Source: Escherichia coli | Lineage (GTDB): Bacteria; Pseudomonadota; Gammaproteobacteria; Enterobacterales; Enterobacteriaceae | DNA: 64,000 nucleotides | Assembly: GCF_050920415.1 (NCBI RefSeq) | Contig: NZ_CP169309.1 | Reading direction: 5' to 3' (one strand) | Program-made: the position numbers and the translations under genes | Part shown: positions 1 to 64,000 of the stretch, piece by piece | Layout: the number at the start of each line of letters is the position of its first letter | Position numbering within the stretch: position 1 is the first letter of the stretch | Notes under the pieces: generated by a model | The model's database searches: none | What the model saw: only the letters and a program-made list of their open reading frames with translations | What the model was told of the DNA's origin: nothing

Positions 1-563
1 CCCTTCGTCTCAGCCGTTACGCGCTCTGCCGCTTCGGCAATGGCGTTATCTGCCGCCGGGGTAGTAACTTCATCTTCTGTACCCGCAGAACCGGAGTTCA
101 GCGCGTCACGTACTTCCAGGGTCAGACGACCACGAGAATCGGTGACGATGTCTTTCACATCCAGACGACCAATTTCAGAACGCAGACGGTCAGAGAACTT
201 ACGTTTCAACAGCACTTCCGCTTGCGAAATGTCGCCACCGCCCGTTGCCAGGTAGTAACGGCTAAAATCACTGATGCGCCATTTGATGTAAGAGTCGACG
301 ATCAGGTCTTTCTTCTCTTTAGTCACAAAGCGGTCGGCCTGGTTGTCCATGGTCTGAATACGTGCATCAAGCATTTTCACCGTTTCAATGAACGGTATCT
401 TGAAATGCAGACCCGGCTCATAAACCAGAGGTTTGTTGTCATCGTCACGCAGTACCTTACCAAAACGCAGCGTAATACCGCGCTCACCTTCTTTGACGAC
501 AAAGACAGACATGTAAAGCACTACCAGCACGATGATGATAATCGCGATAACTGACTTACGCAT
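1..563 (-). CDS. hflC: HflC, FtsH protease modulator (partial; C-terminal part lies beyond window start)
   Basis: Reverse complement of 541-563 encodes MRKSVIAI..., start ATG at 561-563, 2 bp after the hflK stop; frame stays open to the window edge, so absent from the ORF track. Confidence 0.8.
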   Translation of the reverse strand, partial: MRKSVIAIIIIVLVVLYMSVFVVKEGERGITLRFGKVLRDDDNKPLVYEPGLHFKIPFIETVKMLDARIQTMDNQADRFVTKEKKDLIVDSYIKWRISDFSRYYLATGGGDISQAEVLLKRKFSDRLRSEIGRLDVKDIVTDSRGRLTLEVRDALNSGSAGTEDEVTTPAADNAIAEAAERVTAETK

Positions 564-565
564 CG

Positions 566-1825
566 TTATTCCCCCTGACGCTGGTAGTCGTTACGCTGCG
601 CGTTAGCGCGGCGTTGGTCCATAATATCGCCCTGACTGGTGGACGACGTGTTGCTTGCACCACTGGTTGTGGAGGAAGAGGCTGGCGGCAGACGCAGCAG
701 ATTGCTGGCACCGTTATCGCTCTTCGCCGCAGGGGCATTGCCACCTTTCAGCATCTGGTCTAACGGCAGAACCATCAGGTTGCCACCTTTATCGTTAACC
801 AGCACTTTGCGGGTGTTGCCCAACACTTTTTCCATCGTCTCGATATACAGACGCTCGCGGGTAATTTCCGGCGCAGCTTTATATTCCGGCAGAAGTTTAG
901 CAAAGCGTGCCACTTCACCCTGGGCTTCCAGGATAGTCTGAGCCTTGTACGCACGCGCCTCTTCGAGGATACGTTGCGCCTGACCGTTCGCACGCGGCTG
1001 AACTTCGTTGGTATACGCTTCTGCTTCACGAATGTATTGCTGTTCGTTTTCACGCGCGGCAATCGCATCGTCAAACGCCGCTTTTACTTCTTCCGGCGGA
1101 CGAGCTGCCTGGAAGTTGACGTCCAGCAGAGTGATACCCATGTCATACGGACGAATCGTCTCTTCCAGTTCGCGCTGAGTATCGCTACGAATCACGGTAC
1201 GACCTTCCGTCAGAATGCGGTCCATGGTGTATTTACCGATAACCCCACGCAGGGCGCTGTCGGTAGCCTGACGCAGGCTGTCATCCGGACTGGTCACGCT
1301 ATACAGATATTTTTCCGGATTGGTGACGCGGTACTGTACGTTCATCTCAACGCGCACCACGTTTTCGTCCGACGTCAGCATCACACCGGAAGCAGCCAGT
1401 TCACGCACGGCTTCCACGTTCACCGGTTTGACTTCGTCGATAAACGTCGGTTTCCAGTTCAGACCCGGCTCAACCAGATGGCTGAATTTACCAAAGCGTG
1501 TTACCACGCCGCGTTCGGCTTCTTTAATGGTGTAGAAACCACTGGCCGCCCAAATAATGACAATCGCTGCCGCTGCGATGGTAACGACACGACCGCCAAG
1601 CTGCGGGCGCGGGCCTTGCGATGAATTACCACCGCCAGATCCGGTGCCTTTACCGCCGCCCAGACCACCGAGCTTTTTGCTCAGTTTGCGGAAGATATCA
1701 TCTAAATCAGGTGGCCCTTGATCGCGACCGCCTTTGTTTCCATTTCCCTCAGAGTTGCCGCCAGGTTTGCTGCTTCCCCACGGGTCGCGGTCTTGTCCGT
1801 TATTACCGGGCTGATTCCACGCCAT
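566..1825 (-). CDS. hflK: HflK, FtsH protease modulator
   Basis: 419-aa ORF with band-7/SPFH-like sequence and Gly-rich N-terminus; operon position hflX-hflK-hflC. Confidence 0.93.
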   Translation of the reverse strand: MAWNQPGNNGQDRDPWGSSKPGGNSEGNGNKGGRDQGPPDLDDIFRKLSKKLGGLGGGKGTGSGGGNSSQGPRPQLGGRVVTIAAAAIVIIWAASGFYTIKEAERGVVTRFGKFSHLVEPGLNWKPTFIDEVKPVNVEAVRELAASGVMLTSDENVVRVEMNVQYRVTNPEKYLYSVTSPDDSLRQATDSALRGVIGKYTMDRILTEGRTVIRSDTQRELEETIRPYDMGITLLDVNFQAARPPEEVKAAFDDAIAARENEQQYIREAEAYTNEVQPRANGQAQRILEEARAYKAQTILEAQGEVARFAKLLPEYKAAPEITRERLYIETMEKVLGNTRKVLVNDKGGNLMVLPLDQMLKGGNAPAAKSDNGASNLLRLPPASSSTTSGASNTSSTSQGDIMDQRRANAQRNDYQRQGE

Positions 1826-1910
1826 GTTTGTGCTCCATATTTGTTATGCGGTGATCCCTGTTGTCTTTCGACGCCAGAGGATATGACTCCACGCTTCAGA
1901 CGCTACGCCG

Positions 1911-3191
1911 TTAGATCAAGTAATCGATCAACGCCGGTTCTTGTTTGCAGAGGCGACGCCAGTCAACGATCGGCATACGAACTTGCAGACTTACGCTGCC
2001 GTCCTCCTCCATCCACTCTTTTTCTATTGCCTGAAGCTGATAAAAACGACTTCTCAGACGCCCTTCCTGCGGCGGCAGACGCAATGTATGCTGCGCCACC
2101 TCGCCGGAAAGACGCTCCGTCAAAGCCTGAAAAAGCTGTGGTATCCCCGCTCCGGTCTGCGCAGAAAGCCAGACACGGATCGGTTTGTTCTCTTCGTCCC
2201 GATCAATACGCGGTTCAAAATCTTCCAGCATATCGATCTTGTTCATCACCAGCAGGGTTGGGATCTCGTGAGCATCGATCTCTTCAAGAACCGTATTCAC
2301 CGCTTCGATGTTTTCTTGTACTCGCACATCTGCCGCGTCAATGACGTGCAGCAGCAATGTGGCTTGCCGCGTCTCTTGTAACGTGGCTTTAAATGCCGCC
2401 ACCAGATCGTGCGGCAGGTGGCGAATAAACCCTACGGTATCTGCCAGCACGGTTTCACCGACATCCGCGACGTCAATACGCCGCAACGTCGGGTCGAGGG
2501 TGGCAAACAACTGGTCTGCCGCATAGACCCGCGCTTCGGTGATGCGATTGAAAAGGGTAGATTTACCGGCGTTGGTATATCCCACCAGCGAAACAGTAGG
2601 AACGTCGGCTTTGATACGCGATTGCCGCCCCTGCTCACGCTGTTTTTCAACTCTTTCCAGGCGCGACTGTATCTGCACGATGCGATTACGCAACAAACGA
2701 CGGTCGGTTTCGAGCTGGGTTTCACCCGGACCACGCAAACCGATCCCGCCTTTCTGTCTTTCAAGGTGGGTCCAGCCACGCACCAGGCGCGTAGCCAGAT
2801 GGCGCAACTGCGCCAGCTCAACCTGCAACTTACCCTCATGGGTACGCGCACGTTGGGCGAAAATATCTAAAATAAGGCCGGTGCGGTCGATAACACGACA
2901 CTCGCACAAACGCTCCAGGTTACGCTCTTGCGCCGGGCTCAGGGCATGGTCAAAAAGAACGACCGAAGCACCCGTCGCTTTGACAGCTTCCGCAATTTCA
3001 ACTGCTTTACCTTCACCTACAAAATACTTTGGGTGCGGCGCTTTACGGCTACCGGTAATCACCTGCAATGCTTCGACACCGGCGGAAGAGACCAGAGATT
3101 CAAACTCCTGGAGGTCTTCCATATCTTTGTCTTGCGTAAAATAGATGTGTACCAGTACCGCCTGCTCACCAGCATCATAACGGTCAAACAA
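1911..3191 (-). CDS. hflX: GTPase HflX
   Basis: 426-aa ORF with G-domain motifs ([18 protein letters not shown]). Confidence 0.93.
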
Positions 3192-3267
3192 GCGTATAAC
3201 CCTCTAAATAGATCAGCGGGGAACGCAGGATCGCTGGCTCCCCGTGTAAAAAAAACAGCATGAAACC

Positions 3268-3588
<321 letters not shown>

Positions 3589-3661
3589 TTATATGCTTAT
3601 TTGTACTTTGAACCTTTCGATTCTGAAAAAATTGCGCACGATACGTCTCAATTGTACACAT

Positions 3662-4612
3662 TCAGCCTGCGATAGCACCAACAACCTGTAATACTTCGTC
3701 ACGCGCCTGTTCTGGTTTTTCACTGTCAAGCCAGTGAACCCCTTCCCAACCACGCAGCCAGGTTATCTGCCGCTTCGCCAACTGTCTCGTGGCGCAAACA
3801 CCTCGATAAACCATTTCATCGTATGAGATTTCGCCTTCAAGGTAAGACCACATCTGGCGATAACCCACACAACGAATGGAAGGCAAGTCCGTATGCAAAT
3901 CTCCTCGGGCAAAAAGCGCCCGGACTTCTGCTTCAAAACCTGAAGCCAACATCTGATGAAAACGCTGCTCAATTCGTTGATGGAGCAGTTCACGGCTCGC
4001 CGGGGCGATGGCGAACTGATGCACCTGATACGGTAGAGCGTCTCCTGACGTTTGCGTCAGTTCCGTTAAAGTTTTACCCGAAATGAAAAAAACTTCCAGT
4101 GCCCGGGAAAGCCTTTGTGGATCATTTGGATGAATCCTTGCTGCCGCAACCGGATCTACCTCCTGAAGTTGACGATGCAATGACTCCCAACCTTGCTCTG
4201 CCGCCTGTTGCTCAATTCTGGCCCGTACTTCGGGGTCTGCCGACGGTAGCGGCGACAACCCTTCCAGCAATGCCTTGAAATACAACATCGTACCGCCCAC
4301 TAATAGTGGGATCCGCCCCGCCGCGGTGATATCGGCCATTTCCGCCAGCGCATCGCGGCGAAAATCAGCGGCCGAATAAGCCTGCGACGGATCGCGAATA
4401 TCCAGCAATCGGTGCGGCGCGGCGAGTAACTCTTCAGCGTTCGGCTTCGCCGTCCCGATATCCATCCCTTTGTAAATAAGGGCAGAATCAACGCTTATCA
4501 ACTCTACTGGTAAAATTTTACGCAGCTCAATGGCTAACGCCGTTTTACCGGAGGCCGTCGGCCCCATCAAAAAAATCGCCTTAGGCAGGCTCGCCTTACT
4601 GATATCACTCAT
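3662..4612 (-). CDS. miaA: tRNA dimethylallyltransferase MiaA
   Basis: 316-aa ORF, P-loop GPTASGKT, overlaps mutL 3' end by 8 bp. Confidence 0.95.
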
Positions 4613-6452
4613 CTTTCAGGGCTTTTATCGCCGGATGTAAATCAACAGATTGTAACAGCCCACCCGGCGGCGTTTTCACAAGTTGCGGACATAACCGTTC
4701 CACGTCCGCCAGCAGGGTGATGGCCTGTGCCATTGACCACTGCGCATGTTCGCTCATCAGATTTCGTGCAATCCACTGCGCAATATTGCCAGGTTCGAAT
4801 ACGGACTGCTTCGCCAGGTAGCCTATCAGTTCAGGAATCAAGATTTGTAAATTTTGTTGGCGTAAGGGTAAAGGCACGGCCCTGATGGTCACATACTGTG
4901 CATCGGACTGGAAATCAATACCCAATTCCGCCAGGGCAGACTGCGCTTTTTCTAATGCCGATTTTTCTTCGCCAGAAACTTTTAGCCGCAACGGAATAAG
5001 CAACGGCTGGGCGCAAACTGGCGTTTCACCCGGCGTCAACTGCGCCTGACGCAGCCAACGTTCTGCCACTGGCAGGGCTAAAAGTGAAATGTTGCCGTCG
5101 CGCTCCAGCAACGCACAGTCGGAATGGACGATAGTCAGTACCCGACCAAAACTCTGACTGTTCGCCGCAAGCGCTGGCTCCTGCGGTTCAGGTGCTTTTG
5201 GTTTTTGCATCGGCGCAGGCGTTTGCAAAAGCTGGCGATACACTTCACCTTGCTGTTTCTGGTAGCCTGGCTGCGCATTTGGCCAGGGGGCAGCCGGACG
5301 ACTGCCTGAGGCGGGCGCAGGAGTGTAGCGCGGAGCTACTGGCTCACGAACTGCCGGTTCAGCAAAATGATTGCGCCCCGCCGCCACGCGGTTTTCCGGG
5401 ATGGCGCGCGGTGCGGGTTGTGGTTCATCGTCCAGCGGTAGCGGCGTTTCCAGTTGCTGTTGTAGCACGCTCAGCACGCCCTGATAGATAAAGTCATGCA
5501 CCAGACGCGACTGATGGAAACGCACTTCGTGTTTGGCAGGGTGCACGTTGACGTCCACCTGATGTGGGTCGATCTCCAGATACAGCACAAATGCCGGTTG
5601 CTGATCGGCCCCCAGTTTGTCTTCACAGGCCTGGCGGATCGCGTGATTGATCAGGCGATCGCGCATCATGCGACCATTCACGTAGCAATACTGAATTTCT
5701 GCCAGTGTGGGCGTGGTGTGGTTTGGATCTGCCACCCAACCGCGCAGCGTGAGATCGCCGTGCTGCCATTCAATCGCCAGCGCATGTTCGAGAAAAGCGG
5801 TGCCGCAAATCGCGCCTAAACGCCGTTCTTTTTGCCCGCCTTCCGGCACTGCGCGGTACTGGCGAACTATTTTGCCGTTATGCGACAGATTGATAGTGAC
5901 GTCGAAACGCGCCAGCGCAATGCGGCGGATGATTTCATCAATATGGTTAAATTCGGTTTTCTCGGTACGCAGGAATTTGCGCCGCGCCGGGGTATTGTAG
6001 AACAGATCCAGCACTTCCAGCGTCGTTCCCACCGGATGCGCCGCCGGTTTAACCGTCACGTCCATATCGCGCCCTTCGGCATACGCTTGCCATGCCTCCT
6101 GCTGCTCTGCGGTGCGCGAAGTGAGCGTCAGACGGGAAACTGAACTGATACTCGCCAGCGCCTCACCGCGGAACCCCAGGCTGATAATAGCTTCGAGATC
6201 GTCCAGAGAGGCGATCTTACTGGTAGCATGACGCGCCAGCGCCAGCGCCAGTTCATCTTTTTTGATACCGCAGCCGTTATCACGAATGCGGATAAGTTTC
6301 GCCCCACCGCGTTCGATATCAATATCAATACGCGTCGCACCCGCATCGAGGCTGTTTTCCACCAGTTCTTTGACTACCGACGCAGGTCGCTCGACCACCT
6401 CACCTGCGGCAATCTGGTTCGCCAGTTGTGGCGGTAAGACCTGAATTGGCAT
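4605..6452 (-). CDS. mutL: DNA mismatch repair protein MutL
   Basis: ORF-track 616 aa; start set at second Met ([23 protein letters not shown]...), GHKL ATPase motifs. Confidence 0.95.
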
Positions 6453-6461
6453 CAATCATCC

Positions 6462-7799
6462 TTAGTTTGGCAGCGTGCGATCTGGCGTCGTCACCGTGCT
6501 GGCCGTTTGTGCCGTTGCCCCCTGCGGCGCAGATTGCATCGGATGCGCAAGGAAATAATTGCGCAGGCCTTTGTAAATGGCTTCTGCCAGCTGTTGTTGG
6601 TAATCGTCGCTCGCCAGCAAACGTTCTTCGCTGTTGTTGCTGATAAAACCGGTTTCGACCAGTACTGATGGGATATCCGGCGAACGCAGAACGCCAAGGC
6701 TGGCATGTTCTGGTCGACGTTTATGAATTTCGCCGATGCGTTGCAACTGACTGATCATACTGGTCGCCACATCATACCCTACCCGCTGGGAATGACCGAA
6801 CTGTAAATCCAGCACCGCCTGGCTTAAATAGGGGTCAGACTGACTGTTCGCCAGCACATCGCCCGCTCCGCCCAGCAGCTCCGACTGTTTCTCATGCTGC
6901 TCCAGCCAGCTGGCCATTTCGCTGTTGGCGCGACGGTTAGAGAGCACCCATACGGAAGCGCCAGTCGCACTGCGGTTCGGTGCGGCATCAGCGTGAATCG
7001 AGACGAGGAAATTGGCGTTTTGCTTACGTGCCACATCGCTGCGCCCCATTACCGAGATAAAGTAATCCCCGTCACGGGTTAAAACGCCCTTAAACATCGG
7101 ATCATCATTGAGTAAAGTACGCAATTTACGTGCGATGGCGATGGTGACATTTTTCTCCCGCGTACCACCAGGGCCGATAGCGCCAGGATCCTGACCGCCG
7201 TGTCCGGCATCAATAGCGATGATAATTTTATCGCCTGTGTTAGCCGTCGCGCGCGCTGCCGGACGCGTTACCGTATTACTGCTGATAACACCCGTAGTGC
7301 GGTTACTTTCCGTTTTAAACGGATTGCGCGCCGGTTCGCTGACGCGCGGTGCGACAACCGCAGGCGTTTCAACGCGCTTCGCAACCACTGGCGGCGGTGG
7401 AGGCGGTGGCGGCGCATCAGCGTTAATCGTAAAGACGACAGTGTAATTGCTACCATTCTGCCGCTTCACCGCTTCGGTTTTACCGTTTTCGGTGAGATCG
7501 ACCACCAGCCGTAGCGTTTGTGCATCTTTAGGCGTTCCAGAGCGAATCGCCTTCACCAGATTATTACCGCTGAACAACAACGGTAGCCCCTGAATCACGC
7601 CCGTTTGTTTGATATCGAGCGCCACGGTGCGTTTGTTTTGATGGCTAAACGCGTAATCAGGATCGCCAGTAAAACTCAATGTTATTCGCGCCTGTTGATT
7701 ACCGTTAGAAACCTGAATATCAGAGAGCGTAGCGGCGCCAGCCTGCGCGCACAGCAGCAGCAACGTCGCTACCAACCAATTTCTGATGCGATACATCAT
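6462..7799 (-). CDS. amiB: N-acetylmuramoyl-L-alanine amidase AmiB
   Basis: ORF-track 450 aa; start set at internal Met (MMYRIRNW...); signal peptide, poly-Pro linker, amidase_3 domain. Confidence 0.9.
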
Positions 7800-7817
7800 C
7801 CCGCCACCTTTCAAAGG

Positions 7818-9796
<1,979 letters not shown>

Positions 9797-9798
<2 letters not shown>

Positions 9799-10936
9799 GT
9801 CAGAGCCCCTCGATCTCAATCAGTTAGCGCAAAAAATTAAACAGTGGGGGCTGGAACTGGGCTTTCAGCAGGTAGGTATTACCGATACCGATCTCAGCGC
9901 GTCCGAGCCCAAACTGCAAGCATGGCTGGACAAACAATACCACGGCGAAATGGACTGGATGGCGCGTCACGGTATGCTGCGCGCTCGCCCCCATGAGTTA
10001 TTGCCTGGTACGCTGCGCGTCATCAGCGTGCGGATGAATTACCTTCCTGCTAACGCCGCATTTGCCAGCACGCTGAAAAACCCCAAACTCGGCTATGTAA
10101 GTCGTTATGCGTTGGGCCGTGACTATCACAAACTTCTGCGCAACCGACTCAAAAAGCTGGGCGAGATGATTCAGCAACATTGTGTTTCGCTGAATTTTAG
10201 ACCGTTTGTCGATTCTGCGCCTATTCTCGAGCGCCCGTTAGCTGAAAAAGCAGGTCTTGGCTGGACAGGTAAGCACTCACTTATCCTCAATCGCGAGGCC
10301 GGTTCGTTCTTCTTTTTAGGTGAATTACTGGTCGATATTCCGCTGCCCGTGGATCAACCGGTCGAGGAAGGATGCGGTAAATGCGTGGCCTGTATGACGA
10401 TTTGCCCGACCGGCGCCATCGTCGAGCCATATACCGTCGATGCTCGCCGCTGTATCTCTTATCTCACCATTGAACTGGAAGGGGCGATCCCGGAAGAGCT
10501 GCGTCCATTGATGGGAAACCGTATTTACGGTTGCGATGACTGCCAGCTTATCTGCCCGTGGAATCGCTATTCGCAACTCACTAAAGAAGACGATTTCAGC
10601 CCGCGCAAACCACTACACGCACCGGAACTCATTGAGTTATTCGCCTGGAGTGAAGAGAAGTTTTTAAAAGTCACGGAAGGTTCGGCGATTCGCCGTATAG
10701 GTCACCTGCGTTGGCTGCGTAATATCGCCGTGGCATTAGGCAATGCCCCCTGGGATAAAACGATTTTGACAGCGCTGGAAAGTCGTAAAGGTGAGCACCC
10801 ACTTCTTGATGAGCACATAGCGTGGGCGATTGCGCAGCAAATCGAGAGGCGAAATGCGTGCGTCGTAGAGGTACAACTACCGAAAAAACAGCGTCTGGTT
10901 CGGGTGATTGAAAAAGGGTTACCGCGTGACGCCTGA
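9797..10936 (+). CDS. queG: Epoxyqueuosine reductase QueG
   Basis: ORF-track 394 aa; start set at MSEPLDLNQLAQKIK...; 4Fe-4S cysteine motifs (CGKCVACMTICP, CDDCQLICP). Confidence 0.9.
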
Positions 10937-11205
10937 TTCATCCACAGCTTGTGAATAAAAATAAAAACGCATTGCAATTCAAGGCGAATAAAATCGTCAA
11001 GTGATCGACTCGACAAAACGAGATCTTAATTTTCAACCTATATATCAATAAGTTAAAAAAATACTATTCACCGTGCGAAGTTTCTTTGAAATTAAGATTA
11101 CGACATGAGGCTGTGGATAACTCTGTTTACAAGAGTTTGTCAGAGACAACAAAAACCAGCAATAACGCATCGCGTCGCTGTGGATATTTTATTGAGAGAA
11201 GAATT

Positions 11206-11281
<76 letters not shown>

Positions 11282-11316
11282 TTGGGTGGTCTGTGCTTTG
11301 CAGCACTTTCAAATTT

Positions 11317-11392
<76 letters not shown>

Positions 11393-11602
11393 GTACTGCT
11401 TAATTTTGCTTTCGTAATTTTCGCATTTCTGCGTCGTTACGGGAGGCGCATTATACGAGAAATCTTTCCCTCTGCAACCCCCCTAAAAAAATTTTTTTGA
11501 GTTTTTATCTCAAGTGCTGAAATTATCAGCAAGACGTTCAATTTAGCGTCAAAATCACGCCGCCGCAAGTGGATTCCGGCGCTTACGTGACCAGGAAAAA
11601 TT

Positions 11603-12148
11603 TTACAGCTTGATAAAATGCTCGCGGTAGTAAGCCAGTTCTGCCACCGACTCACGGATATCATCCATCGCCTGATGCGTCCCCTGCTTGGTAAAGCCGT
11701 CAAGAATTTCCGGCTTCCAGCGGCGCGCCAGCTCTTTCAGTGTGCTGACATCCAGATAACGGTAGTGGAAGTAGGCTTCCAGCTCCGGCATGTATTTAAA
11801 CAGGAAGCGACGATCCTGGCCGATGCTGTTACCGCAAATCGGCGATTTTCCCGCAGGCACCCACTGTTTTAAGAATTCGAGCGTTGCCAGTTCAGCTTCA
11901 CGATCGCCCATTGTGCTCGCTTTCACGCGCTCCACCAGCCCGCTGGCGGTATGGGTGCGCACGTTCCAGTCATCCATCAGCGCCAGCTGTTCATCAGACT
12001 GGTGTACTGCAATGGTCGGCCCTTCTGCCAGAATATTCAGGTTGGCATCGGTCACCAGCGTGGCAATCTCAATAATGCGATCGCGCTCGGGATCCAGACC
12101 GGTCATCTCAAGATCGATCCAAATCAGGTTGTTTTCATTGGCACTCAT
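11603..12148 (-). CDS. orn: Oligoribonuclease Orn
   Basis: ORF-track 229 aa; start set at [18 protein letters not shown]... (181 aa), DEDDh exonuclease. Confidence 0.92.
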
Positions 12149-12242
12149 GCTATTTTCCACCCATTCACAGTGACTATATTGATCCACAATTGCGTGTATC
12201 ATAGATGTTTTGCCCATCAGGGGCGACCAGGAGTCAGTACGA

Positions 12243-13295
12243 TTGAGTAAAAATAAACTCTCCAAAGGCCAGCAGCGCCGCGTGAACGCCAATCACCAGC
12301 GTCGTCTTAAAACGTCTAAGGAGAAGCCCGACTACGACGACAATCTGTTTGGCGAGCCTGATGAAGGTATCGTCATCAGCCGCTTTGGTATGCACGCTGA
12401 TGTGGAATCCGCCGATGGCGACGTTCACCGCTGCAATATTCGCCGTACCATCCGTTCGCTGGTGACCGGCGATCGCGTAGTCTGGCGTCCGGGTAAACCG
12501 GCGGCAGAAGGCGTAAATGTCAAAGGGATCGTGGAAGCGGTGCATGAGCGCACCTCAGTGTTGACGCGCCCGGATTTCTACGACGGTGTGAAACCCATTG
12601 CTGCCAACATCGACCAGATTGTCATTGTCTCCGCGATTTTGCCGGAGCTGTCGCTCAATATTATCGACCGTTACCTGGTGGCCTGCGAAACCTTGCAGAT
12701 TGAGCCGATTATTGTGCTCAACAAGATAGACCTGCTGGACGACGAAGGCATGGAATTCGTCAACGAGCAGATGGATATCTACCGCAATATCGGTTATCGC
12801 GTATTGATGGTTTCCAGCCATACTCAGGATGGACTGAAACCGCTGGAAGAGGCGTTGACCGGGCGCATCAGTATTTTTGCCGGGCAGTCTGGCGTCGGCA
12901 AATCCAGCCTGCTGAACGCGTTGCTGGGGCTGCAAAAAGAGATCCTGACCAACGACGTCTCGGATAACTCGGGGCTTGGTCAGCACACCACGACTGCCGC
13001 GCGGCTGTATCACTTCCCGCACGGCGGTGATGTGATTGATTCCCCAGGTGTGCGTGAGTTTGGTCTCTGGCATCTGGAACCGGAACAAATTACTCGGGGT
13101 TTTGTCGAATTCCATGACTACTTAGGTCTGTGTAAATATCGCGATTGCAAACACGATACCGATCCGGGCTGCGCTATCCGGGAAGCAGTTGAGGAAGGGA
13201 AAATCGCGGAAACCCGTTTCGAAAACTATCACCGTATTCTGGAAAGCATGGCGCAGGTAAAAACGCGTAAAAACTTTTCTGATACGGATGACTGA
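12243..13295 (+). CDS. rsgA: Ribosome small-subunit biogenesis GTPase RsgA
   Basis: 350 aa from apparent TTG start ([13 protein letters not shown]...); GTPase motifs, C-terminal Cys cluster. Confidence 0.9.
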
Positions 13296-13391
13296 CAATT
13301 AAGCTAACCGTCGTTAGAATCGTCCCCTTTTTTTCAGGATCCGGCATGTAGGCCGGATCAGGAACGACAAAACAATGGCCTGGAGGCTACC

Positions 13392-14360
13392 TTGTTAAAT
13401 TCATTTAAACTTTCGCTACAGTACATTCTGCCGAAATTATGGCTTACTCGCCTGGCGGGTTGGGGCGCAAGCAAGCGGGCAGGATGGCTGACAAAACTGG
13501 TTATCGATCTGTTCGTTAAATACTACAAGGTCGACATGAAAGAGGCGCAAAAGCCGGACACCGCCAGCTACCGCACCTTTAACGAATTCTTTGTCCGTCC
13601 GCTGCGTGACGAAGTACGCCCAATCGATACCGATCCTAATGTACTGGTCATGCCTGCCGATGGCGTTATCAGCCAGTTAGGTAAAATCGAAGAAGATAAA
13701 ATCCTGCAAGCTAAAGGCCACAACTACAGCCTCGAAGCTCTGCTGGCAGGGAACTATCTGATGGCGGATCTTTTCCGTAACGGTACGTTTGTGACCACTT
13801 ACCTCTCTCCGCGTGACTACCACCGCGTGCACATGCCGTGCAACGGTATTCTGCGTGAGATGATCTATGTGCCGGGCGATCTCTTCTCCGTTAACCATCT
13901 CACCGCTCAGAACGTGCCGAATCTGTTTGCCCGTAACGAACGCGTGATCTGCCTGTTCGATACCGAATTTGGCACGATGGCGCAGATTCTGGTCGGGGCG
14001 ACGATTGTTGGCAGCATTGAAACTGTCTGGGCGGGCACCATTACGCCGCCGCGCGAAGGCATCATCAAGCGCTGGACCTGGCCTGCCGGAGAAAACGACG
14101 GTTCAGTGGCGCTGCTGAAAGGCCAGGAAATGGGTCGCTTTAAACTCGGCTCTACCGTTATCAACCTGTTTGCACCGGGTAAAGTTAATCTGGTTGAGCA
14201 ACTGGAAAGCCTGTCTGTCACGAAAATTGGTCAGCCGCTGGCAGTATCTACCGAAACCTTTGTTGCGCCAGACGCAGAACCTGCCCCGCTTCCTGCCGAA
14301 GAGATCGAGGCAGAACACGACGCCAGCCCATTGGTTGACGACAAAAAAGACCAGGTCTAA
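13392..14360 (+). CDS. psd: Phosphatidylserine decarboxylase proenzyme
   Basis: 322-aa [18 protein letters not shown]...; apparent TTG start; LGST self-cleavage motif. Confidence 0.93.
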
Positions 14361-14381
14361 TCCATCAAAGGAAACGCTGAC

Positions 14382-17300
14382 GTGCGCCTGATTATCACTT
14401 TTCTGATGGCCTGGTGCCTCAGTTGGGGGGCGTACGCCGCGACGGCCCCCGATAGTAAACAAATCACCCAGGAACTGGAGCAGGCAAAAGCGGCGAAACC
14501 CGCGCAGCCGGAAGTCGTAGAGGCACTCCAGTCCGCCTTAAATGCGCTTGAGGAACGAAAAGGTTCCCTTGAGCGCATCAAGCAATATCAAGAAGTCATT
14601 GATAATTACCCGAAACTTTCCGCTACTCTGCGCGCGCAATTAAACAACATGCGTGACGAGCCGCGCAGCGTATCGCCGGGAATGTCTACCGACGCGCTGA
14701 ATCAGGAAATTCTCCAGGTCAGCAGCCAGTTGCTGGATAAGAGCCGTCAGGCCCAGCAGGAACAGGAACGTGCCCGCGAGATTGCCGATTCGCTGAATCA
14801 ATTACCGCAACAGCAAACCGACGCTCGCCGTCAGTTGAATGAAATCGAGCGGCGGCTGGGAACACTTACCGGCAATACCCCGCTTAATCAGGCACAAAAT
14901 TTCGCGTTGCAATCTGACTCTGCACGACTGAAGGCGCTCGTTGATGAACTGGAATTGGCGCAGCTGTCTGCCAATAACCGCCAGGAATTAGCGCGTTTAC
15001 GCTCAGAGCTGGCGGAAAAAGAGAGCCAGCAGCTGGATGCATATTTGCAGGCCTTGCGTAATCAGTTGAACAGCCAACGTCAGCTTGAGGCGGAGCGGGC
15101 GCTGGAAAGCACCGAACTTCTGGCGGAAAACAGTGCCGATTTGCCGAAAGATATCGTCGCGCAATTCAAAATTAACCGCGAGCTGTCGGCGGCGTTGAAT
15201 CAACAGGCGCAGCGGATGGATCTCGTTGCCTCGCAACAGCGTCAGGCTGCCAGCCAGACGTTACAGGTCCGGCAGGCGTTGAATACGCTGCGTGAACAAT
15301 CACAATGGCTGGGATCGTCCAACCTACTCGGTGAAGCGTTGCGGGCGCAGGTGGCACGGCTGCCGGAAATGCCAAAACCACAACAGCTTGATACCGAAAT
15401 GGCGCAGTTGCGTGTGCAACGGTTACGTTATGAGGATCTGCTCAATAAACAGCCGCTGCTACGGCAAATCCATCAGGCAGACGGTCAGCCGCTGACCGCC
15501 GAGCAAAACCGTATTCTGGAAGCACAGCTACGCACTCAGCGTGAGTTGCTGAACTCATTGTTGCAGGGTGGTGACACGTTACTGCTGGAGCTGACCAAGT
15601 TGAAAGTCTCCAACGGGCAACTGGAAGATGCGCTGAAAGAAGTGAATGAAGCGACGCACCGCTACCTGTTCTGGACTTCTGACGTGCGCCCGATGACCAT
15701 CGCCTGGCCGCTGGAGATCGCTCAGGATCTGCGTCGTCTCATTTCGCTGGACACCTTCAGTCAGTTGGGCAAAGCCAGCGTAATGATGCTGACCAGCAAA
15801 GAGACGATTTTGCCGCTGTTTGGCGCGTTGATTCTGGTCGGTTGCAGTATTTACTCACGCCGCTATTTCACCCGTTTTCTTGAACGTTCGGCGGCGAAAG
15901 TCGGCAAAGTGACTCAGGATCACTTCTGGCTGACGTTGCGCACCCTTTTCTGGTCGATTCTCGTCGCATCACCGCTACCGGTGCTGTGGATGACGCTGGG
16001 TTACGGCTTGCGCGAGGCGTGGCCTTATCCGCTGGCGGTCGCAATTGGTGATGGCGTAACGGCCACCGTACCGCTGCTGTGGGTAGTGATGATTTGCGCC
16101 ACCTTTGCCCGTCCGAACGGCTTGTTTATCGCTCATTTCGGCTGGCCACGCGAACGGGTTTCCCGGGGGATGCGTTACTACCTGATGAGCATCGGGCTTA
16201 TTGTGCCGCTGATTATGGCGCTGATGATGTTCGATAACCTCGACGACCGTGAATTCTCCGGTTCGCTGGGACGGCTTTGTTTTATCCTCATTTGCGGTGC
16301 GCTGGCGGTGGTCACCCTCAGCCTGAAAAAGGCCGGCATTCCGTTGTATCTCAACAAAGAAGGCAGCGGCGACAACATTACCAACCATATGCTGTGGAAC
16401 ATGATGATTGGCGCGCCGTTGGTTGCCATTCTGGCGTCGGCGGTGGGTTATCTGGCAACGGCGCAGGCGCTGTTAGCGAGGCTTGAAACCTCGGTTGCCA
16501 TCTGGTTCCTGCTACTGGTGGTTTATCACGTTATCCGCCGCTGGATGCTGATCCAACGCCGCAGGCTGGCGTTTGACCGGGCGAAGCATCGCCGGGCAGA
16601 GATGTTAGCGCAGCGTGCGCGTGGCGAAGAGGAAGCGCATCATCACAGTAGCCCGGAAGGGGCAATTGAAGTCGATGAAAGTGAAGTCGATCTCGATGCC
16701 ATCAGTGCACAATCCTTGCGGCTGGTGCGCTCAATCCTGATGTTGATCGCCCTACTTTCAGTCATTGTGCTGTGGTCAGAAATCCATTCCGCTTTCGGCT
16801 TCCTCGAAAATATTTCGCTGTGGGATGTCACTTCCACGGTACAGGGCGTGGAAAGCCTGGAGCCGATTACCCTCGGTGCGGTGCTAATTGCCATTCTGGT
16901 GTTTATCATCACCACGCAGCTGGTGCGCAACCTGCCCGCGCTGCTGGAACTGGCGATTTTGCAGCACCTCGATTTAACGCCGGGTACCGGCTACGCCATC
17001 ACCACCATCACCAAATATCTATTGATGCTGATTGGCGGGCTGGTAGGTTTCTCGATGATTGGTATTGAGTGGTCGAAATTACAGTGGCTGGTCGCCGCGC
17101 TCGGTGTTGGTCTGGGCTTTGGTTTGCAGGAAATTTTCGCCAACTTTATCTCTGGCCTGATCATCCTGTTCGAAAAACCGATTCGCATTGGCGATACGGT
17201 GACGATCCGCGATCTCACCGGTAGTGTGACGAAAATTAACACCCGCGCCACCACCATCAGCGACTGGGACCGCAAAGAAATTATCGTGCCGAACAAGGCG

Positions 17301-17705
17301 TTTATTACCGAGCAGTTTATCAACTGGTCGCTCTCTGACTCGGTCACGCGCGTGGTGTTGACGATTCCGGCCCCTGCCGATGCCAACAGTGAAGAAGTGA
17401 CGGAAATCCTGCTCACCGCAGCGCGTCGCTGCTCGCTGGTGATCGACAACCCGGCGCCGGAAGTCTTCCTGGTGGATCTGCAGCAGGGGATTCAGATTTT
17501 CGAGCTGCGTATTTACGCCGCTGAGATGGGTCACCGTATGCCGCTACGCCATGAGATCCACCAGCTGATTCTGGCTGGCTTCCACGCCCACGGTATCGAT
17601 ATGCCATTCCCGCCCTTCCAGATGCGTCTGGAAAGCCTCAACGGTAAACAAACGGGGAGAACATTAACTTCTGCGGGCAAAGGTCGTCAGGCAGGAAGTT
17701 TGTAA
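14382..17705 (+). CDS. mscM: Miniconductance mechanosensitive channel MscM (YjeP)
   Basis: 1107-aa ORF, GTG start, signal peptide, long coiled-coil periplasmic region, MscS-like C-terminal domain. Confidence 0.92.
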   Translation: MRLIITFLMAWCLSWGAYAATAPDSKQITQELEQAKAAKPAQPEVVEALQSALNALEERKGSLERIKQYQEVIDNYPKLSATLRAQLNNMRDEPRSVSPGMSTDALNQEILQVSSQLLDKSRQAQQEQERAREIADSLNQLPQQQTDARRQLNEIERRLGTLTGNTPLNQAQNFALQSDSARLKALVDELELAQLSANNRQELARLRSELAEKESQQLDAYLQALRNQLNSQRQLEAERALESTELLAENSADLPKDIVAQFKINRELSAALNQQAQRMDLVASQQRQAASQTLQVRQALNTLREQSQWLGSSNLLGEALRAQVARLPEMPKPQQLDTEMAQLRVQRLRYEDLLNKQPLLRQIHQADGQPLTAEQNRILEAQLRTQRELLNSLLQGGDTLLLELTKLKVSNGQLEDALKEVNEATHRYLFWTSDVRPMTIAWPLEIAQDLRRLISLDTFSQLGKASVMMLTSKETILPLFGALILVGCSIYSRRYFTRFLERSAAKVGKVTQDHFWLTLRTLFWSILVASPLPVLWMTLGYGLREAWPYPLAVAIGDGVTATVPLLWVVMICATFARPNGLFIAHFGWPRERVSRGMRYYLMSIGLIVPLIMALMMFDNLDDREFSGSLGRLCFILICGALAVVTLSLKKAGIPLYLNKEGSGDNITNHMLWNMMIGAPLVAILASAVGYLATAQALLARLETSVAIWFLLLVVYHVIRRWMLIQRRRLAFDRAKHRRAEMLAQRARGEEEAHHHSSPEGAIEVDESEVDLDAISAQSLRLVRSILMLIALLSVIVLWSEIHSAFGFLENISLWDVTSTVQGVESLEPITLGAVLIAILVFIITTQLVRNLPALLELAILQHLDLTPGTGYAITTITKYLLMLIGGLVGFSMIGIEWSKLQWLVAALGVGLGFGLQEIFANFISGLIILFEKPIRIGDTVTIRDLTGSVTKINTRATTISDWDRKEIIVPNKAFITEQFINWSLSDSVTRVVLTIPAPADANSEEVTEILLTAARRCSLVIDNPAPEVFLVDLQQGIQIFELRIYAAEMGHRMPLRHEIHQLILAGFHAHGIDMPFPPFQMRLESLNGKQTGRTLTSAGKGRQAGSL

Positions 17706-17735
17706 GGTCTTTGTGGCCGGATGAACCCATCCGGC

Positions 17736-18050
17736 TCACAAGCAAAACTGATAGCGCAGAAAAAACTGCCACAACCAGTAGCCGAAAATAGCCAGGGCGG
17801 TGGCGTACATAAACCAGCCGCGTTTTTTTCGCCACAAAGCGAACCAGAGAAAAGGGAAAAAGAGCGGTAACGTCATTATCACACCGACATCGCGAGTATC
17901 GTCATCTTCGAGATACATCAAAACATCACAGACGTTGTTAATCCCGCGTCCATCAATCATCCACTCTTTGTCCAGCGCGGAGGTAATGGTTATCCAGAGG
18001 AACGCCACAATGAACCAGATGCAGCACAAGACAAACATGCGCGCACTCAT
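17736..18050 (-). CDS. yjeO: Small inner membrane protein YjeO
   Basis: 104-aa hydrophobic ORF at the expected position between mscM and yjeM. Confidence 0.7.
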   Translation of the reverse strand: MSARMFVLCCIWFIVAFLWITITSALDKEWMIDGRGINNVCDVLMYLEDDDTRDVGVIMTLPLFFPFLWFALWRKKRGWFMYATALAIFGYWLWQFFLRYQFCL

Positions 18051-18147
18051 GAGATAATCGGTCGCTTAATTTCGCTATAGCGCATACGAAATCCCGCTAA
18101 TTCCCTGTCATTGCGCCCTATCGTCAGGCAGACGATAGGGCATCGGG

Positions 18148-19650
18148 TTATTCCACCGCCCACTGCGGATTTTTTGCCACTCTGCTGCAATAGTTCTGGT
18201 AAATCGCCATCGCTAACAGCGAGAAGAAGACAGGGCCGCCAATCATCCACAATGTGCTGTCCCAGTCTCCGGCTTCAACCACAGGTTGAATGATGGTGAA
18301 GACGTTCGCAAATGTCACCACCAGTACGACAACCACTGTCGCAATCATTGCCGACATATGTGTTTTGAAAATCACAAACGGTCTGTCGAGATCCTGACGT
18401 GCTTTAAAGAACGGGAAAGCCAGTGCAAGGAACAGGTAAGGAAGCGTCATAGACACGTTCGCCATCAGCGTTAGCTTGTTAAAGAATGCCGATGCGGTGC
18501 CACCACCAAACGAAACCAGCAGGATGAAGACAGTAACCAACCCGCACTGCATCCACATGGCGATAGACGGCATGCCCATCGCATTCAGCCGCGTCATCGG
18601 TTCCGGCCACAACGCTTTCGGCGTCCCCTGGATGATAGCTTTCAACGGTGAATAGCAAAGCGTAAAGAACGCGCCAGTGTAAGCGAGGAACATCGAAAGC
18701 CCGGTAATACGCGCAAACCATACACCCAGCGACAATGACGCTTCAGGTGACAAATGCAGTGCGTTACCCAGCGTCAACCCGAGGCTCTTCATCAGCACAT
18801 AGGTAATATTGCCAAGGTTAACGGAACCATTACTTAATACCTGCTGCCAGTTTGTGCTGACGCCCCATAAAAATATTGCCAGCGAATAACCGATTGAAAT
18901 AACAATAGCGGCAAAAACAATACCTTTGGCAAAGTTCTTTTCTGGATTTTCCGTTTTATCGACCAGACCACCAACCGCTTCAATTCCGCCATAGGCAAAA
19001 ATAGCAAATACCACAAACGATAGCATTGCCAGACCGGACTGATAACCTGGATTCGGTGATGTCAGGAAATTAATATCCTGCGCGAAATGCCCACCATTTA
19101 ATAACAAAATAGTAATGCTTACTAACAGCAATACTAAATTAAGACACATTACTGCAATACCGCCCACCGCAGTAATACGGGCAATTTTATTAATCCCTTT
19201 TGAAGCAACGACGGTGACCAGAATCATCCATGCCACTGCCAGCAGACCAACCACCTGCGTAGGTTCCAGTCCGGCAATACGCCAGTGCTGGGTCATGTCG
19301 CTACCGTAGAGAAATGTTGAGAACGGTACCCAAACTTTCGCGGAGGTGCTCACCATCCAGATGATATAAGAGGAAAACCACATAAACGTACCAATGAAGG
19401 CAAAACGTGGTCCGACACTATTATTCATCCAGGAATAGATACCGCCTTCTTCTTTGCGATACGCAGCGCCCATTTCAGCCATCATTAAGGCGAATGGAAT
19501 AAAGAATAACAATGCAGAAAATATATAAAAGGGAATCGCACTATAACCCATTAAGTAATAAGCCGATGGGCTATTGGCAAATCCAAATACAGAAGTAAAG
19601 ATCATCAATATGAGCCCTATCAGACTCATCTTTTTTATCGTGTGAGGCAT
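18148..19650 (-). CDS. yjeM: Putative amino acid/polyamine (APC family) transporter YjeM
   Basis: ORF-track 505 aa; start set at MPHTIKKMSLIG...; multi-TM permease. Confidence 0.85.
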   Translation of the reverse strand: MPHTIKKMSLIGLILMIFTSVFGFANSPSAYYLMGYSAIPFYIFSALLFFIPFALMMAEMGAAYRKEEGGIYSWMNNSVGPRFAFIGTFMWFSSYIIWMVSTSAKVWVPFSTFLYGSDMTQHWRIAGLEPTQVVGLLAVAWMILVTVVASKGINKIARITAVGGIAVMCLNLVLLLVSITILLLNGGHFAQDINFLTSPNPGYQSGLAMLSFVVFAIFAYGGIEAVGGLVDKTENPEKNFAKGIVFAAIVISIGYSLAIFLWGVSTNWQQVLSNGSVNLGNITYVLMKSLGLTLGNALHLSPEASLSLGVWFARITGLSMFLAYTGAFFTLCYSPLKAIIQGTPKALWPEPMTRLNAMGMPSIAMWMQCGLVTVFILLVSFGGGTASAFFNKLTLMANVSMTLPYLFLALAFPFFKARQDLDRPFVIFKTHMSAMIATVVVVLVVTFANVFTIIQPVVEAGDWDSTLWMIGGPVFFSLLAMAIYQNYCSRVAKNPQWAVE

Positions 19651-19869
19651 GAAACCATCCTTCATTTCAGCGCGTGTCTAAAACGCGCCCACTGAACTGC
19701 ACTACCCTATCATTGAGTGGGCAGCGTAAAAACCAATACAGAATTGATACCTGGATGATATCAAATATCCAGTCTTAAATTGTGGCCTTTAGCGGAAAAA
19801 TGAAAACATATGCTACAGAATGGCGCTCATCACGCCATTCTTCGCGGTTAATTCAGTAATTTTTCAGAA

Positions 19870-20847
19870 TTATGCCCGGTCAACGCTAAAGGCGATGACT
19901 TCAGCCAGTGTCTCCGCACCCAGCGCCAACATCACCAGACGATCAACGCCTAATGCCACGCCGGAACAGTCAGGCATACCGACTTTCAAGGCTTCAATAA
20001 GATTCTCGTCAATGGGGTGCTGCGGCAAACCGCGCGCCGCGCGCTTACGGTTATCTTGTTCAAAACGTTGTTGCTGCTCACGGGCATCCGTCAATTCATG
20101 GAAACCATTCGCCAGCTCAATACCTTTATAATAAACCTCAAAGCGTTCAGCGACCCGATGATCTTCGGTACTGATTTGCGCCAGTGATGCCTGGCTGGCC
20201 GGAAAGTGGTACACAAAGGTCGGTTTTTCTTTGCCAATATTTGGCTCTACGCCAAAGGTAAACAGCAGTTGTAGCAGCGTGTCGCGGTCTTCTTCGGTAT
20301 CGGCAACGTTGCTCAAATCCAGTTTCGCTGCCACTTCCCGCAGTTGCGTTTTGTCGGCAGAGAGCGGGTCAATTTCCAGATAACGCAAGAAAGCTTGTTG
20401 ATAAGAAAGACTTTCTGCTGCCGGGCAGTCCAGCACCTGTTGCAAGAGATCGTCCACCTCGTTCATCAACCGGTACATATCATAGTGCGGTCGATACCAC
20501 TCAAGCATAGTGAACTCAGGGTTGTGATAACGCCCCATCTCTTCATTACGGAAGCTGCGGCACAGCTGGAATACCGGCCCACAACCGGCAACCAGCAGGC
20601 GTTTCATGTGGTATTCCGGGCTGGTCATTAACCAGAGATTCATCCCCTGCGAATGCCCGGGGCCAACGAAACGCGTCTCAAACGGGACCAAATGAATATC
20701 GGTTACCGTCGCCTGGCTCATACAAGGCGTCTCCACCTCCAGCACTCCACGATCGGCAAAGAAACGACGGATCTCCGCCATAATCGCCGCGCGTTTTAAT
20801 AAGTTAGGAATGGATGCGCTCGGCTGCCAGGATGCCGTTTCGCTCAT
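19870..20847 (-). CDS. epmA: EF-P lysine-lysyltransferase EpmA (PoxA/GenX)
   Basis: ORF-track 340 aa; start set at [12 protein letters not shown]...; class II aaRS-like fold without anticodon-binding domain. Confidence 0.92.
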
Positions 20848-21025
20848 AGTTAAATCTCCATTTTTTGACAAGGGCACGAAGTCTACTCGCAACGCGGCGG
20901 CAAGACAAATTTTACGCAGGTATCAATCAACGGTGGGCGGTGACTAAAAAAAGCACGATCTGATGGTTTAGTAATTAAATTAATCATCTTCAGTGATAAT
21001 TTAGCCCTCTTGCGCACTAAAAAAA

Positions 21026-21039
21026 TCGATCTCGTCAAA
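21026..21039 (+). promoter_or_regulatory. FNR-box-like site in the frdA promoter region
   Basis: TCGAT-N4-TCAAA about 135 bp upstream of the frdA GTG start, close to the FNR consensus TTGAT-N4-ATCAA. Confidence 0.5.
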
Positions 21040-21171
21040 TTTCAGACTTATCCATCAGACTATACTGTTGTACCTATAAAGGAGCAGTGGAATAGCGTTC
21101 GCAGACCGTAACTTTCAGGCACTTACCCTGAAGTACGGGGCTGTGGGATAAAAACAATCTGGAGGAATGTC

Positions 21172-22972
21172 GTGCAAACCTTTCAAGCCGATCTTGCCAT
21201 TGTAGGCGCCGGTGGCGCGGGATTACGTGCTGCAATTGCTGCCGCGCAGGCAAATCCAAATGCAAAAATCGCACTAATCTCAAAAGTATACCCTATGCGT
21301 AGCCATACCGTTGCTGCAGAAGGGGGCTCCGCCGCTGTCGCGCAGGATCATGACAGCTTCGAATATCACTTTCACGATACAGTAGCGGGTGGCGACTGGT
21401 TGTGTGAGCAGGATGTCGTGGATTATTTCGTCCACCACTGCCCAACCGAAATGACCCAACTGGAACTGTGGGGATGCCCATGGAGCCGTCGCCCGGATGG
21501 TAGCGTCAACGTACGTCGCTTCGGCGGCATGAAAATCGAGCGTACCTGGTTCGCCGCCGATAAGACCGGCTTCCATATGCTGCACACGCTGTTCCAGACC
21601 TCTCTGCAATTCCCGCAGATCCAGCGTTTTGACGAACATTTCGTGCTGGATATTCTGGTTGATGATGGTCATGTTCGCGGCCTGGTAGCAATGAACATGA
21701 TGGAAGGCACGCTGGTGCAGATCCGTGCTAACGCGGTCGTTATGGCTACCGGCGGTGCAGGTCGCGTTTATCGTTACAACACCAACGGCGGCATCGTTAC
21801 CGGTGACGGTATGGGTATGGCGCTAAGCCACGGCGTTCCGCTGCGTGACATGGAATTCGTTCAATATCACCCAACTGGTCTGCCAGGTTCCGGTATCCTG
21901 ATGACCGAAGGCTGCCGCGGTGAAGGCGGTATTCTGGTCAACAAAAATGGCTACCGTTATCTGCAAGATTACGGCATGGGTCCGGAAACTCCACTGGGCG
22001 AGCCGAAAAACAAATATATGGAACTGGGTCCACGCGACAAAGTTTCTCAGGCCTTCTGGCACGAATGGCGTAAAGGCAACACCATCTCCACACCGCGTGG
22101 CGATGTGGTTTATCTCGACCTGCGTCACCTCGGCGAGAAAAAACTGCATGAACGTCTGCCGTTCATCTGCGAACTGGCGAAAGCGTACGTTGGCGTCGAT
22201 CCGGTTAAAGAACCGATTCCAGTACGTCCGACCGCACACTACACCATGGGCGGTATCGAAACCGATCAGAACTGTGAAACCCGCATTAAAGGTCTGTTCG
22301 CCGTGGGTGAATGTTCCTCTGTTGGTCTGCACGGCGCAAACCGTCTGGGCTCCAACTCCCTGGCGGAACTGGTGGTCTTCGGTCGTCTGGCCGGTGAACA
22401 AGCGACAGAACGTGCAGCAACTGCCGGTAATGGCAACGAAGCGGCAATTGAAGCGCAGGCAGCTGGCGTTGAACAACGTCTGAAAGATCTGGTTAACCAG
22501 GATGGCGGCGAAAACTGGGCGAAGATCCGCGACGAAATGGGCCTGGCAATGGAAGAAGGTTGCGGTATCTACCGTACGCCGGAACTGATGCAGAAAACCA
22601 TCGACAAGCTGGCTGAGCTACAGGAACGCTTCAAGCGCGTGCGCATCACCGACACCTCCAGCGTGTTCAACACCGACCTGCTCTACACCATTGAACTGGG
22701 CCACGGTCTGAACGTTGCTGAATGTATGGCGCACTCTGCAATGGCACGTAAAGAGTCTCGCGGCGCGCACCAGCGCCTGGACGAAGGTTGCACCGAGCGT
22801 GACGACGTCAACTTCCTCAAACACACCCTCGCCTTCCGCGATGCTGATGGCACTACTCGCCTGGAGTACAGCGACGTGAAGATTACTACGCTGCCGCCAG
22901 CTAAACGCGTTTACGGTGGCGAAGCGGATGCAGCCGATAAGGCGGAAGCAGCCAATAAGAAGGAGAAGGCGA

Positions 22973-22980
<8 letters not shown>
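21172..22980 (+). CDS. frdA: Fumarate reductase flavoprotein subunit
   Basis: 602-aa ORF, GTG start, FAD-binding [10 protein letters not shown] motif. Confidence 0.96.
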
Positions 22981-24113
<1,133 letters not shown>

Positions 24114-24123
24114 GGAGCCTGAG

Positions 24124-25679
<1,556 letters not shown>

Positions 25680-25687
25680 AATTTCAT

Positions 25688-25712
25688 CGGGTCCGAATTT
25701 TCGGACATTTTT
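25688..25712 (+). terminator. Rho-independent terminator after ampC
   Basis: Hairpin GTCCGA-ATTT-TCGGAC followed by a T-run. Confidence 0.5.
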
Positions 25713-25768
25713 CTCCGCTTTTCCTTGCTGTCATCTACACTTAGAAAAAAACCAGTAAGGAAACATTT

Positions 25769-26302
25769 ATGCGCCTGCTCCCTCTCGTTGCCGCAGCGAC
25801 AGCTGCATTCCTGGTCGTTGCCTGCAGTTCTCCTACGCCGCCGCGTGGCGTGACAGTAGTGAATAATTTCGACGCCAAACGTTATCTCGGTACCTGGTAT
25901 GAGATTGCCCGTTTTGATCACCGCTTTGAACGTGGACTGGAAAAAGTCACCGCAACATACAGTCTGCGGGATGATGGCGGCCTGAATGTCATTAATAAAG
26001 GCTATAATCCTGACAGAGAAATGTGGCAGCAGAGTGAAGGGAAAGCGTACTTTACCGGCGCACCAACTCGCGCTGCGCTGAAAGTGTCATTCTTTGGTCC
26101 TTTCTATGGCGGTTATAACGTTATTGCACTCGATCGGGAATACCGCCATGCGCTGGTTTGCGGCCCGGACCGCGACTACCTGTGGATACTCTCCCGCACG
26201 CCAACCATTTCTGACGAAGTGAAACAGGAAATGCTGGCAGTCGCGACCCGGGAAGGGTTTGATGTCAGTAAGTTTATTTGGGTACAGCAGCCCGGTAGTT
26301 AG
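25769..26302 (+). CDS. blc: Outer membrane lipoprotein Blc (bacterial lipocalin)
   Basis: 177-aa ORF with lipobox (VVACSS) and lipocalin motif GTWYEIA. Confidence 0.93.
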
Positions 26303-26616
26303 TGAGTGCTGAGTTTCAGACCAATAATCCCCAATACGATTAACGCCAGGCTCGCCAGGCGCATCGGGTTAGCGGACTCACCGAGCAGCACAATACCGGT
26401 GATGGCCGCGCCGACTGCGCCAATACCCGTCCACACGGCATAAGCTGTCCCTACTGGTAACGATTTCATCGCCCAGGCAAGTAGCGCCATACTGACAATC
26501 ATCGCCGTCACGGTAATAACACTTGGCGTCAAACGACTAAAGCCGTGGGTATATTTCAGGCCAACGGCCCATACCACTTCCAGCAGGCCAGCAATAACTA
26601 AGATAATCCAGGACAT
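26299..26616 (-). CDS. gdx: Guanidinium exporter Gdx (SugE), SMR family
   Basis: ORF-track 126 aa; start set at [21 protein letters not shown]... (105 aa), four-TM SMR protein. Confidence 0.9.
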
Positions 26617-26634
26617 ATCAGGCTCCGGAGAATT

Positions 26635-26680
26635 GGGGCCGTCCCCGGTGAAAAGAGGCGTTTGCAGGTCGTCCTGCAAA
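26635..26680 (-). promoter_or_regulatory. Guanidine-II riboswitch (mini-ykkC) in the gdx leader
   Basis: On the minus strand, two hairpins with ACGR tetraloops (GCAGG-ACGA-CCTGC and GGGG-ACGG-CCCC) about 15 nt apart, immediately upstream of the gdx SD/ATG. Confidence 0.6.
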
Positions 26681-26790
26681 GCTGATGGTTGAACGGGTAT
26701 TTTGCCAGGTGGCAGGGGAATTTCAACTATTACCTTAGTGACTATCGCAAAAAAACAAACGGCACGACACAGCTGTCGTACCGTTATTGC

Positions 26791-26937
26791 TTATTGCTGT
26801 GCTTTTGTTGCTGCACCAGAAATCGCGTTACCGCCATCAGAGATATCTTCACCAACGCCACGCGTGGTGTTGCAGGCAGTTAATACTGTTGAAAGCACCA
26901 GAACAGAAAAGATCGCTGCAATTGTCTTCTTCACCAT
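26791..26937 (-). CDS. ecnB: Entericidin B lipoprotein
   Basis: 48-aa [51 protein letters not shown]; below the ORF-track size cut-off; lipobox LTAC. Confidence 0.85.
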
Positions 26938-27047
26938 AACGTCTTCCTTTTAGGTAATGTTATTTATGTTTGCCTATAGCAAATTAATAATAGACAACAT
27001 CGCCAAAAATGATGGAAATCTGATGATTTTTCGGAAGAGAAGAAAAA

Positions 27048-27173
27048 TTAGCTGGCAGCGCGGGAGATGGAGTTGCCGAGATGTTTGATATCTTCGCCGA
27101 AACCGCGAGCGGTGTTACAGCCCGTGAGCAGCGTGCTGGCAAGCAAAACAAGAACGATAAGGCGTTTCATCAT
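27048..27173 (-). CDS. ecnA: Entericidin A lipoprotein
   Basis: 41-aa [44 protein letters not shown]; lipobox LTGC. Confidence 0.85.
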
Positions 27174-27228
27174 CTCTGACCAGAATAAGTGAGTGATGGT
27201 GCAGCCAACAGGCCGCACCAAAACCGCA

Positions 27229-27795
27229 TTACTTCACGCGAGAGACGTATTCACCAGAGCGGGTATCCACTTTGATGACTTCGCCGATCTGCACGAACAG
27301 CGGAACTTTAACCACAGCGCCAGTAGACAGGGTAGCCGGTTTGCCGCCAGTACCTGCGGTATCCCCTTTCAGGCCTGGATCGGTATCAACGATTTCCAGT
27401 TCAACAAAGTTCGGCGGAGTAACGGAGATCGGCTGACCATTCCACAGAGTTACGATACACTCTGCCTGATCCAGCAACCATTTAGCGTTGTCGCCAATTG
27501 CTTTTGCATCAGCAGACAGTTGCTCGAAAGTTTCGTTGTTCATGAAGTGCCAGAACTCACCGTCGTTGTACAGGTAAGTCAGGTTCATATCGACAACATC
27601 AGCGCCTTCAGCGGAATCAGTAGATTTGAAGGTTTTTTCTACGCGAGTACCGGTCAGCAGACGACGCAGTTTAACGCGAGCAAATGCCTGGCCTTTACCC
27701 GGTTTTACGAATTCACTCGCTTCAACCGCGTAAGGTTCGCCGTCTAACATGATTTTAAGACCAGCACGAAAATCGTTGCTATAGTACGTTGCCAT
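27229..27795 (-). CDS. efp: Elongation factor P
   Basis: 188-aa [50 protein letters not shown]... Confidence 0.96.
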
Positions 27796-27836
27796 AAGGC
27801 CCTCTGAAATTTGTTAATTGGTAGCTAAGCCACAAA

Positions 27837-28865
27837 ATGGCGCATATTGTAACCCTAAATACCCCATCCAGAGAAGATTGGTTAACGCAACTTGCCGATG
27901 TTGTGACCGATCCTGATGAACTTCTGCGTCTTTTGAATATAGACGCGGACGAAAAACTGTTGGCCGGACGCAGCGCCAAAAAGCTGTTTGCCCTGCGTGT
28001 TCCCCGCTCATTTATCGATCGCATGGAGAAAGGCAATCCGGACGATCCACTTTTGCGTCAGGTACTTACCTCGCAAGATGAGTTTGTCGTCGCGCCCGGA
28101 TTCTCCACCGACCCGCTGGAAGAACAGCACAGCGTAGTGCCTGGTTTGTTGCATAAATACCACAACCGGGCGCTATTGCTGGTCAAAGGCGGCTGTGCGG
28201 TAAATTGCCGTTATTGCTTTCGTCGCCATTTCCCGTATGCCGAAAATCAGGGCAACAAGCGAAACTGGCAGACGGCACTTGAGTATGTTGCAGCGCATCC
28301 GGAACTGGACGAGATGATTTTCTCCGGCGGCGATCCGCTGATGGCGAAAGATCACGAGCTGGACTGGTTGCTCACACAACTGGAAGCCATCCCGCATATC
28401 AAACGTCTGCGGATTCACAGCCGTCTGCCGATTGTGATCCCGGCACGCATCACAGATGCGCTGGTCGAACGCTTTTCACATTCTACGCTGCAAATCTTGC
28501 TGGTGAATCACATCAACCATGCCAATGAGGTAGATGAAACATTCCGCCAGGCGATGGCTAAGTTGCGCCGGGTAGGCGTTACTTTGCTGAACCAGAGCGT
28601 TCTGTTACGTGGTGTGAACGATAACGCACAAACGCTGGCAAACCTGAGTAATGCGTTGTTCGATGCGGGCGTGATGCCGTATTACCTGCATGTGCTCGAT
28701 AAAGTACAGGGCGCGGCGCATTTTATGGTGAGTGATGACGAAGCACGGCAGATTATGCGTGAGCTGCTGACGCTGGTATCTGGATATATGGTGCCGAAAC
28801 TGGCGCGCGAGATTGGCGGCGAACCCAGCAAAACGCCGCTGGATCTCCAGCTACCCCAGCAGTAA
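27837..28865 (+). CDS. epmB: EF-P beta-lysylation protein EpmB (lysine 2,3-aminomutase-like, radical SAM)
   Basis: 342-aa ORF with radical-SAM CxxxCxxC motif (CAVNCRYCFRR); divergent from efp. Confidence 0.93.
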   Translation: MAHIVTLNTPSREDWLTQLADVVTDPDELLRLLNIDADEKLLAGRSAKKLFALRVPRSFIDRMEKGNPDDPLLRQVLTSQDEFVVAPGFSTDPLEEQHSVVPGLLHKYHNRALLLVKGGCAVNCRYCFRRHFPYAENQGNKRNWQTALEYVAAHPELDEMIFSGGDPLMAKDHELDWLLTQLEAIPHIKRLRIHSRLPIVIPARITDALVERFSHSTLQILLVNHINHANEVDETFRQAMAKLRRVGVTLLNQSVLLRGVNDNAQTLANLSNALFDAGVMPYYLHVLDKVQGAAHFMVSDDEARQIMRELLTLVSGYMVPKLAREIGGEPSKTPLDLQLPQQ

Positions 28866-29099
28866 CTGATTAAACAGGGAAGTTTAATCTTTGCACGTTG
28901 CATAACCTTTAATTATTCATATACATTGCTGTTATTACTTTTTATATAACCAACACCAATAATTAACCTTTCTTTTCTGTTTATATAGAGTGAGCACGGC
29001 TATTTATGTTATTTTAACAACTATTACTACCAAGCCCATTTATCTGGCTTATAAATTAAAATTAATTATTTAATTGAGAAATGGTTAGGGAGAACCTAC

Positions 29100-29969
29100 A
29101 TGGCCATAAGCATCAAGGGTGTTAATACCGGTGTTATTCGCAAGAGTAATAATTTCATTGCACTGGCGCTGAAAATTAAAGAGCCTCGCAATAAAGAATC
29201 GTTGTTCTTTCTGTCTGTCATGGAACTGCGCGACCTGCTGATTGCGCTGGAAAGCCGTCTGCATCAAAAGCATAAACTGGATGCTGCAGCACGCCTTCAG
29301 TATGAGCAAGCTCGCGATAAAGTCATTAAGAAAATGGCAGAAAATATCCCAGAAATTCTGGTTGATGAGCTTAAAAATGCCGATATTAATCGTCGAGTTA
29401 ACACGCTGGAACTTACCGATAATCAGGGTGAAAATCTTACCTTCGTATTAACGCTACATGACGGTAGCAAATGTGAGTTAGTCATCAATGAGTTGCAGAT
29501 TGAAATGCTGGCGCGAGCAATCATTCATGCAATTAATAATGCGGAAATGCGTGAACTGGCATTACGTATTACCTCACTGTTAGATTTCCTGCCGTTATAC
29601 GACGTTGACTGCCAGGACAATGGCAATCTGGAATATGACACCTATTCCCAACCAGAATGGAAACATAACTTGTTCAACCATTATCTGGCAGTGCTTTATC
29701 GCTTTAAAGATGAAAATGGCAAAGAGCAATTTAGCGGCGCGGTGGTGAAAACGCGTGAAGCAACGCCGGGTAAAGAAGTGGAGGCGATCACTCGCCGAAT
29801 GCTTGATTTCAGCCCTAGACTGAAAAAACTCGCGGGTGTGCCATGTCAGGTCTATGTTCGCACCGTAGCGGCAAATAACACCCAACCGCTAACCCAGGAT
29901 CAATGCTTACGCGCGCTGCATCACTTACGTGTTCAGTCCATCAGCAAAAGTGCACCACAAGCGAAATAA
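29100..29969 (+). CDS. yjeJ: Uncharacterised protein YjeJ
   Basis: 289-aa ORF, visibly AT-rich relative to neighbours, no recognisable catalytic motif. Confidence 0.75.
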   Translation: MAISIKGVNTGVIRKSNNFIALALKIKEPRNKESLFFLSVMELRDLLIALESRLHQKHKLDAAARLQYEQARDKVIKKMAENIPEILVDELKNADINRRVNTLELTDNQGENLTFVLTLHDGSKCELVINELQIEMLARAIIHAINNAEMRELALRITSLLDFLPLYDVDCQDNGNLEYDTYSQPEWKHNLFNHYLAVLYRFKDENGKEQFSGAVVKTREATPGKEVEAITRRMLDFSPRLKKLAGVPCQVYVRTVAANNTQPLTQDQCLRALHHLRVQSISKSAPQAK

Positions 29970-30018
29970 TCTCATCTTTGCTAATGCGAGGCTGGAGTCA
30001 TCCAGCCTCTGAATCACA

Positions 30019-30372
30019 TCAATTCGGGCACTTATATACCTGGCCGATAATCTGGCTATCCGTCGGGACAAAACTGGACAACATTCCCTGCGACGGGCTG
30101 CTGATACCATAAATCACGTTACCACCCATTGCCGCTGCCTGGTTGCGCAGATCGTTTGCCGCACCACGCATAGAACCGCCTTCTTCACCGTGTTGCCCGG
30201 AAAGCCAGTTACTTTGCTTACCTGTCGCAGTACCAATCAACTGGCACTCTGCGCCTGGCTGCTCGTCCACAATGCGTACACTCTGACCGGCAGCACTCAA
30301 TTCGTTGCTGGAGCTACAACCCGCCATCAGTAGCGCGGCACCGACAATCCCTGCTAAGTATTTTACGTGCAT
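30019..30372 (-). CDS. yjeI: Putative lipoprotein YjeI
   Basis: ORF-track 128 aa; start set at MHVKYLAGIVGAALLMAGCSSS (lipobox). Confidence 0.75.
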   Translation of the reverse strand: MHVKYLAGIVGAALLMAGCSSSNELSAAGQSVRIVDEQPGAECQLIGTATGKQSNWLSGQHGEEGGSMRGAANDLRNQAAAMGGNVIYGISSPSQGMLSSFVPTDSQIIGQVYKCPN

Positions 30373-30450
30373 GTTATTCCCCATAATCAATGAGCTGGAC
30401 GCCACTCGCGTCGTCCGTGTCTGAATCTTATACTAGAAAGATGACCAAAA

Positions 30451-30480
30451 GAAAAACCCCCAGACATTTCTGCCCGGGGG
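30451..30480 (-). terminator. Rho-independent terminator of groESL
   Basis: Minus-strand hairpin CCCCCGGGCAGAAATGTCTGGGGG followed by TTTTT, just downstream of the groL stop. Confidence 0.55.
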
Positions 30481-30509
30481 TTTGTTTATTTCTGCGAGGT
30501 GCAGGGCAA

Positions 30510-32168
<1,659 letters not shown>

Positions 32169-32199
32169 TTAAATTCGTATGTTCAGTGTCGTGCGCGGA

Positions 32200-32544
<345 letters not shown>

Positions 32545-32572
32545 TTAAGTGGTTTCCCGGCTGGTGACCAGA

Positions 32573-32605
32573 GAAATGGGGGTGAGGCTTCGCCCCTTCA
32601 AGGGG
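32573..32605 (-). promoter_or_regulatory. Sigma-32 heat-shock promoter of groESL
   Basis: Minus strand CCCTTGAA (-35) and CCCCATTTC (-10) separated by 15 nt, matching the sigma-32 consensus (CTTGAAA ... CCCCATNT). Confidence 0.6.
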
Positions 32606-32768
32606 GAAAATGAAAAAAAATTCTGATCAGCACAAAATCAGGTGAAAACACTGATTCACCTCACATTTCATCGCAATTTATTCATCGCCGTCATAAGCGA
32701 ATCTGATTGTGCTACCATCGAAAATCTACGCAGTTGCCCAAGATTTGGGCGCAATCGGACATCAACCC

Positions 32769-34025
32769 ATGAGTGGACTCAAACAAGAACTGGGGCTGGC
32801 CCAGGGCATCGGCCTGCTATCGACGTCATTATTAGGCACTGGCGTGTTTGCCGTTCCTGCGTTAGCTGCACTGGTAGCAGGCAATACCAGCCTGTGGGCG
32901 TGGCCCGTTTTGATTATCTTAGTGTTCCCGATTGCAATTGTGTTTGCGATTCTGGGTCGCCACTATCCCAGTGCAGGCGGCGTCGCACACTTCGTCGGTA
33001 TGGCGTTTGGTTCGCGGCTTGAGCGAGTCACCGGCTGGTTATTTTTATCGGTCATTCCCGTGGGTTTGCCTGCCGCGCTACAAATTGCTGCCGGGTTCGG
33101 CCAGGCGATGTTTGGCTGGCATAGCTGGCAACTGTTGTTAGCAGAACTCGGTACGCTGGCGTTGGTGTGGTATATCGGTACTCGCGGTGCCAATTCCAGT
33201 GCTAATCTACAAACAGTTATTGCCGGACTTATCGTCGCGCTGATTGTCGCTATCTGGTGGGCGGGTGATATCCAACCTGCGAATATCCCCTTCCCTGCAC
33301 CTGGTAATATCGAACTTACCGGGTTATTTGCTGCGTTATCAGTGATGTTCTGGTGCTTTGTCGGTCTGGAAGCATTTGCCCATCTTGCCTCGGAATTTAA
33401 AAATCCAGAGCGTGATTTTCCTCGCGCGTTGATGATTGGTCTGCTGCTGGCAGGATTAGTCTACTGGGGCTGTACGGTAGTCGTCTTACACTTCGACGCC
33501 TACGGTGAAAAAATGGCAGCGGCAGCATCGCTTCCAAAAATTGTGGTGCAGCTGTTCGGTGTAGGGGCGTTATGGATTGCCTGCGTGATTGGCTATCTGG
33601 CCTGCTTTGCCAGTCTCAACATTTATATACAGAGTTTCGCCCGCCTGGTCTGGTCACAAGCGCAACATAATCCTGACCACTACCTGGCACGCCTCTCTTC
33701 TCGTCATATTCCGCGTAATGCCCTCAATGCGGTGCTCGGCTGCTGCGTGGTGAGCACGTTGGTGATTCATGCTTTAGAGATCAATCTGGACGCACTTATC
33801 ATCTATGCCAATGGCATCTTTATTATGATTTATCTGTTATGCATGCTGGCAGGCTGTAAATTATTGCAAGGACGTTATCGACTACTGGCGGTGGTTGGCG
33901 GGCTGTTATGCGTTCTGTTACTGGCAATGGTCGGCTGGAAAAGTCTCTATGCGCTGATCATGCTGGCGGGGTTATGGCTGTTTCTGCCAAAACGAAAAAC
34001 GCCGGAAAATGGCATAACCACATAA
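32769..34025 (+). CDS. yjeH: APC-family amino acid exporter YjeH
   Basis: ORF-track 438 aa; start set at MSGLKQELGLAQGIGLL...; multi-TM APC permease. Confidence 0.88.
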   Translation: MSGLKQELGLAQGIGLLSTSLLGTGVFAVPALAALVAGNTSLWAWPVLIILVFPIAIVFAILGRHYPSAGGVAHFVGMAFGSRLERVTGWLFLSVIPVGLPAALQIAAGFGQAMFGWHSWQLLLAELGTLALVWYIGTRGANSSANLQTVIAGLIVALIVAIWWAGDIQPANIPFPAPGNIELTGLFAALSVMFWCFVGLEAFAHLASEFKNPERDFPRALMIGLLLAGLVYWGCTVVVLHFDAYGEKMAAAASLPKIVVQLFGVGALWIACVIGYLACFASLNIYIQSFARLVWSQAQHNPDHYLARLSSRHIPRNALNAVLGCCVVSTLVIHALEINLDALIIYANGIFIMIYLLCMLAGCKLLQGRYRLLAVVGGLLCVLLLAMVGWKSLYALIMLAGLWLFLPKRKTPENGITT

Positions 34026-34040
34026 TCCGGCGTTTCGGCA

Positions 34041-34517
34041 TTAATCCTGGCGATCGTCTTTATGATCAAGGCGGTCGCGCTCATCATCCTTTCGCTGGTA
34101 CTCACCATCAAAAGTATTACCGCCACCGGTCCCGGCGCTAAAACCGCCGCCTGGCATGCGAGAAAAGCGCAAATGCGGCATCAACTTCACCGTCAGATGC
34201 TTTTGCACCGGCGGTAATAAAAGCAGAAGGCCGAGGAAGTCGGTGAAAAAGCCCGGTAATAAAAGCAGCAAACCGGCAATGATCAGCGAAACACTTTTAA
34301 TCATCTCCGCCGCTGGGTTTTCACCTGCCGCCATTTTTTGCTGCATCAGCACGAAATTCTTAAAGCCCTGGTTACGTACCAGTGACATACCGATAACTGA
34401 CGTGAATATAACCAGCACGAGGGTCAGCAATACCCCCAATACATGGGCAACCTGAATAAAGATTGAAATCTCAATATAGACATAAAGGAAAATGGCAATA
34501 AAAGGTAACCAGCGCAA
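34041..34517 (-). CDS. fxsA: Inner membrane protein FxsA
   Basis: 158-aa ORF MRWLPFIAIFLYVYIEISIFIQVAHVLGV... Confidence 0.9.
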   Translation of the reverse strand: MRWLPFIAIFLYVYIEISIFIQVAHVLGVLLTLVLVIFTSVIGMSLVRNQGFKNFVLMQQKMAAGENPAAEMIKSVSLIIAGLLLLLPGFFTDFLGLLLLLPPVQKHLTVKLMPHLRFSRMPGGGFSAGTGGGNTFDGEYQRKDDERDRLDHKDDRQD

Positions 34518-34853
34518 AGGTTTCTCCTGTAATAGCAGCCGGTTAAACCCGGCTACCTGAATGGGTTGCGAATCGCGTTCAGCTTATATTGTGGTCATTA
34601 GCAAAATTTCAAGATGTTTGCGCAACTATTTTTGGTAGTAATCCCAAAGCGGTGATCTATTTCACAAATTAATAATTAAGGGGTAAAAACCGACACTTAA
34701 AGTGATCCAGATTACGGTAGAAATCCTCAAGCAGCATATGATCTCGGGTATTCGGTCGATGCAGGGGATAATCGTCGGTCGAAAAACATTCGAAACCACA
34801 TATATTCTGTGTGTTTAAAGCAAATCATTGGCAGCTTGAAAAAGAAGGTTCAC

Positions 34854-36290
34854 ATGTCAAACAACATTCGTATCGAAGAAGATCTGTTGGGTACCAGGGA
34901 AGTTCCAGCTGATGCCTACTATGGTGTTCACACTCTGAGAGCGATTGAAAACTTCTATATCAGCAACAACAAAATCAGTGATATTCCTGAATTTGTTCGC
35001 GGTATGGTAATGGTTAAAAAAGCCGCAGCTATGGCAAACAAAGAGCTGCAAACCATTCCTAAAAGTGTAGCGAATGCCATCATTGCCGCATGTGATGAAG
35101 TCCTGAACAACGGAAAATGCATGGATCAGTTCCCGGTAGACGTCTACCAGGGCGGCGCAGGTACTTCCGTAAACATGAACACCAACGAAGTGCTGGCCAA
35201 TATCGGTCTGGAACTGATGGGTCACCAGAAAGGTGAATATCAGTACCTGAACCCGAACGACCATGTTAACAAATGTCAGTCCACTAACGACGCCTACCCG
35301 ACCGGTTTCCGTATCGCAGTTTACTCTTCCCTGATTAAGCTGGTAGATGCGATTAACCAACTGCGTGAAGGCTTTGAACGTAAAGCTGTCGAATTCCAGG
35401 ACATCCTGAAAATGGGTCGTACCCAGCTACAGGACGCAGTACCGATGACCCTCGGTCAGGAATTCCGCGCTTTCAGCATCCTGCTGAAAGAAGAAGTGAA
35501 AAATATTCAACGTACCGCTGAGCTGCTGCTGGAAGTTAACCTTGGCGCAACAGCAATCGGTACTGGTCTGAACACGCCGAAAGAGTACTCTCCGCTGGCA
35601 GTGAAAAAACTGGCTGAAGTCACTGGCTTCCCATGCGTACCGGCTGAAGACCTGATCGAAGCGACCTCTGACTGCGGCGCTTATGTTATGGTTCACGGCG
35701 CGCTGAAACGCCTGGCTGTGAAGATGTCCAAAATCTGTAACGACCTGCGCTTGCTCTCTTCTGGTCCACGTGCCGGCCTGAACGAGATCAACCTGCCGGA
35801 ACTGCAGGCGGGCTCTTCCATCATGCCAGCTAAAGTAAACCCGGTTGTTCCGGAAGTGGTTAACCAGGTATGCTTCAAAGTCATCGGTAACGACACCACT
35901 GTTACCATGGCAGCAGAAGCAGGTCAGCTGCAGTTGAACGTTATGGAGCCGGTCATTGGCCAGGCTATGTTCGAATCCGTTCACATTCTGACCAACGCTT
36001 GCTACAACCTGCTGGAAAAATGCATTAACGGCATCACGGCTAACAAAGAAGTGTGCGAAGGTTACGTTTACAACTCTATCGGTATCGTTACTTACCTGAA
36101 CCCGTTCATCGGTCACCACAACGGTGACATCGTGGGTAAAATCTGTGCCGAAACCGGTAAGAGTGTACGTGAAGTCGTTCTGGAACGCGGTCTGTTGACT
36201 GAAGCGGAACTTGACGATATTTTCTCCGTACAGAATCTGATGCACCCGGCTTACAAAGCAAAACGCTATACTGATGAAAGCGAACAGTAA
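34854..36290 (+). CDS. aspA: Aspartate ammonia-lyase
   Basis: ORF-track 493 aa; start set at [24 protein letters not shown]... (478 aa); fumarase/aspartase signature [10 protein letters not shown]. Confidence 0.97.
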
Positions 36291-36314
36291 TCGTACAGGG
36301 TAGTACAAATAGAG

Positions 36315-36342
36315 AAGGCACGTCAGATGACGTGCCTTTTTT
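36315..36342 (+). terminator. Rho-independent terminator after aspA
   Basis: Hairpin GGCACGTCA-GAT-GACGTGCC followed by TTTTTT. Confidence 0.6.
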
Positions 36343-36407
36343 CTTGTGAGCAGTAACTTAAAAATAACAATCTAATATCAACTTGTTAAAAAACAAGGAA
36401 GGCTAAT

Positions 36408-37709
36408 ATGCTAGTTGTAGAACTCATCATAGTTTTGCTGGCGATCTTCTTGGGCGCCAGATTGGGGGGAATAGGTATTGGTTTTGCAGGCGGATTGGGG
36501 GTGCTGGTTCTTGCCGCTATTGGCGTTAAACCCGGTAACATCCCGTTCGATGTCATTTCCATTATCATGGCGGTTATCGCCGCTATTTCTGCCATGCAGG
36601 TTGCTGGCGGTCTGGACTATCTGGTTCATCAGACAGAAAAGCTGCTGCGCCGTAACCCGAAATACATCACGATCCTCGCACCGATCGTGACCTATTTCCT
36701 GACAATCTTTGCTGGTACTGGCAACATCTCTCTGGCAACGCTGCCTGTTATCGCTGAAGTTGCGAAGGAACAAGGCGTTAAACCGTGCCGTCCGCTGTCT
36801 ACTGCAGTGGTATCCGCGCAGATTGCGATCACCGCATCGCCAATCTCAGCGGCCGTGGTTTACATGTCTTCCGTAATGGAAGGTCATGGCATCAGCTACC
36901 TCCATCTGCTCTCCGTGGTCATCCCGTCCACCTTGCTGGCGGTTCTGGTGATGTCCTTCCTGGTCACTATGCTGTTCAACTCCAAACTCTCTGACGATCC
37001 GATTTATCGCAAGCGTCTGGAAGAAGGCCTCGTTGAACTGCGCGGTGAAAAGCAGATTGAAATCAAATCCGGTGCAAAAACGTCCGTCTGGCTGTTCCTG
37101 CTGGGCGTAGTTGGCGTGGTTATCTATGCAATCATCAACAGCCCAAGCATGGGTCTGGTTGAAAAACCGCTGATGAACACCACCAACGCAATCCTGATCA
37201 TCATGCTCAGCGTTGCAACTCTGACCACCGTTATCTGTAAAGTCGATACCGACAACATCCTCAACTCCAGCACCTTCAAAGCAGGTATGAGCGCCTGTAT
37301 TTGTATCCTGGGTGTTGCGTGGCTGGGCGATACTTTCGTTTCCAACAACATCGACTGGATCAAAGATACCGCTGGTGAAGTGATTCAGGGTCATCCGTGG
37401 CTGCTGGCCGTCATCTTCTTCTTTGCTTCTGCTCTGCTGTACTCTCAGGCTGCAACCGCAAAAGCACTGATGCCGATGGCTCTGGCACTGAACGTTTCTC
37501 CGCTGACCGCTGTTGCTTCTTTCGCTGCGGTGTCTGGTCTGTTCATTCTGCCGACCTACCCGACGCTGGTTGCTGCGGTACAGATGGATGACACGGGTAC
37601 TACCCGTATCGGTAAATTCGTCTTCAACCATCCGTTCTTCATCCCGGGTACTCTGGGTGTTGCCCTGGCCGTTTGCTTCGGCTTCTTGCTGGGTAGCTTC
37701 ATGCTGTAA
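36408..37709 (+). CDS. dcuA: Anaerobic C4-dicarboxylate transporter DcuA
   Basis: 433-aa ORF MLVVELIIVLLAIFLGARLGGIGIG..., paralogous to the dcuB product at 54452. Confidence 0.95.
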   Translation: MLVVELIIVLLAIFLGARLGGIGIGFAGGLGVLVLAAIGVKPGNIPFDVISIIMAVIAAISAMQVAGGLDYLVHQTEKLLRRNPKYITILAPIVTYFLTIFAGTGNISLATLPVIAEVAKEQGVKPCRPLSTAVVSAQIAITASPISAAVVYMSSVMEGHGISYLHLLSVVIPSTLLAVLVMSFLVTMLFNSKLSDDPIYRKRLEEGLVELRGEKQIEIKSGAKTSVWLFLLGVVGVVIYAIINSPSMGLVEKPLMNTTNAILIIMLSVATLTTVICKVDTDNILNSSTFKAGMSACICILGVAWLGDTFVSNNIDWIKDTAGEVIQGHPWLLAVIFFFASALLYSQAATAKALMPMALALNVSPLTAVASFAAVSGLFILPTYPTLVAAVQMDDTGTTRIGKFVFNHPFFIPGTLGVALAVCFGFLLGSFML

Positions 37710-37717
37710 TGACCAAT

Positions 37718-37742
37718 CGCGGGGCTTCAGGCCCCGCTTTCT
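37718..37742 (+). terminator. Terminator-like hairpin after dcuA
   Basis: GCGGGGC-TTCAG-GCCCCGC followed by TTTCTTT. Confidence 0.5.
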
Positions 37743-37823
37743 TTCCCGCCGACTAACATCCTTCCCCCGTCCGTTGTATAGTGACCTCTCTCTTGCGGTT
37801 CCATCTGTTCTTGCGAGGTGTTT

Positions 37824-38162
37824 ATGCTTGATGAAAAAAGTTCGAATACCGCGTCTGTCGTGGTGCTATGTACGGCACCGGATGAAGCGACAGCCCAGGA
37901 TTTAGCCGCCAAAGTGCTGGCGGAAAAACTGGCGGCCTGCGCGACCTTGATCCCCGGCGCTACCTCTCTCTATTACTGGGAAGGTAAGCTGGAGCAAGAA
38001 TACGAAGTGCAGATGATTTTAAAAACTACCGTATCTCTCCAGCAGGCACTGCTGGAATGCCTGAAGGCTCATCATCCATATCAAACCCCGGAACTTCTGG
38101 TTTTACCTGTTACACACGGAGACACAGATTACCTCTCATGGCTCAACGCATCTTTACGCTGA
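37824..38162 (+). CDS. cutA: Divalent-cation tolerance protein CutA
   Basis: ORF-track 114 aa; start set at [21 protein letters not shown]...; 3' end overlaps the dsbD start. Confidence 0.9.
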
Positions 38163-39835
38163 TCCTGCTACTTTGCAGCACTTCCGTTTTTGCCGGATTA
38201 TTCGACGCGCCGGGACGTTCACAATTTGTCCCCGCAGATCAAGCCTTTGCTTTTGATTTTCAGCAAAACCAACATGACCTGAATCTGACCTGGCAGATCA
38301 AAGACGGTTACTACCTCTACCGTAAACAGGTCCGCATTACGCCGGAACACGCGAAAATTGCCGACGTGCAGCTGCCGCAAGGCGTCTGGCATGAAGATGA
38401 GTTTTACGGCAAAAGCGAGATTTACCGCGATCGGCTGACGCTTCCCGTAACCATCAACCAGGCGAGTGCGGGAGCGACGTTAACTGTCATCTACCAGGGC
38501 TGTGCTGATGCTGGTTTCTGTTATCCGCCAGAAACCAAAACCGTTCCGTTAAGCGAAGTGGTCGCCAACAACGCAGCGTCACAGCTTGTGTCTGTTCCGC
38601 AGCAAGAGCAGCCCACCGCGCAATTGCCCTTTTCCGCGCTCTGGGCGTTGTTGATCGGTATTGGTATCGCCTTTACGCCATGCGTGCTGCCAATGTACCC
38701 ACTGATTTCTGGCATCGTGCTGGGCGGTAAACAGCGGCTCTCCACTGCCAGAGCATTGTTGCTGACCTTTATTTATGTGCAGGGGATGGCGCTGACTTAC
38801 ACTGCACTGGGTCTGGTGGTTGCCGCCGCAGGGTTACAGTTCCAGGCGGCGCTACAGCACCCATACGTGCTCATTGGCCTCGCTATCGTCTTTACCTTGC
38901 TGGCGATGTCAATGTTTGGCTTGTTTACCCTGCAACTCCCCTCTTCGCTGCAAACGCGCCTCACGCTGATGAGCAATCGCCAACAGGGCGGCTCACCTGG
39001 CGGTGTATTTGTTATGGGGGCGATTGCCGGACTGATCTGTTCACCATGCACCACCGCACCGCTTAGCGCGATTCTGCTGTATATCGCCCAAAGCGGGAAC
39101 ATGTGGCTGGGCGGCGGCACGCTTTATCTCTATGCGTTGGGCATGGGCCTGCCGCTGATGCTAATTACCGTCTTTGGTAACCGCTTGCTGCCGAAAAGCG
39201 GCCCGTGGATGGAACAAGTCAAAACCGCGTTTGGTTTTGTGATCCTCGCACTGCCGGTCTTCCTGCTGGAGCGAGTGATTGGTGATATATGGGGATTACG
39301 CTTGTGGTCGGCGCTTGGTGTCGCATTCTTTGGCTGGGCCTTTATCACCAGCCTACAGGCCAAACGCGGCTGGATGAGCGTAGTGCAAATAATTCTGCTG
39401 GCAGCAGCATTGGTTAGCGTGCGCCCACTTCAGGATTGGGCATTTGGTGCGACGCATACCGCGCAAACTCAGACGCATCTCAACTTTACACAAATCAAAA
39501 CGGTAGATGAGTTAAATCAGGCGCTCGTTGAAGCCAAAGGCAAACCAGTGATGTTAGATCTCTATGCCGACTGGTGCGTCGCCTGTAAAGAGTTTGAGAA
39601 ATACACCTTCAGCGACCCGCAGGTGCAAAAAGCGTTAGCAGACACGGTATTACTTCAGGCCAACGTCACTGCCAACGACGCCCAAGATGTGGCGCTGTTA
39701 AAGCATCTTAATGTCCTTGGCCTACCGACAATTCTCTTTTTTGACGGACAAGGCCAGGAGCATCCACAAGCACGCGTCACGGGCTTTATGGATGCTGAAA
39801 CCTTCAGCGCACATTTGCGCGATCGCCAACCGTGA
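38138..39835 (+). CDS. dsbD: Thiol:disulfide interchange protein DsbD
   Basis: ORF-track 592 aa; start set at [19 protein letters not shown]...; thioredoxin-like C-terminal CVAC motif. Confidence 0.93.
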
Positions 39836-39871
39836 ACGACACTTGCAGTGGGAAAGACGGAGGAAAATAGC

Positions 39872-40447
39872 GTGCAACGTGAAGATGTACTGGGAGAAGC
39901 CCTGAAATTATTAGAATTACAAGGGATTGCCAACACCACGCTGGAGATGGTTGCTGAACGTGTGGATTATCCACTGGACGAGCTACGCCGCTTCTGGCCA
40001 GACAAAGAGGCAATCCTCTATGATGCGCTGCGCTATCTTAGCCAACAGATAGATGTCTGGCGTCGTCAGCTGATGCTGGACGAAACGCAAACCGCCGAAC
40101 AAAAGCTGCTGGCACGTTATCAGGCGTTATCGGAGTGCGTTAAAAACAACCGCTATCCGGGCTGTCTGTTTATCGCTGCCTGTACGTTTTATCCCGATCC
40201 TGGCCACCCTATTCATCAACTGGCCGATCAGCAAAAAAGCGCGGCCTACGATTTCACCCACGAACTGTTAACCACGCTGGAAGTTGACGATCCGGCGATG
40301 GTAGCAAAGCAGATGGAACTGGTGCTGGAAGGCTGTTTAAGCCGAATGCTGGTGAATCGTAGCCACGCGGATGTCGACACCGCACATCGGCTGGCAGAAG
40401 ATATCCTGCGCTTCGCTCGCTGCCGCCAGGGTGGCGCACTGACCTGA
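39872..40447 (+). CDS. yjdC: TetR-family transcriptional regulator YjdC
   Basis: About 191 aa from an apparent GTG start ([31 protein letters not shown]...), HTH TetR N-terminus. Confidence 0.8.
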
Positions 40448-40553
40448 CAGAAACACAGAAAAGAAGCGATTTGCCGCAATCTTAAGCAGTTGAATCGCTT
40501 TTACTGAAATTAGGTTGACGAGATGTGCAGATTACGGTTTAATGCGCCCCGTT

Positions 40554-40629
40554 GCCCGGATAGCTCAGTCGGTAGAGCAGGGGATTGAAAATCCCCGTGT
40601 CCTTGGTTCGATTCCGAGTCCGGGCACCA
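40554..40629 (+). tRNA. pheU: tRNA-Phe (anticodon GAA)
   Basis: GCCCGGATAGCTCAGTCGGTAGAGCAGGGGATTGAAAATCCCCGTGTCCTTGGTTCGATTCCGAGTCCGGGCACCA. Confidence 0.95.
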
Positions 40630-40638
40630 AATTCATAT

Positions 40639-40667
40639 AAACGGACCTCCACGGAGGTCCGTTTTTC
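40639..40667 (+). terminator. Rho-independent terminator after tRNA-Phe
   Basis: Hairpin GGACCTCC...GGAGGTCC followed by TTTTT. Confidence 0.7.
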
Positions 40668-40670
40668 GTT

Positions 40671-40946
40671 TCAGGACGCCATGTGATTTAAGCGTTCTGC
40701 CTTCAAATCATTTCTAACAATCTCAACCAAATTTTCCCACATCGCCAGCATGTTGCGGGTATACCCCAGCTCTGGGAAATTTATCCCTAAGCTATGAATG
40801 ACTCTCACGAAATGTCGTGCGGCTGCGTGATGCAGTTGAAAATCAAATGATGTCATCAAGAGCTTAACGGTATCGTTGCCGATGACATATATAAAGCACA
40901 ACCTCGGGCAGAACGCCGACTGATGAGATTTTCTGAATGAGAACAA
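40671..40946 (-). pseudogene. Possible degenerate integrase-like remnant ORF next to tRNA-Phe (uncertain)
   Basis: 91-aa ORF next to the tRNA 3' end; contains H-x-x-x-R and L-G-Y segments loosely resembling tyrosine-recombinase C-terminal motifs; no full-length partner. Confidence 0.3.
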
Positions 40947-41260
40947 AGAGAAATGTATCAGTCCGCTTGCTCATGCAAAGACTAACAATCCATAAAAATA
41001 GTAAGCGCGCCGGGCAATTTCCCATGGATTATTTTCTGAACATTTTTCTTTGGCAAAGATGATGAATTTTGATGATAAGGAATATTACTTCTGGTTCTCA
41101 GTAAAATCCTTTCGTAATACTATGTAATCAAGAAGTTTATGGCTGGTAAAAATAACGTCTTGCATTCACCAATTATATGTAAATAAAACCATCTATAGAT
41201 GGTAAAAATAGGTTGTGGCAATTATCATTGAACCATTCCCTTTTCGAATGAGTTTCTATT

Positions 41261-42799
41261 ATGCAACAACCTGTAGTTCGCGTTGGCGAATGGCTTGTTA
41301 CTCCGTCCATAAACCAAATTAGTCGCAATGGGCGTCAACTTACCCTTGAGCCGAGATTAATCGATCTTCTGGTTTTCTTTGCTCAACACAGTGGCGAAGT
41401 ACTTAGCAGGGATGAACTTATCGATAATGTCTGGAAGAGAAGTATTGTCACCAATCACGTTGTGACGCAGAGTATCTCAGAACTACGTAAGTCATTAAAA
41501 GATAATGATGAAGATAGTCCTGTCTATATCGCTACTGTACCAAAGCGCGGCTATAAATTAATGGTGCCGGTTATCTGGTACAGCGAAGAAGAGGGAGAGG
41601 AAATAATGCTATCTTCGCCTCCCCCTATACCAGAGGCGGTTCCTGACACAGATTCTCCCTCCCAAAGTCTTAACATTCAAAGCACCGCAACACCACCTGA
41701 ACAATCCCCAGTTAAAAGCAAACGATTCACTACCTTTTGGGTATGGTTTTTTTTCCTGTTGTCGTTAGGTATCTGTGTAGCACTGGTAGCGTTTTCAAGT
41801 CTTGATACACGTCTTCCTATGAGCAAATCGCGTATTTTGCTCAATCCACGCGATATTGACATTAATATGGTAAATAAAAGTTGTAACAGCTGGAGTTCCC
41901 CGTATCAGCTCTCTTACGCGATAGGCGTGGGTGATTTGGTGGCGACATCACTTAACACCTTCTCCACCTTTATGGTGCATGACAAAATCAACTACAACAT
42001 TGATGAACCGAGCAGTTCCGGTAAAACATTATCTATTGCGTTTGTTAATCAGCGCCAATACCGTGCTCAACAATGCTTTATGTCGGTAAAATTGGTAGAC
42101 AATGCAGATGGTTCAACCATGCTGGATAAACGTTATGTCATCACTAACGGTAATCAGCTGGCGATTCAAAATGATTTACTGGAGAGTTTATCAAAAGCGT
42201 TAAACCAACCGTGGCCACAACGAATGCAGGAGATGCTCCAGCAAATTTTGCCGCATCGTGGTGCGTTATTAACTAATTTTTATCAGGCTCATGATTATTT
42301 ACTGCATGGCGATGATAAATCATTGAACCGTGCCAGTGAATTACTAGGTGAGATTGTTCAATCATCCCCCGAATTTACCTACGCGAGAGCAGAAAAAGCA
42401 TTAGTTGATATCGTGCGCCATTCTCAACATCCTTTAGATGAAAAACAATTAGCAGCACTGAATACAGAAATAGATAACATTGTTACACTGCCGGAATTGA
42501 ACAACCTGTCCATTATATATCAAATAAAAGCGGTCAGTGCTCTGGTAAAAGGTAAAACAGATGAGTCTTACCAGGCGATAAATACTGGCATTGATCTTGA
42601 AATGTCCTGGCTAAATTATGTGTTGCTTGGCAAGGTTTATGAAATGAAGGGGATGAACCGGGAAGCAGCTGATGCATATCTCACCGCCTTTAATTTACGC
42701 CCAGGGGCAAACACCCTTTACTGGATTGAAAATGGTATATTCCAGACTTCTGTTCCTTATGTTGTACCTTATCTCGACAAATTTCTCGCCTCAGAATAA
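41261..42799 (+). CDS. cadC: Membrane-integrated transcriptional activator CadC (ToxR-like)
   Basis: 512-aa ORF MQQPVVRVGEWLVTPSINQISRNGRQLTLEPRLIDLLVFF...; winged-helix N-terminus, single TM, periplasmic sensor. Confidence 0.95.
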   Translation: MQQPVVRVGEWLVTPSINQISRNGRQLTLEPRLIDLLVFFAQHSGEVLSRDELIDNVWKRSIVTNHVVTQSISELRKSLKDNDEDSPVYIATVPKRGYKLMVPVIWYSEEEGEEIMLSSPPPIPEAVPDTDSPSQSLNIQSTATPPEQSPVKSKRFTTFWVWFFFLLSLGICVALVAFSSLDTRLPMSKSRILLNPRDIDINMVNKSCNSWSSPYQLSYAIGVGDLVATSLNTFSTFMVHDKINYNIDEPSSSGKTLSIAFVNQRQYRAQQCFMSVKLVDNADGSTMLDKRYVITNGNQLAIQNDLLESLSKALNQPWPQRMQEMLQQILPHRGALLTNFYQAHDYLLHGDDKSLNRASELLGEIVQSSPEFTYARAEKALVDIVRHSQHPLDEKQLAALNTEIDNIVTLPELNNLSIIYQIKAVSALVKGKTDESYQAINTGIDLEMSWLNYVLLGKVYEMKGMNREAADAYLTAFNLRPGANTLYWIENGIFQTSVPYVVPYLDKFLASE

Positions 42800-42874
42800 G
42801 TGACTCCCGGGTTGACTCATGCTCGGGAATATTTGTTGTTGATTTTTTGTATGTTATTGTTGATATAATATGTT

Positions 42875-42900
42875 GCGGCAATTTATTTGCCGCATATTTT
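42875..42900 (+). terminator. Terminator-like hairpin after cadC
   Basis: GCGGCAAAT-TT-ATTTGCCGC followed by a T-rich run. Confidence 0.5.
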
Positions 42901-42989
42901 TTATAACAGAAATTTAACCGAAAAACATCTCTTAATTCATTGTAAATATTGAATGTTTATCTTTTCATGATATCAACTTGCGATCCTGA

Positions 42990-43163
42990 TGTGTTAATAA
43001 AAAACCTCAAGTTCTCACTTACAGAAACTTTTGTGTTATTTCACCTAATCTTTAGGATTAATCTTTTTTTTTGAGTAATCTTGTCGCCAGTTTGGTCTGG
43101 TCAGTAAATAGTTACGCATCATGACCCGGACTCCAAATTCAAAAATGAAATTAGGAGAAGAGC
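42990..43163 (+). promoter_or_regulatory. cadBA promoter region (Pcad), CadC-dependent
   Basis: AT-rich region directly upstream of cadB; individual CadC sites not resolved by eye. Confidence 0.4.
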
Positions 43164-44498
43164 ATGAGTTCTGCCAAGAAGATCGGGCTATTTGCCTGTA
43201 CCGGTGTTGTTGCCGGTAATATGATGGGGAGCGGCATTGCATTATTGCCTGCGAACCTTGCAAGTATCGGTGGTATTGCTATCTGGGGTTGGATTATCTC
43301 TATTATTGGTGCAATGTCGTTGGCTTATGTATATGCCCGACTGGCAACAAAAAACCCGCAACAAGGTGGCCCAATTGCTTATGCCGGAGAAATTTCTCCT
43401 GCATTTGGTTTTCAGACAGGTGTTCTTTATTACCATGCTAACTGGATTGGTAACCTGGCGATTGGTATTACCGCTGTATCTTATCTTTCCACCTTCTTCC
43501 CTGTATTAAATGATCCTGTTCCGGCGGGTATCGCTTGTATTGCTATCGTCTGGGTATTTACCTTTGTAAATATGCTCGGCGGTACCTGGGTAAGCCGTTT
43601 AACCACTATTGGTCTGGTGCTGGTTCTTATTCCTGTAGTTATGACTGCTATTGTTGGCTGGCATTGGTTTGATGCTGCAACTTATGCTGCTAACTGGAAT
43701 ACCGCAGGTACTACTGATGGTCATGCGATCATTAAAAGTATTCTGCTCTGCCTGTGGGCCTTCGTGGGTGTTGAATCCGCAGCGGTAAGTACTGGTATGG
43801 TTAAAAACCCGAAACGTACCGTTCCGCTGGCAACCATGCTGGGTACTGGTTTAGCAGGTATTGTTTACATCGCTGCGACTCAGGTGCTTTCCGGTATGTA
43901 TCCGTCTTCTGTAATGGCAGGCTCCGGTGCTCCGTTTGCAATCAGTGCTTCTACTATCCTGGGTAACTGGGCTGCGCCGATGGTTTCTGCATTCACCGCT
44001 TTTGCGTGCCTGACTTCTCTGGGTTCCTGGATGATGCTGGTAGGTCAGGCAGGTGTGCGTGCCGCTAACGACGGTAACTTCCCGAAAGTTTATGGTGAAG
44101 TCGACAGCAACGGTATTCCGAAAAAAGGTCTGCTGCTGGCTGCAGTGAAAATGACTGCCCTGATGATCCTCATCACTCTGATGAACTCTGCCGGTGGTAA
44201 AGCATCTGACCTGTTCGGTGAACTGACCGGTATCGCAGTACTGCTGACTATGCTGCCGTACTTCTACTCTTGCGTTGACCTGATTCGTTTTGAAGGCGTT
44301 AACATCCGCAACTTTGTCAGCCTGATCTGCTCTGTACTGGGTTGCGTGTTCTGCTTCATCGCGCTGATGGGCGCAAGCTCCTTCGAGCTGGCAGGTACCT
44401 TCATCGTCAGCCTGATTATCCTGATGTTCTACGCTCGCAAAATGCACGAGCGCCAGAGCCACTCAATGGATAACCACACAGCGTCTAACGCACATTAA
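43164..44498 (+). CDS. cadB: Lysine/cadaverine antiporter CadB
   Basis: 444-aa APC-family ORF MSSAKKIGLFACTGVVAGNMMGSGIALLPANLA... Confidence 0.95.
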   Translation: MSSAKKIGLFACTGVVAGNMMGSGIALLPANLASIGGIAIWGWIISIIGAMSLAYVYARLATKNPQQGGPIAYAGEISPAFGFQTGVLYYHANWIGNLAIGITAVSYLSTFFPVLNDPVPAGIACIAIVWVFTFVNMLGGTWVSRLTTIGLVLVLIPVVMTAIVGWHWFDAATYAANWNTAGTTDGHAIIKSILLCLWAFVGVESAAVSTGMVKNPKRTVPLATMLGTGLAGIVYIAATQVLSGMYPSSVMAGSGAPFAISASTILGNWAAPMVSAFTAFACLTSLGSWMMLVGQAGVRAANDGNFPKVYGEVDSNGIPKKGLLLAAVKMTALMILITLMNSAGGKASDLFGELTGIAVLLTMLPYFYSCVDLIRFEGVNIRNFVSLICSVLGCVFCFIALMGASSFELAGTFIVSLIILMFYARKMHERQSHSMDNHTASNAH

Positions 44499-44577
44499 TT
44501 AAAAGTATTTTCCGAGGCTCCTCCTTTCATTTTGTCCCATGTGTTGGGAGGGGCCTTTTTTACCTGGAGATATGACT

Positions 44578-46725
44578 ATGAACGTTATTGCAATATTGAA
44601 TCACATGGGGGTTTATTTTAAAGAAGAACCCATCCGTGAACTTCATCGCGCGCTTGAACGTCTGAACTTCCAGATTGTTTACCCGAATGACCGTGACGAC
44701 TTATTAAAACTGATCGAAAACAATGCGCGTCTGTGCGGTGTTATTTTTGACTGGGATAAATATAATCTCGAGCTGTGCGAAGAAATTAGCAAAATGAACG
44801 AGAACCTGCCGTTGTACGCGTTCGCTAATACGTATTCCACTCTCGATGTCAGCCTGAATGACCTGCGTTTACAGATTAGCTTCTTTGAATATGCGCTGGG
44901 TGCTGCTGATGATATTGCTAACAAGATCAAGCAGACCACTGACGAATATATCAACACTATTCTGCCTCCGCTGACCAAAGCACTGTTTAAATATGTTCGT
45001 GAAGGTAAATATACTTTCTGTACTCCTGGTCACATGGGCGGTACTGCATTCCAGAAAAGCCCGGTAGGTAGCCTGTTCTATGATTTCTTTGGTCCGAACA
45101 CCATGAAATCTGATATTTCCATTTCAGTATCTGAATTGGGTTCTCTGCTGGATCACAGCGGTCCGCACAAAGAAGCAGAACAGTATATCGCTCGCGTATT
45201 TAACGCAGACCGCAGCTACATGGTGACCAACGGTACTTCCACTGCGAACAAAATTGTTGGTATGTACTCTGCTCCGGCAGGCAGCACCATTCTGATTGAC
45301 CGTAACTGCCACAAATCGCTGACCCACCTGATGATGATGAGCGATGTTACGCCAATCTATTTCCGCCCGACCCGTAACGCTTACGGTATTCTTGGTGGTA
45401 TCCCACAGAGTGAATTCCAGCACGCTACCATTGCTAAGCGCGTAAAAGAAACACCAAACGCGACCTGGCCGGTACATGCCGTAATTACTAACTCTACCTA
45501 TGATGGCCTGCTGTACAACACCGACTTCATCAAGAAAACACTGGATGTAAAATCCATCCACTTTGACTCCGCGTGGGTGCCTTACACCAACTTCTCACCG
45601 ATTTACGAAGGTAAATGCGGTATGAGCGGTGGCCGTGTAGAAGGGAAAGTGATTTACGAAACCCAGTCTACTCACAAACTGCTGGCGGCGTTCTCTCAGG
45701 CTTCCATGATCCACGTTAAAGGTGATGTAAACGAAGAAACCTTTAACGAAGCCTACATGATGCACACCACCACTTCTCCGCACTACGGTATCGTGGCGTC
45801 CACTGAAACCGCTGCGGCGATGATGAAAGGTAATGCTGGTAAGCGTCTGATCAACGGTTCCATTGAACGTGCGATCAAGTTCCGTAAAGAGATCAAACGC
45901 CTGAGAACGGAATCTGATGGCTGGTTCTTTGATGTATGGCAGCCGGATCATATCGATACCACTGAATGCTGGCCGCTGCGTTCTGACAGCTCCTGGCACG
46001 GCTTCAAGAACATCGACAATGAGCACATGTATCTTGACCCGATCAAAGTCACCCTGCTGACCCCGGGGATGGAAAAAGACGGCACCATGAGCGACTTTGG
46101 TATTCCGGCCAGCATCGTGGCGAAATACCTCGACGAACATGGCATCGTTGTTGAGAAAACCGGCCCGTATAACCTGCTGTTCCTGTTCAGCATCGGTATT
46201 GATAAGACCAAAGCATTGAGCCTGCTGCGTGCTCTGACTGACTTCAAACGTGCGTTCGACCTGAACCTGCGTGTGAAAAACATGCTGCCGTCTCTGTATC
46301 GTGAAGATCCTGAATTCTATGAAGATATGCGTATTCAGGAACTGGCTCAGAATATCCACAAACTGATTGTTCACCACAATCTGCCGGATCTGATGTATCG
46401 CGCATTTGAAGTGCTGCCGACAATGGTAATGACTCCGTATGCTGCGTTCCAGAAAGAGCTGCACGGTATGACCGAAGAAGTTTACCTCGACGAAATGGTA
46501 GGTCGTATTAACGCCAATATGATCCTTCCGTATCCGCCGGGAGTTCCTCTGGTAATGCCGGGTGAAATGATCACCGAAGAAAGCCGTCCGGTGCTGGAGT
46601 TCCTGCAGATGCTGTGTGAAATCGGCGCTCACTATCCGGGCTTTGAAACCGATATTCACGGTGCATACCGTCAGGCTGATGGTCGCTATACCGTTAAGGT
46701 ATTGAAAGAAGAAAGCAAAAAATAA
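44578..46725 (+). CDS. cadA: Inducible lysine decarboxylase CadA
   Basis: ORF-track 728 aa; start set at MNVIAILNHMGVYFKEEPIREL... (715 aa); PLP fold. Confidence 0.96.
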   Translation: MNVIAILNHMGVYFKEEPIRELHRALERLNFQIVYPNDRDDLLKLIENNARLCGVIFDWDKYNLELCEEISKMNENLPLYAFANTYSTLDVSLNDLRLQISFFEYALGAADDIANKIKQTTDEYINTILPPLTKALFKYVREGKYTFCTPGHMGGTAFQKSPVGSLFYDFFGPNTMKSDISISVSELGSLLDHSGPHKEAEQYIARVFNADRSYMVTNGTSTANKIVGMYSAPAGSTILIDRNCHKSLTHLMMMSDVTPIYFRPTRNAYGILGGIPQSEFQHATIAKRVKETPNATWPVHAVITNSTYDGLLYNTDFIKKTLDVKSIHFDSAWVPYTNFSPIYEGKCGMSGGRVEGKVIYETQSTHKLLAAFSQASMIHVKGDVNEETFNEAYMMHTTTSPHYGIVASTETAAAMMKGNAGKRLINGSIERAIKFRKEIKRLRTESDGWFFDVWQPDHIDTTECWPLRSDSSWHGFKNIDNEHMYLDPIKVTLLTPGMEKDGTMSDFGIPASIVAKYLDEHGIVVEKTGPYNLLFLFSIGIDKTKALSLLRALTDFKRAFDLNLRVKNMLPSLYREDPEFYEDMRIQELAQNIHKLIVHHNLPDLMYRAFEVLPTMVMTPYAAFQKELHGMTEEVYLDEMVGRINANMILPYPPGVPLVMPGEMITEESRPVLEFLQMLCEIGAHYPGFETDIHGAYRQADGRYTVKVLKEESKK

Positions 46726-46783
46726 TTAGCTCGTACAAGGGAAGTGGCTTGCCACTTCCCTTTTTTGCTCATAAGGAGAACAC

Positions 46784-48241
46784 ATGAAAACACCCTCACA
46801 GCCGCGCGCGATATACTATATCGTGGCGATCCAAATCTGGGAGTACTTCAGTTTTTACGGCATGCGTGCCTTACTCATTCTCTACCTCACCCATCAGCTT
46901 GGTTTTGATGATAACCATGCCATCAGTCTGTTCAGCGCATATGCTTCTCTGGTTTACGTTACCCCTATTCTCGGCGGCTGGCTTGCCGACCGCCTGCTCG
47001 GCAACCGCACTGCAGTGATTGCCGGCGCGCTGTTAATGACCCTTGGCCATGTGGTGCTGGGCATTGATACAAATTCAACCTTTAGCCTGTATCTGGCGCT
47101 GGCAATCATTATTTGTGGCTACGGTTTATTCAAATCGAACATCAGCTGTTTGCTTGGCGAGCTCTATGCCCCTGACGATCATCGACGTGATGGCGGTTTT
47201 TCGCTGCTGTATGCTGCGGGCAATATCGGTTCTATCGCAGCCCCCATCGCCTGCGGTCTGGCTGCTCAGTGGTATGGATGGCATGTTGGCTTTGCCCTTG
47301 CGGGTGGTGGCATGTTTATCGGTTTGTTGATTTTCTTAAGCGGTCATCGTCATTTCCAGTCAACGCGTAGTATGGATAAAAAAGCGCTCACTCGCGTGAA
47401 ATTTGCCTTACCGGTATGGAGCTGGTTAGTGGTGATGCTCTGTTTAGCCCCAGTATTTTTTACCCTACTGCTGGAGAACGACTGGTCCGGATATTTGCTG
47501 GCGATCGTTTGCCTTATTGCTGCACAAATCATTGCCCGCATGATGATCAAATACCCCGAACACCGTCGTGCTCTTTGGCAAATAGTATTGTTGATGCTTG
47601 TCGGAACGTTGTTCTGGGTACTGGCACAACAGGGCGGCAGCACCATCAGCTTGTTTATCGATCGCTTTGTGAATCGTCAGGCATTCAATATTGAAGTGCC
47701 GACTGCGCTATTCCAGTCAGTGAATGCGATTGCAGTGATGCTCGCTGGGGTTGTTCTGGCCTGGCTGGCGTCGCCAGAAAGCCGCGGCAATTCAGCATTG
47801 CGCGTCTGGCTGAAGTTTGCCTTTGGCTTACTGCTGATGGCTTGTGGCTTTATGTTGCTGGCATTTGATGCCCGACATGCAGCGGCTGGCGGTCAAGCGT
47901 CAATGGGCGTGATGATATCCGGGCTGGCGCTAATGGGCTTTGCCGAACTCTTTATTGACCCGGTGGCGATTGCGCAAATCACGCGTCTGAAAATGTCTGG
48001 CGTATTAACCGGTATTTATATGCTGGCAACAGGCGCGGTCGCCAACTGGCTGGCAGGCGTCGTGGCACAGCAGACGACAGAGTCGCAAATTAGCGGAATG
48101 GCAATTGCAGCTTACCAGCGATTCTTTTCTCAGATGGGAGAGTGGACGTTGGCTTGTGTCGCGATCATCGTGGTATTGGCCTTTGCTACCCGTTTTCTGT
48201 TTAGCACGCCGACGAATATGATACAGGAGAGCAACGATTAA
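46784..48241 (+). CDS. dtpC: Dipeptide/tripeptide:H+ symporter DtpC (YjdL), POT family
   Basis: 485-aa [39 protein letters not shown]... Confidence 0.92.
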
Positions 48242-48477
48242 CTGTCGTAAAAACAATTGGTTATGAATAAATTAACTTTCAGTTTATCACACTAGCAAAT
48301 CGAGATTAATAAGTCATTTAAACCATTTTTATGGTTATTTATTAGTGATATCAACTTGAGGTAAGCGTTAGTTTCGATAAGATAAACTGAGTTATTAATA
48401 GTCGAGGCAGATAATACAGTGTACCGATCTGTCTCTTTATCTACGCTAAATTGAAAGCTGGATTTAGAGGAACCAAA

Positions 48478-49995
48478 ATGTCTGAACGAGAAACACGGGG
48501 AGCCAATGAGGCTATTGATTTTAACGATGAACTGAGAAATCGCCGCGAAAAACTGGCAGCACTGCGTCAGCAAGGTGTGGCGTTTCCTAATGATTTTCGC
48601 CGCGACCATACCTCTGACCAGTTGCACGAAGAGTTTGATGCGAAGGATAACCAGGAACTGGAATCCTTAAACATTGAAGTCTCGGTTGCTGGCCGAATGA
48701 TGACCCGTCGTATCATGGGGAAAGCCTCCTTTGTAACGTTGCAGGATGTCGGTGGCCGTATTCAACTGTACGTTGCACGAGATAGCCTGCCAGAAGGTGT
48801 TTATAACGATCAGTTTAAAAAATGGGACCTCGGCGACATTATCGGTGCCCGCGGTACGCTGTTTAAGACGCAAACGGGTGAACTTTCCATTCACTGTACT
48901 GAGCTGCGCCTGCTGACTAAAGCACTACGTCCTTTACCAGATAAATTCCATGGTCTGCAGGATCAGGAAGTCCGTTATCGTCAACGTTATCTGGACCTCA
49001 TCGCTAACGATAAATCCCGTCAAACGTTTGTTGTCCGTTCAAAAATTCTGGCCGCTATCCGCCAGTTCATGGTCGCGCGCGGCTTTATGGAAGTAGAAAC
49101 CCCGATGATGCAGGTAATTCCAGGTGGGGCATCTGCTCGCCCGTTTATTACCCATCATAATGCTCTGGATTTGGATATGTACCTGCGTATTGCGCCGGAG
49201 CTATATCTGAAACGTCTGGTTGTAGGTGGTTTTGAACGGGTATTCGAAATCAACCGTAACTTCCGTAATGAAGGTATTTCTGTTCGTCATAATCCTGAGT
49301 TCACGATGATGGAACTCTACATGGCGTATGCGGATTACCACGATTTGATTGAACTGACGGAATCACTGTTCCGCACTCTGGCACAAGAGGTACTGGGTAC
49401 CACTAAAGTCACTTATGGCGAGCATGTGTTTGATTTCGGCAAACCGTTTGAAAAACTCACCATGCGCGAAGCAATCAAAAAATATCGTCCAGAAACCGAT
49501 ATGGCGGACCTGGATAATTTTGATGCTGCTAAAGCATTAGCTGAATCTATCGGAATTACGGTAGAGAAAAGCTGGGGGCTGGGACGCATTGTCACGGAGA
49601 TCTTTGATGAAGTGGCAGAAGCACATCTGATTCAGCCAACCTTTATCACGGAATATCCGGCAGAAGTGTCACCGCTGGCGCGCCGTAATGATGTTAACCC
49701 GGAAATCACCGACCGTTTTGAATTCTTCATCGGTGGTCGTGAAATCGGTAATGGTTTTAGCGAATTAAACGACGCAGAAGATCAGGCGGAACGTTTCCAG
49801 GAACAGGTTAACGCTAAAGCTGCAGGTGACGACGAAGCCATGTTCTATGACGAAGATTACGTGACTGCGCTGGAATATGGTCTGCCGCCAACCGCGGGTC
49901 TGGGTATTGGTATCGACCGAATGATTATGCTGTTTACTAACAGTCATACTATTCGCGACGTTATTCTCTTCCCGGCGATGCGTCCACAGAAATAA
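48478..49995 (+). CDS. lysU: Lysine--tRNA ligase, heat-inducible (LysU)
   Basis: ORF-track 514 aa; start set at [33 protein letters not shown]...; class II aaRS motifs; identified as lysU by its position next to cadBA/dtpC. Confidence 0.93.
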
Positions 49996-50006
49996 ATTTC
50001 ATTTTA

Positions 50007-50040
50007 ACGAACGAAGCAGTCAGACGACTGCTTCGTTCGT
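50007..50040. terminator. Bidirectional terminator-like hairpin between lysU and ghoT
   Basis: Perfect 15-bp inverted repeat ACGAACGAAGCAGTC-AGAC-GACTGCTTCGTTCGT between convergent genes; no strong T-run. Confidence 0.45.
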
Positions 50041-50113
50041 CGTTCCACAAATCCAGTTTCGAGGAGAGACGCTTCGTTTCAAGATAACCAGCGGGTCCAC
50101 TCAACTACAGCTC

Positions 50114-50287
50114 CTAAAAGAGAGAAAAAAGTAATGCCACAGGCAGGCTCATTGGCCAGGTTATTCCGACCAGAAATGCACTAAGTAAACGAATATGTGT
50201 TTTCTCATGTGAGATAAACCAGATAATGACAAAGGATATGTTCACACCAATCACATAAAAAATTAATATTTTAGAGAATAGTGCCAT
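50114..50287 (-). CDS. ghoT: Type V toxin GhoT (small membrane-lytic peptide)
   Basis: 57-aa ORF MALFSKILIFYVIGVNISFVIIWFISHEKTHIRLLSAFLVGITWPMSLPVALLFSLF, immediately downstream of ghoS; below the ORF-track size cut-off. Confidence 0.85.
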   Translation of the reverse strand: MALFSKILIFYVIGVNISFVIIWFISHEKTHIRLLSAFLVGITWPMSLPVALLFSLF

Positions 50288-50314
50288 TTTTTATGTTCTT
50301 CTTATCCTTCCTGA

Positions 50315-50611
50315 CTACTTGTAAAACTGACGGAAATAGTCATCAACGGTCATAATGTTGAGGTCAAAATCAATATCCGGTAAGTCTAAGCATTTGAGCC
50401 TGATTAAATCTTCGATTTCACTTGCGGCTAACGATGTCGTTATTGCGAAGGAATTTTCATTCAATTGTCGTGGTATCCCATATTCATCAGCCACGATAGA
50501 GGAGAAATTCATATCATACATCAATGATCTTAACCTTAAGAACACTGAGGAATAAGATGATGGATAATCAAAAGAAACAACATAAGTATTGAACTTGTTT
50601 TTACCTTCCAT
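50315..50611 (-). CDS. ghoS: Type V antitoxin GhoS (endoribonuclease)
   Basis: 98-aa ORF MEGKNKFNTYVVSFDYPSSYSSVFLRLRSLMYDMNFSS... Confidence 0.88.
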   Translation of the reverse strand: MEGKNKFNTYVVSFDYPSSYSSVFLRLRSLMYDMNFSSIVADEYGIPRQLNENSFAITTSLAASEIEDLIRLKCLDLPDIDFDLNIMTVDDYFRQFYK

Positions 50612-50840
50612 AATATGACTCCTATCAATATTAAAACGATCTGGGGACGCACAACTTATTAACCCCGATCGATGATTCTCATATAGGAGATATTCTTTTT
50701 TTTTTGCTCAGTAAAGGGGATGACTTGGGACAAGAAAACGCTCTCTCTGACCATTCTTTGTGCATCCCCCTACCCTTCAGATTCTCTCCTGCATCACACC
50801 GCGGAGAGCATGAAAAATATCGTGACTCTGTACTCTCCCA

Positions 50841-51113
50841 TCAACTGCGAATATCATCATACTCCCGCGTTTTATCAAATTCGTGTTTCGCAAATGGACA
50901 TAATGGGATAATTTTTCGTTTTTCCCGACGCATTTTTTCCACGACTTTCGCAACCAGCTGTTTACCAATCCCCTGCCCTTTCAGGCTTTCATCGACATCG
51001 GTATGTTCGATAATCGCTAAATTCTTGCCGGTCGGCACAAAGACAATTTCAGCAATTTGCTTGCCCTGTTCGTCATTAATGTAAAATTTATTGTGGCCTT
51101 CGCGTATTTCCAT
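50841..51113 (-). CDS. yjdJ: GNAT-family N-acetyltransferase YjdJ
   Basis: 90-aa ORF with GNAT acetyl-CoA motif ([16 protein letters not shown]). Confidence 0.85.
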
Positions 51114-51124
51114 TTTACCCTCGC

Positions 51125-51355
51125 TTATTTATGACGGTATTTCAGCGCGCCGCTCGGGCACGTATCAATCACTTTAACCACAGTGGCAACGTCGACTTCA
51201 TCCGGCATGATCCACGGCTTTCGTTTGAGATTAAATAACTTGCCGTTGCCACGTACGCAATTGCCAGAATGCTGACATATCGCAGTGTTGAAATAGACAT
51301 CGATCTTTTCGCCGGTATAACAGCGATAACCCCCGTCCAGTAGCGCCTGATCCAT
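51125..51355 (-). CDS. yjdI: Uncharacterised Cys-rich protein YjdI
   Basis: 76-aa ORF with several Cys residues ([25 protein letters not shown]...). Confidence 0.8.
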
Positions 51356-51535
51356 GACCTTCCCTCTCTCATCAGTATGGTTTTCACTATAAGCATAGCC
51401 CTGGAATCTTCATACAGCACTGGCAGTTTCCGTTGCCAGAGTCTCTTCCCCTATATAGCCAATCATTCTTACTCCCTTTGAATTACCCGCCTCATCAGAG
51501 ATAATGCTTAAGAAATTTGTCACACAAGGAAGCTG

Positions 51536-53167
51536 ATGAGACATTCATTGCCCTACCGTATGTTACGCAAACGTCCGATGAAATTGAGTACCACTGTGAT
51601 CTTAATGGTCAGCGCGGTACTGTTCTCGGTGCTATTGGTGGTGCATCTGATTTACTTCTCGCAAATCAGTGATATGACGCGAGACGGGCTAGCCAACAAG
51701 GCACTGGCAGTGGCGCGTACTCTCGCCGACTCGCCGGAAATCCGTCAGGGCTTGCAGAAAAAACCGCAGGAGAGCGGCATCCAGGCCATCGCGGAAGCCG
51801 TGCGCAAACGCAACGATCTGCTGTTTATTGTCGTTACCGATATGCAAAGTCTTCGCTACTCGCATCCTGAAGCCCAGCGTATTGGTCAGCCATTTAAAGG
51901 TGATGACATCCTTAAAGCGCTGAATGGCGAAGAAAATGTCGCTATCAATCGCGGTTTTCTGGCGCAGGCTTTACGCGTATTTACCCCCATCTACGATGAA
52001 AATCATAAACAAATTGGCGTGGTGGCGATCGGCCTTGAGTTAAGTCGCGTGACCCAACAGATCAATGACAGTCGCTGGAGCATCATCTGGTCGGTATTAT
52101 TTGGCATGCTGGTCGGGCTGATTGGCACCTGCATTCTGGTTAAGGTACTGAAAAAAATCCTTTTCGGCCTGGAACCCTACGAAATCTCCACGCTGTTTGA
52201 GCAACGCCAGGCCATGTTGCAGTCTATCAAAGAAGGCGTCGTTGCCGTGGACGATCGCGGCGAGGTCACGCTGATCAACGATGCCGCACAAGAATTGCTG
52301 AATTACCGTAAGTCGCAGGACGATGAGAAACTGTCGACGCTAAGCCACGCGTGGTCACAGGTGGTAGATGTCTCGGAAGTGTTACGCGACGGTACCCCGC
52401 GGCGCGACGAAGAGATTACGATTAAAGACCGGCTATTACTGATCAACACCGTTCCGGTGCGCAGTAATGGCGTTATCATCGGTGCCATTTCAACCTTCAG
52501 GGACAAAACTGAAGTACGTAAACTGATGCAGCGACTCGACGGTCTGGTCAACTATGCTGACGCGCTTCGTGAACGATCCCACGAATTTATGAATAAATTG
52601 CATGTGATTCTCGGATTATTGCATCTGAAGAGTTATAAGCAGTTGGAAGATTACATTCTCAAAACAGCCAATAACTATCAGGAAGAGATTGGCTCTCTGC
52701 TGGGTAAGATCAAATCTCCAGTTATCGCTGGTTTTTTAATCAGCAAGATTAACCGCGCGACCGATTTAGGCCATACGCTGATTTTAAACAGCGAAAGCCA
52801 GTTGCCAGACAGCGGCAGTGAAGACCAGGTCGCGACGCTGATTACCACGCTGGGAAATCTGATAGAAAACGCGCTGGAGGCATTAGGGCCGGAACCCGGT
52901 GGCGAAATTAGCGTAACATTGCACTACCGTCACGGCTGGCTGCACTGTGAAGTTAACGATGATGGACCGGGGATCGCACCCGACAAAATCGATCACATTT
53001 TTGACAAAGGTGTCTCGACAAAAGGAAGCGAGCGAGGCGTCGGTTTAGCACTTGTCAAACAACAGGTAGAAAATCTCGGCGGCAGCATCGCCGTGGAATC
53101 GGAACCCGGGATTTTCACACAATTTTTTGTCCAGATACCCTGGGATGGGGAGAGGTCGAACAGATGA
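51536..53167 (+). CDS. dcuS: C4-dicarboxylate sensor histidine kinase DcuS
   Basis: 543-aa ORF, two TM segments, periplasmic PAS, HATPase motifs. Confidence 0.95.
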   Translation: MRHSLPYRMLRKRPMKLSTTVILMVSAVLFSVLLVVHLIYFSQISDMTRDGLANKALAVARTLADSPEIRQGLQKKPQESGIQAIAEAVRKRNDLLFIVVTDMQSLRYSHPEAQRIGQPFKGDDILKALNGEENVAINRGFLAQALRVFTPIYDENHKQIGVVAIGLELSRVTQQINDSRWSIIWSVLFGMLVGLIGTCILVKVLKKILFGLEPYEISTLFEQRQAMLQSIKEGVVAVDDRGEVTLINDAAQELLNYRKSQDDEKLSTLSHAWSQVVDVSEVLRDGTPRRDEEITIKDRLLLINTVPVRSNGVIIGAISTFRDKTEVRKLMQRLDGLVNYADALRERSHEFMNKLHVILGLLHLKSYKQLEDYILKTANNYQEEIGSLLGKIKSPVIAGFLISKINRATDLGHTLILNSESQLPDSGSEDQVATLITTLGNLIENALEALGPEPGGEISVTLHYRHGWLHCEVNDDGPGIAPDKIDHIFDKGVSTKGSERGVGLALVKQQVENLGGSIAVESEPGIFTQFFVQIPWDGERSNR

Positions 53168-53883
53168 TCAATGTATTAATTATTGATGACGACGCAATGG
53201 TCGCGGAGCTGAATCGTCGATACGTGGCACAAATCCCAGGCTTTCAATGCTGTGGAACGGCCTCGACGCTGGAGAAAGCCAAAGAGATTATCTTCAATAG
53301 CGATACGCCTATCGACCTGATATTGCTCGATATCTATATGCAAAAAGAGAACGGGCTCGATTTACTGCCTGTTCTGCATAATGCGCGTTGCAAAAGTGAT
53401 GTGATTGTTATCTCTTCCGCTGCCGATGCCGCAACCATTAAAGATTCGCTGCATTACGGAGTCGTGGATTACCTGATCAAACCCTTCCAGGCTACCCGCT
53501 TTGAAGAGGCGCTCACCGGCTGGCGGCAAAAGAAAATGGCGCTGGAAAAACATCAGTATTATGACCAGGCCGAGCTTGATCAGCTAATCCACGGCAGCAG
53601 CTCCAACGAGCAGGATCCTCGTCGCTTGCCAAAAGGCTTAACACCACAGACGTTACGCACGCTGTGCCAGTGGATTGACGCGCATCAGGACTATGAGTTT
53701 TCAACCGACGAGCTGGCTAATGAGGTTAACATCTCGCGTGTTTCCTGCCGTAAATATCTCATCTGGCTGGTCAACTGCCACATCTTGTTCACCAGTATCC
53801 ATTATGGCGTCACAGGTCGTCCGGTTTATCGTTATCGTATTCAGGCAGAACATTACTCACTACTTAAACAATATTGCCAATAA
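53164..53883 (+). CDS. dcuR: Response regulator DcuR
   Basis: 239-aa ORF MINVLIIDDDAMVAELNRRYV...; ATGA overlap with the dcuS stop. Confidence 0.95.
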   Translation: MINVLIIDDDAMVAELNRRYVAQIPGFQCCGTASTLEKAKEIIFNSDTPIDLILLDIYMQKENGLDLLPVLHNARCKSDVIVISSAADAATIKDSLHYGVVDYLIKPFQATRFEEALTGWRQKKMALEKHQYYDQAELDQLIHGSSSNEQDPRRLPKGLTPQTLRTLCQWIDAHQDYEFSTDELANEVNISRVSCRKYLIWLVNCHILFTSIHYGVTGRPVYRYRIQAEHYSLLKQYCQ

Positions 53884-54451
53884 CGATCACGGTTATCTGT
53901 AAGTAATAATTATTACAGTAATGCAAAATACCCCTGGCACAAGTTACATCGTTCATCAGTAAAACTTGTGCCAGATCAAATATAATTCCCCCTCTCTCAC
54001 CGCTGAAAATTAATATCTCTTCGGATGAACGGTGTTTTTAATTTCAAAACGCTAACAAAAGTTAATTAACTATTATGTCGCCCACATTATGTGTATTTTT
54101 ACCCACAAATGGGTAGTTAAGAATAATCTATAAACCTGATGATACCTACCCTGAGAACAAAAATTATACCAATAAGTATCAATAAGATAGCAGCAAACAA
54201 AACATTAACATCTGCGTAGTACAAACTATAAACCCATCGCCAGAGAGTATTTCTCTCTGAAAAAACCGCTTATCACAGTGCATAAATTTGCCGCTGCTTT
54301 AATCAGCCAATATTCACTGTGAGGTATTTACTCAAGCCGGTAACGACCAAACGGATATTTAGTCAAGCTCTGAAAACAGTTCATACAAAACAGAACGTGA
54401 CTGTGATCTATTCAGCAAAAATTTAAATAGGATTATCGCGAGGGTTTACAC

Positions 54452-55792
54452 ATGTTATTTACTATCCAACTTATCATAATACTGATATGTCTGTTTTATG
54501 GTGCCAGAAAGGGCGGTATCGCGCTGGGTTTATTAGGCGGTATCGGCCTGGTCATTCTGGTCTTTGTCTTCCACCTTCAGCCAGGTAAACCACCGGTTGA
54601 TGTCATGCTGGTTATCATTGCGGTGGTGGCGGCATCGGCGACCTTGCAAGCTTCGGGCGGTCTTGATGTCATGCTGCAAATTGCCGAGAAGCTGCTGCGC
54701 CGCAATCCGAAATATGTCTCCATTGTCGCACCGTTTGTAACCTGCACGCTGACCATTCTTTGCGGTACGGGCCACGTGGTTTACACCATTCTGCCGATCA
54801 TCTACGACGTTGCTATTAAGAACAACATCCGTCCGGAACGTCCGATGGCGGCAAGTTCTATCGGTGCACAGATGGGGATTATCGCAAGCCCAGTGTCGGT
54901 TGCGGTCGTATCTCTGGTTGCGATGCTGGGTAATGTCACCTTTGATGGTCGCCATCTTGAGTTCCTCGACCTGCTGGCAATCACCATTCCATCGACGTTA
55001 ATCGGTATCCTGGCGATCGGTATCTTCAGTTGGTTCCGCGGTAAAGATCTGGATAAAGATGAAGAGTTCCAGAAATTCATCTCCGTACCGGAAAACCGTG
55101 AGTATGTTTACGGTGATACCGCGACGCTGCTGGATAAAAAACTGCCGAAAAGCAACTGGCTGGCAATGTGGATCTTCCTCGGGGCAATCGCTGTAGTTGC
55201 ACTTCTTGGTGCTGATTCGGACCTGCGTCCATCCTTCGGTGGCAAACCGCTGTCGATGGTACTGGTTATTCAGATGTTTATGCTGCTAACCGGAGCGCTG
55301 ATTATTATCCTGACCAAAACCAATCCCGCGTCTATCTCAAAAAACGAAGTCTTCCGTTCCGGTATGATCGCCATCGTGGCGGTGTACGGTATCGCATGGA
55401 TGGCGGAAACCATGTTCGGTGCGCATATGTCTGAAATTCAGGGCGTACTGGGTGAAATGGTGAAAGAGTATCCGTGGGCCTATGCCATTGTTCTGCTGCT
55501 GGTTTCCAAGTTTGTAAACTCTCAGGCCGCGGCGCTAGCGGCGATTGTTCCGGTCGCGCTGGCGATCGGCGTTGACCCGGCATACATCGTGGCTTCAGCA
55601 CCGGCTTGCTATGGTTATTACATCCTGCCGACTTATCCGAGCGACCTGGCAGCGATTCAGTTTGACCGTTCCGGCACCACCCACATCGGTCGCTTCGTCA
55701 TCAACCACAGCTTTATTCTGCCGGGGTTGATTGGTGTGAGCGTATCGTGCGTCTTCGGCTGGATCTTCGCTGCGATGTACGGGTTCTTATAA
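54452..55792 (+). CDS. dcuB: Anaerobic C4-dicarboxylate antiporter DcuB
   Basis: 446-aa [29 protein letters not shown]...; Dcu family. Confidence 0.95.
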
Positions 55793-55869
55793 ATGCACTT
55801 TGCGTGCCGCCCGTGACTGCGCGGCACGCCATTTTCGAATAACAAATACAGAGTTACAGGCTGGAAGCT

Positions 55870-57516
55870 ATGTCAAACAAACCCTTTATCTACCAGGCAC
55901 CTTTCCCGATGGGGAAAGACAATACCGAATACTATCTACTCACGTCCGATTACGTTAGCGTTGCCGACTTCGACGGCGAAACAATCCTGAAAGTGGAACC
56001 AGAAGCCCTGACTCTGCTGGCGCAGCAAGCCTTCCACGACGCTTCTTTCATGCTCCGCCCGGCACACCAGAAACAGGTTGCTGCAATTCTTCACGATCCA
56101 GAAGCCAGCGAAAACGACAAGTACGTGGCGCTGCAATTCTTAAGAAACTCAGAAATCGCCGCCAAAGGCGTGCTGCCAACCTGCCAGGATACCGGCACCG
56201 CGATCATCGTCGGTAAAAAAGGTCAGCGCGTGTGGACCGGCGGCGGTGATGAAGAAGCGCTGTCGAAAGGCGTCTATAACACCTATATCGAAGATAACCT
56301 GCGCTATTCACAGAATGCGGCGCTGGACATGTACAAAGAGGTCAACACCGGCACTAACCTGCCTGCGCAAATCGACCTGTACGCGGTAGATGGCGATGAG
56401 TACAAATTCCTCTGCGTCGCCAAAGGCGGTGGCTCTGCCAATAAAACGTATCTCTACCAGGAAACCAAAGCCCTGCTGACTCCCGGCAAACTGAAAAACT
56501 TCCTCGTTGAGAAAATGCGTACCCTCGGTACTGCAGCCTGCCCGCCGTACCATATCGCGTTTGTGATTGGCGGTACGTCTGCGGAAACCAACCTGAAAAC
56601 CGTCAAGTTAGCAAGCGCTCACTATTACGATGAACTGCCGACCGAAGGGAACGAACATGGTCAGGCGTTCCGAGATGTCCTGCTTGAACAGGAACTGCTG
56701 GAAGAGGCCCAGAAACTCGGCCTTGGCGCGCAGTTTGGCGGTAAATACTTCGCGCACGACATCCGCGTGATCCGTCTGCCACGTCACGGCGCATCCTGCC
56801 CGGTAGGTATGGGCGTCTCCTGCTCCGCTGACCGTAACATTAAAGCGAAAATCAACCGCGAAGGTATCTGGATCGAAAAACTGGAACACAATCCAGGCCA
56901 GTACATTCCACAAGAACTGCGTCAGGCTGGTGAAGGCGAAGCGGTGAAAGTCGACCTTAACCGCCCGATGAAAGAGATCCTCGCCCAGCTTTCGCAATAC
57001 CCGGTATCCACCCGTTTGTCGCTCACCGGCACTATTATCGTGGGTCGCGATATTGCACATGCCAAGCTGAAAGAGCTGATTGACGCCGGTAAAGAACTGC
57101 CGCAGTACATCAAAGATCACCCGATCTACTACGCGGGTCCGGCGAAAACGCCTGCCGGTTATCCATCAGGTTCACTTGGCCCAACCACCGCAGGTCGTAT
57201 GGACTCCTACGTGGATCTGCTGCAATCCCACGGCGGCAGCATGATCATGCTGGCGAAAGGTAACCGCAGTCAGCAGGTCACCGACGCGTGTCATAAACAC
57301 GGCGGCTTCTACCTCGGTAGTATCGGCGGTCCGGCGGCGGTACTGGCGCAGCAGAGCATCAAGCATCTGGAATGCGTCGCTTATCCGGAGCTGGGTATGG
57401 AAGCTATCTGGAAAATCGAAGTAGAAGATTTCCCGGCGTTTATCCTGGTCGATGACAAAGGCAACGACTTCTTCCAGCAAATCGTCAACAAACAGTGCGC
57501 GAACTGCACTAAGTAA
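55870..57516 (+). CDS. fumB: Class I (Fe-S) fumarate hydratase, anaerobic (FumB)
   Basis: 548-aa [40 protein letters not shown]... Confidence 0.96.
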
Positions 57517-57638
57517 CCTCTTCGGCCCAGCGCCTGGCAGCATGCTGCCAGGTGATCCCCCTGGGCCACCTCTTTTGCGATTGTAATTTCACGCTTGCTG
57601 GTGAATAGTCAGTATTTTCCCTGACTTGCGAACTCACC

Positions 57639-58289
57639 ATGACCCGCACACTCAAGCCGTTAATTCTTAACACCGGCGCACTGGCGCTAACGTTAATCCT
57701 GATTTATACCGGCATTTCGGCCAATGACAAACTCACCTGGCTGATGGAAGTGACACCGGTGATTATTGTCGTGCCGCTACTGCTTGCCACCGCTAAACGT
57801 TATCCGTTAACGCCGCTGCTCTATACGCTCATTTTCTTTCACGCCATCATCCTGATGGTCGGCGGGCAATACACCTACGCGAAAGTCCCCGTTGGTTTTG
57901 AGGTGCAGGAATGGCTGGGGTTGAGCCGTAATCCGTATGACAAGCTGGGGCATTTTTTCCAGGGGCTGGTGCCTGCACTGGTGGCGCGAGAAATTCTCGT
58001 TCGCGGGATGTACGTGCGCGGACGTAAAATGGTGGCGTTTCTGGTCTGCTGCGTGGCGCTGGCGATAAGCGCGATGTATGAATTAATCGAGTGGTGGGCA
58101 GCGCTGGCAATGGGTCAGGGAGCGGATGATTTTCTCGGTACCCAGGGCGACCAATGGGACACACAATCCGATATGTTCTGCGCGCTGCTTGGTGCATTAA
58201 CTACGGTGATATTCCTTGCTCGCTTTCATTGCCGCCAGCTACGGCGCTATGGCTTAATCACCAGAGCGCCGGAAGCGATTACCTCTTAA
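57639..58289 (+). CDS. yjdF: Inner membrane protein YjdF (DUF2238)
   Basis: 216-aa hydrophobic ORF MTRTLKPLILNTGALALTLILIYTG...; stop codon overlaps the melA stop. Confidence 0.8.
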   Translation: MTRTLKPLILNTGALALTLILIYTGISANDKLTWLMEVTPVIIVVPLLLATAKRYPLTPLLYTLIFFHAIILMVGGQYTYAKVPVGFEVQEWLGLSRNPYDKLGHFFQGLVPALVAREILVRGMYVRGRKMVAFLVCCVALAISAMYELIEWWAALAMGQGADDFLGTQGDQWDTQSDMFCALLGALTTVIFLARFHCRQLRRYGLITRAPEAITS

Positions 58290-59641
58290 CGGTGTAACCA
58301 GCCTGGCAGCCAGTCGCCGTGGGCGGCAATCAGGTCGTCAATAAGAGCATAGATTTCATCAATGCCCAGCACGGCAGCGGTATGTGGGTCCATCATCGCG
58401 GCATGGTAAACACGGTCGCGATTTTCTGTGAGAATGGCTTCCGTCAGCAGCGTCTGTACGTTGATATTGGTTTGCATCAGGGCGGCCAGATGCGAAGGTA
58501 GCGTACCGACTTTGGTCGGCTGAATGCCATTAGCATCAACTAAACAGGCCACTTCCACGCAACATCCTTGTGGCAGGTTATCAATCAAACCATCGTTACG
58601 GACGTTGCCATAAATCACACTCGGCTCGCCAGTCCAGATAGCGTTCATGATTGTGCTGGCATATTCCCGTGACGGTTTAATATCAATCCGGGAGGCGTTC
58701 TTATACTCCTCCAGCTCTTTATGCCAGTTTGCCAATTGTTCGACGCAGCGTTTCGGGTACTCATCCAGCGGCACTTTATAACGCTCAATCAAATCCTCAC
58801 GACCAGGCTTAATAAACCACGGTGTGTATTCAGCAAAATGTTCTGACGATTCCGTGACGAAGTAGCCCAGCTTTTTGAACATTTCATAACGCACAATATT
58901 CTGGCAGCGAGTATTGCCATGAATATTCGGCTTCGGTGCCTGCCCTGCGTCATACGCTGCCAGCAGTTCTGGGTAGAGATTCACGTAACTGCCGTCGGCG
59001 GTTTTGCGCTCCAGTTCCAGGTAAAACGCCATATGGTTGATACCCGCGCAACGGTAACGCAACGTAGCTGGGTCGATATTGAGATCACGCGCCAGCTCTT
59101 CCGCCGTTCCCTGCACCGAATGGCACAGCCCTACCTGTTTGATATGCGGATAGCGGGCATACATCGCCCAGGTATTCATCGCCATTGGGTTAACATAGTT
59201 GAGCATAGTGGCATCGGGGCAGACTTCCGTCATGTCCTCGCAAATTTGCCACAGGTGCGGAATGGTACGTAGCGCGCGCATAATACCGCCCGGCCCCAAC
59301 GTATCGGCAATGGTTTGTTCCAGACCGTGGCGCTTACAGACCTCAAAATCAGTCACCGTGCAAGGTTCATAACCGCCAATCTGAAATGCCACTACGACAA
59401 AATCGGCATCCTGTAAGGCTTCTTTCTGTTGGGTGTGGCAGGTGATTTTGCCACTGGCCCCCGCTGAATCCATCAGCTTGCGCACCACAATGTGCGACTC
59501 TTCCAGGCGGATGGGATCAATGTCCATCAGGGCAATATGCGCCGTTTTTAGCGCCTCGCGATGGAACACATCACCAAGAATATTTTTAACGAAAATCGTC
59601 GAACCAGCGCCGATAAATGTAATTTTAGGTGCAGACATCAT
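58286..59641 (-). CDS. melA: Alpha-galactosidase (melibiase) MelA, NAD/Mn-dependent GH4
   Basis: 451-aa ORF MMSAPKITFIGAGSTIFVKNILGDVF... ending ...DWLPGWLHR. Confidence 0.95.
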   Translation of the reverse strand: MMSAPKITFIGAGSTIFVKNILGDVFHREALKTAHIALMDIDPIRLEESHIVVRKLMDSAGASGKITCHTQQKEALQDADFVVVAFQIGGYEPCTVTDFEVCKRHGLEQTIADTLGPGGIMRALRTIPHLWQICEDMTEVCPDATMLNYVNPMAMNTWAMYARYPHIKQVGLCHSVQGTAEELARDLNIDPATLRYRCAGINHMAFYLELERKTADGSYVNLYPELLAAYDAGQAPKPNIHGNTRCQNIVRYEMFKKLGYFVTESSEHFAEYTPWFIKPGREDLIERYKVPLDEYPKRCVEQLANWHKELEEYKNASRIDIKPSREYASTIMNAIWTGEPSVIYGNVRNDGLIDNLPQGCCVEVACLVDANGIQPTKVGTLPSHLAALMQTNINVQTLLTEAILTENRDRVYHAAMMDPHTAAVLGIDEIYALIDDLIAAHGDWLPGWLHR

Positions 59642-59923
59642 GCAGATCTCCTGGCTTGCTTGAATAACTTCATCATGGCAGGCGAATCTGCAGAAAACCT
59701 CCGGCTTCCAGGCTGAGCATTCCCATTAACTCAGATCCTGTGTGAAGCATCAGAAAATCTGAGTTTATGGGAATAAATTAGCTGAAAAGCAGAGTTTTCG
59801 GCCTCATGGTACTCGGATGATCCCTTCGCCCCTCAGGCAAGAGGGCGAAAACCGTGCTCCCACTCGCAGTCATATTCCTACACTCCTGCCATAATTCTGA
59901 TATTCCAGGAAAGAGAGTCATCC
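59642..59923. promoter_or_regulatory. Divergent melR / melA promoter region
   Basis: Intergenic region between divergent melA and melR; individual MelR and CRP sites not resolved by eye. Confidence 0.4.
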
Positions 59924-60832
59924 ATGAATACAGATACTTTTATGTGTAGCAGCGACGAAAAACAGACCCGCAGTCCGCTGTCGCTGTATTCGGAATACCA
60001 GCGGATGGAGATTGAGTTTCGCGCACCGCATATCATGCCCACCAGCCACTGGCATGGTCAGGTCGAAGTGAATGTGCCTTTCGATGGCGATGTGGAATAC
60101 CTGATCAACAATGAAAAAGTGAGTATCAATCAGGGACATATCACGCTGTTCTGGGCCTGTACACCGCACCAACTAACAGATACCGGAACCTGTCAGAGCA
60201 TGGCGATTTTTAATCTGCCGATGCATCTGTTTCTCTCCTGGCCGCTGGATAAAGACCTGATTAACCACGTCACTCACGGCATGGTGATTAAATCACTGGC
60301 GACACAGCAACTTAGCCCGTTTGAAGTGCGCCGCTGGCAGCAGGAATTGAACAGTCCGAACGAGCAAATTCGCCAGCTCGCCATTGATGAAATTGGCCTG
60401 ATGCTCAAGCGATTTAGCCTCTCTGGCTGGGAACCGATTCTGGTCAATAAAACCTCGCGCACACACAAAAACAGCGTCTCGCGCCATGCGCAATTTTATG
60501 TCAGCCAGATGCTGGGCTTTATTGCCGAAAACTATGATCAGGCGCTGACCATCAACGATGTGGCTGAGCACGTCAAACTTAACGCCAACTATGCAATGGG
60601 GATATTCCAGCGGGTCATGCAATTGACGATGAAACAGTACATTACCGCGATGCGCATCAACCACGTTCGCGCGTTACTGAGCGATACCGATAAAAGTATT
60701 CTCGATATTGCCCTGACGGCAGGCTTTCGTTCGAGTAGCCGTTTTTACAGCACGTTCGGCAAATATGTCGGCATGTCACCGCAACAATACCGCAAACTTA
60801 GCCAACAGCGCCGCCAGACGTTTCCCGGCTAA
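59924..60832 (+). CDS. melR: AraC-family melibiose operon activator MelR
   Basis: 302-aa ORF MNTDTFMCSSDEKQTRSPLSLYSEYQRMEIEF..., C-terminal AraC HTH. Confidence 0.93.
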   Translation: MNTDTFMCSSDEKQTRSPLSLYSEYQRMEIEFRAPHIMPTSHWHGQVEVNVPFDGDVEYLINNEKVSINQGHITLFWACTPHQLTDTGTCQSMAIFNLPMHLFLSWPLDKDLINHVTHGMVIKSLATQQLSPFEVRRWQQELNSPNEQIRQLAIDEIGLMLKRFSLSGWEPILVNKTSRTHKNSVSRHAQFYVSQMLGFIAENYDQALTINDVAEHVKLNANYAMGIFQRVMQLTMKQYITAMRINHVRALLSDTDKSILDIALTAGFRSSSRFYSTFGKYVGMSPQQYRKLSQQRRQTFPG

Positions 60833-61030
60833 AGACGATATCAGTATCAGCCAAAAAAATAGTTTAGCCGTCGATAATAAGCAGTGAAAATAAATCAAAA
60901 TAATCACATAACATATTGTTTATAAAAATGAATATTTAAAAAATGTTTGTTTTTCATGCGCTTTACAGCCCGAAAAGGCCGGAAGATACTTGCCCGCAAC
61001 GAAGATTCCTTCATAACCGGGTAAGCAATG

Positions 61031-63298
61031 ATGAAAGTATTAATTGTTGAAAGCGAGTTTCTCCATCAGGACACCTGGGTCGGTAACGCCGTTGAGCGTC
61101 TGGCAGGGGCTTTAAGCCAGCAAAATGTTACCGTGATTAAATCCACCTCCTTTGATGATGGCTTTGCCATTCTCTCTTCAAACGAAGCCATTGACTGCCT
61201 GATGTTCAGCTATCAAATGGAACATCCGGACGAACATCAAAACGTCAGACAATTGATCGGTAAGCTTCATGAGCGCCAACAAAACGTGCCGGTCTTCCTG
61301 TTGGGCGATCGGGAAAAAGCCCTCGCCGCAATGGACCGAGATCTGCTGGAGCTTGTCGATGAATTCGCCTGGATTCTGGAAGATACCGCCGACTTTATCG
61401 CCGGACGCGCCGTTGCCGCAATGACCCGCTACCGCCAGCAGCTGTTGCCGCCACTGTTCAGCGCGCTGATGAAATATAGCGACATCCATGAATATTCCTG
61501 GGCAGCGCCAGGCCACCAGGGCGGCGTTGGCTTTACCAAAACACCCGCCGGACGTTTCTACCATGACTACTATGGTGAAAATCTGTTCCGCACCGACATG
61601 GGCATCGAACGGACTTCCCTCGGTTCTTTGCTTGACCATACTGGCGCATTTGGCGAAAGCGAAAAATATGCCGCACGCGTATTTGGTGCCGATCGCTCCT
61701 GGTCGGTAGTCGTCGGTACTTCCGGCTCTAACCGTACCATCATGCAGGCTTGCATGACCGATAACGATGTAGTGGTCGTTGACCGTAACTGCCATAAATC
61801 CATCGAACAAGGCTTGATGCTGACAGGCGCGAAACCGGTCTACATGGTGCCAAGCCGCAACCGCTACGGCATTATCGGGCCAATTTATCCGCAGGAAATG
61901 CAACCTGAAACCTTGCAGAAGAAAATCAGTGAAAGCCCGCTGACCAAAGACAAAGTCGGGCAAAAACCGTCTTACTGCGTGGTGACCAACTGCACCTATG
62001 ACGGCGTGTGTTATAACGCTAAAGAAGCGCAGGATCTGCTGGAAAAAACTTCCGATCGTCTGCACTTTGACGAAGCCTGGTACGGCTATGCACGTTTCAA
62101 CCCGATCTATGCCGATCACTATGCCATGCACGGTGAACCTGGCGATCACAACGGTCCTACCGTTTTCGCCACCCACTCAACCCACAAACTGCTGAATGCG
62201 CTGTCACAGGCCTCTTACATTCATGTGCGTGAAGGTCGTGGGGCGATTAACTTCTCCCGCTTTAATCAGGCATACATGATGCATGCCACCACCTCCCCGC
62301 TGTATGCCATCTGTGCATCTAACGACGTGGCGGTGTCGATGATGGACGGCAACAGTGGCCTGTCACTGACCCAGGAAGTGATCGACGAAGCGGTTGATTT
62401 CCGTCAAGCGATGGCACGGCTGTATAAAGAGTTCACCCATGACGGTAGCTGGTTCTTCAAACCGTGGAACAAAGAAGTGGTCACCGATCCACAAACCGGC
62501 AAAACCTACGACTTTGCTGACGCGCCAACCAAACTGCTGACCACCGTTCAGGATTGCTGGGTAATGCATCCGGGCGAAAGCTGGCACGGCTTCAAAGATA
62601 TTCCGGATAACTGGAGTATGCTCGACCCAATTAAAGTCAGCATTCTCGCACCGGGAATGGGTGAAGATGGTGAACTGGAAGAAACCGGTGTTCCGGCGGC
62701 GCTGGTCACAGCCTGGCTTGGTCGCCACGGCATTGTGCCTACCCGTACCACTGACTTCCAAATTATGTTCCTGTTCTCTATGGGCGTGACCCGTGGGAAA
62801 TGGGGAACTCTGGTTAACACCCTTTGCTCCTTCAAACGCCACTATGATGCCAACACACCGCTGGCGCAGGTGATGCCGGAACTTGTTGAACAATATCCTG
62901 ACACTTACGCGAACATGGGGATTCACGATCTGGGTGACACCATGTTTGCCTGGCTGAAAGAAAACAACCCTGGCGCACGGTTGAACGAAGCCTATTCCGG
63001 CCTGCCGGTGGCGGAAATCACCCCGCGTGAAGCGTACAACGCAATTGTCGATAACAATGTCGAACTGGTATCCATTGAAAATCTGCCTGGACGCATCGCG
63101 GCAAACTCAGTTATCCCGTATCCGCCAGGAATCCCGATGCTACTGTCTGGTGAAAACTTCGGCGATAAAAACAGTCCACAGGTAAGTTATTTACGCTCCC
63201 TGCAATCCTGGGACCATCATTTCCCTGGATTTGAACACGAAACTGAAGGGACTGAAATTATTGACGGTATTTACCACGTCATGTGTGTGAAAGCGTAA
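61031..63298 (+). CDS. adiA: Biodegradative arginine decarboxylase AdiA
   Basis: ORF-track 756 aa; start set at second Met (MKVLIVESEFLHQDTWVGNAVERLA...); PLP fold paralogous to CadA. Confidence 0.96.
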   Translation: MKVLIVESEFLHQDTWVGNAVERLAGALSQQNVTVIKSTSFDDGFAILSSNEAIDCLMFSYQMEHPDEHQNVRQLIGKLHERQQNVPVFLLGDREKALAAMDRDLLELVDEFAWILEDTADFIAGRAVAAMTRYRQQLLPPLFSALMKYSDIHEYSWAAPGHQGGVGFTKTPAGRFYHDYYGENLFRTDMGIERTSLGSLLDHTGAFGESEKYAARVFGADRSWSVVVGTSGSNRTIMQACMTDNDVVVVDRNCHKSIEQGLMLTGAKPVYMVPSRNRYGIIGPIYPQEMQPETLQKKISESPLTKDKVGQKPSYCVVTNCTYDGVCYNAKEAQDLLEKTSDRLHFDEAWYGYARFNPIYADHYAMHGEPGDHNGPTVFATHSTHKLLNALSQASYIHVREGRGAINFSRFNQAYMMHATTSPLYAICASNDVAVSMMDGNSGLSLTQEVIDEAVDFRQAMARLYKEFTHDGSWFFKPWNKEVVTDPQTGKTYDFADAPTKLLTTVQDCWVMHPGESWHGFKDIPDNWSMLDPIKVSILAPGMGEDGELEETGVPAALVTAWLGRHGIVPTRTTDFQIMFLFSMGVTRGKWGTLVNTLCSFKRHYDANTPLAQVMPELVEQYPDTYANMGIHDLGDTMFAWLKENNPGARLNEAYSGLPVAEITPREAYNAIVDNNVELVSIENLPGRIAANSVIPYPPGIPMLLSGENFGDKNSPQVSYLRSLQSWDHHFPGFEHETEGTEIIDGIYHVMCVKA

Positions 63299-63414
63299 CC
63301 ACTATTCCGCTGAAGGCGTAATTGTTAAATAACATTACGCCGCCTGGCTTGAGGCCCTTTTAGTATGGCAACGTTTTCATAAAAATTGCTGCAAACAAAA
63401 ATGTCATACTTTTT

Positions 63415-63440
63415 GCGCGGTCCCACCCCGCGCTTTTTTT
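63415..63440 (+). terminator. Rho-independent terminator after adiA
   Basis: Hairpin GCGCGG-TCCCACC-CCGCGC followed by TTTTTTT. Confidence 0.65.
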
Positions 63441-63621
63441 CGCCTGTTATTTATCCTGTAAAAAAATATGTACATGAGAAATTACTATAAAAATTTGTAA
63501 TATTAGTAAAACTCGTTATTTTTATGCATGTTTATATTCATCATACAATTATATAACCATTTCCCGGTATCGCTTTGCTTTAGCGAGAACTGGTCTTTTA
63601 TTCGCACTCAGGAGTACATGT

Positions 63622-64000
63622 ATGAGGATTTGCAGCGACCAACCTTGTATTGTTTTATTGACTGAAAAAGATGTCTGGATAAGGGTGAATGGGAAAGAAC
63701 CTATTAGCCTTAAAGCTAACCATATGGCGTTATTAAATTGTGAAAATAATATTATCGACGTCTCCTCTCTTAATAACACTTTGGTTGCTCATATTAGTCA
63801 CGACATCATCAAAGATTACCTCCGGTTTCTGAATAAAGATCTCTCGCAAATACCAGTATGGCAACGTAGTGCTACGCCCATCCTCACCCTGCCATGCCTG
63901 ACGCCAGACGTCTTTCGCGTTGCCGCGCAACATAGCATGATGCCCGCTGAAACTGAGTCAGAAAAGGAACGAACACGTGCATTATTATTCACTGTGCTAT
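63622..64000 (+). CDS. adiY: AraC-family regulator AdiY (partial; continues beyond window end)
   Basis: ATG at 63622 opens MRICSDQPCIVLLTEKDVWIRVNGKEPISLKANHMALLNCENN...; no stop within the window, so absent from the ORF track. Confidence 0.8.
   Translation, partial: MRICSDQPCIVLLTEKDVWIRVNGKEPISLKANHMALLNCENNIIDVSSLNNTLVAHISHDIIKDYLRFLNKDLSQIPVWQRSATPILTLPCLTPDVFRVAAQHSMMPAETESEKERTRALLFTVL

What the first reader, a model, noticed from the sequence alone, without database searches (positions are those of the whole stretch)
12243..13394. Non-ATG initiation codons on adjacent genes
The conserved N-termini of RsgA and Psd can only be reached from TTG codons (12243 and 13392), and mscM, frdA and yjdC appear to use GTG. 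Start calls restricted to ATG would mis-set these genes.
Basis: partly seen in the sequence, partly recalled or inferred. Interest (0 to 1): 0.15.

Follow-up and report, generated by a model that had tools for sequence, protein, structure and literature searches.

The report
Known TTG/GTG start codons, E. coli
The neighbouring E. coli genes rsgA and psd begin with TTG, and mscM, frdA and yjdC with GTG, exactly as the reference annotations already record, so the finding is correct but ordinary.

Summary
The window is an E. coli chromosome segment (hflK to adiA).

- rsgA TTG at 12243
- psd TTG at 13392
- mscM GTG at 14382
- frdA GTG at 21172
- yjdC/dicD GTG at 39872

Two further TTG genes were not listed: hflX (3191, minus strand) and fxsA (34517, minus strand).

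Each start has a Shine-Dalgarno core 5-9 nt upstream. No in-frame ATG can reach the conserved N-terminus. The first in-frame ATG is codon 50 in rsgA and codon 49 in psd.

Comparative data fix the sites. In 71 species of Enterobacterales and Vibrionaceae, rsgA starts with TTG (28) or GTG (43) and never ATG. psd is non-ATG in 67 of 74 species and mscM in 52 of 58. The divergent neighbour orn has an ATG at or beside the aligned start in every locus that carries it.

The two TTGs sit in 61-nt stretches that are identical in at least 99.5% of 5,425 complete E. coli genomes. Two adjacent TTG genes are expected by chance about 1.5-4 times per genome.

The annotation hazard is real. Salmonella RsgA in PDB 2RCN is a 358-residue chain that begins at an upstream ATG.

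Verdict: already known, low interest. I found no direct start-site mapping for these genes.

The parts
12229..12233 (+). rsgA Shine-Dalgarno core AGGAG, 9 nt upstream of the TTG
   Evidence: Read directly from the sequence. It lies within the conserved ACCAGGAG block; 26 of the 27 aligned Enterobacteriaceae sequences have AGGAG (L011 has AGAGG). Pairing with the anti-SD is -6.9 kcal/mol.
12243..12245 (+). rsgA initiation codon TTG
   Evidence: Annotated start in PGAP and in K-12. The homologous codon is TTG in 28 species and GTG in 43, never ATG. It lies in a 61-mer that is identical in 5,413 of 5,425 E. coli genomes.
12243..13295 (+). rsgA CDS (350 aa, 30S-subunit biogenesis GTPase)
   Evidence: NF008931 aligns residues 1-349 to model positions 1-346 of 347.
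12210..12212 (+). In-frame upstream TTG, 11 codons before the start; rejected as the rsgA start
   Evidence: There is no SD in E. coli. It lies in a conserved leader hairpin. The codons between it and 12243 vary non-synonymously, and locus L015 has a 2-nt indel that breaks the frame.
12197..12224 (+). Conserved rsgA leader: -10-like TATCAT (12197-12202) and a GC hairpin (12212-12224)
   Evidence: The stretch is invariant or nearly so in 27 Enterobacteriaceae sequences. The stem has four conserved G-C pairs (one pair is invariant; one locus, L029, departs in the other three) and a partly covarying fifth pair. Its function was not tested.
13382..13386 (+). psd Shine-Dalgarno core GGAGG, 5 nt upstream of the TTG
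   Evidence: Pairing is -9.3 kcal/mol. It is conserved as CTGGAGGCTA across most Enterobacteriaceae (CAGGAGGCTA in the Cedecea group).
13392..13394 (+). psd initiation codon TTG
   Evidence: Annotated start. It is the only ATG/GTG/TTG between the stop at 13305 and codon 49. The homologous codon is TTG in 26 species, GTG in 41 and ATG in 7. It lies in a 61-mer that is identical in 5,398 of 5,425 E. coli genomes.
13392..14360 (+). psd CDS (322 aa phosphatidylserine decarboxylase proenzyme)
   Evidence: PDB beta chains begin at MLNSFK.
14368..14372 (+). mscM SD-like AAGGA, 9 nt upstream of the GTG
   Evidence: -5.6 kcal/mol.
14382..14384 (+). mscM initiation codon GTG, 21 nt after the psd stop
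   Evidence: Annotated start. The upstream in-frame stop is 8 codons away with no other candidate. The homologous codon is GTG in 50 of 58 species. NF008180 aligns residues 1-1107.
14382..17705 (+). mscM CDS (1107 aa)
21161..21174 (+). frdA SD GGAGG (21161-21165) and initiation codon GTG (21172-21174)
   Evidence: The FAD_binding_2 domain starts at residue 7 and the first in-frame ATG is codon 42.
39859..39874 (+). yjdC/dicD SD GGAGG (39859-39863) and initiation codon GTG (39872-39874)
   Evidence: NCBIfam equivalogs of 191 positions align to residues 1-191. An in-frame GTG 8 codons upstream exists but is not used by either annotation.
   Evidence: Annotated in PGAP and K-12. The upstream in-frame stop is 5 codons away. 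The first ATG, at codon 24, lies just before the Pfam domain, so this start is less tightly bounded here.
   Evidence: Annotated in PGAP and K-12. The FxsA Pfam domain starts at residue 8.

Best explanation
These are ordinary bacterial non-AUG initiation sites, correctly placed and already annotated. The 30S subunit is positioned by a good Shine-Dalgarno sequence: AGGAG at 9 nt for rsgA, GGAGG at 5 nt for psd, AAGGA at 9 nt for mscM, GGAGG at 6 nt for frdA and GGAGG at 8 nt for yjdC. Initiator fMet-tRNA then decodes UUG or GUG with a first-position mismatch, so the protein still begins with Met. UUG and GUG belong to the 'canonical' class that IF3 accepts, but they usually initiate less efficiently than AUG. 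The likely functional meaning is that each start codon, together with a comparatively strong SD, sets a modest translation rate. That rate has been held by stabilising selection for a long time, because the non-ATG state of rsgA, psd and mscM is shared across Enterobacterales and, for rsgA, Vibrionaceae. What is shown here: the position of the starts and their conservation. What is inferred: reduced initiation efficiency and selection on expression level. The adjacency of two TTG genes is coincidence. psd-mscM is its own operon, with promoters inside the 3' end of rsgA.
For: **Annotation**
- PGAP and curated K-12 agree on all seven non-ATG starts in the region.

**Sequence logic**
- Upstream in-frame stops and the lack of alternative start codons leave no other route to the conserved N-termini.
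- Family models and domains reach residues 1-8.
- Psd residues 1-45 are functionally required (PMC7952604).

**Comparative evidence**
- The peptide [10 protein letters not shown] follows the TTG/GTG directly in 71 species, with third-position variation downstream and non-synonymous, indel-bearing variation upstream.
- In-frame stops lie 1-3 codons upstream of the rsgA start in many genera.
- The control gene orn has an ATG at or beside the aligned start in every locus that carries it.

**Selection**
- On an NJ tree of 68 species, 143 conserved four-fold sites average 24.4 parsimony changes, 5.1 of them into A. Only 3 of 143 sites never show A.
- The first base of the rsgA start changed 3 times (G to T) and never to A.

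**Population**
- The 61-mers that contain the TTG are identical in 5,413 (rsgA) and 5,398 (psd) of 5,425 complete E. coli genomes.

**SD strength**
- The seven non-ATG genes pair more strongly with the anti-SD than the 48 ATG genes, with means of -7.8 and -5.8 kcal/mol (one-sided Mann-Whitney p = 0.014). This fits the SD compensation reported in PMC5622118.

**Literature**
- Phylogenetically conserved non-AUG starts are already described for cyaA, tufA/fus and hupB (PMC5499595).
- psd-mscM is an operon with sigma-E and CpxR promoters inside rsgA (PMC8138132).
Against: - I retrieved no direct experimental mapping of these starts. Supplements of five translation-start (TIS) profiling or N-terminomics papers held nothing on rsgA, psd, mscM or frdA.
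- The upstream TTG at 12210 is itself conserved and in frame in 25 of 26 Enterobacteriaceae loci. Its rejection rests on the missing SD, the substitution pattern and one indel.
- Salmonella, Citrobacter and Kluyvera have an in-frame ATG 8 codons upstream, which could be used there.
- Four-fold sites are not strictly neutral, and the tree is a quick NJ tree, so the selection argument is semi-quantitative (empirical p about 0.02).
- Lower efficiency of UUG/GUG is context dependent. tufA and hupB are highly expressed from GUG.
- The protein abundance of RsgA, Psd and MscM was not examined.
Confidence: 0.93

Rival explanations
1. rsgA actually initiates elsewhere: at the in-frame TTG 11 codons upstream (12210), at GTG codon 14 (12282), or at the first ATG (codon 50). 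On this view the annotated TTG is only a Leu codon or non-coding.
For: - TTG 12210 is in frame, lies after the stop at 12180, and sits in a block that is invariant across Enterobacteriaceae.
- Some gene callers use it, giving 361-aa products, or use the -8 ATG where it exists, giving 358/359-aa products that include PDB 2RCN.
Against: - E. coli has no SD before 12210, and that codon sits at the foot of a conserved hairpin just after a -10-like TATCAT.
- The 10 codons between 12210 and 12243 change non-synonymously, and one species has a 2-nt indel there.
- Outside Enterobacteriaceae an in-frame stop lies 1-3 codons upstream of the homologous GTG.
- Residues 2-13 are conserved as protein with synonymous variation in 71 species, so starts at codon 14 or 50 would discard conserved coding sequence.
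- The -8 codon is ATG only in a few genera and AGG, ACG, CGG or GTG elsewhere.
Confidence: 0.04
2. The non-ATG codons are a regulatory device, not just a level setting. One version couples RsgA (and HflX) synthesis to the state of the translation apparatus, as infC does through IF3. Another couples it to ppGpp or nutrient status. The clustering of rsgA, psd and mscM would then reflect shared control.
For: - rsgA is never ATG in 71 species, although neutral sites are saturated.
- rsgA and psd both switch GTG to TTG at the base of Enterobacteriaceae.
- In vitro, non-AUG mRNAs are preferentially disadvantaged by nutrient limitation and ppGpp (PMC5499595).
- Two ribosome-associated GTPase genes in the window (rsgA, hflX) use TTG.
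Against: - UUG and GUG are in the class IF3 accepts, unlike the AUU of infC.
- Deleting rsgA does not change start-codon discrimination in vivo (PMC6868393).
- psd-mscM is transcribed from its own promoters.
- psd and mscM do become ATG in several lineages.
- Adjacency is expected by chance.
- There is no conserved structure of significance around the start codons (folding z-scores -0.2 to -1.8) and no Rfam element.
Confidence: 0.08
3. The TTG/GTG starts are neutral or slightly deleterious drift products with no selective maintenance. They persist only because single-site mutation is rare.
For: - Genome-wide analyses find selection favouring AUG and treat GUG/UUG as sub-optimal (PMC5622118).
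- psd and mscM show occasional switches to ATG.
Against: - Across the same 68 species, four-fold sites changed about 24 times each and gained A about 5 times each. The first base of the rsgA start changed 3 times and never to A, and the psd and mscM start bases changed only 6 and 4 times.
- Under drift toward a favoured ATG, many lineages should have fixed ATG.
- The strong, conserved SDs argue for constraint on the whole initiation region.
Confidence: 0.15

Closest known systems
Standard E. coli K-12 annotated UUG/GUG initiation codons (class I start codons read by fMet-tRNA)
   Same: Same genes, same codons and same coordinates by homology. K-12 b4161 rsgA TTG, b4160 psd TTG, b4159 mscM GTG, b4154 frdA GTG and b4135 dicD/yjdC GTG all have an SD at 5-9 nt.
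   Different: Nothing of substance. The window's strain differs from K-12 by about 4% in DNA and by 1-3 residues per protein.
Phylogenetically conserved non-AUG starts in gammaproteobacteria (cyaA UUG; tufA/fus GUG; hupB GUG) described in PMC5499595
   Same: The non-ATG state is kept across orders: rsgA 71 of 71, psd 67 of 74 and mscM 52 of 58 species.
   Different: rsgA, psd and mscM do not appear in the text of the section I read; its Table 1 was not shown. The codon toggles between GTG and TTG among families and is not fixed as one codon.
infC AUU start with IF3 autoregulation
   Same: A translation-related gene with a conserved sub-optimal start codon.
   Different: infC uses a class II codon that IF3 discriminates against. 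rsgA uses UUG/GUG, which IF3 accepts, and loss of RsgA does not alter start-codon selection.
ftsH and other UUG starts re-mapped by tetracycline-inhibited ribosome profiling (PMC4909307)
   Same: An example of ATG-biased annotation mis-setting a UUG-initiated gene. For RsgA the parallel is the ATG-extended Salmonella form in 2RCN.
   Different: For E. coli rsgA and psd the current annotation already uses the TTG, so no correction is needed.

Membership tests
Canonical bacterial non-AUG (GUG/UUG) initiation site | In-frame GUG or UUG at the point where conserved protein sequence begins | tested here: met
   Conserved N-terminal peptides start directly after the codon in 58-74 species. Family models align from residue 1.
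Canonical bacterial non-AUG (GUG/UUG) initiation site | Shine-Dalgarno complementarity about 5-10 nt upstream | tested here: met
   AGGAG at 9 nt (rsgA), GGAGG at 5 nt (psd), AAGGA at 9 nt (mscM), GGAGG at 6 nt (frdA) and GGAGG at 8 nt (yjdC). Pairing energies are -5.6 to -9.5 kcal/mol.
Canonical bacterial non-AUG (GUG/UUG) initiation site | No in-frame AUG able to supply the conserved or functional N-terminus | tested here: met
   The first in-frame ATG is codon 50 (rsgA), 49 (psd), 9 (mscM), 42 (frdA) and 26 (yjdC). None lies upstream before the stop in this window.
Canonical bacterial non-AUG (GUG/UUG) initiation site | Experimentally mapped N-terminus or initiating-ribosome peak at the codon | not testable with these tools
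   No gene-level data were found in the held supplements. PDB constructs only show what was cloned.
Phylogenetically conserved non-AUG start (cyaA/hupB/tufA type) | Orthologues in most gammaproteobacterial relatives keep a non-AUG start | tested here: met
   rsgA has 0 ATG in 71 species, psd 7 in 74 and mscM 6 in 58. orn has an ATG at or beside the aligned start in every locus that carries it. The start base changes far less than four-fold sites.
IF3-type autoregulated non-canonical start (infC) | Class II start codon (AUU/AUC/AUA/CUG) subject to IF3 discrimination | tested here: not met
   The codons here are UUG and GUG, which IF3 recognises as canonical according to PMC5499595.
IF3-type autoregulated non-canonical start (infC) | The gene product modulates start-codon discrimination | tested here: not met
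   From the literature only: a delta-rsgA strain shows no change in initiation at CUG, AUA or AGG reporters (PMC6868393). UUG and GUG reporters were not tested in that paper.
Translationally coupled or co-regulated TTG gene pair | Shared transcript and overlapping or abutting stop-start for rsgA and psd | tested here: not met
   A 96-nt intergenic gap separates the genes (13296-13391). The psd promoters lie inside the 3' end of rsgA (PMC8138132). Only psd-mscM, with a 21-nt gap, is an operon.

The most novel reading that the evidence does not exclude
The weak start codon of rsgA, and to a lesser degree those of psd and mscM, is actively maintained. It is never ATG in 71 species spanning Enterobacterales and Vibrionaceae. 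It may act as more than a level setter, for instance by making synthesis of a late 30S-assembly GTPase especially sensitive to ppGpp, nutrient status or ribosome competition, because non-AUG mRNAs compete poorly under those conditions in vitro. The parallel GTG-to-TTG switch of rsgA and psd at the base of Enterobacteriaceae would then be a coordinated retuning.
Probability: 0.08. Interest if true: 0.35.

Novelty: already known. Interest (0 to 1): 0.08.

Why it matters
The practical value is limited. It confirms that start calling in this region must allow TTG and GTG. An ATG-only rule would delete functional N-terminal segments:
- the three membrane-binding helices of Psd;
- the FAD-binding fold of FrdA;
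- part of the N-terminal hydrophobic leader of MscM (the first ATG is codon 9);
- the conserved basic N-terminus of RsgA.

The hazard is real for relatives. Salmonella RsgA was crystallised (PDB 2RCN) as a 358-residue chain from an upstream ATG, and about 12% of database cluster representatives carry N-terminal extensions.

The long-term retention of non-ATG starts on rsgA, psd and mscM adds three examples to the known class of conserved weak start codons. It does not open a new question.

Tried and rejected
1. **Experimental start-site data.** I looked for rsgA, psd, mscM, frdA, hflX and fxsA in five sources and found no entries, so direct evidence is lacking. The sources were supplements of TRAINSPOTTER (gene names and UniProt accessions), TetRP, Giess 2017 and Fijalkowski 2024, and the Ribo-RET preprint, which has no held supplements.
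2. **Feedback loop.** I considered whether immature 30S subunits with relaxed start-codon selection raise RsgA translation. I rejected this as unlikely. A delta-rsgA strain does not relax start-codon choice, and UUG/GUG are IF3-accepted codons.
3. **Upstream TTG 12210 as the true rsgA start.** Rejected.
4. **Local RNA structure around the three starts.** Folding z-scores are -0.2, -0.9 and -1.8. A small psd hairpin pairs UUG with an upstream CAA and part of the SD, but it is not significant. Rfam has nothing in these leaders.
5. **Local enrichment of TTG genes.** Four of 55 genes gives P = 0.02-0.08. I judged this to be post hoc chance.
6. **Conserved hairpin in the rsgA leader.** Only one variable pair shows partial covariation. 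I recorded it as a side observation and do not treat it as part of the mechanism.
7. **Deeper sampling of rsgA starts.** The homologue search returned only close relatives, so the depth of conservation beyond Enterobacterales and Vibrionaceae is untested.
Full report
**What the window is.** A 3.2-kb stretch around the finding matches 5,425 of 5,426 complete E. coli genomes. It is 100% identical to strain MFDS1022581 (NZ_CP169399.1) and about 96% identical to K-12. Over the whole window the identity to that strain is 99.98%, apart from a tRNA-Gly spacer difference, an IS2 that the window lacks, and a 4-nt indel. The gene order is hflK-hflX-hfq-miaA-mutL-amiB-tsaE-nnr / queG / tRNA-Gly x2 / orn / rsgA-psd-mscM ... 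frdABCD ... yjdC(dicD) ... adiA.

**Check of the observation.** TTG at 12243 opens a 350-codon frame ([10 protein letters not shown]...). TTG at 13392 opens a 322-codon frame ([10 protein letters not shown]...). GTG at 14382 opens the 1107-codon mscM frame.
- For psd, the in-frame stop is at 13305, and no ATG, GTG or TTG lies before 13392. The first in-frame ATG is codon 49.
- For rsgA, the stop is at 12180. The only other candidate is another TTG at 12210, and the first ATG is codon 50.
- frdA (GTG 21172) has no alternative back to the stop, and its first ATG is codon 42.
- yjdC (GTG 39872) has one further in-frame GTG 8 codons upstream, and its first ATG is codon 26.

I mapped the PGAP coding sequences (CDSs) of NZ_CP169399.1 onto the window. 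This gives 48 ATG, 4 TTG (hflX, rsgA, psd, fxsA) and 3 GTG (mscM, frdA, yjdC) starts. The curated K-12 MG1655 record has the same seven non-ATG genes in the syntenic interval (37 ATG, 4 TTG, 3 GTG) and identical sequence around the psd and mscM starts.

**Is it more than chance?** The positions are not chance, as the comparative evidence below shows. The adjacency needs no explanation. With 81 annotated UUG starts in K-12 (PMC4909307), about 1.5 adjacent TTG-TTG pairs are expected per genome. A 3% TTG frequency gives about 3.9. Four TTG genes in 55 gives P = 0.02-0.08 for a region selected after the fact.

**Comparative evidence for the start sites.** A scan of one genome per species with Psd returned 80 loci, from Escherichia to Vibrionaceae and Pasteurellaceae. 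Most also carry rsgA upstream and mscM downstream. The codon aligned to each E. coli start was as follows:

| Gene | Species scored | TTG | GTG | ATG |
|---|---|---|---|---|
| rsgA | 71 | 28 | 43 | 0 |
| psd | 74 | 26 | 41 | 7 |
| mscM | 58 | 2 | 50 | 6 |

- For rsgA, 26 of the 28 TTG species are Enterobacteriaceae; the other two are Edwardsiella and Morganella. GTG covers the other Enterobacterales families sampled and Vibrionaceae.
- The divergent neighbour orn has an ATG at or beside the aligned start in every locus that carries it.
- In many genera an in-frame stop lies 1-3 codons upstream of the rsgA GTG, which bounds the N-terminus.
- Within Enterobacteriaceae, sequence downstream of the TTG varies mostly at third positions. 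The 10 codons upstream vary non-synonymously, and one species carries a 2-nt indel. This rules out the upstream TTG at 12210 as the start.
- NCBIfam equivalog models align from residue 1 for RsgA, MscM and DicD/YjdC. The FrdA FAD-binding domain starts at residue 7.
- Psd residues 1-45 form the three amphipathic helices. Truncations to residues 13-322, 30-322 and 46-322 impair membrane association and autocleavage (PMC7952604).
- PDB chains of E. coli RsgA and of the Psd beta chain begin at these same residues. This shows what was cloned and does not prove the native start.

**Selection on the codon.** I built an NJ tree of 68 species from RsgA plus Psd.
- 143 conserved four-fold degenerate sites average 24.4 parsimony changes each, 5.1 of them into A. 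Only 3 of 143 sites never show A.
- The first base of the rsgA start changed three times (G to T) and never to A. The psd start base changed six times and the mscM start base four times.
- The start bases therefore evolve several-fold more slowly than silent sites. For rsgA, the genome-wide favoured ATG has not been fixed in any sampled lineage (empirical p about 0.02).
- At population level, the 61-mer centred on the psd TTG is identical in 5,398 of 5,425 E. coli genomes. The two rsgA haplotypes together account for 5,413 of 5,425.

**Mechanism.** Established knowledge: fMet-tRNA reads GUG and UUG in the P site, IF3 treats AUG, GUG and UUG as canonical, and GUG/UUG usually initiate less efficiently than AUG in a context-dependent way. 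For cyaA the relative levels for UUG:GUG:AUG are 1:2:6 (PMC5499595). All seven non-ATG genes in the window have an SD core at 5-9 nt. They pair more strongly with the anti-SD than the 48 ATG genes, with means of -7.8 and -5.8 kcal/mol (p = 0.014). This matches the SD compensation reported by Belinky et al. (PMC5622118). I infer that a weak codon plus a strong SD gives a tuned, modest initiation rate kept by stabilising selection. psd-mscM forms its own operon from sigma-E and CpxR promoters inside the 3' end of rsgA (PMC8138132). The two TTG genes are therefore not a translational unit.

**Rival readings.**
- An IF3- or ribosome-maturation-linked feedback on rsgA was considered. UUG and GUG are not IF3-discriminated codons, and a delta-rsgA strain does not change start-codon selection (PMC6868393), so this is unlikely.
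- A ppGpp or nutrient-sensitive role for non-AUG starts is not excluded and is untested.
- Pure drift fits poorly with the low change rate at the start bases.

**The annotation hazard is real.** Among 120 cluster representatives of close RsgA homologues, 96 start at M-SKNK. Twelve carry MGDQEP.R-L-SKNK from an in-frame ATG 8 codons upstream that exists only in some genera. Two start at the -11 TTG. The extended form P0001 stands for 6,386 member sequences. Its DNA shows ATG...AGGAG-N9-TTG, with the conserved TTG site intact. Chain 2rcn_A (Salmonella 'EngC') is this 358-residue form.

**Comparison with known systems, and verdict.**
- This is the standard class I non-AUG initiation already recorded for these genes. 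The sequence-level defining features are met, and the experimental one could not be tested here.
- It resembles the conserved non-AUG starts reported for cyaA, hupB and tufA.
- It does not meet the defining features of infC-type autoregulation.
- Novelty: already known. Interest: low.
- Missing: direct start-site mapping, for which I found no gene-level data.

Noticed in passing
window 1911-3191 (-) and 34041-34517 (-): hflX and fxsA also start with TTG in both PGAP and K-12 annotation. For hflX the first in-frame ATG (codon 24) lies just before the first Pfam domain, so its start is the least tightly bounded here.
   Followed up: partly
L086 1501-1527; PDB 2rcn_A: The Salmonella-type RsgA is widely called from an in-frame ATG 8 codons upstream of the conserved TTG, giving MGDQEPVRLSKNK... 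and 358 aa. The crystal-structure chain 2RCN has this extension. The -8 codon is ATG only in a few genera (the Salmonella-type locus, Citrobacter, Pseudocitrobacter, Kluyvera) and AGG, ACG, CGG or GTG elsewhere.
   Followed up: yes
window 12197-12224 (+): The rsgA leader has an invariant -10-like TATCAT followed by a GC hairpin (GCCC-N5-GGGC). The block is conserved in 27 Enterobacteriaceae sequences. The fifth pair partly covaries (A-U 7, G-C 4, C-G 2, unpaired 12). There is no Rfam match and the function is unknown.
   Followed up: partly
loci L005-L084 (rsgA and psd starts): rsgA and psd are both TTG in Enterobacteriaceae and both GTG in most other Enterobacterales families. The two genes therefore switched G to T on the same deep branch, while mscM stayed GTG. 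This could be coincidence.
   Followed up: partly
window 13371-13396 (+): The predicted psd initiation-region hairpin pairs the UUG start with an upstream CAA and encloses part of the GGAGG in a GGCC/GGCU stem. The folding z-score is only -0.9, so it is not significant.
   Followed up: partly
window 11206-11392 (-): The window has two tandem tRNA-Gly(GCC) genes where K-12 has three (glyV, glyX, glyY). The closest strain also has two, but with a 157-nt spacer where the window has 35 nt.
   Followed up: partly
window 26634-26680 (-): A Guanidine-II (mini-ykkC) riboswitch lies upstream of sugE/gdx (Rfam RF01068, 50.4 bits). This is a known element.
   Followed up: no
window 13392-14360 (+): PGAP labels this gene 'asd: archaetidylserine decarboxylase', whereas K-12 calls it psd. 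The gene symbol collides with asd (aspartate-semialdehyde dehydrogenase).
   Followed up: no
window 53884-54451: The closest complete genome (NZ_CP169399.1) carries an IS2 between dcuR and dcuB that is absent from the window. The two also differ by a 4-nt indel near ecnA.
   Followed up: no

Follow-up and report, generated by a model that had tools for sequence, protein, structure and literature searches.

A lineage-conserved stem-loop in the psd-mscM leader of Escherichia coli

The rsgA-psd spacer and its promoters

The DNA analysed here, called the window throughout, is a 64,000-nucleotide segment of an Escherichia coli chromosome in which orn on the minus strand is followed by rsgA, psd and mscM on the plus strand (the K-12 coordinate is 4403752 minus the window position). 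The rsgA stop codon ends at 13295 and the TTG start codon of psd begins at 13392, leaving a spacer of 96 nt that is exactly the range, 13296-13391, given in a preliminary description of the locus and that has the same length in K-12 MG1655. Within it, the palindrome quoted in that description, GATCCGGC-ATGTAG-GCCGGATC, is present as stated at 13338-13359, which is 43 nt past the rsgA stop, 32 nt before the psd TTG and 12-18 nt past a -10 hexamer, TAGAAT. The palindrome had been placed after rsgA, and it does lie downstream of the rsgA stop, but it stands equally in the leader of psd.

The promoters of this region were dissected by Hassoun et al. (PMC8138132), who describe a sigmaE promoter inside rsgA and a CpxR-activated basal promoter, psdP2. 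The -10 of the sigmaE promoter, TCGAA, was located at 13105-13109 from a mutagenic primer of that paper. The promoter as a whole, GGAACAA-16-TCGAA, spans 13082-13109 in the 3' end of the rsgA coding sequence, and between its two hexamers several bases of the window are not those of K-12. The CpxR box is also found inside the 3' end of rsgA. The same paper puts the psdP2 start 197 nt past the sigmaE start and 41 nt past the CpxR box, distances from which the start would fall at about 13313. A consensus scan of the region predicts instead a start at about 13327, inside a C4-T7 tract, from a sigma70-like promoter whose -35, CTGACA (13292-13297), contains the rsgA stop TGA (13293-13295) and whose -10, TAGAAT, occupies 13315-13320. 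The predicted position and the one implied by PMC8138132 thus differ. Because both lie upstream of 13333, the hairpin formed by the palindrome belongs to the psd-mscM 5' leader. The features are listed below.

13257-13271, plus strand: CpxR box GTAAAaacgcGTAAA of psdP2, a direct repeat GTAAA-N5-GTAAA, and the site mutated by primers Ebm1777/1778 (PMC8138132, supplement)
13292-13320, plus strand: sigma70-like promoter CTGACA-17-TAGAAT, 10 of 12 consensus matches, the only one found by the scan
13324-13334, plus strand: C4-T7 tract directly upstream of the hairpin, the predicted start region, single-stranded in predicted folds
13333-13364, plus strand: extended stem-loop of 32 nt, made up of UUC (13333-13335) facing GAA (13362-13364), an AG/AG internal loop and the 8-bp core
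13338-13345, plus strand: GATCCGGC, the 5' arm of the core hairpin, with 66% identity over 23 genera-level sequences (columns 28-35 in alignment A1)
13346-13351, plus strand: loop ATGTAG, holding the GTAG (13348-13351) that is the source of the REP resemblance
13352-13359, plus strand: 3' arm of the core hairpin, GCCGGATC, whose pairing with 13338-13345 is kept in 85.5% of alignment cells
13360-13375, plus strand: single-stranded A/C-rich 3' flank AGGAACGACAAAACAA, 70% identical, with CAGGAACGAC near-invariant, unpaired in predicted folds
13376-13394, plus strand: invariant mini-hairpin UGGCC-UGGA-GGCUA with the Shine-Dalgarno sequence GGAGG (13382-13386), then TTG (13392-13394)

The promoter itself is deeply conserved at the locus. 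CTGACA-17-TAGAAT/TACAAT, with its -35 overlapping the rsgA stop, is seen at the same offset from Vibrio to E. coli; it is predicted at that offset in Yersinia, Pantoea and Photorhabdus loci (L046, 1427-1455; L038, 1428-1456; L059, 1428-1456) and can be seen in the spacers of Vibrio. Downstream of it come a GC-rich discriminator and a T-run, both conserved (window 13292-13334 for the whole block).

The core hairpin is made up of 8 bp, six of them G-C, with a predicted energy of -14.3 kcal/mol; extension to 32 nt brings this to -17.9 kcal/mol. Relative to shuffles the z values are -4.8 and -5.5. An inverted-repeat search lengthens the arms to 13333-13345 and 13352-13364, 13 nt each at 85% complementarity. 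In leader folds predicted from either start the hairpin is an independent module, preceded by 20 unpaired nt before the extended stem if transcription starts near 13313 and by 6 if it starts near 13327. Two longer helices, GTCGTT (13310) with AACGAC (13363) and UCGU (13320) with ACGA (13364), were considered and rejected, as each is lost in Citrobacter and is elsewhere wobble-compatible only. The mini-hairpin over the Shine-Dalgarno sequence is 97% paired in relatives and shows no covariation because its sequence is invariant. The E. coli ACAA at 13371-13374 can also pair with UUGU of the psd start codon, and among the Enterobacteriaceae leaders the start codon is TTG in 22 of 23 and GTG in the remaining one. 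GATC Dam sites lie 18 bp apart, one in each hairpin arm (13338-13341 and 13356-13359), of which Enterobacter keeps only one, and a GGATCC palindrome is formed in the 5' arm.

Palindromes are common in this stretch of DNA. With perfect arms of at least 8 bp and loops of 3-8 nt, the window holds 31 nested matches at 19 places, compared with 6.4 +/- 3.1 in Markov simulations, an enrichment of about 3- to 5-fold. That the rsgA-psd palindrome is more than chance follows from its conservation in relatives, described below, and not from single-sequence statistics. A search of 12900-13800 against Rfam, with E values up to 10, gave no relevant family match.

Pairing is kept across the Enterobacteriaceae

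Relatives were gathered by scanning one genome per species for Psd, which returned 80 loci, and the rsgA-psd order is kept across the Enterobacterales and Vibrionaceae. In the Enterobacteriaceae the spacer follows a fixed plan, in which a -10-like TAGAAT/TAAAAT is followed by CGTCCCC, T(5-7), (c)agg, the hairpin, cAGGAACGACAAAACAatGGCCTGGAGGCTAcc and TTG. The CGTCCCC-T(5-7) block is conserved in the family alignment, and CCCC-TTTT is found in most Enterobacterales. All 23 Enterobacteriaceae leaders carry a hairpin in the same place, 24-35 nt before the start codon and with energies of -10 to -18.6 kcal/mol, and its sequence differs from lineage to lineage. E. albertii and Citrobacter have the E. 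coli stem with the loops CTCTAC, CCGTAT or CCACAT. Elsewhere the stem is a different one, of the type TCCGGCGG/..CCGCCGGA in Enterobacter, ACCCGCA/TGCGGGT in Pseudocitrobacter, ACCCGC/GCGGGT in Superficieibacter, GATCCGACG/CGTCGGGTC in Kluyvera and CCGCCC/GGGCGG in Phytobacter.

The 23 sequences were aligned with MAFFT from sequence only, with no structure input (alignment A1), and RNAalifold run on this alignment recovers the hairpin helix. The full 8-bp helix is paired in 85.5% of cells, and two-sided, compensatory changes are seen at 4 of its 8 pairs. The whole 15-pair structure, which comprises three helices, has a covariation score of 0.170 where shuffles give 0.098 +/- 0.013, and none of 500 shuffles reaches the observed value, although related sequences can exceed shuffles without structure and the number of independent events is modest. 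Sliding the partner by 1-3 columns lowers pairing in that structure from 86.8% to 14-52%. The outer helix (UUC/GAA) is less well kept, at 65% paired. Across A1 identity is only 25% in the loop columns and 64-66% in the columns of the stems. If Escherichia, Enterobacter and Citrobacter are taken by themselves, it is 39% in the loop and 94-97% in the stems, with 94% for the columns of the 5' arm. Across the Enterobacteriaceae, selection keeps the pairing and not the sequence. A variable loop between kept stems points to selection acting on a folded single strand, and not on the sequence of a repeat or of a site recognised by a protein. In the operon it is the plus strand that is transcribed as sense; the wobble asymmetry, with 11 G-U cells on the plus strand against 7 G-U equivalents on the minus strand, does not clearly identify which strand folds. 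Most Enterobacterales outside the Enterobacteriaceae have no hairpin here, so the hairpin is dispensable for psd expression as such.

REP resemblance and other alternative readings

REPs act as barriers to 3' exonucleases. They are defined as imperfect palindromes of 30-40 nt with a conserved GTAG 5' of the foot (Ton-Hoang et al., PMC3333891). According to the same source, those of E. coli are of types y, z1 and z2 and number 584 copies in K-12, mostly paired in BIMEs, and binding and cleavage by TnpA-REP (RayT), whose substrate they are, need both the GTAG and a 2-nt mismatch in the stem. The preliminary description had called the rsgA-psd palindrome REP-like. Compared with eight genuine REPs taken from a 50-kb stretch of K-12 (e.g., GTAGGCCGGATAAGGCGTTCACGCCGCATCCGGCA), the likeness holds over a short distance. 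The 11-mer GTAGGCCGGAT (13348-13358) matches the head of genuine y-type REPs. GTAGGCCGGATcAGG agrees with that head at 14 of 15 bases, for a local score of 13 that was attained in 9 of 1000 dinucleotide shuffles, and the REP tail is matched by ATCCGGCA. When aligned end to end with a genuine K-12 y-REP, the element does best on the minus strand, in register, where 24 of 35 bases are identical and the score is 11. This beats 100 of 100 shuffles and all 18 other window palindromes (-1 to 8), but true REPs score 24-35 against one another. The GTAG sits in the loop, abutting the 3' arm, and not 5' of the palindrome foot, and the tetranucleotide at the REP GTAG position of the in-register minus strand is GTCG. 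Set against the 30-40 nt of a REP, the perfect core measures 22 nt, and the extended form measures 32 nt with an AG/AG mismatch and an outer 3 bp that are 65% kept.

The distribution of the element is also not that of a repeat. Of 5426 complete E. coli genomes, 5425 have a match to a 39-nt query around the palindrome (E up to 10), with a median of one place in each; 2 of 5427 region matches lie on plasmid records. One base differs from the query in 923 of the 5425 genomes carrying the region, and in four sampled genomes of this kind every change falls in the loop and destroys the GTAG, giving ATTTAG in O157:H7 and ATGTTG in the three others. Some other E. coli genomes have TTAG, GTTG or CTAC in place of the GTAG, rarer loop alleles read CTCTAC and ACGTAT, and E. 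albertii and Citrobacter have the same stem without GTAG. In an allele with three mismatches (L086) only loop bases are changed within the element, with one extra C in the upstream C-tract, and in one locus labelled E. coli (L004) a stem change keeps pairing as a G-U wobble. A Hamming scan found no canonical REP anywhere in the 64-kb window, the rsgA-psd spacer holds no inverted partner REP, and the element is never in a BIME. Spacers measure 96-97 nt in Escherichia, 97-99 in Enterobacter and 91-92 in Citrobacter, each with an orthologous hairpin, and as this length is constant among relatives no REP-sized insertion was involved. In strain GPEC1054 (L002, NZ_CM142793.1) rsgA is frameshifted, with about 22 extra bases in its 3' part, and the spacer is still 96 nt. 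The missing REP annotation in K-12 is uninformative, since the copy of the NC_000913.3 record used here carries no repeat annotation even where a REP is known to lie.

The palindrome is no REP element. Its resemblance to one is superficial and the label should be dropped: the short local match to the y-REP head stands, beyond most shuffles, and the REP identity does not, given the loop GTAG, the weak full-length alignment and an element that is single-copy and orthologously fixed. The hairpin could still be a REP by descent, an anciently inserted y-type REP that degenerated and was retained or domesticated and that no longer meets the definition. This is unlikely. In its favour are the head and tail matches, an in-register minus-strand alignment of the 32-nt palindrome that scores above shuffles and other palindromes, and the 2-nt internal mismatch of the extended stem, as in REPs; among the hairpins of the window that are not REPs, none is more REP-like. 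However, the score of 11 remains far from the range of true REPs, the GTAG belongs to the plus-strand loop with GTCG as its minus-strand counterpart, and that GTAG is polymorphic in E. coli and absent from E. albertii and Citrobacter, which share the stem. It is the letters resembling a REP that are conserved least. In other genera the orthologous hairpins have scores of 2-11 and unrelated stems such as ACCCGCA/TGCGGGT, the element is single-copy, and the spacer keeps to 91-99 nt in Escherichia, Citrobacter and Enterobacter. GCCGGAT/ATCCGGC arms also occur outside REPs, as the hairpin after mscM has them too with a REP score of 8. That hairpin, TTGTGGCCGGATGAACCCATCCGGCTCACAA (17711-17740), lies just past the mscM stop between convergent genes and has no T-run on either strand.

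A palindrome with no function, persisting by chance or through mutational bias, is improbable as well. No phenotype is attached to the hairpin, and the covariation comes from a modest number of independent events among kin sequences, which can exceed shuffles without structure. Against this, a hairpin of differing sequence occupies the same position in about 20 genera-level lineages, loop identity is at random level while the stems are conserved, and the slid controls lose most of their pairing.

The preliminary description had also proposed a likely terminator after rsgA. As an rsgA terminator or attenuator, the hairpin would halt RNA polymerase before psd, and its place supports this to a degree, being a stable GC-rich structure 43 nt past the rsgA stop. 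The reading is nevertheless very improbable and the claim fails on several counts. There is no T in the 9 nt past the stem (ACGACAAAA), the T7 run lies ahead of the hairpin, and a consensus scan of 12900-13700 gave no terminator-like sites. According to PMC8138132, native Psd and a fusion running across the hairpin (-391/+57) are both strongly induced from the sigmaE promoter inside rsgA, and mutation of the sigmaE -10 box abolishes induction of the psdPsigmaE fusion. Because sigmaE overproduction induces the spanning fusion and native Psd, polymerase reads through the hairpin. The available Term-seq tables of Adams et al. 2021 (PMC7815308) give neighbouring 3' ends, none of them at K-12 43903xx-43905xx and none labelled rsgA or psd, though low-abundance ends could be missed.

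Some other Enterobacterales do have a terminator-like hairpin and T-run in the spacer, which is a point in favour of termination at the locus in general. A GGGGCG...CGCCCC hairpin, followed by a T-run, has the psd -10 in its loop in Cedecea, Pantoea, Yersinia and Photorhabdus. The loci are the following.

L023, 1432-1451: GGGGCG...CGCCCC hairpin
L036, 1438-1460: GGGGCG...CGCCCC hairpin
L038, 1441-1463: GGGGCG...CGCCCC hairpin
L045, 1432-1461: GGGGCG...CGCCCC hairpin
L046, 1437-1461: GGGGCG...CGCCCC hairpin
L059, 1441-1466: GGGGCG...CGCCCC hairpin

This GGGGCG...CGCCCC-T(n) hairpin looks like an rsgA terminator overlapping the psd promoter. The core Enterobacteriaceae keep CGTCCCC-T(5-7) and lack the 5' arm of the terminator-like hairpin. 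A conserved rsgA terminator ending in the T7 run was considered for them and set aside, since RNAalifold gives no consensus structure upstream of the T-run in that group. In an evolutionary reading that is a long shot, the CCCC-T-run of other Enterobacterales would supply the descending arm and the U-tract of an rsgA terminator, with the psd -10 in the loop; the E. coli clade would have lost the 5' arm of this terminator and gained a new hairpin further downstream.

A DNA-level operator, at which a dimeric regulator would act on the psd promoter, or some other signal in the structure of the DNA, has very little probability: a perfect 8-6-8 inverted repeat just past a promoter is in a typical repressor position and GATC is found in both arms, but the arm sequences are replaced wholesale in other genera with complementarity kept, which is the signature of a folded strand, and PMC8138132 reports no regulator besides sigmaE and CpxR.

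Candidate roles in the leader and comparison with known systems

The element is a lineage-conserved stem-loop in the psd-mscM 5' leader, found also in the trailer of rsgA transcripts that arise by read-through or from the sigmaE promoter. On balance, the palindrome is probably an RNA leader hairpin under selection, neither REP nor terminator. A nuclease barrier or processing determinant is the role we infer to be the most likely one, though tentatively, as it carries perhaps half of the confidence placed in the selected hairpin itself; the stabiliser of mRNA named in the preliminary description is plausible in these terms. The hairpin would act on the RNA and not as a stop to polymerase. It is possible that psd-mscM transcripts gain a stable structure near the 5' end directly, by starting at the nearby promoter. 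Alternatively, RNase E may cut in the U-rich segment of longer transcripts and leave the hairpin near the new 5' end. Cleavage by RNase E classically occurs where a U-rich single strand runs into a stable stem-loop, and its downstream product starts with a protective hairpin. The hairpin could equally arrest 3'-to-5' exonucleases working back on rsgA transcripts, and of the functions proposed in the preliminary description only this one holds up.

Some observations count against such a role. Protection by a 5'-terminal stem-loop, as established in work on ompA, classically needs 0-4 unpaired nt, and both predicted values at psd, 6 and 20 nt, are above that range. A strong 3' barrier is opposed by the available Term-seq tables of Adams et al., which list no processed 3' end at the hairpin. 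Regulation by CsrA was also considered, as CAGGA flanks the hairpin on both sides and GGA is found in the loop of the Shine-Dalgarno hairpin, and was rejected since psd, rsgA and mscM are negative or non-significant in the integrated table of Potts 2017. A literature search on sRNA or Hfq and psd found no paper.

A wider reading takes the -10, CGTCCCC, T(5-7) and hairpin together as a nucleotide-sensing initiation module for phosphatidylethanolamine synthesis, and is a long shot. Start-site switching or reiterative transcription, of the kind seen at pyrC, pyrBI, codBA or fis, would make initiation within C4-T7 (13324-13334) responsive to CTP and UTP. The start position would then set the distance of the hairpin from the 5' end, and with it the fate of the psd-mscM mRNA.

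As a selected leader stem-loop, the hairpin is a previously undescribed member of a familiar class, an ordinary feature with modest consequences. A mis-annotation is corrected, in that GTAG beside GCCGGAT is insufficient for a REP call. The psd-mscM leader would also hold a selected structural element that was left unconsidered in the published promoter dissection. PMC8138132 does not mention the hairpin, and its gfp reporter fusions -196/+95 (psdP2) and -391/+57 (psdBis) both include it; psd is likewise not mentioned in the main text of Rhodius 2006. If the hairpin affects mRNA stability, it would add a post-transcriptional layer to the sigmaE and Cpx control of the last step of phosphatidylethanolamine synthesis. 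Of more interest are three side leads, namely the deeply conserved promoter over the rsgA stop, the conserved CCCC-T-run at its predicted start and the -10 in a terminator-like loop.

Compared with known systems, the psd hairpin shares with y-type REPs a GC-rich extragenic palindrome between co-directional genes, GCCGGAT/ATCCGGC arms with GTAG adjacent, and a 32-nt extended form with a 2-nt internal mismatch; the REP role as a 3' exonuclease barrier is one that it could have in common with them. It differs in carrying the GTAG inside a loop where it is polymorphic in the species, in matching at only 24 of 35 positions over the full length, and in being single-copy (against 584), outside BIMEs and fixed across genera with covarying stems. 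An intrinsic terminator is likewise a stable GC-rich stem-loop soon after a stop codon with a T-run adjacent, but at psd the T-run comes before the stem, A-rich sequence follows it, and the published fusions and protein data show read-through. A third likeness is to stabilising 5'-UTR stem-loops of the ompA type and to RNase E processing sites next to stem-loops, in which a stable, promoter-proximal leader hairpin follows a U-rich single strand. As in the ompA type, the psd hairpin folds independently and leaves the Shine-Dalgarno sequence free. Unlike them, it would stand 6 or 20 nt from the 5' end, depending on the start, in place of 0-4.

Follow-up and report, generated by a model that had tools for sequence, protein, structure and literature searches.

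A minimal REP-type hairpin between the convergent mscM and yjeO genes of Escherichia coli and its possible function at the 3' end of the mscM mRNA

Results

The intergenic hairpin of mscM and yjeO

We analyzed a stretch of 64,000 nucleotides of Escherichia coli DNA, referred to as the window throughout this report. Its best match among sequenced genomes is 99.9% identical and most E. coli genomes match it at 95-99% identity; the window represents E. coli but not strain K-12. RefSeq names the genes at the matching locus mscM, yjeO, and yjeM. The stop codons of the convergently oriented mscM and yjeO genes are separated by a gap of 30 nt, which is occupied by a hairpin (Table 1). The core of this hairpin begins 10 nt and its extended stem 5 nt downstream of the mscM stop codon. 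The yjeO reading frame ends at position 17736, and its stop codon therefore directly abuts the core (distance of 0 nt); since the CACAA arm of the lower stem corresponds to positions 17737-17741, the yjeO stop codon and the last leucine codon belong to the stem. The two genes are expressed at quite different levels, with a low base mean of 62 for yjeO vs. 1794 for mscM (Harris et al., 2026; bioRxiv 10.64898/2026.03.23.713779).

Table 1. Coordinates of the features at the mscM/yjeO junction; positions are those of the window.
Feature	Position	Strand	Description	Basis
mscM coding sequence	14382-17705	+	stop codon TAA at 17703-17705	ORF list; RefSeq annotation of a 99.9% identical strain
Lower stem, 5' arm	17710-17715		U/TTGTG; its partner is the last codon of yjeO together with part of the stop codon	RNA folds of both strands
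Core palindrome	17716-17735		GCCGGATG-AACC-CATCCGGC; arms 17716-17723 and 17728-17735, loop 17724-17727	ortholog of K-12 REP330
Bulged T and lower stem, 3' arm	17736-17742		T at 17736, followed by CACAA(G)	sequence, ORF list, RNA folds
yjeO stop codon	17736-17738	-	TGA (TCA on the + strand); last codon TTG (Leu) at 17739-17741	
yjeO coding sequence	17736-18050	-	104 amino acids, DUF2645 inner-membrane protein; oriented toward mscM (convergent pair)	
Expected steady-state 3' end of the mscM mRNA	17750-17754	+		transferred from K-12 position 4386002 by alignment and collinearity
Antisense strand of the mscM 3' end, downstream of the hairpin in the yjeO sense	17620-17709	-	10% excess of C over G within the first 78 nt	

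Between positions 17700 and 17749 the window reads TTGTAAGGTCTTTGTGGCCGGATGAACCCATCCGGCTCACAAGCAAAACT. The core stem consists of 8 perfectly matched base pairs closed by a 4-nt loop, and a motif search placed its two arms on the + and the - strand, respectively. Beyond the bulged T at position 17736, the stem is prolonged through the pairing of TTGTG (17711-17715) with CACAA (17737-17741) to a total of about 13 bp, and the RNA fold contains a possible additional wobble pair between U17710 and G17742 at the base of the hairpin. Folded as 32-nt RNAs, the hairpin possesses a free energy of -21.0 kcal/mol in the + RNA and of -20.3 kcal/mol in the - RNA. The corresponding z-scores are -6.4 and -5.4, and not a single one of 200 shuffled sequences was equally stable; the stability of the hairpin is far above chance expectation. 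When all 32-nt segments of the + strand of the 64-kb window were folded, nine of 63,969 reached -21.0 kcal/mol or less, and these derive from three loci among which the mscM/yjeO hairpin ranks third.

The presence of a hairpin at this junction had been proposed in an earlier note on this DNA, and the palindrome, the RNA folds of both strands, and the shuffle test bear this out. The parse offered there (8 + 5 + 7 nt) recognized the palindrome correctly but misjudged its arm and loop lengths, which are those of an 8-bp stem with a 4-nt loop. Likewise, the contention that the element overlaps the 3' end of yjeO holds for the extended stem but not for the core, which merely adjoins the stop codon.

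The arm sequence GCCGGATG is found at three further places in the window; all of these copies are non-palindromic and look like chance matches in coding-like sequence. Other stable hairpins are present as well. The most stable fold of the window (-23.8 kcal/mol) is formed by a perfect 15-bp inverted repeat, ACGAACGAAGCAGTC-AGAC-GACTGCTTCGTTCGT, at positions 50007-50040. An 11-bp hairpin, GCCCTATCGTC-AGGCA-GACGATAGGGC, lies just past yjeM at positions 18115-18141 and represents the second most stable 32-nt fold (-21.4 kcal/mol). A second REP-type hairpin, GATCCGGC-ATGTAG-GCCGGATC, is located between the rsgA stop codon and the psd start codon (positions 13333-13362); here, GCCGGAT adjoins the canonical GTAG that the mscM/yjeO element lacks, and the 32-nt fold has a free energy of -17.9 kcal/mol.

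The hairpin is an ortholog of the K-12 element REP330

REP330 is listed by Harris et al. (2026), in one of their supplementary tables, as a convergent element positioned between yjeO and mscM at coordinates 4386020-4386039 of the K-12 genome. We extracted the K-12 bases at these coordinates, CCGGATTGGTTCATCCGGCA, and their alignment showed that they match the palindrome of the window. The hairpin of the window is hence the ortholog of REP330 and, since the REP330 coordinates hold the same palindrome, an element that has already been catalogued as a REP. The two elements share the locus, the flanking genes, and the GCCGGAT...ATCCGGC core, and they differ in a few details. In K-12 MG1655, the junction reads GTTTGTG-T-GCCGGAT-GAACCA-ATCCGGC-T-CACAAAC. 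In comparison, the window possesses an additional loop-closing G-C pair (loop AACC vs. GAACCA in K-12), a bulged T in place of the T:T mismatch of K-12, a lower stem of 5-6 bp instead of 7 bp, and a spacer after the mscM stop codon that is longer by 2 nt.

For comparisons with other REPs, eleven further K-12 REP elements were retrieved through the coordinates given in the table of Harris et al. (2026), and the single units among them, together with the hairpin of E. albertii, were aligned to the element of the window. Both 7-nt feet (TGCCGGATG ... ATCCGGC) are identical to those of the canonical K-12 REP units at 14 of 14 positions. This exact alignment, in conjunction with the REP330 catalogue entry, substantiates the label "REP-like" that the earlier note had used. 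E. coli REPs are imperfect palindromes of 30-40 nt (Ton-Hoang et al., 2012). The core at the mscM/yjeO junction comprises 20 nt and thus falls below this range; its inner stem is absent, which is seen as a 13-nt gap in the alignment, and the additional length of the local hairpin derives from flanking sequence that is unrelated to REPs. Two of their features, the conserved GTAG of the foot and a mismatch within the stem, are required by the REP-associated transposase (Ton-Hoang et al., 2012). The GTAG/CTAC tag is absent from the element of the window, whose core is flanked by TGTG and TCAC on the + strand and by GTGA and CACA on the - strand, while canonical units carry CCTAC. The stem mismatch is absent as well: the 8-bp core is perfect, and the sole irregularity is the T that bulges out where the core meets the lower stem.

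Compared with the canonical E. coli REPs, i.e., the palindromic units y, z1, and z2 and the BIMEs formed from them, the element thus possesses identical 7-nt feet and occupies an extragenic 3'-end site between convergent genes. It differs from them in its length of 20 nt, in having TCAC in place of CTAC, in its lack of an inner stem, a stem mismatch, and a BIME partner, and in being single-copy. REP303, which is located between cdh and tpiA, is another very short annotated K-12 REP (GTGCCGGAT-ATGAA-ATCCGGCAC); it likewise consists of the foot only and lies at a convergent junction, but its loop and its flanks differ from those of the mscM/yjeO element, and evidence for common descent stops at the REP foot. 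Judged by these sequence features, "minimal REP" is an accurate label for an element that is filed as a REP and lacks the features expected of a transposase substrate.

Searches of the 64-kb window with the full canonical REP consensus, allowing three mismatches, gave no matches; the 3' half of this consensus has one match in the window (13348-13361), which is separate from the mscM/yjeO element. A search against Rfam yielded only a sub-threshold chance match to an archaeal snoRNA. The RefSeq record NC_000913.3 contains no REP features, even at known REPs, and the missing annotation at mscM/yjeO is therefore uninformative.

Distribution and conservation of the junction in Escherichia

We inspected 5426 complete E. 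coli genomes by BLAST with 11-nt words, a search that is blind to a foot of 7-8 nt on its own. The 46-nt element was found in 3027 of them, with a median of one place per genome; with one occurrence per genome, this specific 46-nt sequence is not a dispersed repeat. The same 3027 genomes (about 56%) possess yjeO together with the hairpin. In another 2395 genomes (about 44%; BL21, E2348/69, and others), homology to the window ends exactly at the mscM stop codon, and these genomes contain neither yjeO nor the REP-type core. Since these two groups nearly fill the set of 5426 genomes, the hairpin travels with yjeO, with which it co-occurs in the E. coli genomes.

The yjeO-less allele retains outer GAAGCTGC...GCAGCTT arms around a different insert of 25 nt, and this structure folds at -20.6 kcal/mol. 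It is collinear with E. albertii except for a deletion of about 610 bp that comprises yjeO and most of yjeN, of which a 5' remnant has stayed behind. The segment from mscM to the 3' end of yjeM (17706-18170 of the window) is thus polymorphic in E. coli: K-12 possesses both yjeO and yjeN, and the window has yjeO only, with a scar at about 18091-18100 that marks a 273-bp deletion of yjeN. In the yjeO-less allele, another hairpin (CAACTCATCG...CGATGAGTTG) substitutes for the hairpin found at positions 18115-18141 of the window.

A genome-wide search for YjeO identified four loci only, and all of these belong to members of the genus Escherichia. Hairpins of the window type are present in Escherichia sp. 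E1V33 and in one divergent E. coli. Between the same stop codons, E. albertii carries GAAGCT-GCCGGAT-GTGA-ATCTGGC-AGCTTC, and the same junction of E. whittamii reads GAAGCT-GCCGGAG-TCGA-CTCTGGC-AGCTTC. The core of the two latter species, GCCGGAN...NTCTGGC, forms the same 7-bp stem as that of E. coli, and its presence at this very position rules out a recent insertion of a REP into a junction that had previously been devoid of a hairpin. The lower stem differs by allele type: it is formed by GAAGCT/AGCTTC in the E. albertii type, and in E. coli it is the last yjeO codons that pair.

In an alignment of seven sequences, none of the 49 pair cells is left unpaired; a single change is compensatory (T-A to G-C), and G.U variants occur at two pairs. 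As judged by a covariation test, 72 of 500 shuffles performed as well, a data set that, with seven sequences and one compensatory pair, is too small for significance. One-sided changes were found from C to T in E. albertii and E. whittamii and from A to G in strain 08A21CPO005. Strain PAR carries two C to T changes that are neutral for yjeO, as one is synonymous in the last leucine codon and the other converts one stop codon into another. Each of the one-sided changes results in a G.U pair in the mscM-sense RNA and in an A.C apposition in the yjeO sense. Because pairing is maintained solely in the mscM sense, this pattern hints that selection may act on the mscM transcript; given about four events, it would arise by chance in roughly 1 of 16 cases.

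Transcript 3' ends and Rho-dependent termination at the junction

The hairpin is not followed by a U-tract on either strand: downstream of the stem, the + strand reads GCAAAACTGA and the - strand AGACCTTACA. A terminator scan did not report the hairpin on either strand. With GC-rich stem-loops at the end of genes, the element and intrinsic terminators have a common feature; however, the hairpin differs from them in having no U-tract and in the opposite polarity of its flanks, which are T-rich on the 5' side and A-rich on the 3' side of the + strand. The lack of a U-tract on both strands rules out a classical intrinsic (Rho-independent) terminator. The same scan revealed a weak terminator-like site inside yjeO at 17768-17782 (- strand; GCTACTGGTTGTGGC followed by AGTTTTTTCT), and a run of seven T residues after GC-rich sequence is present at 17818-17830 (+ strand), which is some 115 nt beyond the stop codon of mscM; either of these sites could help to end read-through transcripts.

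For K-12, a TRS analysis of RNAtag-seq data places the primary 3' terminus of mscM at position 4386002 on the - strand (PMC10687069, Supplementary Data 4). This position is 46 nt past the mscM stop codon and 9 nt past the base of the extended stem of K-12, and aligns to about position 17752 of the window. Adams et al. (2021) curated a Term-seq list that, in its complete form, has no entry at 43860xx and attributes no 3' end to either mscM or yjeO; the mscM 3' end consequently rests on one study. A 3' end of yjeO at the junction is absent both from Adams et al. (2021) and from the tables of PMC10687069. The TRS table of the latter study also reports a transcription start at K-12 position 4386146 (- strand), which lies inside the 3' end of mscM, 99 nt before its stop codon. 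In combination with the 3' end at 4386002, this start would delimit an RNA some 145 nt long (about 17606-17752 of the window, + strand), although coverage does not mark it as abundant.

In the yjeO direction, a Rho termination region has been reported on the K-12 + strand, antisense to mscM, with a peak at 4386122 and a Rho score of 3.59 (p = 3e-5; Adams et al., 2021, supplementary file 2). Reads upstream and downstream of this region numbered 53 and 12 in untreated cells, and 369 and 300 in the presence of bicyclomycin (Adams et al., 2021). The peak is situated 104 nt beyond the yjeO stop codon, corresponding to about position 17630 of the window. As this region lies about 100 nt past the hairpin, RNA polymerase that arrives from the yjeO side appears to read through it; transcription in the yjeO direction thus appears to cross the hairpin at least in part before it is ended by Rho. 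The K-12 data contain no reported Rho signal for the mscM direction. In vitro, Rho peaks were observed with and without NusG inside yjeO in the sense orientation at 4385809-4385928 on the + strand (Harris et al., 2026), which corresponds to about 17826-17945 on the - strand of the window; these peaks suggest premature Rho-dependent termination of untranslated yjeO.

The earlier note had viewed the hairpin as a likely bidirectional terminator and had named transcript 3' ends at this position as a check. The setting of the hairpin between convergent stop codons and the K-12 mscM 3' end 9 nt past the stem agree with that view, but the missing U-tract and the Rho-dependent read-through from the yjeO side do not. 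A 3' end has been mapped for the mscM direction by one K-12 study, which is what the note's own check asks for in that direction, but it is not contained in the second (Term-seq) data set, and none has been mapped for yjeO. The terminator view thus finds partial support.

Discussion

We consider it probable, with a fair measure of caution, that the hairpin at the mscM/yjeO junction serves as a stem-loop that defines 3' ends and blocks exonucleases, chiefly for the benefit of mscM, and that in neither direction does it work efficiently as a classical intrinsic terminator. The identity, the structure, and the conservation of the element are shown, as are, by published K-12 data, the 3' end and the Rho region. 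According to this model, the hairpin would act as RNA: at the end of the mscM mRNA it would fold into a stem-loop of about -21 kcal/mol that sets the steady-state 3' end of the transcript about 9-11 nt downstream. We infer that this structure stops the 3'-to-5' exonucleases PNPase and RNase II, and that the K-12 data carry over to the strain of the window; the stem-loop would probably also cause RNA polymerase to pause. Transcription from the yjeO side would traverse the hairpin until Rho stops the polymerase about 100 nt further on, within the antisense strand of mscM.

There are precedents for such a function. E. coli transcripts that are ended by Rho possess precise steady-state 3' ends just past stable, U-less stem-loops, and such structures guard against PNPase and RNase II (Dar and Sorek, 2018). 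The mscM/yjeO hairpin resembles these protective stem-loops in being stable, in lacking a U-tract, and in having a 3' end a few nucleotides downstream. It differs from them in that Rho action at the junction is reported for the yjeO strand only and the 3' end is mapped for mscM only. Harris et al. (2026) found REPs in 207 of 704 convergent gene pairs, and they showed for a model REP that it is both a partial Rho-dependent terminator and a stabilizer of the upstream mRNA. Genes terminated by REPs do not have longer half-lives genome-wide (Harris et al., 2026), a finding that counts against a role as a stabilizer.

Trimming by exonucleases would account for a 3' end beside a U-less hairpin equally well as termination, and the position of the mscM 3' end 9 nt past the hairpin also fits its release driven by the hairpin itself. 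A rival reading is that of a genuine bidirectional terminator of the non-canonical class identified by SEnd-seq between convergent E. coli genes, in which the hairpin pauses both polymerases and head-on and trailing collisions then release them with neither a U-tract nor Rho. We regard this as possible but rather doubtful here. In overlapping bidirectional terminators of convergent genes (Ju et al., 2019; Wang et al., 2022), a hairpin that is unlike an intrinsic terminator is found in the region common to a convergent gene pair; a stable hairpin centered between convergent stop codons matches this description, and 78 REPs fall within 306 mapped bidirectional terminators (Harris et al., 2026). 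However, the junction has just one of the two 3' ends documented, the one for yjeO being missing from the tables of Adams et al. (2021) and PMC10687069, and the read-through on the yjeO strand is dependent on Rho, although the class is described as Rho-independent. Moreover, termination by collision is weak in poorly expressed pairs, which fits badly with the low expression of yjeO (base mean of 62 vs. 1794 for mscM), and the Harris et al. (2026) tables, in the part covered here, name REP330 in the Rho tables only. Taken in its own right, the bidirectional-terminator reading is plausible in kind and unsupported as stated, and the hairpin is an ordinary one.

A different activity, and one that is compatible with protection of the mRNA, would be exerted on translation. 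According to the account of Liang et al. (2015) given in PMC12306157, REPs closer than 16 nt to a stop codon reportedly cause ribosomes to stall during termination and reduce translation. With its core 10 nt (and its extended stem 5 nt) after the mscM stop codon and 0 nt after that of yjeO, the hairpin lies within 15 nt of both; ribosomes stalled there might lead to mRNA cleavage, trans-translation, and reduced amounts of MscM and YjeO. We judge this to be unlikely, as the effect was demonstrated with full-length REPs. The loss of GTAG/CTAC and of the inner stem, along with the complete absence of the REP-type core from 2395 of the 5426 E. coli genomes, might instead be taken to mean that the element is a decayed REP remnant that has no selected function and is retained only through its linkage to yjeO. 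This is improbable in view of the unbroken core stem of every E. coli variant sampled and of another three Escherichia species, one compensatory change included, of a lower stem that was rebuilt from unlike sequence in two allele types, and of the hairpin that even the yjeO-less genomes possess after the mscM stop codon. A role at the level of the DNA, be it as a target of RAYT/TnpA-REP, as a recombination hotspot, or as a protein-binding site, we deem highly improbable. In keeping with such a role, the yjeO-plus and yjeO-minus alleles lose their homology precisely at the mscM stop codon, adjoining the hairpin, and REPs differ in position among strains (Harris et al., 2026), but the loss of homology is accounted for by the age and the divergence of the two alleles, of which one resembles that of E. 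albertii. Furthermore, binding and cleavage by TnpA-REP depend on GTAG and the stem mismatch (Ton-Hoang et al., 2012), neither of which is present in the core, and both a BIME partner and a linker are absent.

The label REP330 may hide a 3'-end structure of mscM that has been selected, and not a mobile repeat: in the yjeO-carrying Escherichia species the core hairpin directly follows the mscM stop codon, the changes it tolerates all keep the mscM-sense RNA paired, and its lower stem has been rebuilt twice. With the yjeO stop codon placed within the stem, the termination of yjeO translation and the formation of overlapping, complementary 3' ends might even be mechanically coupled. We offer this notion as a speculation with a low probability of being correct.

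The importance of the element is mostly one of annotation, since it has been catalogued as a REP and REPs are already established as mRNA stabilizers, partial terminators, and modulators of translation. More generally, the presence of a U-less hairpin between convergent genes does not by itself justify the label "bidirectional terminator" from the sequence; the published K-12 data point to an asymmetry in which the mscM transcript ends at the hairpin and transcription from the yjeO side reads through in a Rho-dependent manner. With about 56% of the E. coli genomes carrying yjeO and the hairpin, and about 44% a deletion allele with another hairpin, the locus represents a small natural experiment that could be used to test the function of a minimal REP.

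Follow-up and report, generated by a model that had tools for sequence, protein, structure and literature searches.

The guanidine-II riboswitch is regarded as a translational ON switch, in which guanidinium stabilises a kissing interaction between two hairpins, P1 and P2, and the Shine-Dalgarno (SD) sequence becomes exposed (PMC9300104, PMC5558903, PMC9094411). The leader of Escherichia coli sugE, also called gdx, is a guanidine-II riboswitch that binds guanidinium (Gdm+) with a KD of about 130 µM, and NMR and SAXS work on the sugE leader RNA has revealed new G-C imino signals, which represent G-C pairs between the two loops (PMC9300104). A 47-mer of the same RNA adopts an intrastrand kissing state in smFRET experiments, and the crystal structure 5NDI is cited as the E. 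coli SugE P1 homodimer (PMC9094411); reviews likewise name E. coli sugE among the guanidine-II targets. In vivo, Gdm+ induces a Cs+ resistance that depends on gdx, and a 20-bp deletion upstream of gdx, ZX-1 (delAGAATTGGGGCCGTCCCCGG), leads to constitutive gdx expression, as judged by RNA-seq with n = 1, which measures the mRNA level and not translation (PMC13064478).

We examined a stretch of E. coli chromosomal DNA of 64,000 nucleotides (hereafter referred to as the window), in which the RefSeq gene order is frdDCB-ampC-blc-sugE-ecnB-ecnA-efp-epmB. A preliminary description of the sequence had placed a guanidine-II (mini-ykkC) riboswitch on the minus strand directly upstream of gdx. Scanning the whole window with Rfam 15, the kind of covariance-model scan that this description had named as a check, gave a clear match to RF01068 (Guanidine-II/mini-ykkC) at positions 26680..26634 of the minus strand, with a score of 50.4 bits (gathering score, 32). 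The match covers positions 1-48 of the 48 model positions (E = 5e-7 for the whole window and 2e-8 locally) and is the sole riboswitch match in the 64 kb at gathering thresholds; a permissive local Rfam scan found no competing RNA family at the site with E <= 1. Elsewhere in the window, the gathering-level matches were two tandem tRNA-Gly(GCC) genes at 11206-11392 (minus strand) and one tRNA-Phe(GAA) gene at 40554-40629 (plus strand).

Both hairpins carry the GGACGRCC core, as GG-ACGA-CC in P1 and GG-ACGG-CC in P2. A search of the window for GGACGRCC-N15-45-GGACGRCC gave a single match, and 100 dinucleotide-preserving shuffles gave none. The element combines a score above the gathering threshold with a pair of ACGR-capped hairpins closed by G-C pairs, a linker of variable length and stems that covary among orthologs (see below), and it lies where guanidine-II riboswitches are placed, in a 5' leader next to the ribosome-binding site (RBS) of a guanidine-related gene, gdx. 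The coordinates of the leader and its surroundings are collected in Table 1.

Table 1. Features of the gdx (sugE) leader and its surroundings, in positions of the window
Feature	Position	Strand	Basis
Terminator-like hairpin after ecnB, 12 bp + T-run	26758-26785	minus	terminator scan
Promoter-like site: TTGAAA (26726-26721), 16-nt spacer, TG-extended CAAAAT (26704-26699)	26699..26726	minus	consensus scan
P1 hairpin: UUUGCAGG / ACGA loop (26672-26669) / CCUGCAAA, 8 bp	26661..26680	minus	Rfam alignment; MFE and centroid folds
Linker L1/2: CGCCUCUUUUCACC, 14 nt, includes CUCU (anti-SD of the literature)	26647..26660	minus	sequence, Rfam alignment
P2 hairpin: GGGG / ACGG loop (26642-26639) / CCCC, 4 bp	26635..26646	minus	Rfam alignment
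Segment lost in ZX-1: CCGGGGACGGCCCCAAUUCU, i.e. P2 + AAUUCU	26629..26648	minus	exact, unique match of the published sequence
Expression platform: spacer AAUUCUCC (8 nt), SD GGAG (26626-26623), CCUGAU	26617..26634	minus	sequence
gdx start codon ATG	26616-26614	minus	sequence
gdx (sugE) CDS, 105 aa, SMR-family guanidinium/H+ antiporter	26299..26616	minus	NCBIfam NF008512, RefSeq

Every part of the architecture that the preliminary description had given, GC-rich paired hairpins with ACGA and ACGG loops on the minus strand upstream of gdx, is present in the sequence, and its estimate of some 15 nt between the stems compares well with the 14 nt that we measured. The linker has this length by the stem boundaries and 13 nt in the alignment register that gives P2 a fifth position. 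P2 ends 18 nt before the gdx ATG and the SD ends 6 nt before it; to call the second hairpin adjacent to the SD was therefore roughly fair, with 8 nt actually separating the two. The range assigned to the riboswitch, 26617-26700, needs narrowing as well: it spans the entire 5' leader, and the aptamer proper occupies only 26634-26680.

The product of gdx matches the SugE/Gdx equivalog NF008512 over residues 1-104 with 193.5 bits (cut-off, 126), has the length of about 105 residues and the Glu13 expected of a Gdx protein, and is listed in RefSeq as sugE, WP_000118482.1. The nearest solved structures belong to the 6wk5/6wk8 set, with E = 1.5e-32; the name under which they were deposited is 'Multidrug resistance protein, SMR family'. 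On the other side of the leader, NCBIfam recognises ecnB (26791-26937) and ecnA (27048-27173 region), and the strong hairpin after ecnB sets the entericidin transcript apart from the gdx leader. At its 3' end, gdx converges with blc (plus strand, 25769-26302); the two coding regions overlap by 4 bp at 26299-26302, which leaves no intergenic room for terminators.

From P1 to the ATG the sequence is identical to that of K-12; within the leader the two differ only at 26697 (C/T), a short way downstream of the putative -10 element. Among 5426 complete E. coli genomes, a 551-bp region around the riboswitch was found in 5424, and 5422 keep 80% or more of the 104-nt leader, nearly always at an identity of at least 95%. 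The element is thus the E. coli guanidine-II riboswitch of the gdx/sugE leader, already known and extensively characterised. The identity proposed in the preliminary description holds on all counts considered: the full-length RF01068 match, the SugE/Gdx equivalog downstream, the covarying motif at gdx orthologs and the literature on this same E. coli leader. Its remark that an annotation restricted to ORFs misses the element was also borne out, in that the RefSeq PGAP records examined list no riboswitch feature between ecnB and sugE.

To assess conservation, we selected 80 gdx loci by a Gdx protein scan of a genome collection that ignored the RNA; they come from Enterobacterales, Alpha- and Betaproteobacteria, Acidobacteria, Bacteroidetes and other groups. 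RF01068 was detected at gathering level in 45 of them, in 44 cases directly upstream of the gdx homolog, and all of the 19 intact Enterobacterales loci carry it. A match at L068:545-589 lies about 900 nt upstream of its gdx homolog, not adjacent to it, and presumably controls an upstream gene of the operon. The other 35 loci (L024, L026, L028, L030-L035, L038 and others) have no guanidine riboswitch of any class within 1.5 kb at gathering level, and neither the window nor the 80 loci gave a gathering-level match to guanidine-I, -III or -IV riboswitches. The distance from motif to start codon is 12-66 nt in the 44 loci and 12-28 nt in most of them; L023 and a Mesorhizobium-like group have 43-65 nt. 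Eight loci of the Mesorhizobium type (L050, L051, L056, L064, L066, L069, L071 and L076) have an additional hairpin (e.g. AGCAUC...GAUGCU) before the SD, within a gap of 43-65 nt. This arrangement suggests a relay-type expression platform, unlike the short enterobacterial one.

Covariation was evaluated with 42 distinct leaders in an alignment anchored on both loops. The core columns are invariant in these orthologs, and 91.8% of the cells are paired, as compared with 33-59% when the 3' partners were slid. Compensatory double changes occur at 10 of the 13 pairs, including 7 of the 8 in P1 and 2-3 in P2, and the covariation score of 0.645, obtained from sequences that are phylogenetically related, exceeds that of shuffled alignments (0.18; none of 500 reaches it) and of slid controls (at most 0.25). 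While the sequence of P1 varies freely with compensation, the GGGG/CCCC stem of P2 is far more constrained in sequence. The linkers, 12-22 nt long among the orthologs, show scant sequence conservation. Both loops are ACGA in 27 loci; 13 loci combine an ACGA loop in P1 with an ACGG loop in P2, and 5 have the reverse combination. ACGG loops in both hairpins occur in none of the 45 loci, in agreement with the published observation that double-G variants are rare (PMC9300104).

These patterns bear on whether the element is functional at all. The ORF listing reports an in-frame ORF of 126 aa that begins at a TTG at 26679, so that the hairpins could in principle be part of an N-terminally extended SugE, or else chance GC-rich palindromes. 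We consider the likelihood of either to be practically nil: the NF008512 alignment begins at the first residue of the 105-aa protein, a GGAG SD precedes the ATG at 26616, the ortholog linker lengths vary by non-multiples of 3, the stems show compensatory changes instead of codon-like conservation, and the shuffled windows lack the motif. The TTG-initiated ORF through the aptamer was discarded as a mechanical artefact in view of the NF008512 start, the linker lengths and the stem covariation.

The mechanism that we propose builds on what the sequences show of the motif: how significant and how conserved it is, how its stems covary and where it lies with respect to the SD and the ATG. The binding of the ligand, the formation of the kissing complex and the effect in vivo are taken from the literature on this same RNA. 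We conclude that the riboswitch very probably governs the initiation of gdx/sugE translation as an ON switch. The primary output is most likely translation, not transcription or RNA stability, and the SD-occluding bases and the promoter named below are putative. The gdx transcript probably arises from its own promoter, with a start some 10-15 nt upstream of P1, since a sigma-70-like site follows the terminator-like hairpin of ecnB and is conserved, in both its -35 and -10 blocks, in a Citrobacter-type plasmid copy of the gene. The site has 9 of 12 consensus matches, a score expected about 0.9 times by chance in the region and hence weak on its own. Transcription from just after the ecnB terminator would yield a short leader with an ACGA-capped P1 and an ACGG-capped P2. 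In the ligand-free state, P2, with its 4 bp, would be only marginally stable, and the G of its loop and its CCCC arm, together with neighbouring bases, would pair with the GGAGCC of the RBS and with the start-codon region, so that initiation would be poor without ligand. Guanidinium is expected to bind the ACGR loops and to stabilise the loop-loop (kissing) complex of P1 and P2 through C-G pairs between the loops; this complex would lock the P2 hairpin, remove the competitor of the SD and allow the exporter to be translated.

To see which bases might occlude the SD, we folded the free leader as an unconstrained ensemble (26692..26585). P1 forms in the MFE fold, in the centroid and in the free ensemble, and the G residues of the SD have probabilities of only 0.01-0.07 of being unpaired. 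Their pairing partners in the free ensemble are the 3' arm of P2 (summed probability 1.82), the coding region (0.70) and the linker (0.36). The MFE fold also pairs the GGGAC of P2 with a GUCCU at the start codon. In the model, opening the stretch from SD-2 to AUG+5 costs 7.65 kcal/mol in the free wild-type leader, 6.67 kcal/mol when both hairpins are locked and 5.81 kcal/mol in the ZX-1 deletion. The state energies follow the expected order and lie only 1-2 kcal/mol apart, which is consistent with the proposed switch and not decisive. Two of the SD G residues, moreover, stay mostly paired in the locked state, in a hairpin (UCCGG/CUGGA) that they form locally with codons 2-4. Because of the small energy gaps and this residual pairing, nearest-neighbour folding is no proof of the switch, and it does not represent the kissing complex.

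In the published drawings the anti-SD is not P2 and lies in the linker: the CUCU of L1/2 would pair with GGAG, and kissing would pull the linker off the SD. This model was set out for P. aeruginosa (PMC5558903, Reiss & Strobel) and has been drawn for E. coli (PMC9300104 and PMC9094411, Schamber et al. and Fuks et al.). The linker CUCU can indeed pair with GGAG, with one G-U pair; the linker holds some of the SD pairing in the free ensemble, as given above, and a UCU/CUCU tract is retained in enterobacterial linkers. When CUCU was changed to GAGA in silico, however, the modelled cost of opening the RBS did not fall and rose from 7.65 to 9.41 kcal/mol. In addition, ZX-1 keeps the whole linker, moved nearer to the SD, and yet gives constitutive expression.

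The comparison of the 45 leaders points in the same direction. The RBS duplex with the P2 loop and 3' arm has a mean energy of -7.2 kcal/mol and a z-score of -0.74 relative to shuffled RBSs, with 20 of the 45 leaders below -1; these z-scores are only partly independent, because a G-rich SD inherently complements a C-rich arm and the sequences are related. For the longer linker, the mean duplex energy is -5.6 kcal/mol and the mean z-score +0.09, which is the shuffled expectation, even though five single leaders (L006, L007, L012, L017 and L052) fall below -1. In three leaders of the Bradyrhizobium type, GAGGGUCGUC complements GACGACCCU perfectly over 9 bp (-18.6 kcal/mol). Within the Enterobacteriaceae, the ACGG loop of P2 goes with GGAGC(C/U) and the ACGA of L005 and L014 with GGAGUC. 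Covariation between position 4 of the P2 loop and the base after GGAG (N5) was considered as a possible proof and rejected: the A-loop loci have U at N5 in 9 cases, C in 9 and G in 7. As clades differ in their pairing register, the correlation is not general.

Taken together, these results lead us to regard occlusion of the SD by the linker as unlikely in the gdx leaders, and to prefer, with moderate confidence, the P2 loop and 3' arm as the anti-SD, an idea that is itself not new. In E. coli, the GGCCCC formed by the P2 loop G and the 3' arm is the likely anti-SD of the ligand-free state. The conservation of the P2 stem beyond what a hairpin needs would fit such a dual role. If P2 is the anti-SD, guanidine binding and SD occlusion would compete for identical nucleotides.

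An effect on the mRNA level as the main output deserves separate consideration. The riboswitch could act through guanidine-dependent protection from RNase E or Rho, or P1 and the following CGCCUCUUUU could form an attenuator. The terminator scan does flag P1 + CGCCTCTTTT, ZX-1 was detected as a raised level of gdx mRNA by RNA-seq (PMC13064478), and control of RNA stability has been documented for guanidine-III (PMC9094411 and a review). The U-run after P1, however, is only 4 nt long and begins 6 nt past the stem, the tract that follows P1 is not conserved outside the Enterobacteriaceae, and P1 is needed in the ligand-bound ON state, the wrong polarity of a terminator for an ON switch. In most loci P2 lies consistently 12-28 nt from the start codon, as is typical of a translational platform, and a higher mRNA level can follow secondarily from translation. 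An mRNA-level main output thus appears very improbable to us, and P1 + CGCCTCTTTT was rejected as a transcription terminator for its short, displaced U-run, wrong polarity and unconserved tract. Control of mRNA stability or by Rho may nevertheless be an added layer to translational control, given that ZX-1 was detected at the mRNA level.

Altered alleles of the leader exist in natural isolates and on plasmids. E. coli strain 167, a urine isolate (NZ_CM132950.1, L084), has a 29-nt deletion that corresponds to 26659..26631 of the window. It drops the linker, all of P2 and AAUU, with P1, the SD and gdx remaining; the deleted leader gives no Rfam match to RF01068. This allele is a natural analogue of ZX-1, although it could be an assembly artefact. 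In the Citrobacter-derived blaCMY-2-blc-sugE plasmid module, 602 records preserve the complete riboswitch (47.2 bits in L083). A further 64, about 10% of the plasmid records of this module that we examined, are cut inside the P1 loop at a shared junction and also lack the promoter. An example of these truncated copies, from the IncC plasmid NZ_CP031362.1 of Salmonella Heidelberg (L082:2452-2552; intact comparison, L083:2500-2611), retains only the P1 3' arm, the linker, P2 and the SD.

The joint reading, that P2 serves as the anti-SD in gdx leaders including that of E. coli, that switch-breaking alleles circulate and that these alter the expression of the exporter, making it constitutive or uninducible, is one that we offer tentatively, as quite possible rather than probable. 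If it is true, the broken alleles possibly affect the tolerance to disinfectants and guanidinium compounds; such alleles could bear on how sugE-linked biocide-tolerance phenotypes are interpreted.

Because element, ligand, structure and gene are all established, the locus itself opens nothing new. The modest additions of the present analysis are the comparative support for an anti-SD in P2 rather than in the linker, and the broken alleles from nature and from plasmids. For annotation, it points to a genuine regulatory RNA that is absent from the RefSeq gene tables, and the riboswitch explains the silence of gdx/sugE without guanidinium, a gene that is still named 'quaternary ammonium compound efflux'.

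Among known systems, the guanidine-I (ykkC), -III and -IV riboswitches share with guanidine-II the ligand and the kinds of genes controlled (gdx/sugE, guanidine carboxylase), whereas their folds are unrelated to that of guanidine-II, and classes I and IV act on transcription. The published E. coli sugE/gdx representative of guanidine-II has the same hairpins, loops, 14-nt linker and RBS position as the element in the window, which differs from it in neither aptamer nor platform. The guanidine-II riboswitch of Gloeobacter violaceus (Huang, Wang & Lilley 2017), according to the passages of that study on which we draw, has the same architecture in a different species, with different stems and a different spacing to the RBS (6 bp stated there vs 8 nt in E. 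coli). A comparative test of the P2/RBS stem-loop idea does not figure in these passages. They describe a stem-loop that overlaps P2 and the RBS and is mutually exclusive with the folded riboswitch, and this is the type of OFF state that we favour for the gdx leaders.

Follow-up and report, generated by a model that had tools for sequence, protein, structure and literature searches.

Two small genes occupy adjacent positions on the minus strand of the window, a term used here for the whole 64,000-nucleotide stretch of Escherichia coli DNA that was analysed. The first, ecnB (26791..26937), comprises 48 codons and a stop and encodes the prelipoprotein entericidin B; the second, ecnA (27048..27173), comprises 41 codons and a stop, is read from an ATG at 27173 and encodes the prelipoprotein entericidin A. 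Both frames are intact, as was established by reading the window directly and from a list of open reading frames (ORFs) extending down to 20 aa. An initial annotation had described two small lipoprotein genes of 48 and 41 aa between gdx and efp, and exactly this arrangement was recovered. The neighbours are gdx/sugE, an SMR transporter gene (26299..26616, minus strand), and efp (27229..27795, minus strand), within the wider order ampC-blc-gdx/sugE-ecnB-ecnA-efp-epmB. The spacer between ecnA and ecnB is 110 nt long and AT-rich (30% GC), and the 174-nt gap between gdx and ecnB is occupied by the gdx promoter and a riboswitch. The region can with high confidence be identified as ecnAB, the entericidin locus of the E. 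coli chromosome, undamaged and at its normal position, and consisting of tandem genes for two paralogous prelipoproteins.

The identification rests on several independent comparisons. EcnB and EcnA are each 100% identical to the corresponding K-12 protein (b4411 and b4410, respectively). Both exceed the gathering cut-off of 23.3 bits for the Entericidin EcnA/B family, PF08085, with scores of 30.2 bits for EcnB and 26.4 bits for EcnA, and each is recognised by its own NCBIfam equivalog model, EcnB by NF007487, 'lipoprotein toxin entericidin B' (121.9 bits against a cut-off of 94), and EcnA by NF007319, 'lipoprotein antitoxin entericidin A' (114.9 bits against a cut-off of 86), each protein falling below the cut-off on the model of the other. 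The two are paralogues, 59% identical, with the common core CNT.RG.GEDI...GN.IS.AA. Together these matches confirm the entericidin identity that had been proposed for the pair. No relative with a solved structure was found in the PDB, even at E = 10. All but one of 5,426 complete E. coli genomes (5,425) contain the 641-base locus, and the E. coli RefSeq records inspected all carry annotations for both genes, in keeping with the earlier description of a known small-protein module. The locus has every feature of the entericidin family that can be tested from sequence. A few unusual records were encountered in the course of these searches. In strain UPEC129 (NZ_CP071522.1) the match covered just the opening 90 bases, at the sugE end of the query, and ecnAB has apparently been deleted or rearranged. 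In E. coli WCHEC040047 an IS200C element is inserted between sugE and ecnB (L005 564..1022). Several E. coli and Klebsiella records in PLSDB that carry the ecnAB locus are 4-5 Mb in length and, although filed as plasmids, are evidently chromosomes.

Each protein has a single cysteine, which lies within a lipobox. In ecnB the lipobox codons L19-T20-A21-C22 lie at 26872..26883 and in ecnA L16-T17-G18-C19 lie at 27117..27128, both on the minus strand, the boxes having been located by a pattern check and their coordinates derived from those of the coding sequences. The claim of a lipobox Cys in each gene was correct, the boxes proving to be LTAC with Cys22 in EcnB and LTGC with Cys19 in EcnA, and neither frame is disrupted. 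Lipidation is predicted at Cys22 of EcnB (26872..26874) and at Cys19 of EcnA (27117..27119), which would be the first residues of mature peptides of 27 aa and 23 aa, respectively. In both signal sequences two of the first five residues are Lys or Arg, and a hydrophobic stretch of 14-17 residues without charge is present. A strict lipoprotein signal pattern was applied to all ORFs of 20-59 aa that begin with ATG in the 64-kb window, 572 in number, and selected only ecnB, ecnA and one low-complexity ORF, so that the pair does not reflect chance and a check for a lipoprotein signal, which had been suggested at the outset, singled out both genes; ecnA passes from either of its two ATGs. Lipoproteins that lack Asp at position +2 after the lipidated Cys are sorted to the outer membrane, and because the residue at +2 is Asn in both EcnB and EcnA the two would be expected to reach that destination. 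The maximum hydrophobic moment over 11 residues is 0.55 for EcnB and 0.75 for EcnA, which amounts to moderate amphipathicity, and since the mature peptides are rich in Gly it is uncertain whether a stable amphipathic helix would form. A published proteomics study remarks that UniProt gives the lipidation of EcnB at C22 as 'asserted by curation', and that the intact protein escapes top-down mass spectrometry, as would be consistent with lipidation (PMC12529367).

Selection on the two reading frames was assessed by comparison with K-12 and with two records from other genera, one from Salmonella (a chromosome-like segment on plasmid pPJT1) and one from Klebsiella pneumoniae, both of which have the arrangement sugE-ecnB-ecnA-efp in common with E. 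coli. The genes of the window differ from those of K-12 at seven nucleotides, affecting five codons of ecnB and two of ecnA, and all seven changes are synonymous and in the third position. Against Salmonella and Klebsiella, dN/dS was between 0.01 and 0.05 for ecnB and between 0.08 and 0.17 for ecnA, and E. coli and Klebsiella have the very same mature EcnB peptide, though synonymous change is close to saturation, 69% of such sites in that region being different. Across the genera the two non-coding spacers show an identity of only 30-68%, that of the ecnA-ecnB spacer as a whole being 34-68%. Since dN/dS is low while the spacers have diverged, ecnA and ecnB are real protein-coding genes under purifying selection. 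Judged by these ratios, the so-called toxin, EcnB, is much more constrained than the so-called antidote, EcnA.

An important consideration with genes as short as these is whether they might be chance open frames, the real features being longer antisense ORFs or simply non-coding DNA. A listing with a 60-aa cut-off would indeed show only two antisense ORFs in this region, at 26689..26883 and 26702..26953 on the plus strand, with lengths of 64 and 83 aa. However, neither of these ORFs over ecnB has a Pfam match, whereas the sense-frame proteins match curated family models, and the bases that differ between genera occupy third positions of sense-frame codons, dN/dS going down to 0.01. Peptides of EcnB have, moreover, been seen by mass spectrometry in many studies (PMC12529367). 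On the strength of the family matches, the exclusively synonymous variation and the cross-genus dN/dS values the chance-ORF explanation was rejected and is regarded as vanishingly improbable. The antisense frames are fairly open in all of the genera compared and thus a count of open frames is uninformative. No credible Pfam match was obtained either for an out-of-frame ORF of 55 aa that overlaps ecnA or for one of 184 aa on the strand opposite efp, the single match obtained for any antisense or out-of-frame ORF (E = 0.063) being under its cut-off. An extension of ecnA to 57 aa from a TTG at 27221 was also rejected, as it would begin within the efp terminator hairpin and lacks conservation. In Klebsiella, ecnA has a single ATG, which aligns with the second ATG of the E. 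coli gene.

The initial annotation had also stated that size-filtered ORF calling omits this pair. This holds for a mechanical filter, both proteins being shorter than 60 aa and even the longest mechanical ORF over ecnA, the one from the TTG, reaching only 57 aa, but it does not extend to curated pipelines such as PGAP, which call both genes routinely. A 60-aa filter loses two real, conserved genes and lists two meaningless antisense ORFs over ecnB in their stead. In a genome scan, therefore, ecnAB matters only as a quality check on the filtering of small ORFs. The genes themselves are already known and well annotated in E. coli, having been present in every reference annotation since 1998, and finding them here is ordinary.

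The spacer upstream of ecnB contains a block at 26984..26994 (minus strand), TCTATTATTAA, that is probably the extended -10 element of a sigma-S (sigma-38) promoter, its placement resting on conservation and on the sigma-38 literature. This sequence is unique in the 64-kb window, where 0.02 occurrences would be expected by chance, and the core of the block, TTGTCTAT..TTA, does not vary among E. coli, Salmonella and Klebsiella. The block in the window matches the sigma-S extended -10 consensus, TCTATACTTAA, at 9 of 11 positions. Downstream of it a further -10-like element, TGCTATAGG, was read at 26973..26981 (minus strand). A scan with the sigma-70 consensus revealed no promoter for either ecnB or ecnA. 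The ecnB promoter has been characterised in vitro, where it was found to be dependent on sigma-38 and poorly used by sigma-70; a -10-like motif with the consensus TGcTATA(A/C)T, located within +1..+20, gives rise to a pause at +17/+18 and overlaps a repressor site for OmpR (PMC5389655). The layout of the window fits this published promoter, with TGCTATAGG probably corresponding to the sigma-38-dependent promoter-proximal pause signal that overlaps the reported OmpR site, the exact assignment of the elements being our inference.

A Shine-Dalgarno sequence, AAGGAAG, lies 5 nt upstream of the ecnB ATG (26943..26949, minus strand), was identified by its match to the anti-Shine-Dalgarno sequence and is kept as AAGGA in E. 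coli, Salmonella and Klebsiella. Beyond the stop codon a terminator scan located an intrinsic terminator (26748..26785, minus strand) made up of a hairpin at 26785..26758, with a 12-bp stem and a 4-nt loop, followed by the T-run TTTGTTTTTTT. The RNA fold has a free energy of -21.0 kcal/mol (z = -5.9, with none of 200 shuffled sequences equally stable) and the stem is conserved in Salmonella and Klebsiella. The same scan predicted no terminator between ecnA and ecnB, and co-transcription of the two genes, as in the single autoregulated operon of a toxin-antitoxin module, is therefore possible; ecnB, however, has a probable, conserved sigma-S promoter of its own and is induced without ecnA (PMC5105897). 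A search of Rfam found no RNA element inside the ecnB-ecnA span. With regard to the conditions under which ecnB is expressed, it was ecnB and not ecnA that was induced by an inhibitor of LolCDE (PMC5105897), and salt shock also induces ecnB (bioRxiv 10.1101/2025.05.13.653802).

The region upstream of ecnA is different in character. No match to the anti-Shine-Dalgarno sequence was found for ecnA, and between the efp stop codon and the gene RNA folding predicts a stem-loop, GGTGCGGCC-TGTT-GGCTGCACC (27198..27219, minus strand), with a 10-bp stem and a stability of about -22.7 kcal/mol (z = -3.2). Salmonella and Klebsiella retain this stem with substitutions in both of its arms (L003 4167..4230 and L004 3482..3558, respectively), but a clear U-run follows it only in those two genera, the U-tract in E. 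coli being poor. The structure looks like a terminator or attenuator of efp that would be leaky in E. coli, and the poor U-tract makes read-through from efp into ecnA plausible. Directly 3' of this hairpin, 15 nt upstream of the ecnA ATG and outside both reading frames, alignment with K-12 and with the closest genome revealed a 4-base tandem duplication, TCAC-TCAC (27189..27196, minus strand). It is absent from the 5,426 complete E. coli genomes, among which the best match was 92 of 96 bases, found in 5,396 genomes, and it is the only feature peculiar to the window. The duplication puts the U-rich tract 4 nt farther from the efp stem and might slightly alter read-through into ecnA, but it could equally be a neutral, strain-specific indel or a sequencing error.

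Comparison with previously described systems places the locus very close to that of K-12 (Bishop et al. 1998, J Mol Biol 280:583), which encodes the same proteins in the order efp-ecnA-ecnB-gdx-blc-ampC and has the same spacer, promoter block, Shine-Dalgarno sequence and terminator. The differences are limited to the seven synonymous changes, a few substitutions in the spacers, the TCAC duplication and a T-run after the ecnB terminator that is one base shorter in the window than in K-12. A locus of the Salmonella/Citrobacter type likewise has ecnB and an ecnA-like gene between sugE and efp, and Salmonella EcnB is 96% identical to that of the window, differing at 2 of 48 residues. The Salmonella-type locus, however, has an extra gene for a regulator of the LuxR C-terminal type between sugE and ecnB, which we take to be ecnR, and has no ampC, whereas in the window the regulator gene is absent and the 174-nt gap between gdx and ecnB leaves no room for one. 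The Salmonella sp. record, pPJT1-452kb, is a 452-kb IncHI2A plasmid that carries the chromosome-like block frdABCD-blc-sugE-LuxR-type regulator-ecnB-ecnA-efp-epmB, with the regulator at L003 3160..3747.

Two other small lipoproteins offer useful comparisons. OsmB of E. coli is a small stress-phase lipoprotein under RpoS control that is induced by sigma-S and osmotically; to our knowledge lipoproteins of the OsmB type are unrelated in sequence to the entericidins and have no paired antidote gene. The gene osmB, regulated by sigma-S and Rcs, was induced together with ecnB by the Lol inhibitor (PMC5105897). In Agrobacterium tumefaciens, Atu8019 is a prelipoprotein of the entericidin A/B family with its lipobox at Cys22 and is found in outer-membrane vesicles; it lacks an ecnA partner, was not lytic either when over-produced or in liposomes, and has a proposed role in the docking of vesicles (PMC7296081).

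The function of the entericidins is less settled than their identity. Whether the pair is best viewed as toxin and antidote or as abundant envelope lipoproteins is a question that concerns the whole family rather than this window in particular. The annotation as toxin and antidote derives from Bishop et al. 1998, in which, according to later accounts of that paper, over-production of EcnB lysed cells and ecnA in cis counteracted the effect (PMC7296081, bioRxiv 10.1101/505081), and programmed cell death was the interpretation put forward in that paper. The label thus rests mainly on one over-expression study. If it is taken literally, EcnB is a bacteriolytic toxin, EcnA its obligatory antidote, and the pair a true addiction module whose balance sets lysis in stationary phase at high osmolarity. 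In favour of this are the lysis and the protection in cis reported in 1998, the names 'lipoprotein toxin' and 'lipoprotein antitoxin' in NCBIfam and RefSeq, the position of the antidote gene upstream of the toxin gene, as in many toxin-antitoxin pairs, and the greater stress sensitivity of an ecnA mutant of Xanthomonas citri. A number of observations are difficult to reconcile with it. The Keio collection includes a viable strain deleted for ecnA (PMC7296081), so that the literature speaks against an indispensable antitoxin; high natural levels of EcnB are tolerated (PMC12529367, PMC4820968), and the text of a proteomics study that routinely detects EcnB does not mention EcnA (PMC12529367). 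Genes like ecnB occur without ecnA in many bacteria, and the homologue from Agrobacterium does not cause lysis (PMC7296081). Furthermore, it is the 'toxin' that is far more conserved than the 'antitoxin'. On balance an addiction module seems rather unlikely, though it is still a serious rival.

Few small E. coli proteins are detected as commonly as EcnB, which reaches up to ~70,000 copies per cell (PMC12529367), and entericidin B is the most abundant lipoprotein in vesicles of S. sonnei, where it is classed as an outer-membrane lipoprotein (PMC4820968), in agreement with the predicted sorting. This very high natural abundance, together with the near-invariance of EcnB, suggests that its normal role is that of an envelope lipoprotein. 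A different suggestion is that EcnB is released as a bacteriocin-like antibacterial peptide directed against competitors, with EcnA conferring self-immunity. Bacteriocin and immunity pairs usually diversify rapidly, which is unlike what is seen for EcnB, near-invariant as it is from genus to genus. A ~3-kDa EcnB homologue secreted by Enterobacter C6-6 is reported to act on Flavobacterium psychrophilum (Schubiger et al. 2015, as cited in PMC7296081), and the enrichment of EcnB in outer-membrane vesicles would provide a possible route of delivery (PMC7296081, PMC4820968), but vesicles and proteoliposomes containing Atu8019 did not inhibit other bacteria (PMC7296081). A role in antagonism is accordingly thought to be quite improbable.

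In the reading considered most likely, EcnB is an abundant envelope lipopeptide of the stress phase, lysis results from its excess and EcnA acts as a modulator; this reading is favoured because an ecnA deletion is viable, because EcnB is abundant and near-invariant and because the Agrobacterium homologue is not lytic. The favoured course of events would begin with transcription of ecnB, largely alone, from the sigma-S promoter in the spacer, with a good ribosome-binding site and a strong terminator; stationary phase, osmotic stress and envelope stress would each switch the gene on, OmpR being the reported repressor. Expression of ecnA would probably depend on read-through from efp past the weak terminator. 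Both precursors would be exported by Sec, receive a diacylglyceryl group from Lgt on the lipobox Cys and be cleaved by LspA (signal peptidase II), followed by N-acylation by Lnt and Lol-dependent sorting to the outer membrane, the predicted products being amphipathic peptides anchored by their lipid, 27 aa long for EcnB and 23 aa for EcnA. EcnB would then normally be an abundant lipopeptide of the outer membrane and of vesicles in the stress phase, and EcnA a paralogous modulator present at a low level, acting perhaps by competition for the same sites or through mixed assemblies. It may be that the terms toxin and antitoxin are misnomers, with EcnB working via a specific conserved partner and EcnA serving as a faster-evolving, weakly expressed tuner, but this is put forward tentatively and at somewhat less than even chances.

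Several features of the surrounding DNA were also noted. The gdx/sugE leader contains a guanidine-II (mini-ykkC) riboswitch (RF01068; 26634..26680, minus strand; 50.4 bits, gathering score 32), both ACGR hairpins of which are conserved in Klebsiella too, and just upstream of it is a promoter-like site, TTGAAA-16-CAAAAT with a TG (26726..26699, minus strand). The riboswitch is a known element and is consistent with gdx being a guanidinium exporter. Some 830 mostly conjugative plasmids from Escherichia, Salmonella, Klebsiella and other genera match the blc-sugE part only, at 60-80% identity (e.g. NC_010261.1 and NC_010259.1), and ecnAB is not carried among those listed; the segment is presumably the mobilised blaCMY-2/blc/sugE region derived from Citrobacter. 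Over ampC the mechanical ORF (24351..25679, plus strand) runs to 442 aa from an upstream GTG and is a longest-ORF artefact, the annotated BlaEC/AmpC gene being shorter, at 1,134 bases in reference records. Elsewhere in the window there are two tandem tRNA-Gly(GCC) genes (11206..11392, minus strand), in a region where K-12 has the three copies glyVXY, and one tRNA-Phe(GAA) gene (40554..40629, plus strand), pheU being a frequent site of integration for genomic islands.

Follow-up and report, generated by a model that had tools for sequence, protein, structure and literature searches.

The Escherichia coli gene yjeJ very probably corresponds to the final gene of a horizontally mobile, AT-rich fimbria-microcin island, of which it is a solo remnant or a solo representative. 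The fuller explanation, in which this island-derived gene also encodes an immunity-type protein, is offered only tentatively. The window analyzed here is a stretch of 64,000 nucleotides of E. coli DNA. An ORF check of the window placed yjeJ at positions 29100-29969 on the + strand, and a 100% identical annotated E. coli RefSeq record gives this ORF the name yjeJ, with epmB (27837-28865) and yjeI (30019-30372, − strand) on its two sides. A preliminary description had placed the gene between epmB and groESL; the epmB side of that placement was correct, but on the other side yjeI, and not groESL, adjoins yjeJ. The features of the region are as follows.

28866..29099, no strand: epmB-yjeJ spacer; 28.2% GC; carries the yjeJ promoter region.
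28963..28991, + strand: proposed sigma-70 promoter TTAACC-17-TAGAGT; listed by genomic SELEX, its sequence located at these coordinates.
29007..29015, + strand: extended −10-like element TGnTATTTT, a putative promoter element; the spacer block best conserved across genera.
29087..29092, + strand: Shine-Dalgarno sequence AGGGAG, inside the conserved block AATGGTTAGGGAGAACC (alignment of nine upstream regions).
29100..29969, + strand: yjeJ coding sequence; 289 aa, soluble, pI 8.6, with predicted PUR-like repeats of beta sheet and helix.
29988..30009, no strand: G+C-rich hairpin of 9 bp where the genes yjeJ and yjeI converge; predicted energy of −19.5 kcal/mol, z = −4.3 relative to shuffled sequences.

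The yjeJ coding sequence is more AT-rich than the surrounding genes, as first described. Its GC content was 44.8%, compared with a mean of 51.8% (standard deviation, 3.1) for the 45 long ORFs of the window (z = −2.3), and GC at third codon positions (GC3) was 45.2%, compared with 56.1% for the same ORFs (z = −2.0). This makes yjeJ the second most GC-poor of the 45, with only cadC below it. Synonymous-codon usage was average (scaled chi2 of 0.23, with a mean of 0.24 for window ORFs). Inside the gene, GC was 42 to 43% over the first two-thirds and 48 to 51% in the last third. The whole interval from 28866 to 30018 has a GC content of 41.6%, among the lowest 4% of 1,153-bp windows. Both flanks had also been called AT-rich, which is true of the upstream spacer but not of the downstream one (29970-30018), which is 49% GC and is filled for most of its length by the G+C-rich hairpin. 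Few 234-bp windows (0.11%) have as little GC as the upstream spacer, which contains 33 TpA steps where about 11 are expected. Thus, it is the coding sequence and the upstream spacer that are more AT-rich than host core genes. Of 45 syntenic lineages, 44 had a yjeJ with a lower GC content than the genes beside it; the mean gap was 8.6 percentage points overall and 10.6 points at GC3.

From this composition the preliminary description had proposed old horizontal acquisition and probable silencing by H-NS. It is very unlikely that yjeJ is a gene of foreign origin, acquired long ago and without a particular function, that H-NS silences for its AT-richness. yjeJ does share an AT-rich coding sequence and, above all, an AT-rich and TpA-rich upstream region with H-NS-silenced xenogeneic genes such as cadC/cadBA in the same window. 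Truncated copies occur in Salmonella enterica subsp. diarizonae and arizonae, and no phenotype has been reported for a yjeJ deletion; in K-12 a neutral linked marker is provided by a ΔyjeJ allele, for which no phenotype is mentioned (PMC10679819). Unlike silenced xenogeneic genes, however, yjeJ occurs throughout the species, keeps its position across genera, evolves under purifying selection, and yields detectable protein in rich medium. It was found in 5,425 of 5,426 complete E. coli genomes and was intact in more than 99% of the 5,426, and dN/dS within Escherichia was 0.04 to 0.14; yjeJ is under purifying selection in this genus. The gene occupies the position between epmB and yjeI in 45 species from about 15 enterobacterial genera; this count comes from a profile search built on 8 closer sequences, which is biased toward E. 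coli-like YjeJ and does not allow the gene to be called absent from Enterobacter, Cronobacter, and similar genera. Patchy occurrence was therefore not borne out, and yjeJ is not a patchy, recent, or decaying acquisition. As for expression, YjeJ protein was quantified in LB-grown K-12 (PMC9508795), and nitrogen starvation alters the yjeJ transcript, with yjeJ listed as a Nac target (PMC7417836). In genomic SELEX, the epmB-yjeJ spacer gave an RpoD peak listed as a "constitutive" promoter of yjeJ, and the same table flags cadB, adiA, and yjcF for H-NS but not the yjeJ spacer (PMC3946193). H-NS silencing of yjeJ is unsupported.

Conservation of the expression signals also argues against silencing. 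The SELEX-listed promoter is conserved within Escherichia only, and a scan with consensus promoter elements found no + strand promoter in the spacer, missing the listed one as well. In the alignment of nine upstream regions, the block TGTGCTATTTTAAC was kept from Escherichia to Kluyvera and Trabulsiella, and GGAG, 7 nt 5′ of the yjeJ ATG, was invariant in nine genera. At the other end of the gene, the hairpin is probably a bidirectional terminator between yjeJ and yjeI; the terminator scan did not list it because no T-run follows it on either strand. In K-12, a REP/BIME insertion lies directly past this hairpin, and the epmB-yjeJ spacer has an additional 160-bp REP-type insertion that is missing from the window. 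An Rfam scan of positions 28700-30500 returned only chance-level matches.

The evidence for the origin of yjeJ comes from its homologs in other Enterobacterales, the order to which the YjeJ family is restricted. In seven lineages (Klebsiella pneumoniae, K. grimontii, K. quasipneumoniae, Raoultella ornithinolytica, Kosakonia radicincitans, Budvicia diplopodorum, and one further contig), a gene whose product is 20 to 39% identical to YjeJ begins 9 to 30 bp after the stop codon of a Peptidase_C39 ABC exporter gene on the same strand. The islands that carry this pair encode a winged-helix regulator, a chaperone-usher fimbrial operon, one or two peptides, an HlyD-type adaptor, the C39-peptidase ABC exporter, and YjeJ. 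The peptides are glycine-rich or glycine-zipper, class II microcin-like sequences with double-glycine leaders such as MKELTVFEMDTISGG on the small ORFs; they are putative microcins. The island was found in four different chromosomal contexts, and therefore the block moves as a unit. Its GC content is 37 to 47%, compared with 55 to 62% in the host flanks. The exporter is the invariant neighbor of yjeJ in all seven lineages, including K. quasipneumoniae, in which the peptide genes are found downstream, and a case of a rearranged fimbrial operon. Between islands, identity was 67 to 82% for the exporter, 52 to 76% for the adaptor, 33 to 62% for the peptide, and 20 to 44% for YjeJ, which is the fastest-evolving island component.

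In Klebsiella, the island occupies precisely the interval from epmB to yjeI, giving the order efp-epmB-[island]-yjeI-groLS in K. grimontii and K. pneumoniae. This arrangement bears on a role suggested by the neighborhood in E. coli, namely, that YjeJ works with efp and epmB in the modification of elongation factor P (EpmA/EpmB/EpmC). yjeJ adjoins epmB on the same strand in 45 species, but the Klebsiella island puts 11 kb between the two genes, and in Raoultella, Kosakonia radicincitans, Budvicia, and Serratia plasmids the YjeJ gene is far from epmB. Further, yjeJ has its own promoter region, and the family is confined to one order; efp and epmB are far more widespread than Enterobacterales. 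With the linkage broken in Klebsiella and missing elsewhere, we rejected this role on synteny, and it is close to refuted.

Solo YjeJ copies formed a single clade in 60 of 60 bootstraps, nested among the microcin-linked lineages. We propose that in the ancestor of the Escherichia/Citrobacter/Kluyvera group, yjeJ alone was left at the epmB-yjeI site, gained its own AT-rich promoter region, and then came to be vertically inherited, kept by purifying selection, and expressed. The AT-richness of yjeJ would then be a retained island signature and not the mark of a dead or recently imported gene. An old horizontal origin, as first proposed, is plausible to this extent: the gene is GC-poor in nearly all syntenic lineages, and its deepest relatives lie in AT-rich mobile islands and Serratia plasmids. 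By tblastn, neither the window nor any of the 45 solo loci yielded remnants of the peptide, adaptor, or exporter, and no stretch of the Klebsiella, Raoultella, Kosakonia, or Budvicia islands resembled the E. coli yjeJ spacers in DNA sequence. The exporter block was likewise absent from the 5,426 complete E. coli genomes, where the only match to the island was 66% nucleotide identity with the ATPase part of plasmid cvaB. Because no remnant was found in any solo locus, the tree is what suggests that the other island genes were lost, rather than that the island inserted beside a preexisting yjeJ.

YjeJ matches Pfam PF15922 (YjeJ-like) from end to end, with a score of 576.6 bits (gathering threshold, 27 bits) and residues 1 to 283 aligned to model positions 1 to 283. 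The earlier statement that the protein has no assignable motif is thus outdated, although the family has no functional annotation; YjeJ is a full member of this Pfam family and of the NCBI "YjeJ family protein" group, with the same length and architecture. Scans with NCBIfam, PADLOC, and PHROGs were uninformative, with no PADLOC match and only chance-level PHROG matches (E ≥ 0.008), and on the last two grounds anti-phage defense and phage protein families were set aside. The 289 residues contain no hydrophobic segment of transmembrane strength, and the predicted structure is globular alpha/beta; YjeJ would be a soluble cytoplasmic protein of three beta-sheet-plus-helix modules. Comparison of the three modules by hhalign gave probabilities of ≤3%, with no detectable internal sequence repeat. 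Remote homology had been proposed as a check. A profile search of PDB sequences found no match at E ≤ 10, and a Foldseek search of the YjeJ model against the PDB found none at E ≤ 0.001, but there was a moderate fold match, the best being PURA repeat I-II (probability of 0.66 to 0.85, E of about 0.05), which covered about a third of YjeJ.

The fold match raises the possibility that YjeJ is a PUR/Whirly-like nucleic acid binder that travels with mobile DNA and regulates or protects it, for instance as a post-transcriptional island regulator or a plasmid establishment factor, and that its chromosomal copy was co-opted in E. coli. YjeJ-family genes are indeed found on Serratia conjugative plasmids and on E. 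coli plasmids of about 30 kb, where they sit among maintenance genes (ParA/ParG, ArdR, SprT-like, H-NS/Hha, and topoisomerase genes); the plasmid that was examined carries no exporter. Escherichia and Citrobacter YjeJ proteins are also mildly basic (pI 8.5 to 9.1). However, most family members are acidic (pI 5.0 to 5.7), and all exporter-linked and plasmid copies have a net charge of −8 to −11, which is unusual for DNA or RNA binders. YjeJ further differs from Pur-alpha and other PUR (Whirly-like) proteins in combining three modules and extra helices in one chain and in lacking sequence similarity to any PDB chain, and its invariant neighbor is an exporter rather than a regulator. We consider nucleic acid binding unlikely.

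The island context points to another function. In producing cells, YjeJ may act on the cytoplasmic side as an immunity-type binder that guards against the glycine-zipper microcin these cells make, and E. coli may keep YjeJ as an orphan immunity gene against peptides from neighbors such as Klebsiella. Judged from sequence and gene context, such a role in cytoplasmic self-protection is possible, though the odds are against it. yjeJ is retained in E. coli genomes, where toxin and exporter are absent. Its product diverges faster than any other island component, and in the minimal Kosakonia island (L063), which has no conserved small membrane ORF, a role can be assigned to every gene except yjeJ. 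Many immunity proteins are acidic, as are most YjeJ family members. Against this role, the class II microcin immunity proteins known to date are small, reside in the membrane, and usually have their gene beside that of the toxin, whereas YjeJ is soluble, 280 to 289 aa long, and encoded after the exporter gene. The best fold match is to a nucleic acid-binding repeat, plasmid copies sit among maintenance genes, and the K-12 deletion is a neutral marker. In a fused YjeJ-linker-microcin model (AlphaFold2), a crude test without PAE or coordinates, the YjeJ fold was confident, the peptide had a pLDDT of 31 to 54, and no complex was predicted.

The same adjacency would fit a cytoplasmic partner of the C39 exporter, a chaperone or adaptor that keeps the aggregation-prone glycine-zipper precursor export competent or delivers it. 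The exporter precedes yjeJ in all seven island lineages, even with rearranged peptide or fimbrial genes, and the proteins are acidic and soluble. This role is nevertheless quite unlikely: K-12 and the 5,426 E. coli genomes retain a selected yjeJ without the exporter, YjeJ diverges far faster than the exporter with which it would dock, and the fused-chain model shows no contact with the precursor.

The islands resemble known systems in part. Class II microcin clusters of the colicin V type (cvaC-cvi-cvaA-cvaB) share with them precursors with double-glycine, GA, or AG leaders, an HlyD-family adaptor, and a C39 ABC exporter, and the island exporter has weak nucleotide similarity to cvaB. As in toxin/immunity systems, a conserved exporter accompanies a fast-diverging peptide and, here, YjeJ. 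The islands differ from class II microcin clusters in always being joined to a chaperone-usher fimbrial operon, a linkage that suggests, by analogy, surface-associated action of the peptides. The window differs in having no precursor, adaptor, or exporter: E. coli yjeJ is related to a microcin cluster component but lies outside any cluster, in the window and in the 45 solo loci alike, while its homologs lie inside one in seven lineages. In Caulobacter, the contact-dependent bacteriocin Cdz reportedly consists of glycine-zipper peptides exported by a C39 ABC exporter plus adaptor, as in the YjeJ islands. Its immunity protein, CdzI, is a membrane protein, and to our knowledge the Cdz system has neither a YjeJ homolog nor a fimbrial operon. 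A literature search found no paper connecting the YjeJ family with microcins, and the island microcin sequences were not found in the literature or supplements. Microcin matches have been reported in nearly all K. pneumoniae assemblies (Cole et al., PMC9746304).

yjeJ is a "y-gene" of K-12 that has had no function, phenotype, or informative homolog. Recognition of its family as the constant last gene of an island offers a first concrete and cheap experimental test of function, and it draws attention to an unannotated microcin-like locus, which in K. pneumoniae lies beside groESL. Further, a core gene that has long been under selection and vertical inheritance can still show its origin by persistent AT-richness; therefore, AT-richness alone is no evidence of silencing or of recent transfer. 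There is perhaps one chance in a few that YjeJ is the first member of a new class of immunity proteins, large, soluble, and cytoplasmic, directed against glycine-zipper microcins that are linked to fimbriae; the orphan copies in essentially every E. coli and in Citrobacter, Kluyvera, and others would then shield these species. If so, yjeJ would be a determinant of inter-genus competition in the gut, its product protecting against the peptides exported by the homologous locus of Klebsiella, Raoultella, and Kosakonia.

yjeJ is the single long ORF of the interval from 28866 to 30018. An annotated E. coli record 100% identical to the window gives the chromosomal order frdABCD-ampC-blc-sugE-ecnBA-efp-epmB-yjeJ-yjeI-groLS-yjeH-fxsA-aspA. 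A preliminary description had placed yjeJ between epmB and groESL. The epmB side is correct, but the other neighbor is yjeI, so yjeJ does not immediately adjoin groESL, which lies beyond. The features of the locus are as follows.

27837-28865, + strand: epmB (from the identical record)
28963-28991, + strand: RpoD "constitutive" promoter TTAACC-17-TAGAGT, from genomic SELEX (PMC3946193)
29007-29015, + strand: extended -10-like element TGnTATTTT
29100-29969, + strand: yjeJ, 289 aa
30019-30372, - strand: yjeI, lipoprotein gene convergent with yjeJ (from the identical record)

Among the 45 long ORFs of the window, yjeJ has low GC (44.8% versus a mean of 51.8%; z = -2.3) and low GC3 (45.2% versus 56.1%; z = -2.0). 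Only cadC is GC-poorer, and synonymous-codon usage in yjeJ is otherwise ordinary. The epmB-yjeJ spacer has 28.2% GC, a value equally low in 0.11% of 234-bp windows, and three times the expected TpA steps. The 49-bp yjeJ-yjeI spacer has 49% GC and is dominated by a G+C-rich 9-bp hairpin (-19.5 kcal/mol, z = -4.3) that is probably a bidirectional terminator. The claim of an AT-rich gene with two AT-rich spacers therefore holds for the yjeJ CDS and 5′ spacer and fails for the downstream one. Stretches at about 40600-42900 (cadC and its flanks; no ORF of the window has lower GC than cadC, 42.0%), 49500-50300, and 53300-53400 are as AT-rich as the yjeJ interval; the spacer 3′ of cadC equals that of yjeJ in AT-richness. 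Relative to the window strain, which lacks them, K-12 (strain MFDpir) has REP/BIME-type insertions in both spacers around yjeJ, about 160 and 150 bp long (window 28866-29099 and 29970-30018 versus 5838-6231 and 7102-7303 of the K-12 locus). Each is edged by a short duplicated flank (CTGATTAAAC..GGGAAGTT and CCAGCCTCTGxATCACATCA). A strong terminator (13-bp stem and T-run; 30454-30483, - strand) lies directly 3′ of groL; its weak, sub-threshold match to Rfam ctRNA_p42d (E 0.04) is very probably merely the hairpin.

The suggested survey of distribution found the yjeJ interval in 5425 of 5426 complete E. coli genomes (coverage of at least 80% in 5383). When a single genome was scanned for each GTDB species, 45 loci emerged, from Escherichia, Citrobacter, Pseudocitrobacter, Kluyvera, Superficieibacter, Salmonella (subsp. 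arizonae and diarizonae), Trabulsiella, Intestinirhabdus, Yokenella, Kosakonia, Phytobacter, Pluralibacter, and others. Every locus of sufficient length has the order efp(-), epmB(+), yjeJ(+), yjeI(-), groL(-). The GC of yjeJ is below that of epmB, yjeI, and yjeH in 44 of the 45 lineages (mean gap, 8.6 points; GC3, 10.6), and its AT-richness is an ancient trait kept throughout the syntenic lineages. Identity to the E. coli protein falls to 40 to 76% for YjeJ where EpmB retains 83 to 94% and GroL 96 to 98%, and dN between E. coli and Citrobacter, Salmonella, or Kluyvera is 0.18 to 0.34, 3.7 to 5 times the epmB value. Purifying selection is clear within Escherichia (dN/dS of 0.04 to 0.14). Both Salmonella copies are truncated (L030 6001-6840 and L042 6225-6833; subsp. 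diarizonae and arizonae): one stops after 97 codons and the other matches only partially. They look like pseudogenes, so decay of yjeJ seems under way in Salmonella, whereas Escherichia and Citrobacter keep the gene.

The epmB-yjeJ-yjeI-groL stretch has hot spots for insertion at its junctions (comparison loci L036 6968-8686 and L010 4060-5778; yjeI-groL gaps of L029 and L010). In Kosakonia and Phytobacter a methyl-accepting chemotaxis gene separates yjeJ from yjeI, in C. youngae a 572-aa ORF separates epmB from yjeJ, and yjeI-groL gaps reach 2 to 3 kb in C. youngae and Kluyvera sichuanensis. Several public records seem contaminated or mislabeled (L003, L018, L045, and PLSDB entries): a contig assigned to Bacillus coahuilensis that is 97% E. 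coli yjeJ; a contig from a Bacteroidales MAG, chimeric in appearance, with E. coli-like yjeJ-yjeI fused to a groL only 63% identical; a "Chryseobacterium sp." assembly with an enterobacterial locus; and 4.8- to 5.4-Mb records labeled plasmids (CP125156.1, NZ_CP134663.1, NZ_CP141089.1, and NZ_OL790696.1).

Probable H-NS silencing had also been proposed. The epmB-yjeJ spacer, site of the SELEX promoter, is unflagged for H-NS in the SELEX table, in which cadB, adiA, and yjcF are flagged (PMC3946193). The extended -10-like element and block AATGGTTAGGGAGAACC, which contains the yjeJ Shine-Dalgarno sequence, are its best conserved elements across nine genera. YjeJ protein has been quantified in LB-grown K-12 (PMC9508795), and yjeJ is among the Nac-regulated genes that decrease in long nitrogen starvation (PMC7417836). 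A ΔyjeJ::bla allele has served as a neutral linked marker (PMC10679819). The promoter, protein, and transcript evidence does not fit a silent gene, although it bears only indirectly on H-NS; that yjeJ is a silenced relic without function is improbable.

The YjeJ family is tiny: among 1.84 billion proteins it forms 99 clusters at 50% identity, about 30 of them full length, and all named members are from Enterobacterales. Deeply diverged members (20 to 39% identity to E. coli) occur in contexts beyond epmB adjacency, and a role related to EF-P, the product of the nearby efp, is highly improbable. In seven lineages (K. pneumoniae, K. grimontii, K. quasipneumoniae, Raoultella ornithinolytica, Kosakonia radicincitans, Budvicia diplopodorum of a different family, and one unassigned contig), a Peptidase_C39 ABC exporter gene ends 9 to 30 bp before the start of the homologue and shares its strand. 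This exporter is scored as a bacteriocin-type peptide cleavage/export ABC transporter; 5′ of it lie an HlyD-family adaptor, one or two 108- to 124-aa ORFs, and a chaperone-usher fimbrial operon. These islands are found at four separate places in the chromosome (epmB/yjeI in Klebsiella, oprD/cus in Raoultella, near lysS/prfB in K. radicincitans, and a BON/LysM locus in Budvicia), so the block, judged by its placement, is mobile as one unit. The exporter-yjeJ junction is constant, and the peptide genes vary in position (5′ of the adaptor or 3′ of yjeJ). That YjeJ is a partner or chaperone of the exporter, to whose gene this junction joins it, is unlikely.

The small ORFs carry textbook double-glycine leaders (MKQLTVFEMEAISGG, MKELTVFEMDTISGG, MRELSVFEMNEIAGG, and AG/GA variants), followed by a glycine-zipper core (GGTQSGANGGLLGFG...) and a conserved C-terminal DGxFxPW. 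These genes, unannotated and encoding 108 to 124 aa, always adjoin the HlyD/C39-ABC pair and the fimbrial operon. Their coordinates, local to each comparison locus, are as follows.

L056 (K. pneumoniae): 1692-2057 and 2124-2492
L058: 5178-5522
L060: 5053-5379
L062: 5188-5529
L065: 4106-4480
L066: 9487-10567

Curated Pfam and NCBIfam families give no match to them (DUF5862 is sub-threshold only), and a literature search found none of the sequences. The islands of K. grimontii (L060 4356-4598) and K. quasipneumoniae (L066 9077-9364) also encode a second, unrelated type of double-glycine-leader peptide, 78 to 95 aa long with the C terminus ...AGRDLAK.A...G.V.IVNSIFGW, which may be a signal peptide or a further product for secretion.

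Gene order at this locus in both K. grimontii and K. pneumoniae runs efp-epmB-[winged-helix regulator, fimbrial operon, peptides, adaptor, exporter, yjeJ]-yjeI-groLS, so the island occupies the exact position of the 234-bp AT-rich spacer and yjeJ in E. coli. Island genes have 37 to 47% GC, versus 55 to 62% for host flanking genes. A neighbor-joining tree unites the solo epmB-linked copies in a single clade (60/60 bootstraps) that broadly tracks genus relationships and is nested amid exporter-linked lineages. The simplest account is that yjeJ would have reached the epmB/yjeI site as the terminal gene of an island, whose remaining genes would have been lost in an ancestor of the Escherichia/Citrobacter/Kluyvera group; as the tree is midpoint-rooted, this account stands as an inference. 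No trace of peptide, adaptor, or exporter was found in the window or any solo locus, the E. coli spacers share no DNA similarity with islands, and the exporter block is absent from all complete E. coli genomes searched. Alternatively, islands would have landed repeatedly just 5′ of an already resident yjeJ, but this leaves unexplained the identical exporter-yjeJ junction at three other chromosomal sites. Old horizontal acquisition, as first proposed, is plausible, with relatives in mobile AT-rich islands, but by its E. coli distribution and shared locus the gene is no recent import.

The statement that YjeJ has no assignable motif is outdated in view of Pfam PF15922 (YjeJ-like), which covers the entire protein (576 bits); NCBIfam and PADLOC scans gave no match and PHROG nothing meaningful. 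Structure prediction, also suggested, gave a confident AlphaFold2 model (pLDDT 93, pTM 0.88; 25-sequence alignment); no PDB sequence-level relative was found. The predicted fold comprises three sheet-plus-helix modules (about residues 1 to 58, 99 to 147, and 163 to 237), a long helical hairpin after module 1, and, at the C terminus, a strand and a helix. Prediction for the K. pneumoniae homologue, which is 30% identical, gives the same secondary structure. No internal sequence repeat is detectable in YjeJ, and transmembrane-strength segments are absent from all family members examined. Members linked to an exporter or carried on plasmids are acidic (pI 5.0 to 5.7) and the Escherichia/Citrobacter clade mildly basic. 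Foldseek agreement with PURA is weak (probability up to 0.85, E about 0.05), and a PUR-like nucleic-acid binder of mobile DNA is a doubtful reading. Because conserved residues, including G7, N9, K25, P84, Q133, D162, Y167, Y179, W187, F192, G213, and K217, are family-wide, solo and island proteins probably share one biochemical activity. The remaining probability falls to roles not yet imagined; given the sharply conserved polar residues, an enzyme would be one example.

Linkage, rates of change, selection, and expression are observed; we infer, tentatively, that YjeJ is an immunity-type cytoplasmic self-protection protein and the E. coli copy an orphan immunity gene. This reading is favored because the minimal Kosakonia island has a role for every gene except that of YjeJ and lacks a conserved small membrane ORF; because YjeJ diverges faster (20 to 44% identity) than peptide (33 to 62%), adaptor (52 to 76%), or exporter (67 to 82%); because yjeJ is kept under selection where toxin and exporter are gone; and because pediocin-like bacteriocins have soluble immunity proteins working from the cytoplasmic face. 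Against it, YjeJ differs from known microcin immunity genes in size, solubility, and gene position, a fused-chain AlphaFold2 run predicted no complex, and Serratia conjugative plasmids carry YjeJ genes, with no exporter on the one examined. Also against it, on E. coli plasmids of ~30 kb a half-length homologue follows parA-parG. In pLAU-OXA4 (NZ_CP045281.1; L068 7001-7492) this 163-aa N-terminal-half protein (21% identity to chromosomal YjeJ; Pfam 19.5 bits, below threshold) is encoded 28 bp 3′ of parA-parG and 5′ of a RelE/ParE toxin pair.

The gene and its Pfam family are already known, and such AT-richness is nothing unusual in a gene of old island origin. A link between the YjeJ family and a class II microcin-type export island associated with fimbriae appears unreported: a literature search found no paper naming yjeJ together with microcin. 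The link also goes unmentioned in the surveys (PMC9746304, PMC12219008) that report hits to microcins in nearly all assemblies of K. pneumoniae and most of those of K. radicincitans. Class II microcin systems may thus have an unrecognized fourth component, its mechanism unproven, that survives alone in E. coli, and the orphan K-12 gene yjeJ becomes open to direct testing.

Follow-up and report, generated by a model that had tools for sequence, protein, structure and literature searches.

The 631 bp that lie between the tRNA gene pheU and cadC in Escherichia coli are very probably an inert fossil: the integrase module of a P4-type island that occupied a tRNA-Phe gene in the distant past, in which the integrase gene (int) suffered an internal deletion and was not excised. 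In the stretch of 64,000 nucleotides analysed here (the window), the homology, strand and anatomy of the relic can be read directly from alignments, and its distribution and its position relative to modern islands directly from other genomes. The history that we propose begins with a genomic island that would have integrated at the tRNA-Phe 3' end in an ancestor common to E. coli, Escherichia whittamii, and, at a minimum, one lineage of the genus that is more divergent. Its int would then have been shortened from within by about 1 kb (approximately codons 10-355). On the tRNA strand this would have left the island leader, which includes the tRNA terminator, together with the start-codon region of int, its final ~60 codons, and its terminator. 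Each lineage would later have acquired small indels and stops of its own, and the far att repeat would have disappeared. The relic would now encode nothing, and pheU is still a live attachment site.

The gene order in the window is dsbD, dicD (yjdC), pheU, cadC, cadB, and onward. pheU (40554-40629, plus strand) is a tRNA-Phe(GAA) recognised by ARAGORN and by the Rfam tRNA model (68 bits); Rfam gave no other match over the locus, and a promoter scan of the locus gave no signal above shuffles. The last 23 nt of pheU (40607-40629) constitute the att core, of which islands inserted there carry a second copy at their far end; in island-bearing genomes, the match to the window resumes at 40607. Since cadC starts at 41261, the spacer runs from 40630 to 41260, and its 631 bp agree with the distance of only ~630 bp given in the initial annotation. 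Just after the tRNA, a terminator scan and an inverted-repeat search locate the intrinsic terminator of pheU (40639-40669, plus strand), a hairpin with an 11-bp stem and a 4-nt loop followed by a T-run. Alignment to the pheU island of NCTC86 (L008) reveals that living pheU and pheV islands have exactly the same hairpin (40639-40664) in their leader, and the terminator is therefore of island origin. At the other end of the spacer, the region upstream of cadC (41054-41260, plus strand) has no recognisable integrase origin, and its homology to cadC modules elsewhere begins only at 41195-41239. The strain MFDS1022581 is 100% identical to the window across the pheU-cadC stretch.

The similarity to integrases is present on the plus strand, in the orientation of pheU, and is distributed over three reading frames from 40826 to 41004. 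The reference for this comparison was IntU (WP_001218773.1), the intact 421-aa integrase encoded beside pheU in NCTC86. In a frameshift-aware protein-DNA alignment, residues 359 to 418 of IntU match 40826-40992 across frameshifts with 35 of 60 residues identical, so that the last ~60 int codons of the relic and of the intact integrase share 58% amino-acid identity. The score is 127 on the plus strand, compared with 36.8±5.1 for shuffles and 35 for the minus strand. K-12 IntB aligns through its residues 334 to 393 to the same segment with a score of 104 (shuffles, 39±5.7; minus strand, 42), and tblastn with K-12 IntB yields plus-strand HSPs that extend to the C-terminus of the protein. Searches of Pfam (PF00589, Phage_integrase) and NCBIfam with the stitched plus-strand peptide and with the three plus-strand frames, stops masked, gave nothing at E<=10, and the stitched 56-aa peptide yielded no candidate in a word-indexed protein search. 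These negative profile and word-based searches would fit a chance resemblance in AT-rich intergenic DNA, but the alignment scores lie 11 to 18 standard deviations above those of shuffles and are specific to one strand, the colinear alignment reaches the stop codon and the terminator of intact int, and the leader is 90% identical across more than 130 bp. Such a coincidence would be vanishingly improbable, and judged by alignment scores and colinearity it can be regarded as already effectively refuted. P4-type integrase homology is confined to the plus strand, and it sits where an island integrase sits: directly 3' of the target tRNA, co-oriented with it, and behind an island-type leader. Only the start region and the last ~60 codons persist, and there is neither an intact ORF nor the catalytic set R-K-H-R-H/W-Y of a functional integrase.

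Two colinear blocks match the intact NCTC86 island, with ~1.1 kb missing between them. Block 1 (40540-40763), which contains the tRNA and the pre-int leader, aligns with L008 3001-3223 at 90%; its identity to the intact islands L008 and L009 is 90-92%. Block 2 (40826-41023) aligns with L008 4362-4572 at 73% and corresponds to the last ~190 bp of int plus ~20 bp beyond. The leader relic as a whole, the attL-side arm of a P4-type phe island, occupies 40630 to ~40793 on the plus strand and is ~90% identical to living pheU and pheV islands. Its identity to modern islands declines with distance from the tRNA (39/40, 35/42, 29/40, and 23/40), a gradient that would fit recurrent exchange with islands arriving at the site. 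The leader is also closer to modern islands (~90%) than is the 3' part of int (73-81%), and so an extra assumption is needed, either constraint or recombinational refreshment.

Alignments to intact int place the int start codon and the first codons at 40794-40825 (plus strand), followed by the internal deletion joint. At this joint (~40815-40825), int codons ~8-13 are fused to codons ~350-358. The start relic reads MALTDAKCRA in E. whittamii, compared with MALTDAKIRA in intact int, and IALTDVKCRAA-P in K-12; the window copy is weaker. The divergent Escherichia lineage L015 retains 10 and 23 extra bp around the joint. Because the start-codon relic has been kept, int lost ~1 kb internally and not simply its N-terminus. 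The ~345 missing codons include those for the catalytic Arg-I, Lys, His, and Arg-II.

The last ~60 int codons, through the original stop, lie at 40826-41004 (plus strand), as defined by the frameshift-aware alignment and by 73% DNA identity to L008; this segment is the yjdQ ortholog discussed below. It contains a 1-nt insertion (an extra T) near 40853, a change of the catalytic Tyr codon from TAC to GAC (40884-40886), a 14-bp deletion at 40925/40926, and in-frame stops at 40993-40995 and 40999-41001, ahead of the original TAA (41002-41004). Alignments also identify a 16-bp int segment (40870-40885, plus strand; codons around NGVRAAY) that is present in the window, E. whittamii, and L015 and is deleted in the common E. 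coli allele, including that of K-12. Beyond the stop, alignment to L008 identifies a decayed int terminator hairpin and T-run (41005-41053, plus strand; the terminator copy itself at 41008-41053), in which CCCGGGCAAATGCCCGGG...TTTTCTTTG corresponds to CGCCGGGCAATTTCCCATGG...TTTTCTTTG downstream of the int stop in L008.

The initial annotation had assigned the integrase resemblance to the minus strand, to an ORF of 91 aa with a TTG start (40671-40946) whose product was thought to resemble, loosely, the catalytic C-terminus of tyrosine recombinases. This ORF is indeed the only one of at least 60 aa in the spacer, but the resemblance did not hold up. BLASTP of the product against K-12 IntB and two intact integrases of pheU and pheV islands, the comparison with P4-type integrases that had been suggested as a check, gave a best match of E=2.4 (15 bits). 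Pfam and NCBIfam gave nothing at E<=10, and frameshift-tolerant alignment of integrases to the minus strand yields scores of 35 to 42, inside the shuffle range. The idea that the ORF is itself an integrase fragment, or a real small gene, draws on its being the longest ORF in the spacer and on the fact that ORFs of 91 aa or more arise in only 3.6% of spacer shuffles, a frequency that makes it only mildly unusual. The idea is nonetheless extremely unlikely: the product lacks integrase similarity and domain matches, the start codon is TTG, the frame lies antisense to demonstrable integrase homology, and it is either disrupted or changed in K-12, E. whittamii, L015, YDC107, and MDR_56. In K-12, YDC107, and MDR_56 the open stretches opposite the relic are different composites; in E. 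whittamii the antisense frame is shorter than 91 aa; and L015 lacks any open frame of 40 aa or more at the position of the ORF. Neither RefSeq K-12 nor PGAP annotates an ORF at 40671-40946. By these comparisons, the ORF is not integrase-like, and it is almost certainly no gene but a fortuitous frame, open by chance antisense to the integrase relic.

The relic itself is already known, since by its sequence and position it corresponds to the K-12 pseudogene yjdQ (b4654). In the K-12 RefSeq record, yjdQ lies in the orthologous spacer on the pheU strand, without a product name; the flanking genes and the strand are the same as in the window, and the two sequences align colinearly. In most E. coli, PGAP labels the relic as 'tyrosine-type recombinase/integrase, frameshifted, incomplete', in the tRNA orientation, and leaves it unannotated in the genome that is 100% identical to the window. 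EcoGene lists yjdQ as a P4-like integrase remnant. A search of the literature found no paper text that mentions yjdQ, and the matches to 'b4654' were irrelevant. Thus, the suggestion in the initial annotation of a decayed integrase at an empty hotspot finds support in the plus-strand homology, in yjdQ of MG1655, and in the PGAP labels. The window allele differs from yjdQ by ~20% over 40700-40915, keeps the 16 bp of int that are absent from K-12, and has 2-bp and 1-bp indels of its own. The annotated K-12 feature covers only ~160 bp, and the relic recognisable in the window (leader, start, 3' end, and terminator; ~40630-41053) exceeds it.

The closest intact counterparts are the intP4-type integrases of the E. 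coli islands GI-pheV and GI-pheU (PMC11537424, PMC7686366). Like the relic, these genes (e.g., that for WP_001218773.1 in NCTC86) lie immediately 3' of a tRNA-Phe gene and run in the tRNA direction; the leader is ~90% identical, the last 60 codons are 58% identical at the amino-acid level, and the same stop is followed by a terminator. Unlike the relic, they are intact and functional, with 421 codons, whereas the relic has lost ~345 codons, carries a mutated Tyr, frameshifts, and stops, and has neither an island nor an attR after its int remains. A second parallel is intB (b4271) of the cryptic prophage PR-Y at leuX in K-12, which is likewise a P4-family integrase gene decaying beside a tRNA attachment site, and which has in common with the relic the C-terminal motif ...RDAVERQMSH...ERRLM...DFL..R..ISPFEYAK.NNP. 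intB differs in being nearly full length and in using another tRNA.

Site-specific excision recombines attL with attR and takes int away with the island. The initial annotation had nonetheless explained the remnant as the scar of normal integration followed by integrase-mediated excision. pheU is a live and frequently used attachment site, occupied in ~31% of genomes, and movement of pathogenicity islands (PAIs) between pheU and pheV has been described (PMC7686366), both of which speak for such a scar. Even so, excision removes int and cannot join both of its ends in place, and in the relic the leader, the start, and the last 60 codons are colinear with intact int except for one internal gap. 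Colinear int ends fused in place are the signature of an internal deletion, and an excision scar is therefore very unlikely. In addition, there is no second att copy: the terminal 23-mer of the tRNA gene, even when as many as 3 mismatches are tolerated, occurs once in the 64-kb window, and within the spacer a repeat search brought up nothing att-like, its results being the terminator hairpin and short repeats attributable to chance. Thus, the direct repeat of the tRNA-Phe 3' end that had been proposed as a check is found neither in the spacer nor elsewhere in the window. As int would not have survived a precise excision, the structure is a record of in-place decay by deletion. The view that no island resides here was correct; there is no attR, no cargo lies between the tRNA and the conserved flank, and cadC comes 631 bp past the tRNA, directly after the spacer, in a contiguous arrangement found in 3,736 of 5,425 genomes. 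Since no attR-like repeat is left, neither how far the original island reached nor what became of it can be read from the locus.

The relic is nearly universal in E. coli. In at least 5,210 of 5,425 complete genomes (at least 96%), 80% or more of 40500-41300 is found in one place. The same deletion joint occurs in E. whittamii and in L015, whose CadC is 91% identical and whose flanking genes are 91-93% identical to those of the window. Both retain extra bits of the leader, the joint, and the int start, as well as the 16-bp int segment. The shared joint, together with this extra int sequence, argues for one old deletion followed by lineage-specific erosion, and indicates that the deletion is probably older than the split between E. 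coli and E. whittamii. We infer a single ancient integration, the order in which the deletions would have occurred, and a refreshment of the tRNA-proximal part by exchange with incoming islands. An exact 23-mer scan of species-representative genomes matched E. whittamii and one chance sequence, and is uninformative on E. albertii, E. marmotae, and E. ruysiae; an E. albertii contig with CadC ends ahead of the spacer.

Outside Escherichia, synteny is kept up to dicD-pheU in Salmonella, Citrobacter, and Kosakonia, and DNA homology to the window stops exactly at the tRNA 3' end (40629), with a different gene content downstream. Therefore, the sequence from 40630 onward is Escherichia-specific, and it is of island origin at least to 41053. 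On the other side of the tRNA, E. whittamii has a gene of ~670 aa between dicD and pheU (L011 3263-5278) for which E. coli has no counterpart. A Citrobacter genome has a 674-aa gene at this position (L023 10644-12668) with a DUF1176 call, a call that the E. whittamii gene does not receive. A gene upstream of pheU appears to have been lost in E. coli.

The version of the relic found in the window is a rare haplotype, present in 18 of 5,426 genomes. Within it, a hyper-divergent patch (40700-40915) differs by 16-20% from both the common E. coli allele and E. whittamii; its flanks differ by 0-5%. A metagenome contig (L035) carries the same patch within a more divergent downstream background. This pattern suggests that the patch was imported by short-tract recombination from another Escherichia lineage. 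A scan of metagenomes for a motif containing the 16-bp segment returned 11 matches, 10 of which were due to chance. As donors of the relic or the patch, phage collections contained no match and plasmid collections no closer sequence, the plasmid matches being mis-filed E. coli chromosomes or Salmonella int genes of ~70% identity. Divergence also spikes in the cadC-cadB intergenic region (42800-43000), where the window has 10-13 differences per 100 bp to K-12 or YDC107 against a background of 0-3.

Modern islands continue to use pheU. This site, between yjdC and cadC, is a major insertion site for PAIs and for the LEE, and the integrase found there is common with pheV islands (PMC7686366, bioRxiv 10.1101/549998, PMC11537424). 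Occupancy was measured with a query from dicD to the relic, which was made to reach into dicD because pheV and pheU islands share the same leader. This query is contiguous in 3,736 of the 5,425 genomes (69%), and in the other ~31% it is interrupted either where the tRNA ends or 114 bp further on, so that pheU is taken to be occupied in ~31%, in agreement with the literature on pheU as an insertion site. In MDR_56 and NCTC86, the island sits between the tRNA and the relic. A comparison with strains that carry islands at pheU or pheV had been proposed in the initial annotation. The ~65-kb pheU island of NCTC86 (NZ_CP019778.1 4733777-4799659; L008/L036/L037) is flanked by a direct repeat with 143 of 156 positions identical (92%). 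Each copy combines the last 23 nt of the tRNA gene with 133 nt from the leader, and the right copy is the start of the relic. Present-day islands enter between the tRNA core and the relic, and the relic leader becomes the right copy of an imperfect direct repeat of ~156 bp.

Two further observations concern these islands. The bounds of the NCTC86 island are marked by a 156-bp repeat instead of only the 19-23-bp att usually quoted, and near both ends there is a GGGTATA-containing motif that may be an integrase arm site. In another genome with an island at pheU (GCA_053291625.1; L021), the match to the window resumes at 40607, CadC is truncated to 463 aa, and cadB is broken into pieces, a state that looks like the inactivation of the cad operon of the Shigella/EIEC type.

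The low-GC DNA that follows the relic raises the question of whether the relic is the left end of a larger ancient pheU island, whose cargo, cadCBA and possibly dtpC-lysU-ghoST, became part of the core genome. GC content is 0.52-0.55 ahead of pheU but drops to 0.39-0.42 over cadC, which begins only ~200 bp beyond the int terminator relic. Synteny conserved to dicD-pheU differs right after the tRNA in Salmonella, Citrobacter, and Kosakonia, and E. fergusonii has cadCBA at another locus, beside pgaA and a GGDEF gene. These features would be expected of cargo, but there is no attR or right boundary within the 64 kb, and the low GC of cadC could have other causes. Moreover, homology to cadC modules elsewhere starts at 41195-41239 and not at the relic, and so the cad unit may have moved independently. 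The flanks compared in the other genera span 10 kb, and synteny may resume beyond that distance. On balance, we consider a cargo origin of the cad block possible but unlikely.

Several features of the surroundings were recorded along with these comparisons. After pheU, GC is mostly below 0.50 through cadCBA-dtpC-lysU-ghoST (~40000-51500), with dips near 50000-51000 and 53500-54500. cadC-like genes occur in unrelated contexts (L013, L016, L018, L020): beside pgaA and a GGDEF gene in E. fergusonii, behind a transposase of the IS110 type, behind one of the Tn3 type, and within an island. In all these cases the homology sets in 22-66 bp before the start of cadC, a pattern that would suit a mobile cadC module whose left edge is fixed. 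The strain identical to the window has an IS2 between dcuR and dcuB (~54000-55200). Far from the locus and unrelated to the relic, two tandem tRNA-Gly(GCC) genes lie at 11206-11392 on the minus strand.

Taken alone, the relic matters little, as K-12 and most RefSeq E. coli genomes already carry an annotation for it. The present analysis contributes its correct strand, its full extent, its probable origin by internal deletion, and a dating of that deletion before the split between E. coli and E. whittamii. If the cad block was indeed cargo, then the cadCBA acid-stress block would have come into Escherichia on a pheU island and would have been fixed after the internal deletion that crippled the integrase. 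For the islands of today, the relic is situated beyond the attR of modern pheU islands and lengthens their flanking repeat to ~156 bp, and its position is relevant to the definition of pheU island borders and to the design of PCR assays for occupancy. Homologous exchange with phe islands that arrive may keep renewing the relic leader, and the ~156-bp repeat to which it contributes would offer a RecA-dependent route for island loss.
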